This document shows positions 1 through 64,000 of a stretch of 64,000 nt of DNA, piece after piece. Numbering within the stretch: position 1 is the stretch's first letter; the number at the start of each line of letters is the position of its first letter. The DNA comes from Eledone cirrhosa (taxonomy: Eukaryota). The translations under genes and the position numbers were made by a program. The DNA lies in the NCBI GenBank assembly GCA_964016885.1, contig OZ024745.1:35154001-35218000 (forward strand), given 5' to 3'. The notes beneath the pieces were generated by a model that worked only from the letters and a program-made list of their open reading frames with translations, was not told the DNA's origin and made no database searches.

Positions 1-698
1 ACCTAACAAAATATTATTTATTAGGCAAGTATATATTAAAATAATCGTAGTTCTTACCATTTACATCCATTTGATTCCACCCATCCTCGCTAAAACATTC
101 TTAGTGTTTTCGATGAAAGCCATTATTCTCTGAAAAAGATTAAAAAATCTCTTAGGAATGCAAATACGCTTAACATAAGCAATGCCATACTGATAGCAAA
201 GAAGTGAAAGAGAAAAATGAATATAAAATGCATTTAATGAAATATTAAAACCAATAAAGAAAGTATGTGAAAAGGAAAAATAAGAGCACAAAAAAGAACA
301 ATAAGCTAAACGAAAGCAAGAGTAGAAGCATAAGAGAAGGTATATTTCATGGGAATATCCTTATCAATATATTCATTGGAAAACAATGAGGCAGTATTAT
401 ATTTATGCTATAATCAGATTAGTTGTCATGAATTGTTTCATGTTTCTGTTAAGACATTAGAAGCACACAAGAAAAATTTACATGAATGCAATACAAAAGA
501 AATTACAAAAAACACACAATCTTAATGAAGACAAAGAAAAGGCAAATTTCAAGAATACAATGCAGAGTAAGACAATGTTGGATAACAGATGATAGGATGA
601 CCATAAACGATATTTAGAAGTCATTGGCAGGAGACAAGATCCATAAACAAAACTGAGACAACATTCGCATTGAACAATGGACAACAAAGGAAAGATAT

Positions 699-832
699 TT
701 ACATTTTCCCCTCCATATTTTCCTCTTTATCAGCGTCTGTCTCCGAAATACTGTCAACACTTTCTTTATTTGCATCCTCTTCAGTGGGTACCTTGGTTTT
801 CTTTGTCGACAGTCCTTGATATTTCTCCCCAA
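699..832 (-). CDS. Probable terminal exon of CA-related protein
   Basis: ctattctgttcag acceptor, phase 1, giving (V)GEKYQGLSTKKTKVPTEEDANKESVDSISETDADKEENMEGKM*; compatible with exon E; followed by AT-rich UTR-like sequence. Confidence 0.55.
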
Positions 833-1183
833 CTGAACAGAATAGAGCAACAACATGATACAATAACAACATGAACATCTGAACGTGACACAGTTCACTA
901 GACATGAAGAAAGGATGCTGAAATATAAATTTACATATCCACACCACATTCATCTATTGAAAATAAATTTGAACAAAGTTAAAATCATATAAGTTTAACA
1001 AATGATATTTGAAATATTTTCGTTATTAAATATAAATTTGTTTGTTATTTTTAATCTAATGTCGAATCTAACATTCGCATTAACGCACATATGTATGAGG
1101 ACCTGCTTCAGATTATCCATCCTTGCGTCTAAAAACTTGCACCTGTTTTATCATACAGTAAGTGATTTGTTATATATATATAT

Positions 1184-1340
1184 CTTCAGAAGATCCCGTT
1201 AAGGGTGAAAGCAGCGATTCTTTGCTTAAATTTTAATCTGTTATTTTAATAAATATTTGCTCTAGGGTTCTTATATATTTGATATATATTTATCCTTATC
1301 GAACCCTCTTTGGATTTTAGTCTTCAAATTTATTATTATT
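1184..1340 (+). mobile_element. Short non-autonomous PLE-like element, CAGAAGA-hammerhead family (fragment)
   Basis: Near-identical to the arms at 59400-59540 and 63220-63720; starts in (TA)n; carries CAGAAGA-tccc gttaa gggt-GAAA-gca..tgc-TT. Confidence 0.7.
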
Positions 1341-1372
1341 ATTATTGTTATTATTATTATTGTTATTATTAT

Positions 1373-2205
1373 AGTTGCATTTATCTTGCTTTATGTTCAT
1401 ACGAGTTATCACCAAGTCACAATCAGTGACCTCAACAGACAACAAGGTCCGCCATGTGCAAGAAAGAACATACATTCACACACATGCATCTTTAGGTGTT
1501 TAGACTTGTGATGTACTTATAATGACAGAATCTTCCTTAGTATATGGGCAGTTCCCATTCGTACTATCTTTTGTATTTCCCCTATACGGGGGTTTCCTGG
1601 GATTTGCGATAAGTAATCATTAGACCCCTTAGGTATCATTCCTAGAGCGCCTACAACCACTGGTATTGTTTTAGTTCTCAATTTCCACATTTTTCCAATT
1701 TCTATCTCCAGGTCCTTATACTTGCTCAATTTTTCAAATGTTTTTATAGATACATTCTTGTCTATTGGAACAGACATATCAATTAGCAGGCATATTCTCT
1801 TTTTAAAGTCCTTCAGTATTATATCAGGTCTATTTGCATCTATTTGTCGGTCTGTTTGGATGCTAAAGTCCCACAAGATTGAGATGTGATCTTTTTCAAG
1901 TACAGAAAGTGGTTGATGCTCCCACCAATTCTTTTGATGGGGCAGGTCAAAATGCTTACACATTATCCAATGTATGTATTGTGCAGCTCTGTCGTGCCTG
2001 TTTAGGTATTCGGTTGGAACTATAGGACTGCACATTGAAATTATATGATCAATGGTCTCTGGTTTAAATACACGGCATAATGGGCTGTACCCATTTTTTA
2101 TTATGTTGGCTGGGTAATTTTTTGTTGGCAGACACTGATCTTGTGCTGATATAATCAGTCCTTCAGTATCCGATTTCAGTCCAGAGGATGCCAACTACTG
2201 ATGGG

Positions 2206-2207
<2 letters not shown>
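1373..2207 (-). mobile_element. 5'-truncated R4/Dong-type non-LTR retrotransposon (same family as 6864-11650)
   Basis: ORF 1517-2194 with degenerate CCHC, RHD and PD-(D/E)xK RLE (NRPDI...KYKDL); near-identical to 6864-7700; flanked by (TTA)n. Confidence 0.92.
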
Positions 2208-2244
<37 letters not shown>

Positions 2245-2249
2245 GTTGT

Positions 2250-5200
2250 TATTCCTTGAATCTCAGTCATTGATGTTGGTTAACTGGAAAGTCCGTTGGA
2301 TTGAATATCAAGCCACTACCTGCAGCCTCAGATATTCAGGACGTATCGGAGGGTTCTTGCTGTTCCAAGCAAGCATGCCTTTTGAAGCGTTCCAAAAAGC
2401 GTGAAGGGGCCGATCTTCTTCAACCATCCCTGGAAACTTTTGGAGATAGTCCCCAGTGCGCCTATGACAATCGGGATCACTTTGACTTCATGGCAGTTCC
2501 AAATCCTTTTCACCTCCCACTTTAGGTCCTGGTATCGGTTAATTTTCTTCTCCCTCTCCTTCTCTTGCACTCTCGTGTCGAACGGGCAGGCCACATCCAC
2601 AATCAGGCACGATCTTTTTTTCTTTGTCCACAACCACCAGGTCAGGTCTATTGTGTTCCAGTTTTTTGTCCGTCTGTATCCTAAAATCCCACAGCACCTT
2701 CACCTGATTGTTCTCCATCACCGCCTTTGGCCTATGCTCATACCATTTCTCAGAATGTGGTAAATTGTTTACTTTGCACAGGTGCCAGTGGATCACCCTG
2801 CCCATCACATCGTGTCTCCAGCCCTTATAGTGGGTCTGGGCTAGGTGTTTACACTCGGACACAATGTGAGCCACAGTCTCCTCTCTCTCTCCACAGATCC
2901 TGCACAGTGGGCTAGCCTCCTCCTTGTAAATATGGTGCTTCAACCACTTCGTTTTGAGGGCCTGCTCCTGCGCAGCCATTAGCATTCCTTCTGTAGCCTT
3001 TTTGAGGTCTCCTCTTCTCAACCAGTTCCATGTCTGTGGATATCTAAATTCAGTTTTCTCAAAGAAGGTACTATGAAGGGATTTTCCCTTAAGGCTGCTC
3101 TTCCTCCTTGATGTTATTTCCTCCTTGGACATCCCCTGGCCTACTGTCCCCTCCTTCAGTACAGTTCTGAGCATTGGCTCCTTACTATAGGTCACGTATT
3201 TGTATAGGTTGTTTTTCTCCATCTGAACACAGTCCTCTATGCTGATAAGACCTCTTCCACCCTCAGATCTCCTTAGGTAGAGTCTATCGACATCACTCCT
3301 CTTGTGGAACATGTTGTAGATGGTCAATAGCTTCCTAGTCTTCCTATCCATTTCTTTTTGTTCAGCAACATTCCATCTCAGAATTCCCGCACTGTACCTA
3401 ATAATAGACACAGTTCGGGAATTTACTGCGCTTATGGCATTTCTGCTGTTCAGATGTGACTTCAATACGATCCTTACTCTCCGAATGTATTCAGTTCTTA
3501 ACAATTCCTTCATTTTTTTGTTCTTTATGCCATCAGCCTCCAGAACGCCCAAATACTTGTATCCTTCCTCAGAGTCAATTTCCTTTATCATCTCACCTGT
3601 TGGTATCTGGATCCCGTTACTTCTGCTCAACCTACCCCTCCTCATCACAATGACTCCACATTTACCAATACCAAACTGCATACATATATCACTGCTGAAA
3701 ATACGGACAGTGTCAACAAGCACATCCAACTCCTTCTCACTTTTCCCGAAGAGCTTAAGATCGTCCATGAAGAGGAGGTGATTGATGGTAAGCTCTCCCC
3801 TTCCCAACATGTATCCTGCCCTCACTTTCCGCAGCATAATGGTCAAGGGCATCAGGGCAAGGACAAACAACAGAGGGGACAGGCTATCTCCCTGGAAGAT
3901 ACCTCTCTTGATCTTCACGCTTCCCAAGGATACTCCAGTTGATGTCAACTCTGTCTCCCAGGACCCCATACTCCTGCCTAGCAACTGTCTGATGTTATCT
4001 GCCACCCTGAAGATCTCCAGGCTTTTGGTGATCCAAGAATGAGGCACCATGTCAAATGCCTTTCTGTAGTCTATCCATCCCATGGCAAGATCAGTGTGTC
4101 TCCTCCTGCAATTCCCCATTACCATCTTATCAATAAGTAACTGGTCCTTTGTACCACGTGACTTCTTTCGGCATCCTTTCTGTTCGTCCGGTAACAAGTT
4201 GTTTGTGTGGAGGTGATGGTAGATTTCCTCAGACACAATGCTCGTCAACAGTTTCCACATTACGGACAGACATGTGATAGGTCTATAGTTGGTAACATCA
4301 TTACCCTTGATTCGGTCTTTCATTATCAGAACTGTGGTACCTTTTGTCAACCACTCTGGCACCTCACCCGACACCAAGCAGTCATTGAACATGGCCGTCA
4401 GCTTCGGGTGGAGGGATGTTAAATGTTTAATCCAATACCCCTGCACACCATCTGGGCCTGGTGATTTCCAGTTGGTTAGTTTTTTGGCCTGCCCCTTAAG
4501 AGTTTCAACTGTGATACTCAAATCAGTTTGTTGTTGTGCCTGCTCACCGATCTCCCTCTGTACTGTCTCAATCCACCCTGCCTGGACATTATGTCTAACA
4601 TCTTGCTCCCATATTCCTCTCCAGAATGTTTTAGTTTGCTCCGCCCCAGGGATCAAGTCGTTGCCTCTTTCATTCCCCTCAAGCTGTCCAAACAGCATCT
4701 TCTGGTTGTTGTCGAACATGCGGTTCTGTTTATACTGACTGACTCTGTTCTCGTATCGCCTGATTTTTGCACTCTTTGCTACAATGCGTTGCTTCAGTTC
4801 CTCTATGATACTATTTAGCTTTTTCCTCCTAGTTTTGTATTTTATTTCCAGTCTATTTTTAGTGCCTATGTTTTTTAGTGTCCCATTCAGTAGTGACTCA
4901 AGCTTTCCTATGTCATTTCTCATTTCCCCGATTTGCCCACTCAGTCGCTTCTTCCACCACGGCTCTGCTCTTTCTTGTCTGTTGTTTCCTCTCGCTTTTA
5001 TACCAAGTAGTTTCCTCACCGTATTTGCTGTTGCTTTGAGGATATTGTTGCACTGGTGAAGGCTCCTCGCCTCAAGGTATGGGATGACTTTGTTTACCTT
5101 AGCTGTTGTTTCTTTTAACTTTTTCCTGTCTACAAATCTTAGGTTCATAGGTCTCCCACTATCATTGTTCAATTCATCTACCACTAAATTTAGGATGTCA

Positions 5201-6640
5201 ACCGAATCTTGTCCTAGCCCGTCAGCATTCATCTCCTCAGTGGCCGTATCTCTGTTCCAGGTATTATTTATCTCAGTATTCAGATCATTGTCTGCTTCGG
5301 GTGGTTCCTCCGTTCTCAGGACCTCTTCACCTTCATTTCCCACTGGCTCGCTTGTCTAGCATACTACACCCGCCATCTCCAAGCCATTCTCTCTGCTCAC
5401 TTCCTCCAGTTCCAGCTCGCTTATCCACCCATTAGTTCTTATTACCCGAGCCTGCCCGGCCAATTTTTGTTCATCTAATTTAAATAAACCAATCTCGTTC
5501 CAGATGTTATGCATCCGTCTCCTGTAGCCCCTCTCCTTGGGGTTACTTTTCAGGTAACATTGCATAACAGTTCTATTCAATTCTTTCGTCCAGTTGGTTC
5601 TGGCCCCTTTCCTTCTTCTCCTTCCTCCAACATCAGCAGTATTTGGTTGACAGTCAGGTTCCTGCTGCTGAGCCAGGGGGCACCTGTTGGGTGAGAGTCT
5701 GTCACATGACGTTCTAGTCTCCATTTCACCGTTATTCGAACTGTTTATGATCGATATTTAAACACTCTTATCGAGGATTGGCGAATGTATGGTTACATAG
5801 CCATCTGTGGATCCGCCATTCCACTTGGCCCTTGTGTGGCATTATCACCACGCTGTATACGAACACACATAAACAAACAAACACACAGGCAGAAAGGGCC
5901 CCAAAAATGAATAAGCATAAGTTTCATTGTAATGTAGTGTTCGAATGTCTGACTTAGTTTTTGTTTTTTAAGTTTTAGTTTTTCCCCCCTCTTCTCTGTC
6001 CGTCCGCCTGCTTCTCTCTTCATTCTTATTTTCTTTACGTTTTTTTTTTTTCTTTTTTTTTCTCTGTTTGTTTTTCTCGTTTTTTGCTGTTGTTGCTGTG
6101 CTGCTTTGGTTTTGTTGTTTGTTTTTTCTTTTTTCTTTTGAGTCTATCTATATATTTTGATGCCTTCCTCTTTTTTAGCAGTAGGGATTCTATAATGTGG
6201 TGGCAGCAGCCAGCTGGGAGAAGTGGATGACTGGCGGCGGTAGCGATACTGAGACAGTGGTGGTGGTGATGTCGATACCGAGGCAGTGGTGGCGGTGATG
6301 TGACCGTATTACTGTAGTGATGGTGCTGTAGCGGTGGTAGCAGTGAAGGAGTGAAGAGGTGGTGGCGGCGGTGATGGGATAATGGTGGTAATGATGGCCG
6401 TAGTGAGCGGTGGTGGTGAAAATGCCGTTATCTGGCTGTTGTGTTTAGTGTACACAGGTGATGGGGTGGGTGGTGTATCTAGTTTCTGGTGTTGGTGAGT
6501 TTGGCTGTTCTATATAGTGTAGACAGAGGAGAGGAGGGGGGGGGGGTTCTTCTTCCATTTATAGCCATTTTCTTTTTTGGATATACAGTGTACAATACAA
6601 AGTTGAATATTTGAATATTTGAGCCTTATAACAATATATT
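2250..6640 (-). mobile_element. R4/Dong-clade non-LTR retrotransposon family 1, near full length, mildly disrupted
   Basis: ORFs 5356-5724, 2539-5343 and 2328-2633 give N-terminal domain, RT (QGDSLSP, FMDD), CCHC, RHD and RLE; in-frame TAG at 5356-5358 and frameshift at T-run ~2615; (TAA)n 3' tail. Confidence 0.93.
2539..5343 (-). CDS. Reverse transcriptase / RLE polyprotein (Dong family 1)
   Basis: KSPGPDG, NYRPITCL, WIDYRKAFDMVPH, GIFQGDSLSPLLF, HLLFMDDLKLF, YKYLG, CRICGEREETVAHIVSEC, RHD. Confidence 0.92.
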   Translation of the reverse strand: MGNEGEEVLRTEEPPEADNDLNTEINNTWNRDTATEEMNADGLGQDSVDILNLVVDELNNDSGRPMNLRFVDRKKLKETTAKVNKVIPYLEARSLHQCNNILKATANTVRKLLGIKARGNNRQERAEPWWKKRLSGQIGEMRNDIGKLESLLNGTLKNIGTKNRLEIKYKTRRKKLNSIIEELKQRIVAKSAKIRRYENRVSQYKQNRMFDNNQKMLFGQLEGNERGNDLIPGAEQTKTFWRGIWEQDVRHNVQAGWIETVQREIGEQAQQQTDLSITVETLKGQAKKLTNWKSPGPDGVQGYWIKHLTSLHPKLTAMFNDCLVSGEVPEWLTKGTTVLIMKDRIKGNDVTNYRPITCLSVMWKLLTSIVSEEIYHHLHTNNLLPDEQKGCRKKSRGTKDQLLIDKMVMGNCRRRHTDLAMGWIDYRKAFDMVPHSWITKSLEIFRVADNIRQLLGRSMGSWETELTSTGVSLGSVKIKRGIFQGDSLSPLLFVLALMPLTIMLRKVRAGYMLGRGELTINHLLFMDDLKLFGKSEKELDVLVDTVRIFSSDICMQFGIGKCGVIVMRRGRLSRSNGIQIPTGEMIKEIDSEEGYKYLGVLEADGIKNKKMKELLRTEYIRRVRIVLKSHLNSRNAISAVNSRTVSIIRYSAGILRWNVAEQKEMDRKTRKLLTIYNMFHKRSDVDRLYLRRSEGGRGLISIEDCVQMEKNNLYKYVTYSKEPMLRTVLKEGTVGQGMSKEEITSRRKSSLKGKSLHSTFFEKTEFRYPQTWNWLRRGDLKKATEGMLMAAQEQALKTKWLKHHIYKEEASPLCRICGEREETVAHIVSECKHLAQTHYKGWRHDVMGRVIHWHLCKVNNLPHSEKWYEHRPKAVMENNQVKVLWDFRIQTDKKLEHNRPDLVVVDKEKKIVPDCGCGLPVRHESAREGEGEEN

Positions 6641-6788
6641 TTGGGTCCGAATTTTTTGGGGCTCAAGCCGGGTGCTTTACGTAGCATTTGTACTAAGAGT
6701 TGTTATTTCACAAATGATTTAAATATGTTAAAAATTCAAAACTTACGGGAGCGATTTCATGACCTCCATCACCTCGTGCGTCTTCTCC

Positions 6789-6863
<75 letters not shown>

Positions 6864-7006
6864 AGTTGCATTTATCTTGCTTCATGTTCATACGAGTTAT
6901 CACCAAGTCACAACCAGTGACCTCAAGAGACAACAAGGTCCGCCATGTTCAAGAAAGAACATACATACTCACACATGCATCTTTAGTGTTTAGACTTGTG
7001 ATGTAC

Positions 7007-8536
7007 TTATATTGACAGAATCTTCCTTAGTATATGGGCAGTTCCCATTAGTACTATCTTTTCTATTTCTCCTATACGCGGGTTTCCTGGGATTTGCGAT
7101 AAGTAATCATTAGACCCCTTAGGTATCATTCCTAGAGCGCCTACAACCACTGGTATTGTTTTAGTTCTCAATTTCCACATTTTTCCAATTTCTATCTCCA
7201 GGTCCTTATACTTGCTCAATTTTTCAAATGTTTTTATAGATACATTCTTGTCTATTGGAACGGACATATCAATTAGCAGGCATACCCTCTTTTTAAAGTC
7301 CTTCAATATTATATCAGGTCTATTTGCATCTATTTTTCGGTCTGTTTGGATGCTAAAGTCCCACAAGATTGAGATGTGATCTTTTTCAAGTATGGGAGGT
7401 GGTTGATGCTCCCACCAATTCTTTTGATGGGGCAGGTCAAAATGCTTACACATTATCCAATGTATGTATTGTGCAGCTCTGTCATGCCTGTTTAGGTATT
7501 CGGTTGGAGCTATAGGACTGAACATTGAAATTATATGGTCAATGGTCTCTGGTTGTTTTTTGCATACACGGCATAATGGGCTGCATCCATTTTTTATTAT
7601 GTTGGCTTGGTAATTTTTTGTTTGCAGACACTGATCTTGTGCTGATATAATCAGTCCTTCAGTCTCCGATTTCAGTCCAGAGGATGCCAACCACTGATGG
7701 GTTAAAGTTTTGTCAACATCAGGATTGTTAGCTCGCTCTGGGTATTTTCCATACAGAGGCTTTTCTTGCCATTTCTTAGCCAGTTTCTGTAGCAGTTCTT
7801 TCTTTGCAGTTACTTTTACCTGCTTTGCTTTTTCTGTGTTTTCCATTTCAGCAGTAAATGGGACTTCTGAAATTTGTAGTCCATTACTGTATCTTTGTGC
7901 ATCTTTTGTAATGGAATATGATCTTTTGATGCTTTCGTGTTTCAAAACGAGTTTGATCATCCAATCATGTGATTCCCTTAGATATGTAGATAATCCAATT
8001 GTTGCAATTTTCAACGCAATGTCTAACTGTATTAACCCACGTCCTCCTTCTTTCCTAGGGAGATATATTCTATCTATATCTGCCTTAGGGTGATGCATCC
8101 TGTGCATGGTTAAGAATTTTCTAATTTTTGTATCGAGCCTACGGATCTCTGTGCTTGACCAGTTGATGACATTGTAACTGTAGGTTACTACTGGTATGGC
8201 AAGCGTGTTTATGGCATCGATCCTATTCCTTGCATTCAATTCCGTTCTTAAGATTGCTCTTACTCTGCGGTAACATTCCTTCCTTATCCTTTCCCTCATT
8301 GTCGAGTGCTTGATTCCGTCTCCTTCACAAACACCTAGATATTTGTAAGTTTTTTCTTGATCAAGTTCTCTTATCACGTTCCCCCGATCAAGATTAATGT
8401 CTGAACTCTTCAGCAGCTTTCCTCTGGTGAACGTTGCTTTGGCGCATTCATCTAGTCCAAACTCCATTTTAATGTCATCACTGAACTGCTCCACAGTGGA
8501 TAATAGCCCTTGCAATTGTTCATCATTTTTTTGCAA
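7007..8536 (-). CDS. Dong family 2 polyprotein, RT thumb, zinc knuckle and RLE
   Basis: YKYLG, GGRGL, CRVCKKQPETIDHII, RHD, NRPDI, KYKDL. Confidence 0.92.
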   Translation of the reverse strand: MQKNDEQLQGLLSTVEQFSDDIKMEFGLDECAKATFTRGKLLKSSDINLDRGNVIRELDQEKTYKYLGVCEGDGIKHSTMRERIRKECYRRVRAILRTELNARNRIDAINTLAIPVVTYSYNVINWSSTEIRRLDTKIRKFLTMHRMHHPKADIDRIYLPRKEGGRGLIQLDIALKIATIGLSTYLRESHDWMIKLVLKHESIKRSYSITKDAQRYSNGLQISEVPFTAEMENTEKAKQVKVTAKKELLQKLAKKWQEKPLYGKYPERANNPDVDKTLTHQWLASSGLKSETEGLIISAQDQCLQTKNYQANIIKNGCSPLCRVCKKQPETIDHIISMFSPIAPTEYLNRHDRAAQYIHWIMCKHFDLPHQKNWWEHQPPPILEKDHISILWDFSIQTDRKIDANRPDIILKDFKKRVCLLIDMSVPIDKNVSIKTFEKLSKYKDLEIEIGKMWKLRTKTIPVVVGALGMIPKGSNDYLSQIPGNPRIGEIEKIVLMGTAHILRKILSI

Positions 8537-10658
8537 ATAGTTTCAGGTCATCCATGTAGAACAAGTGATTAATGGTTTTGTCATAGACTTTATATCCATG
8601 TTTTGTTTCATTGAGCATTTTACTTAATGGTATAAGTGCGATGCAGAATAAAAGCGGTGATAAAGAGTCACCCTGAAAAATTCCACAATTAATATTAACT
8701 TCTCCAGCTTCCAGTGATTTTGTTTCACTATTCAAAAGGAGTGTCGTTTTCCATGTCTTCATACTGAATGACAAAAACCTCCTGACAACGGGGGATATTT
8801 TGAAAATCTCTAAACATTTTTCAATCCAACTGTGTGGCAAACTATCGAATGCTTTTTTATAATCTATCCAAGCAATCGATAGATTTTTGTGTCTATTATG
8901 ACAATCTTCCAGTATCATTTTGTTAACCAGAAGCTGATCCTTACAGCCATATGAGCCTCGTTTACACCCTTTCTGCTCAATGGGAAATAGGTCATTTGTT
9001 ATCAGGTGGTCATATGTGTATTCAGTTAGGACTGATGTTAAAATTTTATACATTGGGGTCAAGCAAGTTATCGGTCTGTAATTTTTGGGATTGTTTGTCT
9101 CATCATTCTTCGGAAGCAGGAATGTAATGCCGTTAACTAGCCACGATGGTATCTTTTCTGGCTCCTTAACTATTTCATTGTAAAGTTGGGCTAACAGCTC
9201 ATGAGACTCTGTGAAGGCATTTATCCAAAAGTTTTGTATTTTGTCTTTTCCTGGGGATTTCCATTTGCTGGTTTTTCTTAGAGCCAAGCGCAACTGTTCA
9301 ACTGTTATATTTTCCCGTATTTGTTCCTCAAGGTGAGCTGTATCTTTCATTTGTCTGTCTATCCATGGGGCATGTATGTTATGAACTTTTTCTTCGGCCC
9401 AGATATTTTCCCAGAATTCTTGCACTTCCTCCTTGGGTGGTATTGATTTAGCAGTTATTGTTGACTTACAAATTTTTCTGTAGAAGTTTCTTTGGTTGTT
9501 TTTGAACATATTATTGTCCTTATAGAATCTAGATCGCTTTTCAAAGCGCCTTATACGAGCAGCTTTGGCCGACACTTTTTGCTTGATTATTTCTATCAGC
9601 ATGTCTATGTCACTTGTTGATTTTATACTGTACCTTTTTTTCAATTTTCTAAGTTTAGTTTGTTTAACATGTTCACCTACTTTATAGTTTGTTAAAATTT
9701 CTATGTCAGATCGGAGAAGGTTTATTTGGCGATTGATTTTCTCTTGCCAAGTAGATTTATTGTGGGAATTCCTTTGTTTTTTCATCTTCACTCCACATAA
9801 GTGAGTGGTGACTTTAGCCGATGCATAATAGAGATGATTTAAATCAGTAATGTTTAGTTTGTTTGTGATGATAATGTTTTTGAGAATTATGTTAGTCTTG
9901 TGTATTATCTTTTGGTTCTGTTTGGAGTTCTGGATCTTAGGGAGGGTGTCTCGTTGCCCCATGTCAGATTCTTTGATTTTCATCCATTCGATCATAATTT
10001 CATCCTTCAAGTTGGCAAGTTCATTCTCATTCATTTCTTTATCATTTACGATCTCATTATTTTCATTTGGAGTTTCATCTTGAGCATGCACTCCCTCCAC
10101 TTTTTCGATCCTTTCTTTAATTTGTTCTGTTGCCAGTGATTCCGCCCCAACCCTGGGATTCGAAGTGTTACAATTTACCTCGTTTTCACTGACACATGTT
10201 TCATTTTCCCCTCGCTGACTTTGTGCTAATAGCTTGATCTGATCAATTTCTATATCAGTTAGTAACTTTTTTCTTACAATATTTCTTCGTATATTGGCTA
10301 GTTTGTTACTGTCAATATAGCCTCTGTTTTCGGGATGTTTCTTTTTCCAGTTGATATATGTCTGTTCTGTATTTGATGTATTTAATGGGTAGTACATGGC
10401 AGTGTAGAAAGCCTCAAGGACTTCTTTATTATCTTCCCTTGACCATTTTTCTCTCTTTTTCCTTGGATTTCTTGGTGGTGAGCATGGAGGGCCAACAGTA
10501 GGAGTATTCCGGTTATGGGAGGTCTCCAGCTCCGAAGTGATGGGAAGGTTTGAACCATTAGCTGATTTTTCGACCCCAGTCTGGTTCCTCTCCGAGGGAC
10601 GCGGCCCTTTTTTACCCGGGTGACGGCCGATCCGGTATGAGATTTTATCATTAGACAT
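8523..10658 (-). CDS. Dong family 2 polyprotein, N-terminal part and RT core
   Basis: WKSPGKD, NYRPITCL, WIDYKKAFDSLPH, QGDSLSPLLF, HLFYMDDLKLF. Confidence 0.92.
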   Translation of the reverse strand: MSNDKISYRIGRHPGKKGPRPSERNQTGVEKSANGSNLPITSELETSHNRNTPTVGPPCSPPRNPRKKREKWSREDNKEVLEAFYTAMYYPLNTSNTEQTYINWKKKHPENRGYIDSNKLANIRRNIVRKKLLTDIEIDQIKLLAQSQRGENETCVSENEVNCNTSNPRVGAESLATEQIKERIEKVEGVHAQDETPNENNEIVNDKEMNENELANLKDEIMIEWMKIKESDMGQRDTLPKIQNSKQNQKIIHKTNIILKNIIITNKLNITDLNHLYYASAKVTTHLCGVKMKKQRNSHNKSTWQEKINRQINLLRSDIEILTNYKVGEHVKQTKLRKLKKRYSIKSTSDIDMLIEIIKQKVSAKAARIRRFEKRSRFYKDNNMFKNNQRNFYRKICKSTITAKSIPPKEEVQEFWENIWAEEKVHNIHAPWIDRQMKDTAHLEEQIRENITVEQLRLALRKTSKWKSPGKDKIQNFWINAFTESHELLAQLYNEIVKEPEKIPSWLVNGITFLLPKNDETNNPKNYRPITCLTPMYKILTSVLTEYTYDHLITNDLFPIEQKGCKRGSYGCKDQLLVNKMILEDCHNRHKNLSIAWIDYKKAFDSLPHSWIEKCLEIFKISPVVRRFLSFSMKTWKTTLLLNSETKSLEAGEVNINCGIFQGDSLSPLLFCIALIPLSKMLNETKHGYKVYDKTINHLFYMDDLKLFAKK

Positions 10659-11651
10659 TTACCTTATTTTGTCGCGTTTTATCCTTATCCACCAAGGGGT
10701 AATCATTTCGTGTTACCACTTCTAGAACGAGTGTCAACCAAGACTAGAGGGGTCGTTCTCCCCTAGAGACACGGCTATTCCCCGCCGGCCGCCATCCCGG
10801 TATTTCTTGGTCACGGGGTTTTCTTTTTGTTGTTTTTTTTAAATTGTTATTATCATGAGTGGTTCCTTAATAATGTGAGTATTGCGTGCCTTAAGAATGA
10901 AATTATTAATAATTGTCTCCACTCCAGGCACAAGGCCAGCAATCACCCAGTGCATTACAATAATATAATATACTTTTTGCTGAAGTTGCCTGTTATTGTT
11001 GTTGGCTATGTCGGTGGTGGTGATGGGGCTTTTTATATTGTTGGTGAGGAAGGGGTGAGCCAGCAGTGCCATAGTTGTTGATGTTGACGTTTGGCCGGTG
11101 GCCAGGTCACTAAGTCAATCTATTTATATCTTTTGCTAGCCTCTTCCTTGTCTAGTGATACCGCCACCATCCCCTTTCTCTCTCAAGTTAAGAGGGGAAT
11201 AGTGGTGGTAGCAATGAAGGAGTGGTGGCGGCGGTGATGGGATAGTGGTAGCAATGATGGATGGAGTGGTGGCGGCGGTGGCGTTGTCGTTACTGAGTTT
11301 TGTGATATGTAGTATATATGAGGTTGTGTCGCGTATGTTTAATATATATTATGTTGACATATTCCCGTAAAATTGGAATTAAACATTTTGTTAAAACTTG
11401 AGACAATAATAATAGTAATTATTATTATGATGCTGGGATTGGTGGTGGTGGTGGTGAAATTGCCGTTATCTGGCTGTTATATTTAGTGTGTTGGGGTAGG
11501 TGGTGTATCAAGTTTCTGGTGTTGGTGAAATTGCTGTTATTTGGCTGTTCTATATAGTGTAGACAGAGGGTGTTTACTTCCATTTATAACCATTTTCTTT
11601 TTTGAATACAAAATATATAATACAAAATTGAATATTTGAGCGACATAACAA

Positions 11652-12940
11652 GCTATCTCTGAAAGGTCGAGCGGAGGTGGCTAACGCGTACATCGCGTCC
11701 GTCATCTACTACCGCCTGACCGTCGTACCTTGTCCTAAGCCCCACCTGACTGCGCTGGAGCGTTTGCTCTTTCGCTTTTTGTGGAAGGGACGCGCTCCGA
11801 TGGTCAGGCTGTCCGTGGAGGGCTGGGCATGCCGTGGCTGATGATGCGCAGACACGCGCTCAGGCTACGACATCTCCACCTCTTCCTCGACGGTGATCAG
11901 GTGTGGTCGCCGTTTGCTAGACACGTCTTTCCCCAGCTCGTCTCCTTGACGGAGCTACAGTCCTGGGTCAAGCGAAGACCGAGAGGGAGCGCTTGGAGAC
12001 TGGAATGTCTTCAGGCGCTCACAGCCCTCGACCAATCAGGCAATGTGATCGGTGGAAACTCCACCTTGGCGTTCTATAGAGGATTAGTGGAGGGGAAGAG
12101 CGCGACGTACTTGGAGAAACTCTAGGCGTCGACGAAAATCAACTAGCCAATCTCTTCGGAAGGACTTTCGGGCCGGGGCCTATGGACAACTCCCAGAAAT
12201 CCCTGGCCTGGCAGTCCTACGGGGAGCTTTGCCAGTTCGGGATAAACTCTACAGGCATGGAGGTGCCGTCAGCCGGGCATGTCCGAGATGCGCGCAGGGC
12301 GACGAAACCGTCCTGCACGCACTCGTCCAGTGTCCGAGCATTGCTGACTTGTGGGTTTATGTCGAACACCTTCTGTCACGTGTAGGACGGATCCAGCTAT
12401 CAGCTGAGTCCATCGTGAGGATTGCCCCGCCCTCTTCCTTTAGCCGGGAAGGACAGGCAGTTTTTATCTGTCTGGTGGCCATGGCGAAAGAGATAGTATG
12501 GTGGACACGTTTGAAAGGGCTGAAGACGAGCACTTACCTCTTCGGTGATGCCCTGATTAACTTTTTCAAATTTCATTTGAAAAGGAAAATCAGGGTAGAG
12601 AGGGAAGTGCTCTCTTCCCAGCATTTTGTTGACAGATGGGTGAGAGAAGCAAGTATGGCCCGAGTGAATGGGCCTACTCTGAGTATGTGTCTGTAAATTA
12701 AAGGTGGAAAACTGGGAGAGGGCACTTGCCCTGGTGGTCAGGGTCACTGTGGTCTTTTAATGGGCTTTCTCCACAAATGTCCCTCGGAAGTCTCCCCCCT
12801 ATTGGGGAATTTTTCTTTGTTATTTTATTACATCCTCTGTTTTTTTACACGCAGAAATGCCCATTTGTACCGTCCTGTATTGTCCTGTACTGTCCTTAAT
12901 GTCTACTTTATGTAAACCCTTGTGGTTGATAAAGAAAACA
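11652..12940 (+). mobile_element. 5'-truncated Tx1/L1-clade LINE 3' end
   Basis: LSLKGRAEVANAYIASVIYY, GGLGMP, zf-RVT CPRCAQGDETVLHALVQC; frameshifted; ends ...gataaagaaaaca before (TTA)n. Confidence 0.85.
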
Positions 12941-13186
12941 TTATTATTATTATTATTATTATTAATATATATATATATGTATATATATATATTATATTAT
13001 ATTTAGAGTTATAAACTCAAACAGTCCTTTACAATTAATTAGCTCAAAGAAAGAAGCATTTCTGAGCCGTGAAATACAAGTTAATATAAATTAATATATG
13101 ATAAACACATAAGTGTTTGTATTGCAAAAGACGAAGTTAGCTAGAATGAAATAAACTAATTCAAATAAAATACACACACACACACA

Positions 13187-13302
<116 letters not shown>

Positions 13303-14965
13303 CGTTAATATATTTCATAGAAACTGAAACGTGGTTACTGATTTTCATATTACGTACACATAAACTTACAACTAGAATGTAAGACATCAAAACTTAGTTT
13401 GAACTAAAATTAATGACTTATGGTTATTTATTTTATTTTAATTTCCTAAATTCTTTATTTTGCTTTATTTATTAAGACCAAGATAGACTGCTGCTTTTTA
13501 ATTACAATTTTTGTAAAATTCATTTTAGGGTGTAAATCATTTTCAATTACTTAAAATGTTAACTGAATGTTGGATAAAATGATATTGTTGAATTATTATA
13601 TTGAAATAATATCGTTAAATTAAATTAATTATATCCTATAAATATTCGTCCTGTAAATGTTTTATATATGTTCAAGTACGGAGGAGTTTACAAACAAGGA
13701 AACATATGTCAAGACACACGTAAATACATGAAACTATTACGATATGATGTTGAATTCAAATATGAGATATCGGAAGACAGGAAATATCGTTGTTCGAAAA
13801 ACACGTTCTTGATAATAAATGGTGAATATATACCATTTATTCATTGTTTCTTAATTACAATGTTTAAATACCAAGGTGTTTAGAATACAAAAAAATGCTA
13901 CATTTGCTTAATGTGGTACACAATCCAAATAAGACAGCTATTGGTGTATTGTAACAATTCAGACTGAAACCGAATTAGTAACATAATATATATGCAGTTC
14001 AAATTTCTAACATGACGCTGATATTTAAACATAATCTCTTGTAAATAAATAAAACATCGGTCGTTCATTTTAAAAATAAGGGAATACTGTATGATAAAAA
14101 AATAATTACTACGAATTATTCGAGTGTAAATATGTTCGCCACGTAAATATTTTGTGACATATTTATTGATAGTGGCAATGAGGAATTTCTCAAATACATT
14201 CTTTATCGAATATAGTGGAAAGAGCTATGTGCACGACTTGGTATTATAATATATATGTACATACAGATATACAAAGATTTTTCCCAGTGCACATCAGAAC
14301 AAATTAAAACGAGGAAAGAAACACACCGTGAACTTCCGAATCACGTATATATTTTAAACATTTTGAATATTGATGTTGTAATTTTGCTGGTGCTAACTGA
14401 GAAAATAGATTTGATATTTTGATTCCTATTAAATGAATAATAGCGACTACAACATTATGTTGACTTGGTAATATACTATAGCAGATATTTAGGATTTGAT
14501 GAATTTTATGTAAGTAGTTAACATATGGGTGCAGGCATATCTGTGATATTAAGAATTCTGCCTCGCAACTAGGTTTTCGTATTCCAATTCCACTGCACAA
14601 TGCCTTGGGCAAATCTCATGTTTCATTCCCCAAAGTTGTTAAAACACACCTATTTCACTGAGAATATACCCAGTCTCCTATACATTGAAAAGAAATTAGA
14701 ATTAATAATGATAAACGATGCCATTTTTGCCAACCATAGTCTTGCTGCAGTCAACACATTCATATATAGATATAATAGATATAATATATATATCACATGC
14801 ACCAATGTAAGCAGTATATTTAATAATAATGAATATATTATTCCTACCAATGTAAGCAGCCTTACTGATTTCCTGAGGATTTCTATTTATTTTCCGAAGT
14901 CAAAATGTTGAGGATTGCTATTTGCTTTGCTAAGACAAAAGCGTTCGGTGATAAAACAAAATAAC

Positions 14966-15033
<68 letters not shown>

Positions 15034-15898
15034 CTGACATATTACCTTCAGCTGAAATCAATAAAATGTCGTTGAGAAGAAACGAAAGATAAAACAATTT
15101 GTAACTAAAGAATTCACAGCTGTAAGTCATAAATGGAAAAGATAATGGTAGGAGAGAAAGTGAGTGAGAAAACAGAATAGAACAGACAAATGATATGATT
15201 CGACAAGAAGACGACTCTCTCGACACATTCCAATTATAAATTAGATTAGAACAGCAAAAACACAGTAACCTATTACATTTTGTGTTGATCCTCCAGCCAC
15301 AAAATGAATGAGTTCATTACGAATCATGTGTTGTTTCTATAGGGGTTATTTGTTAAGTATTATTCCTCATACTTGTCTAACAAAGATAACTACTTTTTCA
15401 GTGATTGAGCATTACTGCAAATGCAGAAATACGTTCGTTAGTTTAAAAGTCCGAATCTAACCTAGACAACTGCTGTTTATTAAAGGTTGCGCGGAAATCG
15501 AAGGACTAACAAATGCACAACTTGCCTTGGGGAGGAAACGCTCATCAATAGAAATATCTAAAACATACGATGTGCATATAGCGTTCATAATCTGGTTGAC
15601 ATTGTTTTCTGGTTCAGCAAATGTTTGATTTTCAATTTCATTTTTATTTAACCATTATTATCGACATTATTTTATGAAGCTATTTTTGTGCATTCCAACT
15701 AATAACGATATGAACTATCACTTTTAATATTTTACTCTGTAACTGGTTTCAGTCATTAGAAGTCGACTTCCATTTATTATTTTCAAGCCTGGTACTTCTT
15801 TTATCCATCTCGTTATTAAGGAACCACTACGTTATAGGACATAAACACAATCACAAACGTAAACACATAGACGCACATTATATATAAACTTTACTTTC

Positions 15899-15936
<38 letters not shown>

Positions 15937-16142
15937 AAGTAAGGTTTTTGATATATCCCACACGGGTAAAAATAGTAGTTTAAAATACAATTGGAGTTTT
16001 AAAAAATGTGTCTATGTTAGAAACCGGCTCTAAAACCAGAACACACGCATGCATATATACATACATGCATATATACATACATACATACATACATACATAC
16101 ATACATACATACATACATACATACATACATACATACATACAT

Positions 16143-17050
16143 ACGGAAGATGCTATTCAATGTTCAAACAAGATAAAAAAATTGACCAATTTACAGAAAA
16201 AGTTGGGCATGGATACTTGAGACGTAAAACACAGACCATAGAGGGGATAAACCACTCAAAAAGCCTGGCATGGAGTTCCGACAAGTTTATGACATCACAC
16301 CTTAAGGGATATCTCTATGCAATACAGGAACAAGAACTCCCTACCAAATATCTGCTGCACAAAAGAGGAGGGCCAGCAGCTGACAATAAATGTAGGCTAT
16401 GTAAAACAAAGATCGAGGATGTAAGCCACATTGTTGCCAGCTGCGAAAGAATGTCATCTCGCTACTACCTCCCCATGAGACACGATGGGATAGCTAGAAC
16501 CATCTGGAACGCACTTCGGAAAACAAAATTAACAACAAACGAGGAAGAATATATTGAGACAGATGGCATTAAGGAATACTGGTGGAACCTGAAAATAAAA
16601 ACTGCCACCAAATTAAAGCACAACCGGCCTGATATTGTAGTTTGGGACCACACATTGAAAACGTGTTCTGTTGTGGAGATCAGCTGCCCACTTGATGTAA
16701 ACGTTGTCAGAAAAATACAGGAGAAGGAGGACATCTGCGGACCATTGATGAGGAGTTTACAAATCCAGTATCCAAGATACACCCCTTAGCTTCATACCCA
16801 TCATTATTGGAGCTACGGGTTATATACCAACCCGCTTGGACCAAAGTATGACTGAACTTGGATTTGCGGACAAAAAGCGCAGCTCCCTAATTCATAGTCT
16901 ACAAATTGCTGCGATAGCTGGCACCTTCAAAATTTGCAAAACATTCTTGCGATTCAAGGGATGACAATTTCTTTTCTTTTACAACCTTGCCACCAGGAAG
17001 GTGGCCGGTCAAAAAAAATATACTCGAAATTAAGAGAAAGAGATAACATA
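16143..17050 (+). mobile_element. Truncated RLE-type LINE 3' end inserted in (CATA)n
   Basis: CRLCKTKIEDVSHIVASC, RHD, HNRPDIVVWD, VVEISCP; both ends in (CATA)n; near-identical copy at 42468-42960. Confidence 0.88.
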
Positions 17051-17389
17051 CATATGTAAAACATTCCAAAAATTTTGCATCTAATAACTGCATATACACA
17101 TGTACAGATACAAAGCATATACACATGCACACATACAACTCAAAACATACACATCCACACATACAATAACATCCATATCTACACATGCATACATACATAT
17201 CTATCTAGGTGATGTTGTGTAAATTCCAATGAGAGAGTCTTGTGTCTATGTTAGAAACCGACTCTCGCTATTGGGAAAAATTTGTGAAATTATAAAACCA
17301 GAAGAACATACATACATACATACATACATACATGCATGCATACATACATACATACTACGTTCGCCCGCGTACATACATATGCATGCTTA

Positions 17390-17476
17390 TGAACTCAGAA
17401 TGGCAAGGGCCGTAACTCTATGCGTCAAAGCATGGCGTCCGACCCTCTACCGATACTGCCAATCCACCGCCCTATA
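17390..17476 (-). mobile_element. tRNA-derived SINE 5' head (fragment)
   Basis: Reverse complement of the head of the SINE at 20962-21142. Confidence 0.7.
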
Positions 17477-18734
17477 GTTCAATAGATAATGAAGATAAGA
17501 GATGTTCAGCAGAGTAATTGGAATAATAAGCTTAATTGAATAATGTTATGTTATAGCGGAATAATATGGAACAAAGTGAGGTAATCTAGGGTGGAATATA
17601 GTAAATGTGGAGCATGTTGATAGCTGGAATTATCCGTAACCGAGATCACGTTATGACGCCTCATTCGGTTAAAGCATGGATTGTGTAACCTATATTCTAA
17701 ATGTTTAGTTGACAGACGTGGAAAAGTGATAGGTAGATGGTTAGATAGAGAGATGCTGTATATGGTGTTGTAGTGGACTAGCTATTTGTTTATATAGATT
17801 GATAAGTAGATAAATAGATATATAGATAAGAAAGATAATTTATACATAATGGAATATATGAGTTAATAAAACAGTAACCTAAATATTACAATGCAAAAAT
17901 ACAATAAGAAAAGTTGAACAGAGTAGTTAGAATAAGATCTACCTTAATGAAATAAAGTTAAGTTGCAGTGAAACAAAATAGACCAGTTAGATAATCTAGA
18001 GTAAAGTTATATAATAAACATGCATCATGTTGATCATTGGATTAATCAGAAACAGGTGCTGCATCATGACAACGTATTAGGTTAAAGCAAGGATAGTATA
18101 AACTATATTCTCAAATTTTAAACAGAACAATGTAACATAACCCAAGAAAGGTATAAGGAGTAAAATAAAATAAAATGAAATTAAGGTTCAATGAGGTCAT
18201 AAGTATAGAAGTAGCGGCAGCAGACAAGAAGGGGAAACGGAGAAGGTGTTAATAAAGTTAAACATACGAGTTAGCTGTTTGAGTAGATAACCGGTTTGAA
18301 GTGTATATATCTAGCTGTGGTTTTATGGATACACGTAGAGTTTATTAAGGTGTGGTCTTTTGGCGATCAAACTCTCTATACATTCAGAGATGCAGTTTCG
18401 TGCCTAAATGTGGGATTGCTTTTGTAACACCAGTTTGCACTCTGTTAATATGATACATGTGAGACGATATCACAACAAATAATGTTATTTATTACTAGTT
18501 GTAAAACATTTTATGTATTTATCTCTGAATTTAATCGCAATACAACTTTAATTTTTTTTTCTATCCTTCGTTGCGATATTGTTTCACGTGCAACTTACCA
18601 ACAGAGTGGTTCTCCATTCTGTTGCGTGGGATGTAAAGCCTGGTAGAGCCCATTCCTCTACAGGTTGGAATACAGCCGATTTCTTCTGGAGAAGTAGAGA
18701 GAGAAAGGGCGAGAGAGAAGTGAGAAAAAAGAAT

Positions 18735-18830
18735 ACACTCGAGTATTGAATAGGTACTTAATTTATCGACCTCGAAAGGATAACAGGCAAAGTTGACCAA
18801 GGCGAGATTTGAACTCATAGCCTAGACAAC
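18735..18830 (-). mobile_element. SINE central-domain fragment
   Basis: gagttcaaatc..gtcaactttgcc..tcctttcgaggtcgataaattaagtacc on the minus strand. Confidence 0.7.
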
Positions 18831-19126
18831 CGTAAAAAAAGAACACAACGGATTCTATCTAAGATTCTAACGATTCGGACACTTCGCTGACATGTAAGTA
18901 ATTTAGGCGAATTATAGCTGGTATATATTGAGCTAGCGACAATAATCATGATTAAAAGTTTTTGAAACTATAGCCATTTTTGTATCGTGAGCACCAACAT
19001 TATAAACTAATGAAAATTTGAAGCCTCAACAGATAAGAAACAATACTGACTACAATTTGGTTGCAGAGACGTTTCATAACTCAAATTAAACACTTAATAT
19101 ACATAGATACATACATACATCTCTTG

Positions 19127-19258
<132 letters not shown>

Positions 19259-19717
19259 ACACACACGCACACACATACACACACACATATATATATATAC
19301 ATAAAGTTGACTGATGGGAGATTGACAGTGAATTATATAATTAAGCTCAATGTATTTATGTCATTATAGATATAAAGGATTTGAATATACTCATTGAAAT
19401 ATTTGTAAAGTATTAAATGATTTAAAAAATCTATTCTAGCTTCTCAATTTGTTGTATACATTCTGTGTTATACATTCTGTGTCACCTTTTCGTTCTTTCT
19501 TTAAATAACATCTCCTCAATATTTCTATCTATAATGACACAAACAAATAGAATATATATATTATGAACTGACAATTCTAATACTTTGATTAACTCTATGA
19601 ACATCTCTCTCAATATATATTTACTTTTTTATTTTTGCTATACTTACATACATACAAATATATAGTAGTAATAAATATAAAGACCAAAATCCACAAAGGA
19701 CCCGATAAGGGTTATAT

Positions 19718-19752
<35 letters not shown>

Positions 19753-19893
19753 CAACCCTAATTTGAGTCCTTATGTATAAATATAAATATAAATATAAAT
19801 ATAAATATAAATATACACACACACATATATATATATATATATTTATTAAAATAACAGATTAAAGTTTAATTTAGTCTTCACATTTATTAGTAT

Positions 19894-19944
<51 letters not shown>

Positions 19945-20812
19945 TATATATATATACAGAGCTGGAAATATTCATTAGTTAAGCAAAACAAGACCACAAA
20001 TTTCACAAGGAAGACATTATTAAAAGATTGTCAACATATTTTAGTTTGATGTAAGGAATGTAGAGAATAATAATAATACTATTGATAATAATAATGTCCG
20101 TTTACAATTGTTTCGCTACTCCATATAATATGTCTGGATCAAATGACAAATAATCGGTAGAGGTCGTGATAGTGTTATGTAATATGCTTCGGTAATACAG
20201 AGATCACAAGATTTTCTTCGTCCATTAACCAACATTGAACACTCACTAACATGGGATATCTTAGCTAGGGCCCAACCGTTAAATGGACGAAGAAAATCTT
20301 GTGATCTCTGTATTACCAAAGCATATTACATAACTCTATCACGACCTCTACCGATTAACGATAGAACGGAGGTAACTATTAGCTGTCAAAATCGAAGGGC
20401 TAATTCCTTCGCCAACAGAATATTTGACCCAACATAGTCATCTAGCCCCATTTTTACTTGTAGCTAATAAGTTAAATAGCTATAACTAACTTAGATAATT
20501 ATAAGTTACCTCCCCTACATTGTCTCTCAATTAAAAAATTAAAAAATTAGCACTTAGCTATAAACTACCCACAATTTCTAATCTCTTCCTAGGAGTTACT
20601 TCCCCTGAAACCACCCTCTAATTAGTAAGGTAAATATGTCCATTGGCGGCCATCTTGTTACCCATAGGCAGATCTCACACAATGCAGCCTCGACAGATGA
20701 ATACTGCTTGATTATGGCAGACAATTGATACACCCAGGACACCATAGTGAAATACCAATATATGGAACATTACATTATGTAACATTCTTTCCTTATTTTA
20801 TATCCCTTTGAA

Positions 20813-20930
20813 GTTCCGATGAGCCGCTCTGTCTTTAAATATGTTAATATTTTCAACTGAACCAGATCAATAATGATATATAGTCATTTGATCCAGAAAT
20901 ATTATATGGAGTAGCGAAACAATTGTAAAC
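20813..20930 (+). ncRNA. Type I hammerhead-like motif, U4C core, long stem II
   Basis: gtt CCGATGA gccgctct..~80 nt..ggagtagc GAAA caattg TA aac. Confidence 0.55.
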
Positions 20931-20961
20931 GGACATTATTATTATTAATATTATTATTATT

Positions 20962-21142
20962 CGTGGATTGGCAGTATCGGTAGAGGGTCGGACGCCATGC
21001 TTTCCAGCATAGTTACGCCCCTTTACGATCTGAGTTCAAATCCCGCTGAGGTTGACTTTGCCTTTCATCCTTACGAGGTCGATAAATTAAAGTACCAGTA
21101 ATGCACTGGGTATGTGCTGGCCTTGTGTCTAAAGTAGAAACA
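20962..21142 (+). mobile_element. tRNA-derived SINE (probably Meta-domain type) with TSD
   Basis: A box TGGCAGTATCGG, B box GAGTTCAAATC, gactttgcctttcatcct..ggtcgataaattaaagtaccag; flanked by tattattattc duplication; absent from the opposite inverted arm. Confidence 0.8.
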
Positions 21143-21381
21143 ATTATTATTATTCTCTACATTCCTTACATCAAACTAAAATATGTTGACAATCTTTTAA
21201 TAATGTCTTCCTTGTGAAATTTGTGGTCTTGTTTTGCTTAACTAATGAATATATATATATATATATAATAAGGAGTTGACGGACCTTCTGAAATATTTGC
21301 TCTACCGCAATTTATGTACTACATATATATATATATAGAAAACAAACCAACCTGCGTACTTCGTCGAATGCTCCAATCTGC

Positions 21382-21769
21382 ATACTGACGTGTCGGCAAA
21401 CAACCAACGTACATTCAAAAAATATATATATATATATAACAAAGGAAATGTGGTAAGGAACCAGATGGACCATAACGCACCAAAGTACTCAATACTTAGT
21501 GTAGTACAGTGGGAAATAGGAAAAAGTATGACTCCGACGGCAGAGCTCAAGCCGTTTCGACTGCTATTTCTGGGTCCAGAAATAGCCGTCGAAACTGCTT
21601 GAGCTCTGCCGTCGGGGTCATACATTTTCCTATTTCCCACTGTACTACACTAAGTATTGAGTACTTTGGTGCGTTATGGTCCATCTGGTTCCTTACCACA
21701 TTTCCTTTGTTATATATATATATATATATATTTTGAGTGTACGTTGGTTGTTTGCCGACACGTCAGTAT
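21382..21769. repeat. Near-perfect ~390 bp palindrome (fold-back element)
   Basis: Arms are reverse complements about a centre near 21574; related copy at 34395-34582. Confidence 0.92.
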
Positions 21770-22165
21770 TTATTCATCTATATATGCATAATAGCTTTGC
21801 TTGTCTCCTTCTCATGTATATGACCTACGCAGTCACAATATCCACACGCCTGCATATGAATTGTTATCGCACTCTTGCTTTCTCAAAACTGCTTCCTCAA
21901 TGCCTCTTTAATATTTGTACTGTTCCCTTGTTTTAACTGTTGCATGTATTCCACTCCGTGATTTTGATTTTGATTTTGATTTAATTTTGATTTTAATTTT
22001 AATTTGAACTTGAATGCTTGTACAATTATTGTACAATTCTCATACAATATATGTCGCATCCATTCAACCCTGTAAATACGAAACTGTTGCTCACAACATC
22101 AATTTATATGTATCTATATTATTGTTCAGTTGAATAGGAGGTGAATTATATATGCAAAAAATGAT

Positions 22166-22217
22166 AATGCTCCGATGACTCCAAACGAGAGTTTAGAAGA
22201 AACGATTGTCAGCTATT
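22166..22217 (+). ncRNA. Type I hammerhead-like motif, U4C core
   Basis: gct CCGATGA ctccaaac gaga gtttagaa GAAA cgattg TC agc. Confidence 0.55.
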
Positions 22218-22846
22218 AAATGATTTGAACACAACTTTGATAATTGTATAATTTATTGATTTAACTGCTCTGTAAAACAACTGATGTTCATACATTGAGC
22301 TATTTCCCTTACTGGTAATAAGATTATTAAGAAATTACTGACCTTCTTGTTTGTGGTTGTTTATACTATATACATAAGTACAAATAGTATTATTATATAT
22401 ATATATGTGTGTGTGTGTGTAGTATATAAATAGCGGTAGAGCAAATATTTCAGAAGATCCTGCTTTAGGGTGATAGCGGAAATTGTTGGCTTAAAAATTT
22501 ATGTGTGATCATAATATATATATATGTTTTGCGTGTGTGTCTGTGTAAGTGTGTGTGTGTATCTATATATATATATATATATGTGTGTGTGTATATACAT
22601 ATGAATTAATATATGCATGCATATGTATATATGTGTGTGCATATATATATATATATGTATATTTGTATATTGAGAAAGAGTGAAAGATGCAGAGATTGCT
22701 TTATTCATATATATATATATGAAAAGTACACGTTTATAAGCTTATAGAGGAAATAAACATGTCTTCTTCCTTTTTACTTTAGACGTGAATTGGTTGGATG
22801 AACACAACAAATACACATACGCACTTACACACTCACACACAGACAT

Positions 22847-22913
<67 letters not shown>

Positions 22914-23102
22914 TATAAACTCATATATATACGTAAAACTCATACATATATATATATATACATATATTGCTTTAAGTATTTCCCCAAATCTCATTTAATT
23001 TTCGTAAACAGAGCATATAATCGTTGATAGTTGTCTGTAAAAGAAACCAAAAAGAAACGAAACATACAGTATGAATATTAAATATACGAAGCAACTACTT
23101 AC

Positions 23103-23142
23103 CCGTATAAAATAATTCTTTTTTTATTGAACATTCTTTCGA
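23103..23142 (-). CDS. CA-related protein exon E
   Basis: attttcag|SKECSIKKELFYT+G|gtaagt; 40 nt, phase 0/1; Cys and Tyr placed as in the CARP C-terminal tail (xxCxxxxxxxYxvn). Confidence 0.7.
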
Positions 23143-23668
23143 CTGAAAATACAGAAATATTAGATTGCAGAGAATAATTATGTGTATAATCCTTCAGAAA
23201 AATAGCAATGGCTTCACATAAATATTTTCACTTTTTCTCTCAGATCAAAATTGATGACGAGATGATCAGTTCCTTTAAGTTTTCTTATCTAACTTTCATT
23301 AATAGATGTCTCAGAAAACACATTTTTCAACAGCATATATTTCTAATCTGAATAAATGTTGTAGTATTTCCTGATACTAATACATTTATCATCAAATCAT
23401 TCCCCACCCTTCCTATCTCATACCTCATAGTTATTCATTTTCCTTATTCGTACAACACCTCCCCTTGTTTTTAACTGATATATTCACGATTTCCGAGTTT
23501 GCTCAATATATAATTATTATATCTTCTTTTCAGCATTCTTGATATATTATTCTGAAATAACTGTAAGTTATTGCTTATAATAATAGATATACTTTATAAC
23601 AATAATATATAAAGTGGAGACGAATAACTATCAGTGTGAAAGTAATAAAGAGAAAATCTTGGAGAAAC

Positions 23669-23730
<62 letters not shown>

Positions 23731-24043
23731 GAGGGAGGGAGATAGGGAGCTGTAAAATGTAGCCTTATTTATTTCCTTCAATCAATAATTTGTTTACTGA
23801 TTTCTCATCAATGAAACCTCAATAAGAAAACATACGCGGAAGAACAACCTGCTAAAAGCAGGAACCACACACCACCATCTTCATAAAGGCAAGAATTATT
23901 TGCAAATAATATACAAAAGGATTGAATCGTCATGACTGGAATACTTTTATTTACATGATGGGCTAGGTGGTAACCTTGGTCTAAACAATACCACCAACAA
24001 CATCCAAGAAATAACCTTATAAATCTTTGTTACCCCCAAAGAA

Positions 24044-24126
24044 CTCTTGTAAAAGTCAAACATTAATTATCGTTTATGATTCTTGTACAAAAATACACAC
24101 ACACATCACATGTTGTGTTAATACCC

Positions 24127-24173
<47 letters not shown>

Positions 24174-24511
24174 GTAATCTGAGTTTTTCGAATATTAATA
24201 ATAACATTCGATTCGTTTGCAATTATGCAAACAAGCCTCAATTTTATAACCATGTCAGTAGAATGAACATTTCATTCTTGCTCTTATGTTGGCATGCGAA
24301 CAGAACTGCAGACACTAATGTTTCTGGATATCATCCTTCAGCAGTACAGCTCACTGTTCACCTGCCAAACTGTCAGATCTAGTGAAAATATATGCTATTT
24401 TCAAAAATAATTGGCGCTTGTTTGCATAATTGCAAACGAATCGAATGTTATTATTAATATTCGAAAAACTCAGATTACATTTATTGTATTCAGCCATGTA
24501 GAGCGAAATTT

Positions 24512-24559
<48 letters not shown>

Positions 24560-25206
24560 CAGGAAAGAAGATTGACATGGTTTGCAATACAAAAAAGGTT
24601 TTTAATCTCATTGCTGACAATTGTTTCTCTGAACTGGTAGGTCTAGAGATCGCTATTCGCTTGTTTTCACGTTACTCGATCGCCAATACAAAATTATAAC
24701 CAGTCAGTTCTTCGGAGCATGCGAGAATGAAGAGAATATACATGCCTGTATATTCTCTTCATGCTCGCATGCTCCGAAGAACTGACTGGTTATAATTTTG
24801 TATTGGCGATCGAGTAACGTGAAAACAAGCGAATAGCGATCTCTAGACCTACCAGTTCAGAGAAACAATTGTCAGAATTGAGATTAAAAACCTTTTTTGT
24901 ATTGCAAACCATGTCAATCTTCTTTCCTGATTTATTATTACTTCAAGTGTTTACAACATAGGAATTACAGCGTACTCGCAACATCACTATGAATACGCCT
25001 TGTTGAGTCAAACCAAGCCTAGCGTTGATATCATCCACTACCCGGAATACCATAACTGGACTACACCTAAGGGGACTGGATATAACTATTATTTGTTACC
25101 CCGTATATATATATATATAAAGGAGGTATTAACACAACATGTAATGTGTGTGTGTATTTTTGTACAAGAATCATAAACGATAATTAATGTTTGACTTTTA
25201 CAAGAG
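24044..25206. repeat. Nested inverted repeats
   Basis: Outer arms 24044-24131/25118-25206 enclose IR 24168-24236/24415-24482 and palindrome 24554-24935, separated by (TA)n. Confidence 0.88.
24770..24876 (+). ncRNA. Type I hammerhead-like motif, U4C core, long stem II (mirror copy on minus strand 24612-24719)
   Basis: tgct CCGAAGA actgactggt..accagttcaga GAAA caattg TC ag(c/a)a. Confidence 0.55.
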
Positions 25207-26217
25207 TCCGTTGAATCGTTTAAGTTGTGAAATAGACAGGTTTACGCACGTGGTTGGTCGCTAACCAGCACGCTACTCTATATTGCTGTGTAATGGATAT
25301 GTGTGTGTGTGTGTGTGCTTATCCCGGGTTCAATCGGGGGTAACCACAGTAAGTAAGGTACTAAATACATAGCAAAGTATAAATATCTAATATAGAAATG
25401 GCTTCTACATTTTATATATATATATATTTCTGATACAAGTCACTGCTCGTGTTTAACTTTGAAAATAACCAAGAATGTAGAGATATGCATTAATATAGTT
25501 AAATGTCTCTTTACTAAGCTATGTGGAATATAACTTAATAAATTTCATATAACATATTTAATTATGATAGACGGTTTTATTATCAAAATGGTGAAAGGTT
25601 CTGCCTAAAACGTTAAACATTTCACCTTCCACGCGGCTTAATAAATAATTTGTACCACTTTGAGTACTTTCTGCACTATTATTTTCCGACGCAGAACATC
25701 GCAATTTCTCTCGGATTCTATAGTTTTATTTGGCCTATTAAACTTTTTTAAAGCAAATTAGAATTTTAGAATACGTTGAATCACATGTAAACGTATAAAA
25801 GTACAAATGTTTGAAACACAACAAATATTATTGTCAGCTCCTAGTAATCTCTATCATTTAGAGAATATATGTACTACATTACGCATGGACCTACACTACT
25901 ACAATACTCAAAAACAATCTAACGTAGTACTTCAAGGATGTTGCAAATCATTAAACCATAAACTGTTTCGATACTTAAAACTAGTAGAAAGGCATCACCA
26001 CTTCCAGGTCTATCTATACAAAGGGAAATAATTATCGTCTTTTTTCTCGTTTTAAAGTTTTTCTTTACAATCTTTCGGTAAATTTATTTTGCCACAGAAA
26101 TACATTTGAATCGAGTTTGTGGAGCAATATTAATAGTTTAATTGTAACAACAACAACAACAACTACTACTACTACTACTACTAATAATAATAATGGTGCT
26201 GCTGCTATTACTACTGT

Positions 26218-26269
<52 letters not shown>

Positions 26270-27145
26270 GCTGTTGCTGTTGCTGATTCACTTTAGGCGC
26301 CTGAGGATCCTCATCAGAAGCGCTAGAGATGCGACTGGGAGACGGACTAATTCCTCTAAGGATGAGCCGAGTTGGTGATGGTATCTCTCGATCGCCAATG
26401 CAGCTCCGGTTGTCGAAACCCCCCCCCCAAAAACCGACGTGTCTCCCATGTCGCATCTCTGGGTGTATACAGATCCGAATTTGACAGATATCCTTTCGGG
26501 CATCCGACCGAGTACACCGGACGTCCACGGAGGCCGCCACACGAATAGGTTCCGGATTCTGGTTTGTGCTCTGTCACCACAGGTGTTATTGTCAATACCG
26601 CCGCCGCCGCTGTTGCTACCTCTATTGTTGTTAAATGCATCAACATCATCCACTTCTCGACCGCTGCTTGATGACGAAGAGAACGAAATGGTTTTCGCCT
26701 GACATTGACTGTGTGGCGATGACGAAACGAAAAAGGAAAAGGAAAGGACGAAAAGGAAAGCGAGACTCGTCGCTGACAGCTGGATTATTATTGTGGAAGT
26801 ATACACGTCGCAGGAAATTTTGTTCCCGTTATTTGCGAGATTTGTACATTGTACAGTTCAATTGCGAACGTATTTAAAAAAAATTATATTGTTTTGTTTC
26901 TAATCACACCCCGCTTCTCTTGAAGTGGTCGAAATTAATTGTTATTTAGCCTTCCTGGGCGAAATTCAAATTTGAACTTTGCATTTAGCAAATACGCCCC
27001 TCAAGAAAAATGGCTTCATTAAATAAACCCCATCTCTCTGCCATGTATACACTGCTGATTGCCGTCGTCGTCGCTGCCGCCGCTGCTGCTGCTGCTACTA
27101 CTACTACTACTACTACTACTGCTACTACTACTGTTGCTGCTGTTG

Positions 27146-27215
<70 letters not shown>

Positions 27216-28941
27216 CGCCGCCACTACCACCACTACCACTACTACTACTACTACTAAACATTAAAGGACAATAGTCAACAAACTGGAAATTAGGGAAACT
27301 ATGAATATTATTGTGTATCAGGTTATTTTATGAAACTGAATTGAATGTAAAGCACACCATCATTAGTATAACCATATTAGTTAAGAATTAATATAAACAC
27401 ATTAGTTAACTACTATAAACAACTAGTCATTGAATAACATTGGATATAAAAATGCCATGAAAGTATTAAAAACAGTGCCCAAATTTGAATAAGTTCGTAG
27501 TGTGGGTAGATGTGAATAATGCTTTGAAGGAGAAAAACAATTTTATTCATTTTATCCAAAATACCCCTTGAGTCTGTGGACAGGGAGAGAAGTGTGACTC
27601 TGAGTCAGATGGTTGCAGAGAGAACTAAAAAAAGAGGAACCACGATTGCACGACCTTGTTCATTTTCAGATAGTACAACTAAGTGGAAATAAGGAAAGAC
27701 AGCGTCCATGACCCTTTTTAGGGTCAACAAGACTGGTCCGAATTTCTTTAGAGACTGGATTCCGTTAATGGTACTCAAATAGCAATTTTGTGTTGTTAAA
27801 TTCAGCGATGGATTAAATCTGCCAACGAAGAACAAATAGTCTTGTTTCATTTATCAGATGTCACTCACAAGGGTTTGGTCGAGTCGTTAAGTACATGTCT
27901 ATTTAAGTATCTTACTGTATAACATCTCAGCAGTGATTAAGAATAAGATGTAAAATATCAGTCACTGAATATGTCCTCTATTTTATATAAATGTTTTACA
28001 TGGCATCCATGAAACAACTTTTCTCATCGACATAGTACACTACTGCAATGTCTAAACATAAACAATTAATGAGTGAGGCTTTACACTAAGATCGAATAAA
28101 ATTAAATGATAACAATTTTACGGACAGTAAATAAAGGATAGTAATGTTTCAAGAGGAGGAAAACAATCTAGGGCTTGCCAAGGAGCCTGTAAAATTCAGG
28201 ACTACCTTGATTACCAAGGGCAAGTACCCTCTTTCATTTTTATTTGCCAGCTTACAGGTGCAGGCAGAGTGCAGGTCCATTGATGCTGGTTAGGCTTCCC
28301 ATTCCCACCCACCCTTCTGTAAATATACTGGAGTGCATCACATTCTCCCCTCACCTTTTCCCTCAAGTAATAACAGTTTAGCCGAAGAGAACAGTGTCTG
28401 TGTTCAGTATTTCCAATTTCTTTTACTACATTATCTCATTCTACATACTGCGAACCTGCAGGTCTTTTCCATCCATCAGAAAGTGACGAGGTTATATTTA
28501 TAAGGAACTCACCTGGTAGCCATATGTAACCTACATCTGAAAGCAGCTATTCAGAAGTAACAGCACAGATCAGCAATGCTTGGACATTACACAAGAATAT
28601 GGAGGGGTTGGGCTTCCTTATACTTTGCGCATCTCAGATAGAACATGCCCAGGCTTCACGTTCTTTGAAGGTATCCATATACACACGGCCTAAAAATTAA
28701 TACGGCACACAGAAAGAATTTGATTATCGCCAAGGCACCAAAATTTAACTAGTCGCTCTTATCCCTTAACAACTCGGTAAATAATGCAATGCTGACACCC
28801 AGTCTGCTCCATTGCACATCGGGTAGAAAAATATGCTACCAGGCACCTAATCATGTTCTTTGCTTTACCCAGCAATGCAGCTGCAGAGAGAAAGAAAAGA
28901 AAATGGCAAACAGTGCCTACATCTGACTAAAATATTCTTAC

Positions 28942-29067
28942 CTGTCCTTCTGGGCTAATATTGGTCCTAATAGTTCTCCTGTTCAATGGCATAGTTGGAC
29001 GAAGGTTATTTCCTAAAAGGATGCTGCCTGGTGTTTCTTCTTGATTCATTTTCCTCAACTGGCGCAT
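28942..29067 (-). CDS. CA-related protein exon D
   Basis: MRQLRKMNQEETPGSILLGNNLRPTMPLNRRTIRTNISPEGQ; NxRPxxPLNxRxIRTNI is typical of CARP X/XI; CAG/GTAAG, phase 0/0. Confidence 0.9.
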
Positions 29068-29319
29068 CTGTAGATAGATACATATACATAGATAGATACA
29101 TATACATATACATATACATACACACAGAAACACAGGCACAAACACAGACACAAACAGACACAGACACTTACACAGACACACATATATACACACACACACA
29201 CCACACACTAACACACAAATATATATATATGTAGAAAATATCCGTAGGTATGATAAAGGAAAAGGAAAACAGTGCTCAATCGGGAGAAGAGAGCTGATAT
29301 ATAATATTATCTATTTATG

Positions 29320-29570
29320 ATATGTTCATACACGGAACAAAAGTGCTACTTAAGGTTTCAAGGCCCAATATTGAGCATATCTCTAGATTTCGAGAGAGAT
29401 CAAAATTGTGATCTAATCCTCAGGTGCTTAGATGAGTTTTTAAGATACCGTTAAGAGTATAGCGTGCTAAAACGCTAGTTTACAAAAAACGTATTACAAT
29501 CTGAAGATATGGTCAGTACTGGGCCTTGAAAACTTAGGTAGCACTTTCGTTCCGTATGTGAACATAAATA
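29320..29570. repeat. Diverged inverted repeat with hammerhead-like motif
   Basis: Arms ~29320-29388/29498-29567; minus-strand agca cCTGAGGA..GAAA tct ag aga TA tgct at 29374-29428. Confidence 0.55.
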
Positions 29571-30279
29571 GTGTAGTATAATATAATATATTTATATATA
29601 TATATACACACATAATATCCATATCAATATATAAGATGTACCCCCACATACATAAATAGACATACAAATATACACGCATATACATGCATACACACTATAC
29701 GCATACATATACGATGCTTGAATTTAAGTGATAATAACATTTAGGATAATTTAAGTGATAATTTAAGTGATAATAAAATATAGGATAATTTAAGTGATAA
29801 TTTAAGTGATAATAAAATGAGGGAGAAAGCATAGATTTCAGCACACTATACAAATTGTTTTGCTAGAATTTCAGTCTGTCTATTCTCCCCACTCTTTCTC
29901 AAGCATTTCGTTATTGAAAGTATGTTTAATATAGTATTGTTGACAGCGTTGTATCATTATAAACGGTAGAATGTTGTTATTGAGTTGTATACCTTCACAT
30001 TTTGAGTTTAGATCTCGCTAATTCCGAATACTTTTCTTATCTTCCTGGGACCAATAAAATAATTACTTGATAAGAACTGAAACTAATTTATTGAAGCCTT
30101 GTTTCTATGTTCAAAATAGTTATATTATCGTCGTGGTATTTATAAACGCTCAGCACATACACACGTACCCTTCCCATTACATAATACACACACACACATA
30201 CACAAACCTACACATACCATTTTTACTATCTTCTTCTCACACACATGCACAAACACACACACACACATATATATATGTA

Positions 30280-30362
<83 letters not shown>

Positions 30363-33199
30363 ATGTGTGTGTGCGTGTATATATATACAGTGTGAGAAGA
30401 AGATAGAAAAATGATACATGAATATATTAGATAGATAAATATGAATATATTTTCAGTTTCAAATTTTACATATTTTGATATTTGCACATTTCAAATCCTT
30501 ATTCTTGATTCCGTCAAATACAAATCCTATATAGATCGCCCAATAATACTTGGTGATCTAACAGTTTTCTCATGTCATCAATTGACTTCGAAGTGGTAAA
30601 CCACATATCTGGCGTATGACCTGTCATGATACGTTCTCAAGTCAGATACAGTTTCATTAACCTACCAACTGAAGATTGTCAGCAGGCGATTAGGGGAGAG
30701 ACAGCCATCCCCACGGGGCGATCTCGATCTCTCAGTGCATCTTTGTCACCATCCTTCTGGAGAAAGCATTCACCAAAGCCAAACTTAAACTTGATTTACT
30801 TTTAACAGAAATATTTATTTAAAATATAACAGACTGTAAATGTTTTCGAGAATTCGAGAGACCAAATGATTTTACATTGATGAAGATATTTATGACTGCT
30901 TTGTGGAGATGAAATATTATGTCAGAAGATATCTGTTTTCTGTTGTTATAAAAGAAAAGTCTGTTTATCTTCCTGATGAAATACAATATTTGTCACTTTT
31001 ACAAATTGATATTACAAAAAGATTAAACTCCCCAGGGAGTTGTCACTGGAAAACGGTTGCGATTCATAGTTGAACATATTTGACTTAATTTACACCACTC
31101 ATACACTAGGGAAGCGCTCGAAACTACAACACGAATTTTCTCACTAACAAATGGAAAATAAACCAATATTGCTTTGACTCAAGGTTGGCCTCATTTATCT
31201 AGTTAACAATATATAATTATTCTCAAACCTTTTCTCTTTTTCTACCAATCTCATAATCTTCTGATTTCCTTGCATCCAACCCATTATTATCTGCATTTAT
31301 TTGCATAATTTAAAGTCTCTAATTCGTTTTGTTAAGATAACATAATACAGAGAATCTTTTCTTGGGATTGAAAAACATTATCAACAAACAGAATTTCACA
31401 CAGGAACTCAATGGTTTTCATTATCGTATCTCTTTCTTTCATGTAAGTTCTAATGCTTTCTTAATTCACCTTCACTCAGTTTATGCTTTAAACTCTATAG
31501 CGCATAGGATCCATTGCATTATTAAAAGAAAAATCTTCTTTTTCCTACTTTTTTTACTCGTGTTTAATATGTGCGTAGAGTATTGGAATTATCGGAATTA
31601 TTCAAATTATTGAAATTGTTGGAACAAGTCAATAATTCCTTTCAACTGTTATATATTCTATATTATTATTGTTCGGAAGAAAATCTATATTGCATTATAA
31701 TATTTCAAAAATCCAGAAAGCTGATGGCGTGGTAGAAACGGTGGACGCCAAATTGCATGTTACGTGTTACGTAGCATTTTGTTTCACTCCACTAGTTCAA
31801 TCCTCCACGTTCTGATGTTTGATTTCATCATCACTGATCACCAATCGCATAATTCGTAATGGAGTCGTAAGTGTACGTTGTGACACATACGGTGTTTTGG
31901 AGGTATATTAAACCTGGCGGTGCTTGGCCAGTCCTTTTCCAGTTTGACCACAGCCGATTCTTACAATGAGAGACGAAACAAAGAGCAATCAATTCCAGGT
32001 GCTTTATTTATCGGCTACGAATGGATGGAAGGCAAAGTTCGTCTCAGCGGGATTTGAACTCAGAGAGCCGAAAAGAATACAGTGAAACATTCTAACTGGT
32101 TTCCTAACGACTCGACATATCAATTTAATCAAAGCAAATTAGATAAAATAGTACCAGTGATATATTTCGAGTTGATTCAAAATCACACAAAAAAGAAACT
32201 CAGGCTTTATGAAAGAATTGAAATCATTTAGGGTGCTCTACCAGATTTATAGATTTCCAGATAAAGTTCTTTGAAATATTTAGTTTTCTTAAGTTCAAAT
32301 CTCCGTGAGTTATATGAAATAGTAATCAATTACTAAATCAATACAATTAATATTGGTTCTTTTGCCAATGTTATTCAATCATTTTTAAGGAACTACTTAC
32401 ATTATTCGACAGTCTATATACGATTGACTTACTTCAAAATAAAAAAAAAGGTTTAAATAGTTTAGTTCCAAACTTGTGGCAATGTTTCATATAATTTCTT
32501 ATGATTTAATTGTTTCATCTTTACAATTCAACTGAATAAGATTTTAAGGTGTAAAGTTTAGATGACTTGAGATCTAATAATGTTATATTCTCAATTAACC
32601 GAAGATAATTTGATTATTTTCTTCAACACGTATTGTAATTCTAAATAAATGTAACAGTTAAATCTTGTGTGTTTCAACATCAAGTTCATACACAATTGGT
32701 CCAATACCTATCTCAATTACAACGAAAAATAGCAGTCAAAAATGTGAAATAAATCTAATATCGAAAGCATTGTCTTTTAATACTCGTTTTTAAGTTTTTA
32801 ATCTATACGTTTCTAATTATATTATGCTTACCTTTGTTGTAAACGTCGTAGCAAATATATTTCTAAACTTAGTTTATCTTTTTTATTTAACGGTTAATCT
32901 AGGATTCATATCATTTGAGCAAAATATATTCCTAATCAGCTAACAAAAGAAACATTTTCTGAATAGGTAGGAAAGAATGAAAAATGTACAAATTCTGTTA
33001 AATAATTCACAACATTACACAGACATTCGACTCGAAACACTCGCGAATTTGATTCATATTCGGGTGTCAAACATACAACATTCTAGCATTGTTACAGAAA
33101 GCGAGCTACGAAAAAATTATATCTCACCTTTTGTAATTATGCAAATTATACTGTACCAAATGTTTTTGCTACCCTTTCCCTACTGTCAAACATCTGTCT

Positions 33200-34325
33200 A
33201 CTGAGAAAAACATAAATGATCAAAACTAAAAAGACCGAAGCAGGTCTGTACTTGTCTCCTCTCTTAACCAGCTAACAAAGTTTCAAAATGTTCTCCTAAA
33301 TATGAAAATTAAATCCCGTGGGGAATAAAATTTGTAAAATCTCTTGATATTATCTACGCATTTGTTTGGAAGTCGTTAGCGATTGGCTTCTTTATCCAAC
33401 TAAAAGGCAAATTTGCAATCATTTAGAATTGTTTGCATTGACTCTCAGTACATCACAGCGATCTAAATATTTTTGCTTTTTTTTAAAGTCTTTCAGGAAA
33501 CTTCACTTTGCGTTCGTTTGTGACGTTTACAGTGATACTCTATTCTTTGATACTCTATTCATTTACAGTGATACTCTATTCTTCGAAGAAGAATGGCCTA
33601 ATCAACTCTCTCTCTGAAATGGCAGCCTAGATGATACCTGTAGCTGAGTGGAGAGGCTTTACAGTCACTTCAATGGTTTTCTCTAAATCCGAGAACATGT
33701 TGTGCCTATAGTTGAGCTTCTTCTCAAAGTGAAAGCGGGTTTCATCGGAGGTCCACAGCAGATTCTGAAAATGGGTTGTTTTCATCTTCTGCAGCATATT
33801 CTCATCCTTATCCTTTCTCTATCAGCTATAGTAAGCTTTTGTTTAGACTGTTTTCTCTTTGACAACCCATCTGAAAGATTTTGTGGAGAAATCTAAGGAC
33901 TGGCTTCTACTGCGCAACGATCGTTTTGGATTCTATTCAACACACTCTCAGACCAAGTCACTACCTTCCTGTGTACGCTTCGTAGATCATCCAAAGTGGA
34001 TAGAACGTTCTTCAGAGATCGTACAGAGGTTCTCCAATGCCTCATAGATCTAAAACGTCATTACCCAGTTTTGTGTATTGGCTTTGAATGGAGAATTGCC
34101 CGTCCGTTCCACAAAATGCATGAACTTGCTTCTGATTTGCTTGTGCAAGCCACATTTATTGTAGTGTTTCACACAAAATGGTTCTGGAGCTCTCAATGAG
34201 GTCCTTTTGTCTTCTCAGGCGTTGTAACTGCCATATCCTGAAATTTAAGGGTGGTCCGCTGGAACATGAATATTCAGTGACACAAAAGGTGCATGGGACC
34301 AGTTTCCATTTTTAGTCACCGTACA
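33200..34325 (-). mobile_element. Decayed Tc1/mariner-superfamily transposon
   Basis: Minus-strand fragments LLWTSDETRFHF and KPLHSATGII*AAISERELIRPFFFEE match WTSDEAHF and PLHSxKVxVWCAIS..IIGPFFFE motifs; many stops; left boundary approximate. Confidence 0.7.
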
Positions 34326-34394
34326 TATGATATTTTTAATATACGTGCATATATATATATGTATTTATATATATATTTATATATGTATATATAT

Positions 34395-34578
34395 ATAACA
34401 AAGAAAATGTGGTAACGAACCAGTTGGACCAAAACGCACCAGAGTACTCGATACTTAGGGTAGTAGTGTGTGTAATAGGAAAAGAGTCAGGACACCGACG
34501 GCTGAGCTCCGGCGTTTCAACAACTAGAGTTCGAATCTAGCTGTCGAAACGGCTTGAGCTCAGCCGTCGGGGTCCTAA

Positions 34579-34582
<4 letters not shown>
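34395..34582. repeat. Second copy of the stem-II-centred palindromic element
   Basis: Homologous to 21438-21620; symmetric about gtttcaacaactagagttcgaatctagctgtcgaaac. Confidence 0.8.
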
Positions 34583-34614
<32 letters not shown>

Positions 34615-34619
<5 letters not shown>

Positions 34620-34658
34620 GTATTCATTGAGTAATCAACGAACCATATTAATCTTTGG

Positions 34659-34706
<48 letters not shown>

Positions 34707-35791
34707 CAAAATATTAATAAATGAAAACGTTCACATAATCAAAATATATGTTTTATTATATATATTTCGGAGGTACTGTGCTGTTTTTTCAGTACGCCCT
34801 CATCAGATAAAATATATGAATTGATGCATGACATACCTCAACTGTCTTGATGGTTCAATTCCAGTCTTGGTAGTGATTTATTACAACAAATCTCAATATT
34901 TATATACACAAATAATAACATGATAAACTTAAATATGATGAAGAAGAGGATGTGGAGCAAGATGTAGGTACAAGGAGGGGGTGAGTATGAAAAATGTAAG
35001 AAGAGATAGAGAGAGAGAGAGAGATACATAGAAGAGAGGAGAGAAAAAGAGAGAAAAAATAAGATAAGATAGAAAAAGAGAGAGAGAGAGAAGAGGGAAG
35101 ACGTAACCGCGAAAAGGAAAGAATGAAAGAAAGAAAGAAAGAAGAGAGGGACATGATGCATGACCGTTGTTTTTAAATATTAAGTCAAACAGAAGCGACC
35201 AATTAAATTCCATGAAATTTTTAATATATTTGTATTTGTTTACGTTTGAATTAATTATACCAAAATTAAACAATATAAAACTATTTTCTACAGTACTCCT
35301 TTTTGCGGTTACGTCTTCCCTCTTCTCTCTCTCTCTTTTTCTATCTTATCTTATTTTTTCTCTCTTTTTATCTCCTCTCTTCTATGTATCTCTCTCTCTC
35401 TATCTCTTTTTACATTTTTCATACTCACCCCCTCCTTGTACCTACATCTTGCTCCACATCCTCTTCTTCATCATATTTAAATTTATCATGTTATTATTTG
35501 TGTATATAAATATTGAGATTTGTTGTAATAAATCACTGCCAAGACTGGAATTGAATCATCAAGACAGTTGAGGTATGCCATGCATCAATTCATATATTTT
35601 ATCTGATGAGGGCGTACTGAAAAAACAGCACAGTACCTCCGAAATATATATAATAAAACATTATGTGAACGTATTCATTTATTAATATTTTGAATAATAT
35701 TACTAACTCCAGAAAACATCACTGTAGAGTGGCTTTTAATCTATTGTAAAACTATATTCATTGAGTAATCAATGAATCATATTAACCTTTG

Positions 35792-35797
<6 letters not shown>
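34615..35797. mobile_element. Non-autonomous PLE-like element with ~410 bp inverted arms
   Basis: Arms 34704-35118/35297-35695; the 3' tail 35748-35797 is directly repeated at 34615-34666; (TA)n flanks. Confidence 0.82.
35597..35658 (+). ncRNA. Type I hammerhead ribozyme, canonical core (mirror on minus strand 34751-34812)
   Basis: ttttat CTGATGA gggcgtactg..cagtacctcc GAAA tatata TA ataaaa. Confidence 0.75.
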
Positions 35798-35840
<43 letters not shown>

Positions 35841-35924
35841 ATAATAATAAATTTGAAGACTAAAATCCAAAGAGGGCTCGATAGGGTGAAAGCAGCGATT
35901 CTTTGCTTAAACTTAAATCTGTTA

Positions 35925-35963
<39 letters not shown>

Positions 35964-35967
<4 letters not shown>

Positions 35968-38112
35968 GCAGGAGGAGAGTGACTTGGTGTGGAACAATAA
36001 GGTAGATGAGGCAGTTAAGGCCAAGAGAAGGCATGGAAAGAATGGAAGAACGGGGGGAGCAGGGTACATTACATAGAGACCAAGAGGGAAGCTAGGCGAC
36101 AAGTATACTTAGCTAGGAGGGAAGCAGAGGATAGAAAAATTCAAGCATGTTTTGCAACGTGAGAACCAGAAACAGGAGGTGTTCAAGATTGCGAGGCAGT
36201 GTGTCAGAGAGAATTGTGATGTCATTGGAGAGAAGTGTATCCGGAATGATAAAGGTGAGCTTGCCCTCACAAGTGCTGAGAAGAAAGATGCATGGAAGAG
36301 TCATTATGATAGATTACTAAATGAGGAGAATGCATTGGAAGAAGAGACCCTACCCCAAGTAGACCCTATAGAGGGGCCAGCAGTACAAGTCAGCAGCAGC
36401 GTAGTAAGTAAGGCAATCAAAGATATGAAGATGGGGAAGGCAACCGGTCCATCGGGTATAGCTGCCGAGATGCTGAAGGCATCTGGGTCTGTAGGTCACA
36501 CTATAACCACACGTATTGTTAACCAGGTAATACTAGAAGGTGTCATACCAAAAGATTGGTGCAGTAGCCTCATTGTCAACTGCTACAAAGGTAAAGGTGA
36601 TGCACTAGATAGAGGAAACTATATAGTAATAAAGCTGATGGACCAGGTCATGAAAGTAACAGAAAGAGTTATAGCACAGTTGATTAGGGACCGGGTGAAA
36701 CTAGATGAGATGCAATTTGGGTTTGTACCAGGAAGAGGCACCACTGATGCCCTCTTCCTTGTGAGGCAGTTGCAGGAAAAGTACCTAGCTAAAAGTAAGC
36801 CACTCTACCTGGCATTCGTCGATCTCGAGAAAGCCTTTGACAGAGTTCCACGTGCTGTAATCTGGTGGGCTCTTCGAAAACTAGGAGTAGATGAATGGCT
36901 TGTGAAAGCTGTACAAGCCATGTATAGGGGAGCAGTCAGCAAAGTTAGGATTAGCAATGAGTATAGCGAGGAATTTAGCGTACAGGTTGGGGTCCACCAG
37001 GGCTCTGTTCTTAGCCTCTCCTGTTCATCATAGTTCTACAGGCAATAACGGAGGAGTTTAAGACCGGATGCCCATGGGAACTCCTGTATGCTGATGACGT
37101 CGCACTTATAGCTGAATCTATGGTAGAACTAGAGAAGAAATTCCAAACTTGGAAGCAGGAACTAGAAAGAAAGGGTCTCAAAGTCAACATGAAAAAGATT
37201 AAGGTCCTTGTAAGTAGACGAGAAAACAGAACCCAGATCCCCTCAGGGAAATGGCCTTGCTCAGTATGTAGGAAAGGTGTAGGTAGGAACTCCATTCTCT
37301 GCCCCAAATGCAAACAATGGGTACACAAGAGATGTAGCGGGATCTCAGGAAGCTTAATTAAGAATGTAGGCTTCACATGCAGCAGCTGTACTGGGACAGC
37401 AAGTAGCAAACAGCCACAGGAAACAAGTACCACCAATCTCTGGGAGGGCTCTGTAGAGACAGTAGACAGCTTCTGCTACCTAGGTGACCGAATTAGCAGC
37501 GCAGGTGGATGTTCAGAAAGTACAATAACTAGGGTAAGAATGGGATGGAAGAAGTTCAGGGAACTGCTACCAATGCTAGCTGCAAAAGGCTTCTCCCTCA
37601 AAATGAAAGACTGACTGTATGATGCGTGTATCCGAACAGCAATGTTACATGGTAGTGAGACCTGGGCGCTGAAGGTGGAAGACTCATGTAGATTAGAGAG
37701 AAACGAAGCCTGCATGCTCCGATGGATGTGTAATAGTAATATACGCGAACGACAAAGCATAAATGAATTGAGAGAGAGACTGAGCATAAGAGGAATCAAA
37801 TGCTGTGTGCAGGAGAGGCGGATGCGTTGGTATGGATATGTGATGCGTATGAAGGATGATAGCTGCATAAAAAGGTGCAGAGCACTAGAAGTCGATGGAA
37901 ACCGCCGAGTGGAGAGACCCAAGATGACCTGGGATGAGATGATAAAAGCCGACCTTACCCAATTACATCTCTCAAAGGCGATGACACACGACCGTGACCT
38001 CTGGCGTCACGCAGTAATACAGAGTACCCGACCTCCCATGGGTACAAGCTGAAGCATATAGACAATATGCCCCTACACCCTCCCACTGCAAGGTCGTCAT
38101 GGAGGTGCCACA
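35964..38112 (+). mobile_element. 5'-truncated RTE-clade LINE
   Basis: KATGPSG, QFGFVPGRGTTDALF, FVDLEKAFDRVP, HQGSVLS, LLYADD, Cys-rich insert, FCYLG; frameshifts and a stop; in (TA)n. Confidence 0.9.
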
Positions 38113-38117
38113 TATAT

Positions 38118-38573
<456 letters not shown>

Positions 38574-38635
38574 TACTTCCACTCGTGTAGGACACCTCGG
38601 TTATTTTTCATTTTGTAAAAAAAACTCACTTTCTA

Positions 38636-39166
<531 letters not shown>

Positions 39167-40055
39167 CTTCTACCTGGAGTTGCGACCGATAGATAGTACT
39201 AGCAACTGGAAAGACCAACGGATACATTGTTTCCTCGGTCCGATTTGACGATAGTCGATCGATCCTTTATATATATTATTTCTGTACTGAACCTATGGTT
39301 TGGTCAATGTGTGATACTTTTTATTTTGTAGGCGTATTGTATTCTAATTTTATTTAAATGAGAAAAATCACCTTATATTTTGAAAATGCAATATATTAAA
39401 AACAGTAGAAAAGTTATATTTATAATGACATAAGGATACAAAAAACTTAAAATACTGAAATTCAGGTTTTAATTTTTTTCCTAGCTAAATCTGTGATTTT
39501 TTGTGACTTTTCACGTGAGTTTTCCCTTTCACTAAACACACACACGCATACACATATGTGTATATAACTCTCTCTCTCACTCACCCTCCTCCACTCTCTC
39601 TATCACATACAAGCTTCACACACAAACGCACACACAGATACATACTTACATATATATGTATGTGTGTGAAATAAAAATCAATAAGAAGTGATTGTATAAA
39701 TTCTTCCTGCTATAATACTCAATTCGCAGGCTTGCTCCCCAGAGTGATGCTTGAATCGTTTTCTCCGCCTTCTCAATTTGATATATAGGTAGACACCTTT
39801 TACCTTGCATGTATATAAAAAATACTGATTAATCTGTTTTCAAGAGACATCACATTTTTAACACTATATATCTTACAATTCTATGATTAATTACATTTTT
39901 AGAACCATCGCCTACAGCATACCATCATTTTTCTGTTTGAATATAGTAGTAACTTATTTTTTGCATATAAGAATGATGTGGTGAAGTCTGTGGGTAGATT
40001 TCATTGTTACAGCTCCTATAATGAGCTGGATTTGTCACTATTAAGCCTTTATGCG

Positions 40056-40111
<56 letters not shown>

Positions 40112-40173
40112 GTGTGTATATTTGTATATACATACATATATATATGTATATATTTGTATATATATATATATAC

Positions 40174-40207
<34 letters not shown>

Positions 40208-40210
40208 CGT

Positions 40211-40328
<118 letters not shown>

Positions 40329-40484
40329 TTACGCATACACGAACACACACACACACACACGCATGCACATATACACGCACACAAATATATATATATATAT
40401 GTAATAGCATCTTATTATTATAGAATTGTGACTAACACGGTTTTATGCACCAGAAATTACATTCAAATGATGACCGCGTGTCTC

Positions 40485-40586
40485 TTCTATTACTGTCTAC
40501 GGCTTTCCACACTGGACGTAGTACACTACACTTCTATTACTGTCTACGGCTTTCCACACTGGACGTAGTACACTACACTTCTATTT
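40485..40586. repeat. Tandem duplication of ~46 bp
   Basis: cttctattactgtctacggctttccacactggacgtagtacactaca occurs twice in tandem. Confidence 0.85.
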
Positions 40587-41031
40587 ATATTAATATCCTG
40601 CCTCAACTAAATCATTTGATTTCTCAGACAATAATAAAACATTATACCGTATGCATAGAAACACACACACACACACACATACACGCACACTTATATGTAT
40701 ATATACATACACATACACACATATGTATATATATAAATATATATATATATACACATATATTTATATGTACATATTGTCTGTGTGTTTACATACAGAATAG
40801 CTGGACACTCACAGTAAAGTGACCAGTGAAAAACTCGGTACATCTACATATGTATACGTGTGTGTATTCATATGCATACTAGTATTTCAGTATGCATATG
40901 TGGATGTACATTTTTAACTTAATTGTTTAAGCGTCAGTCATACAAAAGTGAGTTACAAACGAAACGAAATTTAATTTCGTTTCGTTATTTGTTTTTATCG
41001 TCTCCGTTGAACCGGTACGTACTCACGCTCT

Positions 41032-41039
41032 ATGCAAAT
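41032..41039 (+). promoter_or_regulatory. Octamer motif ATGCAAAT
   Basis: Exact octamer ~85 nt upstream of the hammerhead; same arrangement in the related element (60338-60345, minus). Confidence 0.45.
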
Positions 41040-41124
41040 TAGTCTGCCCACTACTAATTTTCATAGAAAAAGCATATAACGATATGTGCTTTTACGATTC
41101 TCTAGAGAGGCCGGAAGATAGGTA

Positions 41125-41169
41125 AATATTGCTGATGAGATGTAACAACATCGAAACTAGTTCAATATT
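41125..41169 (+). ncRNA. Type I hammerhead ribozyme, canonical
   Basis: aatattg CTGATGA gatgt aaca acatc GAAA ctag TT caatatt; 7-bp stem I, 5-bp stem II, palindromic stem III. Confidence 0.85.
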
Positions 41170-41561
41170 CCTTGTCTGGCTTTCTGGAGAATAGAGGAAA
41201 GGTGTTTCCTCAAAAACCAGTATGACTCTAAAAACCGGTTTGTCTGTGTGTTTACATACAGAATAGCTGGACACTCACAGTAAAGTGACCAGTGAAAAAC
41301 TCGGTACATCTACATATGTATACGTGTGTGTATTCATATGCATACTAGTATTTCAGTATACATATGTGGATGTACATTTTTAACTTAATTGTTTCAGTGT
41401 CAGTCATACAAAAGTGAGTTACAAACGAAACGAAATTTAATTTCGTTTCGTTATTTGTTTTTATATATATATATATATGAATATAAAAATGTTAACTATA
41501 TGAATACACACACACACACATCACACACACACAAACATCTATCTCTCTCTCTCTATATATA

Positions 41562-41630
<69 letters not shown>

Positions 41631-42186
41631 ATATCTATATATATATATATATATATCTGTTTGGTAAGTGCTTAACCACAGTTACAGGTGGTTTGCTGAT
41701 CTAAGCCCTCGATGCTGTTACAATGGTCCGAGTCGTAATGGGTTGTATTCCAGGTTTAAGGCGGTAGTTTGAAAGTTATATTCACATATATAAACTCGCA
41801 TATCTAATGAGATGTCGAAGCAGAATTTGGCCCCGTTCATTGTGATTGTATACACGACAAGTCTCGGGCATTTTAAACCCGCCCATCCTTCATCAGATCC
41901 CATCCATCCTTCATCAGGTCTGAAATCATTTGATTTCATTCAGAGAGAGCGAAAAAAGGAATAAGAACCTTATTTCTTCTCATCAAAACGATGAAAGTTG
42001 ATCTTTGCGGGATTTAATCGCAGGGCGCAGTGAGGAGGAACCAACAAACATCTTTATTTCACCACTGTAGCAACTCCTCAATTCGTAACCTTGTCATATT
42101 GTCTGACAATTCGTTACATTTTTCTCGTCTTACGTATATTATTAACTATTATATTCACTAAATGAAGTATGTTGTTAATAACCTAC

Positions 42187-42341
42187 CTGTGATTTAGTGA
42201 CGTATATCGGTTTATTAAGTATGATCCACGTGACTGTTTCCTGACAACCAGGTTGTGTTAGTGACCCTTCATATGTCATATATTGGTCAGTCTTTGGGAT
42301 GATATCGGCAAGTAAAACTTGGCTAATGTTCCTTCTCTCTC
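42187..42341 (-). CDS. CA-related protein exon C
   Basis: (G)ERRNISQVLLADIIPKTDQYMTYEGSLTQPGCQETVTWIILNKPIYVTKSQ; alpha-CA YxGSLTxPxCxExVTWII motif; AG/GTAGGT, phase 1/0. Confidence 0.92.
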
Positions 42342-42467
42342 CTGAAGTGACAAAAAATAAAATAAACAAAATAACGTACATAAAAAATGACAATAAACAA
42401 TTGCTATCACAATTTACTTTACATACATATATACATATATACATACATACACACATACATGCATATA

Positions 42468-42960
42468 TATTGAGACAGATGGCACTAAGGAATACTGGTG
42501 GAACCTGAAAATAAAAACTGCCACCAAATTAAAGCACAACCGGCCTGATATTGTTGTTTGGGACCACACATTGAAAACGTGTTCTGTTGTGGAGATCGGC
42601 TGCCCACTTGATGTAAACGTTGTCAGAAAAATACAGGAGAAGGAGGACATCTACGGACCATTGATGAGGAGTTTACAAATCCAGTATCCAAGATACACTT
42701 TTAGCTTCTTACCCATCATTATTGGAGCTACGGGTTATATACCAACCCGCTTGGACCAATATATAACTGAACTTGGATTTGCGGACAAAGAGCGCAGCTC
42801 CCTAATTCATAGTCTACAAACGGCTGCGATAGCTGGCACCTTCAAAATTTGCAAAACATTCTTGCGATTCAAGGGATGACAATTTCTTTTCTTTTACAAC
42901 CGTGCCACCAGGAAGATGGCCGGTCAAAAATATACTCGAAATTAAGAGAAAGAGATAACA
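42468..42960 (+). mobile_element. Shorter copy of the (CATA)n-associated RLE LINE
   Basis: Matches 16552-17050; flanked by (CATA)n; lies ~125 nt upstream of the exon C acceptor. Confidence 0.88.
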
Positions 42961-42976
42961 TACATACATACATACA

Positions 42977-43586
42977 TGGTGGCTGCCAACTCGTTTTCGA
43001 GTACGGCCACTACTTTATATCCATGTAGGAGAACCCCTACCGATGCGCTGAACGAGTGTGACTTTTTAGTCCAGCCAGCGACTTGAAAACTCTGGTACAA
43101 ACACTACACTTGTGACAATTACTGACACATAGTGCTGGGCCCATGGTACCATGTGACGACAAGTGCAGAGAGATCTCCAGATATAAAGCAATGCCTGTGC
43201 CGTGAAGCTTTTATAGTGAGCAAAGGCACTGCACAAAGCCAGTCCCACTCTCTTAACCAAGATGATATTTACCAAAAAGAAGAACAAGTCAACATCATTG
43301 GATACCATCAGGGTTGCAGGTGTTATATCAGAGTTTTCCTTCTCCTAGAATTCTGCCTTGACAAAGGCTAAGGGGTCATCTCTCCCGGTGATTTTGGATG
43401 GCCATTGACTCTTAAGAGCTCCTTTGCCCTTTGACAGGTTTTGTTTTTAGTCCTGCAGGATGTCCAAAGTCACCCTCCTCACCAAGAAACCTTGGTGGGG
43501 TTGCCAGTTTAGTCGCCAACGACCCGACCATGGGACAGGTTGTACTGGGATACATGTTACCAGTAGCACCAACTGGTGACCTGACA
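42977..43586 (-). mobile_element. Short GC-richer non-autonomous retroelement in (CATA)n
   Basis: Sharp composition change bounded by (CATA)n; contains an agagttttccttctcctag SINE/LINE-type motif; family not identified. Confidence 0.45.
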
Positions 43587-45592
43587 TAACATACATACAT
43601 ACATACATACATACATACATACATACATGAGGATGGCTGCAGCTCGATTTCAAGTAATGTCATTGCTTGATACATTTTATTTACCCTTGATTACTCCCCT
43701 ACGTTTTCTTCTGTCTATGGAAACGCGCACATAATGGTGTGTTCTGATGGGTCAGTCTCTCACTCTCAGATCTACCTTGTATCAAACCTGGCATCCCTCA
43801 GATTGTGATAAACAATCAGCTATTGAAAAATTTTCTTGAAAAAAAAATCATTTTCATCTTTATATTTCGGTAACAGGATTCACTCTTTAATTCCAATTTC
43901 ACAAAACTAACAAACGAAGGAAGCCTTCATTAAATATAAGCCATCTTCTCTGCTCAAAAATTCTACACGAGTTCTGGGCATTACTGCTTTTTCATATTAG
44001 ATATAAACCAAGAGAAAATATTTAAAATGGTGTTGTATAACATCACCTTAGATCCAATTGATCAAACCTGTGCTCCAAAGCATTCTAAACATGCCTAACG
44101 TATCCTTTTGTATATCAGAGACGATATTGTCTAATGGTTTCTTCCTTTTAAAAAGTTTATAGAGTAGTTAAGCAACTCCTGTTTTTAGCAGATTTAGTGA
44201 CAACGTAAATGTGAACACGGTAGTGTGTACATAAATATATAACTGACTTAACCAAATTATTACTGCAACAGGCAAATAATATCTTAGTTCTTAAATAGAG
44301 ATGAACTACCGGTCCTTAGGAAATCAATCACAAACAGTTAGGTTTCGAATAAATAATATTTTGGTTGGTAGTCCTCCTATACCACATTCATCAATTGTAA
44401 GTTATAGTTAAAAGGAAATTTGGTTGCTATGTAAAGGAGATAAAGCGGTAATTTCTTTTTTAAATGAATAACAATATGACGCCTGTTCAAGATGTGTCAA
44501 TTTTCCTTATTACTTGCTGTTGCAATAGTTTTGGTTTCAGAAAATCTATCAAACAGTTCTGTTTGTCTTAGTGATTTTCAGAGACTACAGAATAATTGTT
44601 CTATTGTTAGCTATACAATGAACATGTAATTGTTTGGCTTGTTATACATGGCAATCAAATTCCCATTATATCATACCATCCGTTCTAAAAATGATGATAT
44701 ATAGGACTATATTGGATAACGTAGTATTAATTATGTTATGTCAAGAAAAAAACACCAAAAAATGACGAAATTGTCATTATTTGAATACGTTTGATCATAT
44801 GTCTCCTCAATCAGATCTGACCCGAACATAAACAGCAACATTTAATGAAGGATTTAGCTGTCAAATACGCATCCGTATATTTAATCAGCTCTTCAGTACA
44901 ACGTCTTTAAGTGAGGTAAATATGTTACTGGGCCATTTGGTCTAATGTCTGAAATGAACAGACATTTAGTAAGAATTACTCTCTATACTGACAATCCAAT
45001 AAGCTGTGGCAGATAATCGATTTTAATGCATGTTATTCATCACCTTTCAACAGCTTTCGTAATTGTCGAATGTCAATTGTATTTGTAAGTCATTTAACGT
45101 CAGCGTCACCTAATAAGGACGATTATAGAATTAAATATAAACATCATTTCGCAGTCTACAATATTGAATGACCGTAATCGCTTAAGTAATTTATCATTCC
45201 TTTCAAGTGGTACATCACGAAATTATTTAAACATCTCTATTTTACATTGTCACATCGCAGCCAATATTAATTTAATAAAAGTATTATACAATGCATTTCA
45301 AAATATGTATACATATATAAATGCATGCATACATAAATTGAACTATACATACATACTTAGAAGTATACATACAAGCCTAGAAGTATACATACATGCTTAT
45401 AAGTATACATACATAAACACATACAATTAGAATGAAAGACAGACAGACTAGCCTATATATATATCAAATATATTATTATATAGACATATTCTCAATTTCA
45501 CACAGACACATAATCTCTCTTCCACCCTTTCTTTCTTCTGCTATCTCTTTTTTATTTTCTCTATCTCTCTCTTGTCATGCTATAAACATACG

Positions 45593-45664
<72 letters not shown>

Positions 45665-47965
45665 CACATATGTATATATATACATGTTTGCTTGTCTTTC
45701 CATATGATGACCAAGAAAGACATCACTCAGTGTTATCCTTAGAAGTGGGTTTTTTTCAGTGCGCCGGCGTCTCTGACCGCTTTCGTTTCTTACTTCTGCT
45801 CAACTCGTTTTGCACCTGGCCTGCTCTGACTTTGTGACACATCTGTTTATGACATTACACGAGGGAGGTCCTTCAACAGCAATGATTCTGGACTCTCATG
45901 AGCAGGCCCTGAGCGTATCATAGTAGCATTAATGCTGTTTACTCACCGAACGCTCCCCTTTTACTTATTTGCTGAACAAAAGGGGTTTAAGAATGTTTTG
46001 TTAACCAATCTAGCAATGAAATGGTGGATACTGACAAAGCCACGTGACTAAAGATCCCAGTGTCTGGGTGTCTTGTTCTGTACACCAATGAGCAGCATTT
46101 AGTGCAACATTACAATCTATTATACTTTATGACATGTGTGCTGTAAACAATTCATACCTAACTAATAGAGATAATTTAGAATATTAATGGCTCACTAGAA
46201 TTCCTACTTGGTTTGGAGAGTGAGACTCTCCATCAATCGTTTTCGTGAAGATCATCAAAGGTGAGGCTGGTTTAGCAGTTTTAGTGTTAAAAGTGTGCTG
46301 TCGAAGTATGTGAACATCTCAACGGTAAGTAGAGTCTGATTTTTGATTATAACTGCGAGTGTCACGTACTGTTTGTGTGTGACTGGCTGCTTTATATGGC
46401 TTCAGTTTCGTTGTGCTAATGCTAAGGTGGAAGTGATTGCAAGTATAAGAGAATTTAGTCTTACACTATTAAACAACAAATTCTTGGCTTGGATTGATTG
46501 AGAGAACAACGTGTGCGCAGACTCCTTTATTTCTGTCCCAAGGCTCATGAGATGTTAGAGCCTAATTACAACGGGATGGCGGATGTGGAAACAAGTCCCT
46601 CTCAGTTGCAGATTACTTCAGTCTACAAAACAACTGAAAACATATTCTGAAAAATGCGGACGCCTGCTAACAATCTAATTTGATAACATTGTTTAAAATG
46701 TGGTATGGAAAACGAGGGTAGGGGTATTTATCGGGCTAGAGTGATGTTAGGTATGTGTGTGTAAAGAAAAATGGATATAAAAAGGCAAAATAACTGGAGA
46801 TATATTTAACCATATGTCTGGGCAGATAATGAAGTTGCTGGTGGTGTTCATGTTAGCCGTAGTTTTGTTGTTGATATTCAATCATCGATATACTAATGAC
46901 ACGAGCCCAAATACTGTCAGAGAGCACTATCTGGCAAGACCTAGTTACAAATATATATCGTAAATGTTGATTCGTGAATTATACAGGAAGTGATAATAGA
47001 TTTCGTGTGTTCTAAAATGGGCAAAAGCGTTCCTTTCACAAGGTAAATAATACACTCGTAGACACTCACATAAACACACACACATACACAGGCAGACACA
47101 CAAATAAACATAGACACTCACACTCACACACACATACATACACACGCATATATAAACACGCACACGTGTGTTAGAATAAGAAAAAGTAGGAAAAATAGAT
47201 TCATAATATACTGCTAGGAACTCTTTTAATAATAGATGTAAGATTTATGCTCATCGAAGCGCTGGTATTGTATCTAATTAACCAATAATGCACTTTTTCC
47301 GAGTCCAGGAAGTCAATCCACATCTTCAGTTTACAATCTTCCTTTTGACTATATTTCAGACAATTTCAAACTTAACGCTTTTGATATCAGCCTGTCCAAA
47401 ATTGCCACTGTTTCTACGGAAAGCAACCCATCGATTATAAAGGATTCTTATTTAAATCGAAATCTTCCAATATAATTAAGAACATTATGGCAAGTTATAA
47501 CATACAATGAAGCTTTTGTTAAAGTTATATTACAATTAACATATTAATGAAATAAGTTTAGTACATCCTGCCAAATTCTTCATTAATTAATGGAAATATA
47601 GTGTATTTCACTTGAAATATAATTGCGAAAGAGTTAATCTCAATCCTACTATGTGATACCTGAGGTATCTTTACCTAAATCACTGTGAATGACATGTGGT
47701 TCACAAATGTTGTGTGAGACCTAGTCGGCTAGACATATCGTTCAATTTAACGCCACCACCTGGTCTTAGATTACTTTTAGTGGAATCCACTCTGTTGGAA
47801 GTTTTCAAACCACATCTATGGTCTGAGGATAACTTCTTTCCTAATAAAATCCCGGAATATTGTCACGGGTACTGACCTTAATCTTCAGATCTAGCTATTA
47901 AAAAAATACATATTTTTAGAAAAAGAAACAAACATATTTTCCAAACAAAAGTAGTTTTTGCTTAC

Positions 47966-48032
47966 CTTTAAACCGAATGTTTTCAAATTCTTTTCCTATC
48001 ACATCAAATTCATTTCTATTCTTTCCACCAAG
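47966..48032 (-). CDS. CA-related protein exon B
   Basis: LGGKNRNEFDVIGKEFENIRFK+G; ttaccag acceptor, GTAAG donor; 67 nt, phase 0/1, joins exons A and C in frame; typical CA ...I.yKG segment. Confidence 0.8.
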
Positions 48033-48213
48033 CTGGTAAACAATTAAAGAAGTACAGAACAAATAATACGTATCCTTCTCACAGGTAAATAGTACACAAA
48101 CAAGAATATCATAGACATGTGTATATTTCGAAAATAGATATGCAGGTTTAGATGTAGAAAATTTCACAGGTCTACTCATATTCATGTCAAAACGCATGTA
48201 TAAGGCTGGCACC

Positions 48214-48283
<70 letters not shown>

Positions 48284-48469
48284 CATATTATAATAAAGAA
48301 GTGAGTGTACTTCAATTGTACATCATTATATTGCATACTTTTTACTGTTATATATATTTCAGTGGCATCTATTATGTAATAGATACGGTTTCATACAGAG
48401 CTATTGTGTAATCTTTTGTTCAACATTTGATATATCCCATATACATGTATATATATATATATATATCAG

Positions 48470-48777
48470 TATACACTGAGGATGAAGAACTCGGAGCTGT
48501 ACGGGAGCCCCCCAAAAGTCAGCTCGAGAGTAGCACAGAGGAGACTGAGGTTAGCTGGACATGCTCACCGACATCCAGAGTTGACACTGTACTCAGTGCT
48601 CCTGTGGGAGACCCTGCATGGACACACTGGAAGAGGAAGACCGAAGTTAACATATGTTGCTGCCCTAAGGACAGACACTGGTCTCTTGGAGACGCAGAAC
48701 ATGGCAACGATGATGAGGGACAGAGGCCGCTGGAGAGAACTCGTCCATGGATCTTGGGAATTTTACCCGCGCTAGAC

Positions 48778-48779
<2 letters not shown>
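48470..48779 (+). mobile_element. RTE-type LINE 3' end
   Basis: [34 protein letters not shown]; ends in (TA)n; shorter copies at 54121-54190 (-) and 56673-56714 (+). Confidence 0.8.
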
Positions 48780-48862
<83 letters not shown>

Positions 48863-48864
48863 TG

Positions 48865-48946
<82 letters not shown>

Positions 48947-49034
48947 GGAAAAATTTGAACAGGGACAAAACAGAGAGGCAGTACAACGAATGTTTATTAA
49001 TTTCACGCTCTGGACAGTGGGGTGTTGGTGGGGG

Positions 49035-49068
49035 ATGACGTTTCGGGCATAAGCCCTTCCTCAGGTGA
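49035..49068 (-). ncRNA. Minimal PLE-type hammerhead in the 3' pLTR
   Basis: cac CTGAGGA agggc ttat gccc GAAA cg TC at. Confidence 0.72.
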
Positions 49069-50572
49069 GAAGTGTGTGGGAACAGAGTTCAAAGGGTGTG
49101 TAGGGGAGTGGTGGAGAGACATATAGCGAAAGGAAACGATGCGAATGAAAAAATAAAAAATAAAGATAAAAATAAAAATAAAGCATGATCAAAATACAAG
49201 GAATGAGATAAATTTAAAAATAAAGGCATGATCAAAATAAACTGAAATTAAAAGGGGGGTAAACAGGTGGTGGAAGGGTGTGGGGTGTGTAGGGGTGGTG
49301 GCAGGTGGAGTGGGGAGAGGGAGACGGGGTGTCCGAGCGGGGAGGGCTGAAGGTGGTGTGTGTGTGTAGGTGTGCGTGTGTGTGTGTGTGTATGTGAAAG
49401 TAAGGGTTGGGGGAAGAACGGGGTTGCATGTTCAGGAAGAGGTGTGTGTGTGGGGGGGGGGGGTGGGGCGGAGTGTCTGTGCGTGTGTGGATAGAGGGGT
49501 GGGGAAAGAGGAATCTGGAGGCTGAGGGTGTAAATATGTGGTGGAAAGCACGTGTGTGTGGGGTTTAAGTGTGTTGTGGGTGTAGGTGGCGTGTGGAGAA
49601 AAAAATTTTTTGGGGTGTGTGTTTGTGTGAGTTATATAGGTGATTACGTAAGAGGATGGTTGAAAAGTTGGTAAATTCCGAAGATGTTTAGTGGATTGGT
49701 TGTTGGTCAATTTCTGCGTGTGGGTATTCCATGAAGCGATGGTCGGAAGAGAAGAGATGTGGGGTGCGCGCGCAACAGGAAGTGGTCAGCAGTGGGAGTG
49801 CTGTGGTCTGTTTGTGCTGGGAGGTGGTCAGAGGGCATAGCAGCAGTCGGTGGAATGGTAAAGGGGCGAGGATGGGTAGGTGTGAAAGTTGGAGTGAGGA
49901 GGGTGTGTGTGTGTGTATTAGTAGGGGTGTTAGTGGGATGAGTGAGTGTGGAGCGAGGGTGTGGGTGGAGCGGGGAGAGAAGGGTGTGTGTGGTTCTATG
50001 GAGGGAGTGTGGTGTACTGGTGTGTGTGTAGTTTGATGAAGAGGTGTTAGTGGGTGTTAGTATACGGGAGGTGGGGAGGAGTTGAATGCAGGTGTGAGTG
50101 GGGTTAGTGGTGGTAGGGTGTGTAGAGTTGGTGGTGTACGAGGGTGTGTGGGTACGTGTGCGTGGAGTTGGGGGGTGTTAGTGATGTTAGTTGCGTGTGG
50201 GGTGGGTGGTGTAAGTGGGTGCGTGTGTTCGTGTGCTTGGGGTTAGGGGGTGTTAGGGAGGTTAGTTGCGGGGTGGTGGGATATGGTGTAGGGGTGAGTG
50301 GTGTGGGGGTGAGGGTTAGTGGTGGTAGTAGGGTGTGTGTTTAGTGTGAGCGCGTGTATATATATGCCGGTGGGTGTGTGCGTGTGATAAGGAGGGGGAG
50401 GAGGAGAAGAGGGGAGGGAAGGGATGTTAGTATGTTTGTTGGGGAAGGGTGGTCAGATGAGGGGTGGAGTGGAGGTGTTAGTATTGTTAGTTGTGGGGTG
50501 GGCGGTGAAAAGGAGGGGTGTGTTAGTGGTGTTAGTGGGGGATAAGTGTGGGGGGAGGGGGGCGGTCGAAGG

Positions 50573-53372
50573 CTAAAGGAATAAGGGTGGGGAGTTCAGG
50601 CCGGGGGGAGTGTGGGTCTGTAAGATGAAGATAGTTCGTTGTTCGACCGTAAGGCGATTGGCGGGTGTTCCGTGGCACTGGAGTAGGCCACAGACTGTGA
50701 GATGGCGTGCGGAATGTCCAGGGCCACCAAAGTGGCGGGCGATGGGGGAACTACCTCCGAGACGAATATCCCGGAGGTGCTCCGTCACTCGGTCCGCCAG
50801 GCGACGTCCCGTCTGTCCGACAGAAGTCCGTAGACTAGGTTGGAGGATGTGCAGCGGAAGGCATGCCGGACCGAGAGAGAGTGGCCTTTGGGACCCTGGA
50901 AGGTGGTGGTGTTGGTGATGTGGGGACAGGTGTTGCAGCGGGGCCTAGAACAGGGAAAGGAACCGGGGGGGCGGGAACAGAGCGTGGGTTGGGGGGTAGG
51001 GAGCTGTGGACGAGGAGGGTGTGGAGATTGCGTGCGCGTTTGAAGGAGGGGAGTGGTAGGGTTGGGAAGATGTGGGAGATAGAGGGGTCGGACTGGAGGC
51101 GTCGGAAGAGGCGGCGGATGGTGCGGTGGAGGGGTAAGGTGGAGGGGTGGTAGGTGATGGGGAAGGGGAGACGGTGGGTGGGTGTGCGGTGGCGTGGGGT
51201 GAGGGTGGTGGAGCGGGCGACAGCACGGGCGCGGGTGAGAGCGGTGTGGACGAGAGGGGGGGGGGTAACCTCTGCGGATGAAATGGCTGACTAGGGAAAG
51301 GGCCTGGGACTCAAAGTCAGCATCACGGCTACAGAGGCGGCGGATCCTGAGAAGTTGGGAGTAGGGAATGGAGTGTTTAGTGTGGGTGGGGTGGGAAGAG
51401 GTGAAGTCGAGGTAAGAGTGGGAGTCGGTGGGTTTGAAGAAGGCGGAGGTGACGAGGGAGTGGTGGGAGGAGTCGAAGGCGACGGAGATGTCTAAGAAGT
51501 GGACGTGGGTGGTGGAGATAGAGGTGGTGAAGTGGAGGGAGGTGTAGAAGGAGCAGAAGAAGGAGGGAAAGGAGTCGAGCTGTTCTCGGGTAAGGGTCGT
51601 GGCTCCGATACAGTCGTCAATGTAACAACCGTACAGTTCGGGCGTGGGGCCGGTGTAGTGGGCAAAGATTTGGGCCTCAACATGGCCAACAAAAAGGTTG
51701 GCATAGTTCGGGCCCATTCTTGTACCCATGGCTACCCCCGTAACCTGTTGGTAAAACTCACCCGAGAAGGAGAAACAATTCAGGGTGAGGACCAGTTCGG
51801 CGAGGCGAAGGAGGGTGGGGTGGAGGGAATGGGGGAGGGGTGAAGGTCGAGGTAGTGTTTGAGGGCGCGAAGGCCGTCGGCGTGGGGGATGACTGTATAG
51901 AGGGACTTGATGTCTAGGGTGAAGAGGAAGGGCTGTGGGCCGGGTGGGTAGGTGAAGGAGTCGAAAAGGAGCAGGGCGTGGTTGGTGTCGTGGATGTGGG
52001 AGGGGAGGGTGGTGACAAGGAGGGCGAGGAGGGAGTCGAGAAAGGCGGAGATGAGTTCGGTGGGGCAGTTGCAAGCGGAGACGATGGGGCGGCCGGGGTT
52101 GTCGGGTTTGTGGAGTTTGGGGAAGAAGTAGATGGTGGGGGTGCGGGGGGTGCGGACGATGAGGTGGGAAGCGGTGGGGGGGGGGGGGGGGGAGGAGGGA
52201 GGAGGCGATAAGGTCTTTGATGGTGGAGGAGACTTGTTGTTGGTAGAGGGGGGTGGGATCGGAGGGTAGAGGGCGGTAAAAGAGGGGGTTACAGAGCTTC
52301 CTGAGGGCTTCGGCCGTGTAGAGGTCCGCGCGCCACACCACTACGGCGCCTCCCTTGTCCGCCGGTTTGATGACGATGTCATCTCGGCTACGGAGGGAGC
52401 GGAGAGCGAGGAGTTCGCCCCGTGAGATATTGTACCGTTTGGAACGGTGGCGGAAGTCGAAACGATTTACTGCGCTACGGCTGGCATCGACGAAGGCGTC
52501 CAGGGTGCTAAATTGCCCTGGGGCCGGCGTCCAAGAAGATGGTCGTCGGCCCAGGGCGAGAAACGGGTCTGGGGCGTCCGGAGCCGGTGGCGTTCGGCCG
52601 AAATGTGCCTGTAGCTTAGTGCGTCGCACGAATCGCTCGACTTCCGTTCGAGTGCGGAACTCGTCGCTGTACGGAGTGTGGGGTATGAAGCGAAGGCCTC
52701 TACTAAGGAGTGAGCGCTCAGGTGCGGAGAGGGGGAGGACAGGGGGTATGGTGACAACAAGGGGTGGGGTTTGAATGTTTGGGGGGGGTGAGGGTGTGGT
52801 GAGGGGTGAGGTGGAGGGTGGAGATTGGGTAGGGGTGTGGGTCGAGGGTGAGGTGGAGAGTGGTGGGCGTATGGGGATGGGCGGGTGGTGGTGGATGGGG
52901 AGGGGGTTGGGAGGAGTGAGTGTAGCTTGCGGGCTTTGGTGGAGCTGAGGAACGAGAAGAGGTTGTGGTTGAGGTTTTGGATGAAGGAGAGGATGGCTTG
53001 GGCGAGGAGGGGGTGGCAGGTGGAGTTAAGGCGGAGGAGGGTGGGGGTCAGTTGGTGGTCAAGTTGGCGGAGGGTGGAACGGGAGGCGCGGATGGAGTTG
53101 CGCATCAGGAGGCGTGAGGATCGGGTGAGGATACGTTGCGTGGAGGGGGAAGCGGCGGGGGAAGGGTGGAAGTGTAGACGGAAGCCGAAGGGGATAAGGT
53201 GGAGGCGGAGGCAGTGGCTGAGGAAATGGATGTGGCTGGAGTGCCGGGTTTTGGCGAAGAGAAGGTAGGAGAGTTAAAGGGAAGAGGGGAGATAGCAGGG
53301 TGGGAGGAGGGGGGTGAGGAAAAGTTTGAGGCGATTATGTAGTTGGTGGAGAAAGGATCTCAGGTTGGGCAT
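50573..53372 (-). CDS. PLE reverse transcriptase + GIY-YIG endonuclease (frameshifted)
   Basis: Stitched from ORFs 53274-53519, 52467-53105, 50785-52629 and 50573-50788; several breaks fall at long G/C homopolymers. Confidence 0.85.
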
Positions 53373-53925
53373 GATGGGCGTTGGGTGAAAGCAGGGGGAG
53401 GGATGAGAAGGCAGGGGTGTGAAGCGGGGTGGAGTGAACGAAGGGGTGAGTGCGAAGGATAGGCAGAGACGGGGAAGGGAAAATGAAACAGAAAAACGTA
53501 GGGAGGGGGGAGTAAACACAGGAAAATTAAAGACAAAAAATCATAAAGGTAAAAACACAGGCGATCGTGAACAAAAAATCATAAAGGTAAAAACACAGGC
53601 AACCGTGAACAAAAAATCATAGAAATACAATTGTAAGAACACAGGCAAAGAATCATATACGGAAAAAAAGGGGTACAGTAACAAAATCAAACAGAGGTAA
53701 TGCGTGGAAGGAAAGACCAAGTGTGGGAAGGTGTGTAAAGTTCGGGGAAAGGTCACGGCGGATTAGATCGGGGTTGAGCCGGTAGTTAAGTTATGTTCCA
53801 AGGAATGGAAGCCGTGTGAGCGTGTATTATATATAATGGAAAAATTTGAACAGGGACAAAACAGAGAGGCAGTACAACGAATGTTTATTAATTTCACGCT
53901 CTGGAGAGTGGGGTGTTGGTGGGGG

Positions 53926-53959
53926 ACGACGTTTCGGGCATAAGCCCTTCCTCAGGTGA
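53926..53959 (-). ncRNA. Minimal PLE-type hammerhead in the 5' pLTR
   Basis: cac CTGAGGA agggc ttat gccc GAAA cg TC gt. Confidence 0.75.
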
Positions 53960-54298
53960 GAAGTGTGTGGGAACAGAGTTCAAAGGGTGTGTAGGGGAGT
54001 GGTGGAGAGACATATAGCGAAAGGAAACGGTGCGAATGAAAAAATAAAAAATAAAGATAAAAATAAAAATAAAGCATGATCAAAATACAAGGAATGAGAT
54101 AAATTTAAAAATAAAGGCATGTCTAGGGCGGGTAAAATTCCCTAGATCCATGGACGAGTTCTCTCCAGCGGTCTCTGTCCCTCATCAATGTATCAAGCGA
54201 TGACATTACTTGAAATCGAGTTGCAACCATCCTTATGTGTGTATGTATGTATGTATGTATGTATGTATGTATGTATGTATGTATGTATGTATATATGT

Positions 54299-56640
54299 TA
54301 GGCATATTCCTAAAGTACATTTTTGTTAAAAAAATAAATGAGCATGCAATTTTCAGATGACCTTTTACTAGAAAATACTTGTGAGCATGTTAAAAAATAT
54401 TAGAATTTTAAAAAACTCTTGCACAAGGTAGATTCTTTAACATTGATTAACTAATACAGAATTGCATATACAATATAAGTGTGTATGTAATAAAAATATA
54501 GTGTGCAATTTAACAGTTTATAAAATATAGCATTCTTCTTCAAATTGTTTAATTAATCAACTTTATTGTTTGTTCATCACTTATTTGTCAGTTTAATCTG
54601 TTCATAAAATTCATAAAATACATAAATAGAATAAATTAAAATTTGCGAGGTATATTTATTAATATATTTTAATATTTATATTTATATTATATTAATATTA
54701 TAAATTTCAGATGTATAAAAATCCAGTTGCTAAAGAGGAAAGTAAAAAGATTTGGGCACAAAATATTTGTCATTTTGAGAAGAGAAAGAAATCTAGGAAA
54801 ACGAAAATTCAAAGTTCATTAATCGAATTATGCAAGCTACCTACTGATAGATATATCACTCTTGCTGCTGAAGAGAAAATACCAAAAAAAGAATTAAGAT
54901 AATTACTGGAGAATGTGAAAGTTTATGGGAAAAGTTCAGCTTTCCAACTATCAACAAACTTTCAATACCTCGAAAAATTGAAAAAATAATAAAAAAAAAA
55001 TAAAAAGAAGTGAAAAGACCTGGCTCTGCGAATTTCAATAATCTGTTTGACATTACAAAAAAATATGGGATATGGTTAGCAGCCGAAGATTTGTCATTTT
55101 ATGAAAAGCAAGTTGAGAGTTGTGGAAAGGTTGGGTATACTACAATGAAAATAGACAGTGAAAAGAAAATCCATCCTTCTAAGAGAATTAAAAACAAAAA
55201 ACAAGAACTAGATAAGCCATCCTGCTCATAAATTCATCTGGACTCAAATGAAAGTTACAGTAACACCGATACAAATACCAGCGATTACAAACCTTCACCT
55301 TCACCTTCACCAGAAAAAAAACGAAAAAGAGAAAACACAGCTCATGCTGTTAACCTAGTAAGAAATACTAAATTACCTAGTAGAAAAGCAGCAGCAGTGG
55401 TGGTATTAAGGTGAGTATCCCGAGTCAGTCGGCAGTGCACAAAGCAGTTATCAGAGAAGGTGAGAAACTCATGGAAAAGTGGAAAAATGAACTCAAAAGG
55501 GAAAAATTGAGCCTTCATTTTGATGGAAAACGAATGAGAGACGTAGAATATCAGGTTGTAGTGATAAAAAGTGATGAGAAAGAAATACGCCTGAGGCCGA
55601 TGGCATTAACCGATTGAAAGGCTCTTGCTATATTTAATGGATTGAAAGAAGTTATTGACAAATATGAACTGTGGGAATCTATCGTGATGATAATCTCCGA
55701 CACAACTAGTGTCAATACCGGCAAAAAGGCAGGAGTTGTTGCCATGCTGAACAGTGAGTTCGCGCGTCGCGGTTACAGCAAGCCATTATATGTTGGATGC
55801 CAGCACCACATTTTAGACCGTGCATTGAAAGTTTATTTTAATCAACTATATAGTAGCAAAACAACTTCGCCATATATCAGTTATTACTTTGTTGAGGCCA
55901 TTTTAAAGAACTACGCCGAACTGAAGCAGAACTTTTCAAATGGAACGACGGAAATTAATGAAACCCCGACGCGCTGGAGAAGTGACATGGATTTCCTTCA
56001 GTATCTCATGATAGCCGTGCAACATTTCTTTGAAAACGGTGCGTTTCCTAAAATAAATTTTAAGAAATAACCTAATTTGCACAATGCTCGTTGGAATAGC
56101 CGAACAATTTATTTGTTGCTTAGGTTTATTTTGATGCCCGATGAACGAGCGAAGCTGCGCGCTGGTGCCGAATACATCTGCGGAATGTGGGGAAAAATGT
56201 GGTTCTCAAGTCAACTGCATAGAGCTGACAGCAAGCAGAAACTTATTGACCAACTAATTAAGGCCAAGTGTGAAAAGGCTGCAAACACCGTCAGAAAATT
56301 TTGGTCTAATGAAGAATCTCCAATTGTGACGCAACACTCGAACATTTGCGCTTAGCGAGCTGTAAAAGTTGTGCAGGACCTTTTGCCATTTTGTAAAACC
56401 TTAGAGATTAAATTTTGTTTAACTAATAATTAAAATAAATTTTTTATTGTCATAATTTATTGTTTTAGGTATTTATTTTATGGGACTGGCTACTTACAAA
56501 AAAAATTAAAAATATAATTTAGTATGATGAAGAATTTTTTTCAAACTTTACAGAACAACTACTGTAATTCTTTCTTTATGATAAAAACCTCATTAGAAAA
56601 TAGCATGCTCATATGGGGTTGTAAAAAACTCATATGCCTA
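54299..56640 (+). mobile_element. Decayed DDE DNA transposon, hAT-like (hATm-type termini)
   Basis: TIR TAGGCATAT...ATATGCCTA plus subterminal atgagcatgc.attttc; flanking direct repeat atgtatatatgt within a microsatellite; transposase motifs LHFDGK, SDTTSVNTG, CQHHILD, ARW; several stops. Confidence 0.8.
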
Positions 56641-56823
56641 ATGTATATATGTATGTATGTAGTAAATTGTGATGAACTCGTACATGGATCTTGAGAATTT
56701 TACCCGTCCTAGACGTATATATATATATATATATATAATGCAACCATTACTGTTATATATAACAGTAATGGTTGCATTCTTTAAGGGTATCTCAATATCT
56801 ATTTATAAAACTGCTCTATATTA

Positions 56824-56888
56824 TATTTTATCTGATGAAAGCACACCATAATTTAACTTGGTGTCCTTGAAATATGTATAATGAAATA
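56824..56888 (+). ncRNA. Type I hammerhead ribozyme, canonical
   Basis: tattttat CTGATGA aagcacacca..tggtgtcctt GAAA tatgta TA atgaaata; stems I and III resemble 35597-35658. Confidence 0.75.
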
Positions 56889-56927
56889 AATATGGTTTTA
56901 TAAATATAGTTTCCATTTGACAATATC

Positions 56928-57019
<92 letters not shown>

Positions 57020-59399
57020 TTGCCTTCAAAGTATAATTATGTTTCAGATATGTTTACAAAATTTTGTTTTGCCCGCTGTTTCCATTTCTACATAATTAAT
57101 TATGTTTACTTGTTTTCAACCTCAATTCCCTTCAACGAAACATAGTCTCAATGTAAACGCCGAAAGGACGTAATTAGCTCAAAATATTACAGTTGCGTGA
57201 CTTGATATATATTCAGTATTTTGACCCAATTTAATTCAGCTATATTAAATATTATGTACGCTTATAAATATATAGATTCTATTTAATCAAACACAAACAT
57301 ATAACCTTACAAATATGGTTTTATGTATCGAAGTAAATACATTTGATCTTTAGTATTTGATGAATATATTTTGAATTAAGAAAGGAACAAATTATTCCCG
57401 TTAATTCATTTCTAAAATACACAAATAATCAATATTTAAGAGCAGAGATAACATAAATTACAGTAAATGAAATAATTACAAGGTATTTATATAATATATT
57501 ATAATAAAGTAGTGCATATAATGCTAATTGTGAAGATGTGTGTACGACAATAAGGTAGTATTTTCGATGAGAAGGGAGCCTTGCATGCATGGGCGACTGT
57601 TACTCTTACACAAAACAGCTAGCCCGGGCTTACGCCTAGAAGAGGAACTCATCGAATGTAAACCCATGGTCAACCGTGACCGAAAGTGACTTACACACTT
57701 CTGTTAACTACAATATCTGCTTGCATTTCTATTTCTGAGAAAACGAAGACTTTATAAATCTCAACAGCTATAGTTCGGTTATAAAAATAGATCGACAGGT
57801 AATAGAAAGCAATATAGTAAAAGTAGTTGTCTATTATAATGTCATAGATTTTACAGGTGTGACAAGAATTGGAATGCAAGTATATATTGTAAAAGAAAAA
57901 GATAGTGATTTACCAACACCATAGAGAAATGGTTCCAAGGAAATGTAGGTCGTGGATAATGTTGATATGCTTTTGTTGCACAATTTGGCATCAATAATTC
58001 TATCGTAATTCCATTTCACTAAATTGATTATCATTACATCAATTTACCGTTGTTCTTACGACATATATCAATATTATAACATTTTACATTTAGTTTCTCT
58101 TTCCCTCCCCATCTAACCCACCAATACTCATAAATAGAGTTAGTTGCAACATAATGCCAAGGAATCAATCGGAGCCAAGATATGTTTATAGCTTATAGTA
58201 TTAGAATTATATCGTATATTATTAGGTATACATTCACCTCGGAAATTAACGTAGATGGTTGCTATACTAATTCACGTCGTAAATGTCAGATTATAATAAC
58301 ACTAATCTATGGAGGTGATGAACATGGCTTTAAATATTGAACGAAATGCAAAGCTAAGGATGTAATTGATATATAGATAAAATGAGATGTCCATGTTTGT
58401 TTACGCTTTGATATTTACATACAGTGGTCTGTATCGAATATATATTGAATAATTATTTAATTCTTTTATTAGTGGAATCATCAAACGTCATTTGGTATGG
58501 CAATCCTATACGTTCTGAATACGATGTATGTTTTTAAACTAGGGATACAATTATGCTATGACAAAATATCTAAATATTTTGATTTTAATGTTTTCAAATA
58601 TTATTTTACCCAAGTACAAAAACAGTTTTGCTCACCCGTAATTTTGCTCACCCGTACCTTTAGAAAGCGAATGCTTGCATCATCGCCCCCTCATGCTAAA
58701 CTTTTGCTGTAAGCAACATTGTACAAATGCAAAACACCCCAAATGCCCTTGAAAATAATATTATAATACATATGTATAGTCTGTTGAAAGTTTCACTATA
58801 GTCATGAAAATATATATGCGCTTATCACTAAGAGAATTTGATGCAGTAAGATATATATAGTTTAAACAATTATTTAACTCCTTACGTGCTGAGATTTCAG
58901 CACAACGTTTATTTCTGTTTTAAGTCTATTTCATTACGCCCCACATCTCTCAGTAAAAATATAAACGTCAGAAAACATGGTGTTTGTGCTTTGTCATTTG
59001 TCAACATAACATATTTTAGTAGTCATTGCTATTTAGCCTTAGGTTAGACTAAAAAAATAACAATTAATGGCTTGCGCCGAAGAAGATGTGCATATGAGCA
59101 TCACATACCAGTTCAATTGCCACTGATCAAACATTTGTGACCACACAGAGGCAGCCTTGTTCACTCGCTCCACTCAATGCAATTTAATTTGCTTTTCACC
59201 AACCACTGACAATATTCTCGTCAAAGTGTGACGGAAAATAGCTTTTATTTACATTAAAACAATTCATTTACTCGTTGAACCTTACTTTCGAAGGGCAGCA
59301 GATCGACTTTTACCCTTTTTTTCATTAATAATATGACAAACAAGTTACACCCCCCCATACACATATATACCACTGCTCTAACTGGTTATATCTATATAT

Positions 59400-60532
<1,133 letters not shown>

Positions 60533-60551
60533 ATATATATATACATACATT

Positions 60552-60628
<77 letters not shown>

Positions 60629-60686
60629 TCTCAATATCACAGATTCAAAAAGACACAGAACAATAAAAGACGGTTAAATTACTTAC

Positions 60687-60782
60687 CATTGCAAATATAG
60701 CTATAGCTACGATTCCATGAGGGGAGGCAAGAGCAGATGTATAGTTATCATATAAGTCTGTATTGTATGCAATCAGATGAAT
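60687..60782 (-). CDS. Carbonic anhydrase-related protein (CA10/CA11-like), internal exon A
   Basis: Hand translation [32 protein letters not shown]; 96 nt, AG acceptor and GTAAGT donor, phase 0/0; matches the alpha-CA (E)xHLvhyN...GlavlavF segment. Confidence 0.85.
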
Positions 60783-61019
60783 CTGTAAGATATACAAGGT
60801 ATATATTTCAAGAGAGGAATAGACATTCTATTTTGATTGTTATTCTTAGCATTCTCAGTCCCTACAAAATATACGGCATCACTCAGTTATTTTCTTGAAA
60901 AGCAATTTTTTATAATAAATTCCATACACCAACCCGCTTCTAATAAATAATGATTTCTACTATAGGCAAAACGTCAGCAATTTGGAGGGAGGGGAAGATC
61001 GATTAACCCTACTTCAGTT

Positions 61020-61170
61020 GCATTACTGGTACTTTATTTTATCGACCCCGGAAGGATGAAAGGCAAAGTTAATCTCGGCGGGATTTGAACTCAGACTGCA
61101 AAGGTGCCTAACTCTATGATGCAAAGCATGGTGGCCGATCCTCTACCGATACTGCCAATCTAGCGCCCTA
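61020..61170 (-). mobile_element. tRNA-derived SINE (same family as 20962-21142)
   Basis: Reverse complement of the A/B-box head and ctttgcctttcatccttccggggtcgataaaataaagtaccag; more decayed copies near 31995-32110, 41960-42070 and 61670-61800. Confidence 0.78.
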
Positions 61171-61914
61171 CTTCTTATAAATAATATACTATTGCAGCTG
61201 TTAATTTCTATTGATTATGACTTAATAGTAGCTACCATGTTTTCGGTAAGGACTTTCGGTATTCATACGTTGTGAACAGTTACAGATACCTTCTTGACTC
61301 TCCGTTCACCATTTGATCAAGTGAAACATGCAAGATATCACACTGCATTTTGTTCATGAAATTCATAGATTTCGCTCTGAACTAAACCAGTTTGGAACAA
61401 TGCGTTGGTTTTGAAGCAACTTATTCTACTATAACTGAAAACCAAATTACATGATTACCACGTCATCGAACCTTAACTCTTGATGGAATCTTACGGGTGG
61501 TATAGCGACAGTGTCTTCAGCAATTTTAAAAACTGTCAGAGTCTAACAACTTCGACGTCAACCCAATCGATTTCTTTCAAAGAGTGAGTGAGTGTGTGTG
61601 TGTGTTTGTGTGTGAGTGAGAGAGAATGAGAGAGAGAAAAAACAAACAGAGAAAGGAAGAATCGATATCAGTACTAGACTGGTATCTTATTGATTTTATA
61701 AATAAATATTTTCTCGATAAGATTTGAACTCAGTGCGCTGAGAACTGGAACGAATAGCGTAAAAGATTTCTATCCGACCTTCTGACCACTCTGCCAATTC
61801 ACTGTTTATATGTTACATGATTAAGAAATGTAATGACACTTATTTAAAGCGCTAGACGTTAGATAATAAATAATTCAACGACTAACTGTTAATTATATAA
61901 AAAGATTCTGACAA

Positions 61915-62355
61915 GTCGCGCTTCCACACTGACATCGGAGAGAGCCTTCATGGAGCGGGTTTCACATCATAACTAGTGCCTACCGGCTTCGACCAGAGTA
62001 TCAGTAAGTGCCAAATCAGGATAACTCTTTTCGTGTTAGAAGGGTGGACTAAATCTGGGACGTCATGTGTTGCAACACGTTCACCGCTTCCAAATTTATC
62101 GTTTTGGCCGAAACTTCGAGTACTAAATCTCGTAACTCAGAGGAGCTCAAGATCCAAATACCACGACTTCACCAGCCGCTTTTCTTTCGTGCCGGTCACC
62201 GTCGATACTCTCGATATTCCCAGTCCATGGGCTACCGTTTTCCTCCACAAAATTGGGAGTAGGGAATTCCGTCTGAGGAGGGAGCCCTGTGAGGTGTCAA
62301 TGGCTGATCTTTGTGGCAATGATTCAGGTATCTTATCCGTGGGATGCAGTTAAAA
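61915..62355 (+). mobile_element. CRE-clade-like non-LTR retrotransposon RLE remnant
   Basis: PTGFDQS..ITLF..WDVMCCNTF..EELK.SKYHD..FSFVPVTVDTL resembles the EPxGL..RPDG..WDVT..K.KY..F.P.AVETLG RLE. Confidence 0.65.
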
Positions 62356-62866
62356 GATACATTCTAAACAGATGTGAAGTATCTTGCCCTCAATCATCCT
62401 TTCCGTTTATATTTCAGTATTTAATTTTTTCCCTCTTCTTGTTTATTATGCAAAACATTCATACGAATAAAATTTGTTTATACTGTTTCAATGGTGGTTT
62501 TCTGTAAGCAACAAATACACGTTCCACTGACTCTCGCATATTAGTATATGTGTACAATGTATCTTGTAATATATGATTCTGTATGAAGATCATTATACAA
62601 CCTTCATATACTATTTATTTTACCTTATTATATGATATATTTTACTTCATTCATTTTATTAATCTATTTTTCATTTCGTGTCTATTGTCATATATTCGTC
62701 TAACATAGAGACTTATCAAACTGTCTCAATAAATACCTTTTTGTCCCTTGCCACTATTACTCTGCTTCTGATGTTATATAAACAACATTTTTAGAAGTGG
62801 TTTTTGTTATGATTTTGAAATTCTTCAGATGATCAGCTTTTAACTGTAATGTAGTATCTCATTGAA

Positions 62867-62906
<40 letters not shown>

Positions 62907-63123
62907 CAATTATTAAGGCTAGATACTACAACGGTGCCATACCATGTACGTAGTTTCGTTAACCTTCAAGACCAACTTGTTCAACTTGTGCCTATGAAAA
63001 TGAAATATATATATATATATATATATTCGCACATACTCATGTATATATATATAAATATATATATATACATATATGTGTGTGTGTGTATATATATGTGTAT
63101 ATATGTGTGTGTATATATGTATA

Positions 63124-63218
<95 letters not shown>

Positions 63219-63222
<4 letters not shown>

Positions 63223-63712
63223 ATAATAATAAATTTGAAGACTAAAATCCAAAGAGGGCTCGATAAGGATAAATATATATCAAATATATAAGAACCGTAG
63301 AGCAAATATTTATTAAAATAACAGATTAAAGCTTAAGCAAAGAATCGCTGCTTTCACCTTAACGGGATCTTCTGAAACTAACAAACCCAATCTGTGAACG
63401 CAGAAGTGAATATTTCAAAAAACGTTGCAACCGGAGGAGGACAGGAAGACGATACTTTGGTTCGTGGAAACGTTCCCTGGCAAAGAACGGGAAAAAACGA
63501 ATATAATACGTCATTATTTGGAGCGGTGAAAAACATGCCGTTCTTTGCCAGGGAACGTTTCCACGAACCAAAGTATCGTCTTCCTGTCCACCTCCGGTTG
63601 CAACGTTTTTTGAAATACTCACTTCTGCGTTCACAGATTGACTTTGTTAGTTTCAGAAGATATCCCGTTAAGGGTGAAAGCAGCGATTCTTTGCTTAAAC
63701 TTTAATCTGTTA

Positions 63713-63720
<8 letters not shown>
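63219..63720. mobile_element. CAGAAGA-family palindromic element
   Basis: Arms 63311-63490/63538-63720 around a 47 nt spacer; extra family tail 63219-63310; (TA)n on both sides. Confidence 0.88.
63649..63701 (+). ncRNA. Hammerhead-like motif, U4A core (mirror on minus strand 63330-63379)
   Basis: agttt CAGAAGA t(at)ccc gttaa gggt GAAA gca gcgattctt tgc TT aaact. Confidence 0.55.
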
Positions 63721-63775
<55 letters not shown>

Positions 63776-64000
63776 ATATATATATGTCTGTGTATATATA
63801 TATATATATAAACTTATAAAATTAAGTAACCTAACGGTTTACCAACAGCTTAATAACGGTTAATACAAACCTTAGAAAAGATAATTTACAGATAAAAAAT
63901 GCATAAGATAATATACCTACAATAACAACATGGCCAGTAATTCGGAGGAATTTACATTTAACAAACAAACACCTATTGACTATAAACGACTTAAAATAAT

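Follow-up and report, generated by a model that had tools for sequence, protein, structure and literature searches.

The window analysed here, a 64,000-nt stretch of the genome of Eledone cirrhosa, contains an insertion that we consider likely to be a 5'-truncated copy of a 466-nt non-LTR retrozyme, placed in a (TA)n tract probably by the machinery of a Penelope-like element (PLE) from a circular monomer and probably provided with a U6-type promoter. The element possesses every sequence-level characteristic of non-LTR retrozymes, and its value lies in its mechanistic footprints. Retrozyme identity, proposed in the initial annotation of the window, is supported by the occurrence of both dispersed and tandem copies, the non-coding nature of the unit, the presence of a hammerhead in each unit and a compensatory change in stem II. 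Comparisons with the literature refer to the accessible sections of the papers cited.

Structure of the window copy

The features of the insertion and of two related elements in the window are listed in Table 1. The window copy starts at q78, a random 5' truncation, and finishes at q302, the fixed 'long' 3' end; no inverted arm longer than 25 nt accompanies it. The direct repeats of 225 nt with a period of 466 that had been noted earlier were recovered with three mismatches and do not extend past either side. Likewise, the absence of an ORF was confirmed, the longest stop-free frames in the circularised monomer being 57 aa (plus strand) and 60 aa (minus strand). The octamer 5' of the hammerhead, ATGCAAAT, was located at 41032, and the internal hairpins are present (40958-40986 region, z -3.9), with an AT-rich hairpin inside the tail at 41424-41452. 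The 5' flank (40692-40773) is TA/CA-rich like the 3' junction. The element is organised by fixed internal end sites and not by LTRs.

Table 1 Features of the window copy and of related elements; q numbering starts at q1 = 41163, the first base 3' of the predicted ribozyme cut
Feature	Position	Strand	Remarks
Whole insertion, 1.48 monomers (691 nt)	40774..41464	+	q78-466 then q1-302
225-bp repeat, first copy (q78-302)	40774..40998	+	
225-bp repeat, second copy (q78-302)	41240..41464	+	3 differences
Promoter-like motif TATGCAAATTAG	41031..41042	+	contains octamer; 5' arm of predicted RNA hairpin (to ~41065)
TATA-like box CATATAAC	41073..41080	+	TATA 43 nt after octamer start
Extended stem I rod around hammerhead	41097..41192	+	helices 3-4, 98% of cells paired
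Type I hammerhead, minimal palindromic stem III	41125..41169	+	predicted cut after 41162
Short 3' end site (q228-233)	41390..41395	+	end of second arm in two-armed insertions
'Tail' of ~70 nt between both end sites	41396..41464	+	T5 run at long end
(AT)n target remnant at 3' junction	41465..41478	undefined	
Sister-family copy	59941..60550	-	62% identity over 442 columns; 5' boundary approximate
Presumed Penelope-like element	48943..54120	-	hammerheads in both pseudo-LTRs (53955, 49064); end ...TTTTTCCATT in (AT)n

Hammerhead and RNA fold

The hammerhead (AATATTG CTGATGA GATGT-AACA-ACATC GAA AC-TA-GT T CAATATT) has a complete core. Stem II measures 5 bp and stem I 7 bp, the latter being prolonged as a long rod, whereas stem III is palindromic and has 2 bp. 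The cut is predicted after GUU at 41162, as in the initial annotation; the description as perfect needs one qualification, since stem III is minimal, with 2 bp around the palindromic ACTAGT. Hammerheads of this minimal stem III type cleaved poorly as monomers in axolotl, as stated in the accessible part of PMC7229834. The Rfam check proposed with the initial annotation returned an HH9 match at 41114-41185 that scored 36.5 bits (E 1.9e-7) and so did not reach the threshold for gathering, 52; at the gathering score, Rfam gave no matches across the window. Matches to miRNAs in the below-threshold search were rejected as TA-repeat artefacts, far under the cut-off.

An alignment of 34 copies shows a core with no or almost no variation, the cut base is U or C, and stem II carries a compensatory swap, with A-U in 17 and U-A in 16 of the copies; one base pair of the stem I rod has changes on both sides. 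The circular monomer was predicted to fold with -158.9 kcal/mol and the hammerhead formed, none of 60 shuffles being equally stable (z -12, a value perhaps inflated by AT-rich palindromes). Both 3' end sites adjoin hairpins in this predicted fold. Applied to the aligned copies, the circular fold keeps 99% of cells paired, and six pairs are changed on both sides, a number that was reached by 146 of 500 shuffles.

Copy number and dispersal of the family

Exact matches to the 30-nt hammerhead core number 2,603 across the genome (3.0 Gb), against none for the reversed control. A looser pattern from octamer to hammerhead, which also catches a sister family, matched 23,535 times (reversed control 0). 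The possibility, raised with the initial annotation, that the locus is a unique local duplication did not hold, since 7,808 exact genomic matches were counted for a family-specific 32-mer of the promoter region and at least 2,097 dispersed insertions lie in (TA)n: exact junctions to such tracts number 2,097 for the long end and 438 for the short end, with none in the reversed controls. The family occurs as single copies, short tandems and long arrays, and head-to-head layouts are very frequent. The genome-wide search for tandem or circularly permuted copies yielded tandem and dispersed ones, whereas permutation proved not to be random: 3' ends fall at two fixed internal sites and only the 5' ends vary.

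Contigs from sequencing runs of three other organisms also carry the unit. Altogether, contigs from four runs of four organisms cover it, with the same stem II swap and with loose ends in (AT)n; these ends lie at 41390/41394, i.e., at the short end site, although contigs of this kind cannot reveal transcript ends.

A two-site footprint in (TA)n tracts

The 3' ends of the insertions lie not at the cut, but ~300 nt (q300-302, 'long' site) and ~230 nt (q228-233, 'short' site) past it. A first sample of ends was obtained from 20 regions (19 insertions) chosen for the hammerhead only. Here, all outer 3' ends were at q300-302 or q228-233 and adjoined (TA)n, with the exception of one 39-nt piece in L037, and 5' ends were scattered; wherever both inverted ends could be resolved (13 insertions), one was of the long and the other of the short kind.

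A second, end-selected sample was taken from the first-listed junctions on two contigs and consisted of 80 long-end loci (81 fetched, one duplicate removed) and 79 short-end loci, four insertions being common to both sets. At the long-end loci, the inverted arm finished at the short site in 43 cases, at the long site in none and elsewhere in six, with the remainder made up of short-end stubs of a few bases (10), loci without inversion (10) and loci that ran off the fetched stretch (11). The short-end loci mirrored this, with the inverted arm ending at the long site in 46, at the short site in none and at other positions in three, while 20 had no inverted arm longer than 25 nt and 10 were run-offs. 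Long/short pairing was hence seen in 43/49 and 46/49 resolved inverted arms, and same-site pairs were absent.

A partial tandem, an inverted 5'-truncated copy, a tail at one end only and a bias towards (TA)n form the layout reported for Penelope-like elements in the part of Craig et al. (10.1101/2021.04.23.441226) available to us. The Poseidon PLE PAc cuts and extends both strands, and two internal starts of reverse transcription bound its tail (Frangieh et al., PMC11167929, accessible part). The footprint of two sites, inversion and (TA)n matches both this layout and the PAc biochemistry, from which we infer PLE machinery that primed from both sides of a break. The suggestion that the element uses such machinery is in this way strengthened, and we regard it as very probable that it is a non-LTR retrozyme mobilised by a PLE.

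Template of reverse transcription

Of 69 long arms, 55 cross the predicted cut, 28 include at least one extra monomer and two stop within 10 nt of the cut. No significant pile-up of 5' breakpoints was detected at the cut or at the predicted transcription start (132 and 105 breakpoints), and 346 of the 349 cut-site junctions found were unchanged in length, in a search whose pattern favours intact junctions. As the arms run through the cut without pile-up or scar, the template would have been continuous across it, as either a circle or a multimer left uncut.

Units within an insertion are far more alike than units of different insertions, with a divergence of 0.76% inside and 6.6% between loci (69 loci), and in the same loci subfamily alleles were fixed within a locus 824 times and polymorphic 75 times. 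Rare variants that are fixed in every overlapping unit (164 loci) are biased on the hammerhead strand, with 18 A>G and 6 T>C among 43 distinct ones (p 0.008). The 5' neighbour of the fixed A>G variants is G in none and T in 10, which is the preference of ADAR, and the variants cluster in some loci; 27 of 52 fixed-variant events span both arms. Repetition of A>G-biased variants reaches 14 copies in L050 and seven in L236, and concerns five sites in L196. Variants present in some units only, and hence post-insertion, are symmetric (A>G:T>C 27:33 of 303). When strictly locus-private alleles only are counted, the bias is 7:2 (p 0.095). An early excess of C>T (8:2) was gone in a larger sample (4:3).

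The A>G bias of the unit-wide variants favours one, probably edited, circular template, as an edit of one RNA molecule would be present in every unit only if one monomer was read repeatedly; a bias in reverse transcriptase errors, or selection or tolerance for G-U pairs, could contribute to it. Several loci are polymorphic for multiple subfamily alleles (e.g., L166), so that not every insertion had one template. The initial annotation had attributed the more-than-unit length of the window copy to rolling-circle reverse transcription. This origin is favoured at the level of the family by uniform units, seamless junctions and the A>G bias, but array length itself is no proof of it. On balance, a circular monomer is probably the main template.

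Clusters of subfamily alleles differ between copies of one insertion at L166, L190, L208 and L213, some of them maybe as alignment artefacts at indels, and this suggests two RNA templates or template switching at these loci.

An uncut linear multimer, transcribed by read-through of a tandem array and reverse-transcribed by the same PLE enzyme while the hammerhead stays largely silent, would also explain arms that cross the cut without a scar. It would suit the minimal stem III, the 75 subfamily alleles polymorphic within loci and the preference of PAc for unprocessed RNA in vitro (PMC11167929, accessible part). However, long arrays are heterogeneous and new insertions are nevertheless internally uniform, and the rare A>G-biased variants recur in all units as well as in both arms (L050, L236, L196); both call for a one-monomer bottleneck. 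The hammerhead, moreover, retains a compensatory change, and we consider the multimer an unlikely template.

A cut linear monomer, along which the reverse transcriptase jumps from end to end repeatedly, would account for the uniformity of units without ligation, and breakpoints are slightly, though not significantly, more frequent close to the cut (16/132 within 20 nt, p 0.12; 9/105 within 12 nt, p 0.11). The near absence of long arms that stop at the cut and of junctions with altered length, the latter in a search whose pattern favours intact junctions, makes this reading quite doubtful.

Sister family and Penelope-like partner

The sister-family copy of the window shares the promoter motif (60338), has its hammerhead core start at 60257 and reaches its long end in (TA)n. 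Units of this family measure ~430-540 nt and include an internal (TA)n-like tract of variable length; both long and short ends were found in 6 of 23 loci. From the pattern matches, the sister family is probably more numerous than the focal one. A third hammerhead-like motif (CTGATGA...GAAACAGACTGTT) is located at 59682-59727 on the plus strand, ~130 nt from the (TA)n at the end of the sister copy, and did not form a hammerhead when folded alone.

The element at 48943-54120, which from its motifs we take to be a PLE (its clade label rests on the same motifs), is near full-length, frameshifted and GC-rich; its protein gave no match in Pfam or PDB. Its family is abundant and young, as all 150 scored matches have 93-100% identity. 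Of 20 loci of this family, 17 have the end of the element at a single site within (TA)n, and the terminal sequence is TTTTCCATT in 14 of the 17; a second end site was not seen in the 20 loci. The sister copy of the window ends like those 14 (TTTTCCATT), while three other sister copies end in TTTTTCC(A/G)TT. The end of the focal family, TTATTTGTTTTT, resembles the PLE ends less than the sister-family end does, and comparison of the focal unit with the pseudo-LTR of this one PLE family gave no significant similarity (best E 0.2). The PLE of the window is a candidate partner, its end motif fitting the sister family better than the focal one. More distant PLE families also occur in the genome.

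The hammerhead and the PLE-type ends would also be expected if the unit were no element of its own, but the detached pseudo-LTR of an autonomous PLE, left behind by 5' truncation, and Xenopus retrozymes are related to pLTRs according to the accessible part of 10.64898/2026.07.22.740005. The focal element, however, lacks an ORF with reverse transcriptase (RT) and GIY-YIG domains, i.e., it is not an autonomous PLE; its arms lead into further monomers and not into an ORF, and it has its own subfamilies and promoter. With queries from one PLE family, no focal copy was fused to a PLE ORF in 190 loci, and RT/EN matches occurred in nine of them, all ~0.9 kb or more away. Origin as a detached pseudo-LTR is accordingly highly improbable.

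Growth of arrays after insertion

In long arrays (30 units of one array; L050), variants recur every 3, 4 or 7 units. This indicates that duplication at the DNA level enlarged some arrays after insertion, as observed for two long arrays. We therefore rejected long arrays as evidence for a rolling circle, since at least part of their growth took place later in DNA. The same periodicities in arrays of at least 30 units would agree with a satellite DNA spread by DNA-level recombination, in which the ribozyme is incidental, but thousands of dispersed insertions, fixed 3' and variable 5' ends, strict long/short pairing, (TA)n targeting and strand-asymmetric variants leave that origin a negligible probability; it is largely refuted for dispersal and stands for later array growth only.

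A probable U6-type promoter

The octamer is part of a motif, TATGC(A/T)AAT(T/G)AG, that is shared with the host U6, U6atac and RNase MRP genes. It is found at -77 to -79 together with a TATA at -30 in all three distinct U6 gene types, and at -78 in the RNase MRP gene, which was checked afterwards as a prediction. In U6atac, it was recognised with one mismatch in the top locus, one of six fetched, the other five of which resemble retrocopies. Two U6 array units that bear an insertion have the motif shifted further upstream. Seven U1 and five U2 loci lack the motif at that position, as do 14 U6 copies in which the distal element is missing; host U1/U2 genes have TCAGT near -57 in its place, and the exact octamer occurs at -399 in one of 12 loci. 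The parallel drawn earlier with newt satellite 2 needs correction, as the octamer is not of the U1/U2 distal kind found there but corresponds to the -78 element of host type-3 (U6/U6atac/MRP) promoters and is followed by a TATA-like box. Only 7 of 20,000 dinucleotide shuffles of the monomer contained the motif pattern, and the motif is also kept in the sister family. A TTACCTCCCT-like distal element, at about -260 to -290 in most host U1, U2 and U6 genes, was not obvious by eye in the monomer.

The putative promoter stretch (q335-384) varies by 1.0-2.5%, compared with 6.1% in the body of the unit, and apart from the sequences used for selection it is where the unit varies least; the lowest between-locus variation (1.0%) is that of the TATA-like box region. 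A predicted RNA hairpin overlaps the promoter region and could explain part of this conservation. Transcription is predicted to start at ~41105-41109.

The spacing from octamer to TATA is 42-43 nt in the retrozyme versus 46-48 nt in host U6 and MRP genes, i.e., 4-5 nt short. Each focal unit has internal T runs (T5, T5, T4, T4), and runs of T6-T7 are present in six of eight internal units of the sister family. Canonical Pol III is expected to stop at internal T runs. The copied arms nevertheless span the T5 runs (T6-T7 in the sister family), counter to a type-3 Pol III unit without internal terminator. The short spacing and the copied T runs argue against plain use of Pol III. Since human type-3 promoters can recruit Pol II (PMC6023835, accessible part), either polymerase could serve here, and the choice between Pol II and leaky Pol III is about even. 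That the U6-type element acts as a working promoter is, from its motif and conservation, reasonably probable.

Two further candidates for promoter evidence were discarded: the stretch of 271 nt past the predicted start without T4, considered as avoidance of T runs, is matched by 20% of shuffles (p ~0.2), and a TCAGT in the tail, considered as a U1/U2-like element, is only a 5-mer and is absent from sister-family variants.

The comparison also yielded the promoter code of the host snRNA genes. It consists of TATG(C/G)(A/T)AAT(T/G)AG at -78 with TATA at -30 in U6, U6atac and MRP (L069-L071, L097, L228), and of TCAGT near -57 with a TATA-like stretch near -33 in U1 and U2 (L051-L054, L063-L068). 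As a by-product, the U6-type motif defined in this way could serve to express guide RNAs in this lineage. Directly after (TA)n tracts lie several retrocopies of U6 and U6atac (L081, L082, L087, L229, L230), as if captured by a microsatellite-targeting retroelement.

Proposed cycle and relation to known retroelements

We propose that the U6-type element and TATA of each unit start transcription ~55 nt upstream of the hammerhead and that, where copies stand in tandem, read-through into the next unit lets the RNA take along a promoter that would otherwise be external. Hammerheads would cut after GUU/GUC, as motif and covariation suggest, probably as dimers, and free the 466-nt monomer, which a host ligase such as RtcB may close into a highly paired circle, by analogy with other retrozymes. 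Some A's of the circle are likely edited to I. Both strands of the (TA)n tract would then prime cDNA, with a start at q300-302 for one strand and at q228-233 for the other; the genomic footprint shows these starts, and the enzyme is presumably of the PLE type. Each cDNA would extend backwards across the cut to a varying extent, and the truncated arms would then be joined head to head. The window copy would have kept the long-end arm only (691 nt), and later duplication at the DNA level expands some insertions.

A more far-reaching version, which we put forward tentatively and with rather less than even confidence, is that of a self-sufficient RNA-circle retroelement: the gene-external U6 promoter of the host would be internalised through the tandem and circular form, its spacing retuned for read-through of T runs, the circle A-to-I edited, and a Penelope RT would roll round this one circle, starting at either end of a double-strand break in (TA)n. 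If true, the genome would preserve, thousands of times over, a direct record of how single edited RNA molecules were reverse-transcribed by rolling circle.

The focal element resembles metazoan non-LTR retrozymes (coral, mussel, axolotl; Cervera and de la Pena 2020, PMC7229834; vertebrate survey 10.64898/2026.07.22.740005; both in their accessible parts) in having short non-coding tandem units with a type I hammerhead each, low GC, a highly paired predicted circle, thousands of copies and PLEs alongside. Its monomer of 466 nt compares with 170-400 nt in the former and 51-972 bp in the latter paper. Circles of metazoan retrozymes were demonstrated in these studies, whereas the focal circle is a prediction from genomic sequence; in the survey, eight of nine Xenopus retrozyme dimers did not cleave. 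As far as their accessible parts go, both papers base their proposal of mobilisation by PLEs on co-occurrence or on relatedness to pLTRs, without demonstrating how retrozymes return to the genome. Neither mentions a pair of fixed ends, insertions with two inverted arms, a preference for (TA)n, editing marks or a promoter of U6 type.

Partial tandems, the inverted 5'-truncated copy, the one-end tail, two internal RT start sites, (TA)n or AT-rich targets and a hammerhead upstream of the end sites are shared with EN+ PLEs (Neptune/Naiad targeting, Poseidon PAc; 10.1101/2021.04.23.441226 and PMC11167929, accessible parts). In contrast to these, the focal element has no ORF, its tail measures ~70 nt instead of 30-40, and the whole unit repeats; PAc in vitro used uncut linear RNA, with the hammerhead dispensable. 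With newt satellite 2 and the schistosome satellite (as cited in the accessible parts of PMC2220036 and PMC7229834), the element has in common a hammerhead repeat with its own small-RNA-gene promoter, a weak stem III and a palindromic loop. Newt satellite 2 has a snRNA-type promoter used by Pol II and the schistosome satellite an internal Pol III promoter; unlike in the newt, the motif here matches the upstream element of host type-3 U6/U6atac/MRP genes with a TATA, not the host U1/U2 promoters. Our search of open-licence papers found no description of a cephalopod retrozyme, of the focal family, of a two-armed retrozyme footprint or of a U6-type retrozyme promoter.

The insertion ends point to an enzyme class, with two internal starts and priming on both target strands as in PAc, and to the exact start sites, so that the published PAc-type assay can be applied to circular, linear and multimeric templates. 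Variants repeated in all units of one insertion make it possible to study, from sequence only, how a rolling circle is copied and how RNA edits become fixed in DNA, and the element illustrates a mobile RNA that carries a promoter normally outside the transcript.

Other repeats of the window

A perfect 47-bp tandem duplication (2.2 copies) occupies 40484-40585, ~190 nt upstream of the element. Non-LTR elements are located at 1517-10658 (minus strand), 16034-17054 and 42465-42966 (plus strand), and 36113-38052 (plus strand). Among them are three RT elements whose C-termini are of the restriction-like endonuclease type, a pair of 3' fragments from one family that are 96% identical, and one RT-bearing LINE-like fragment.
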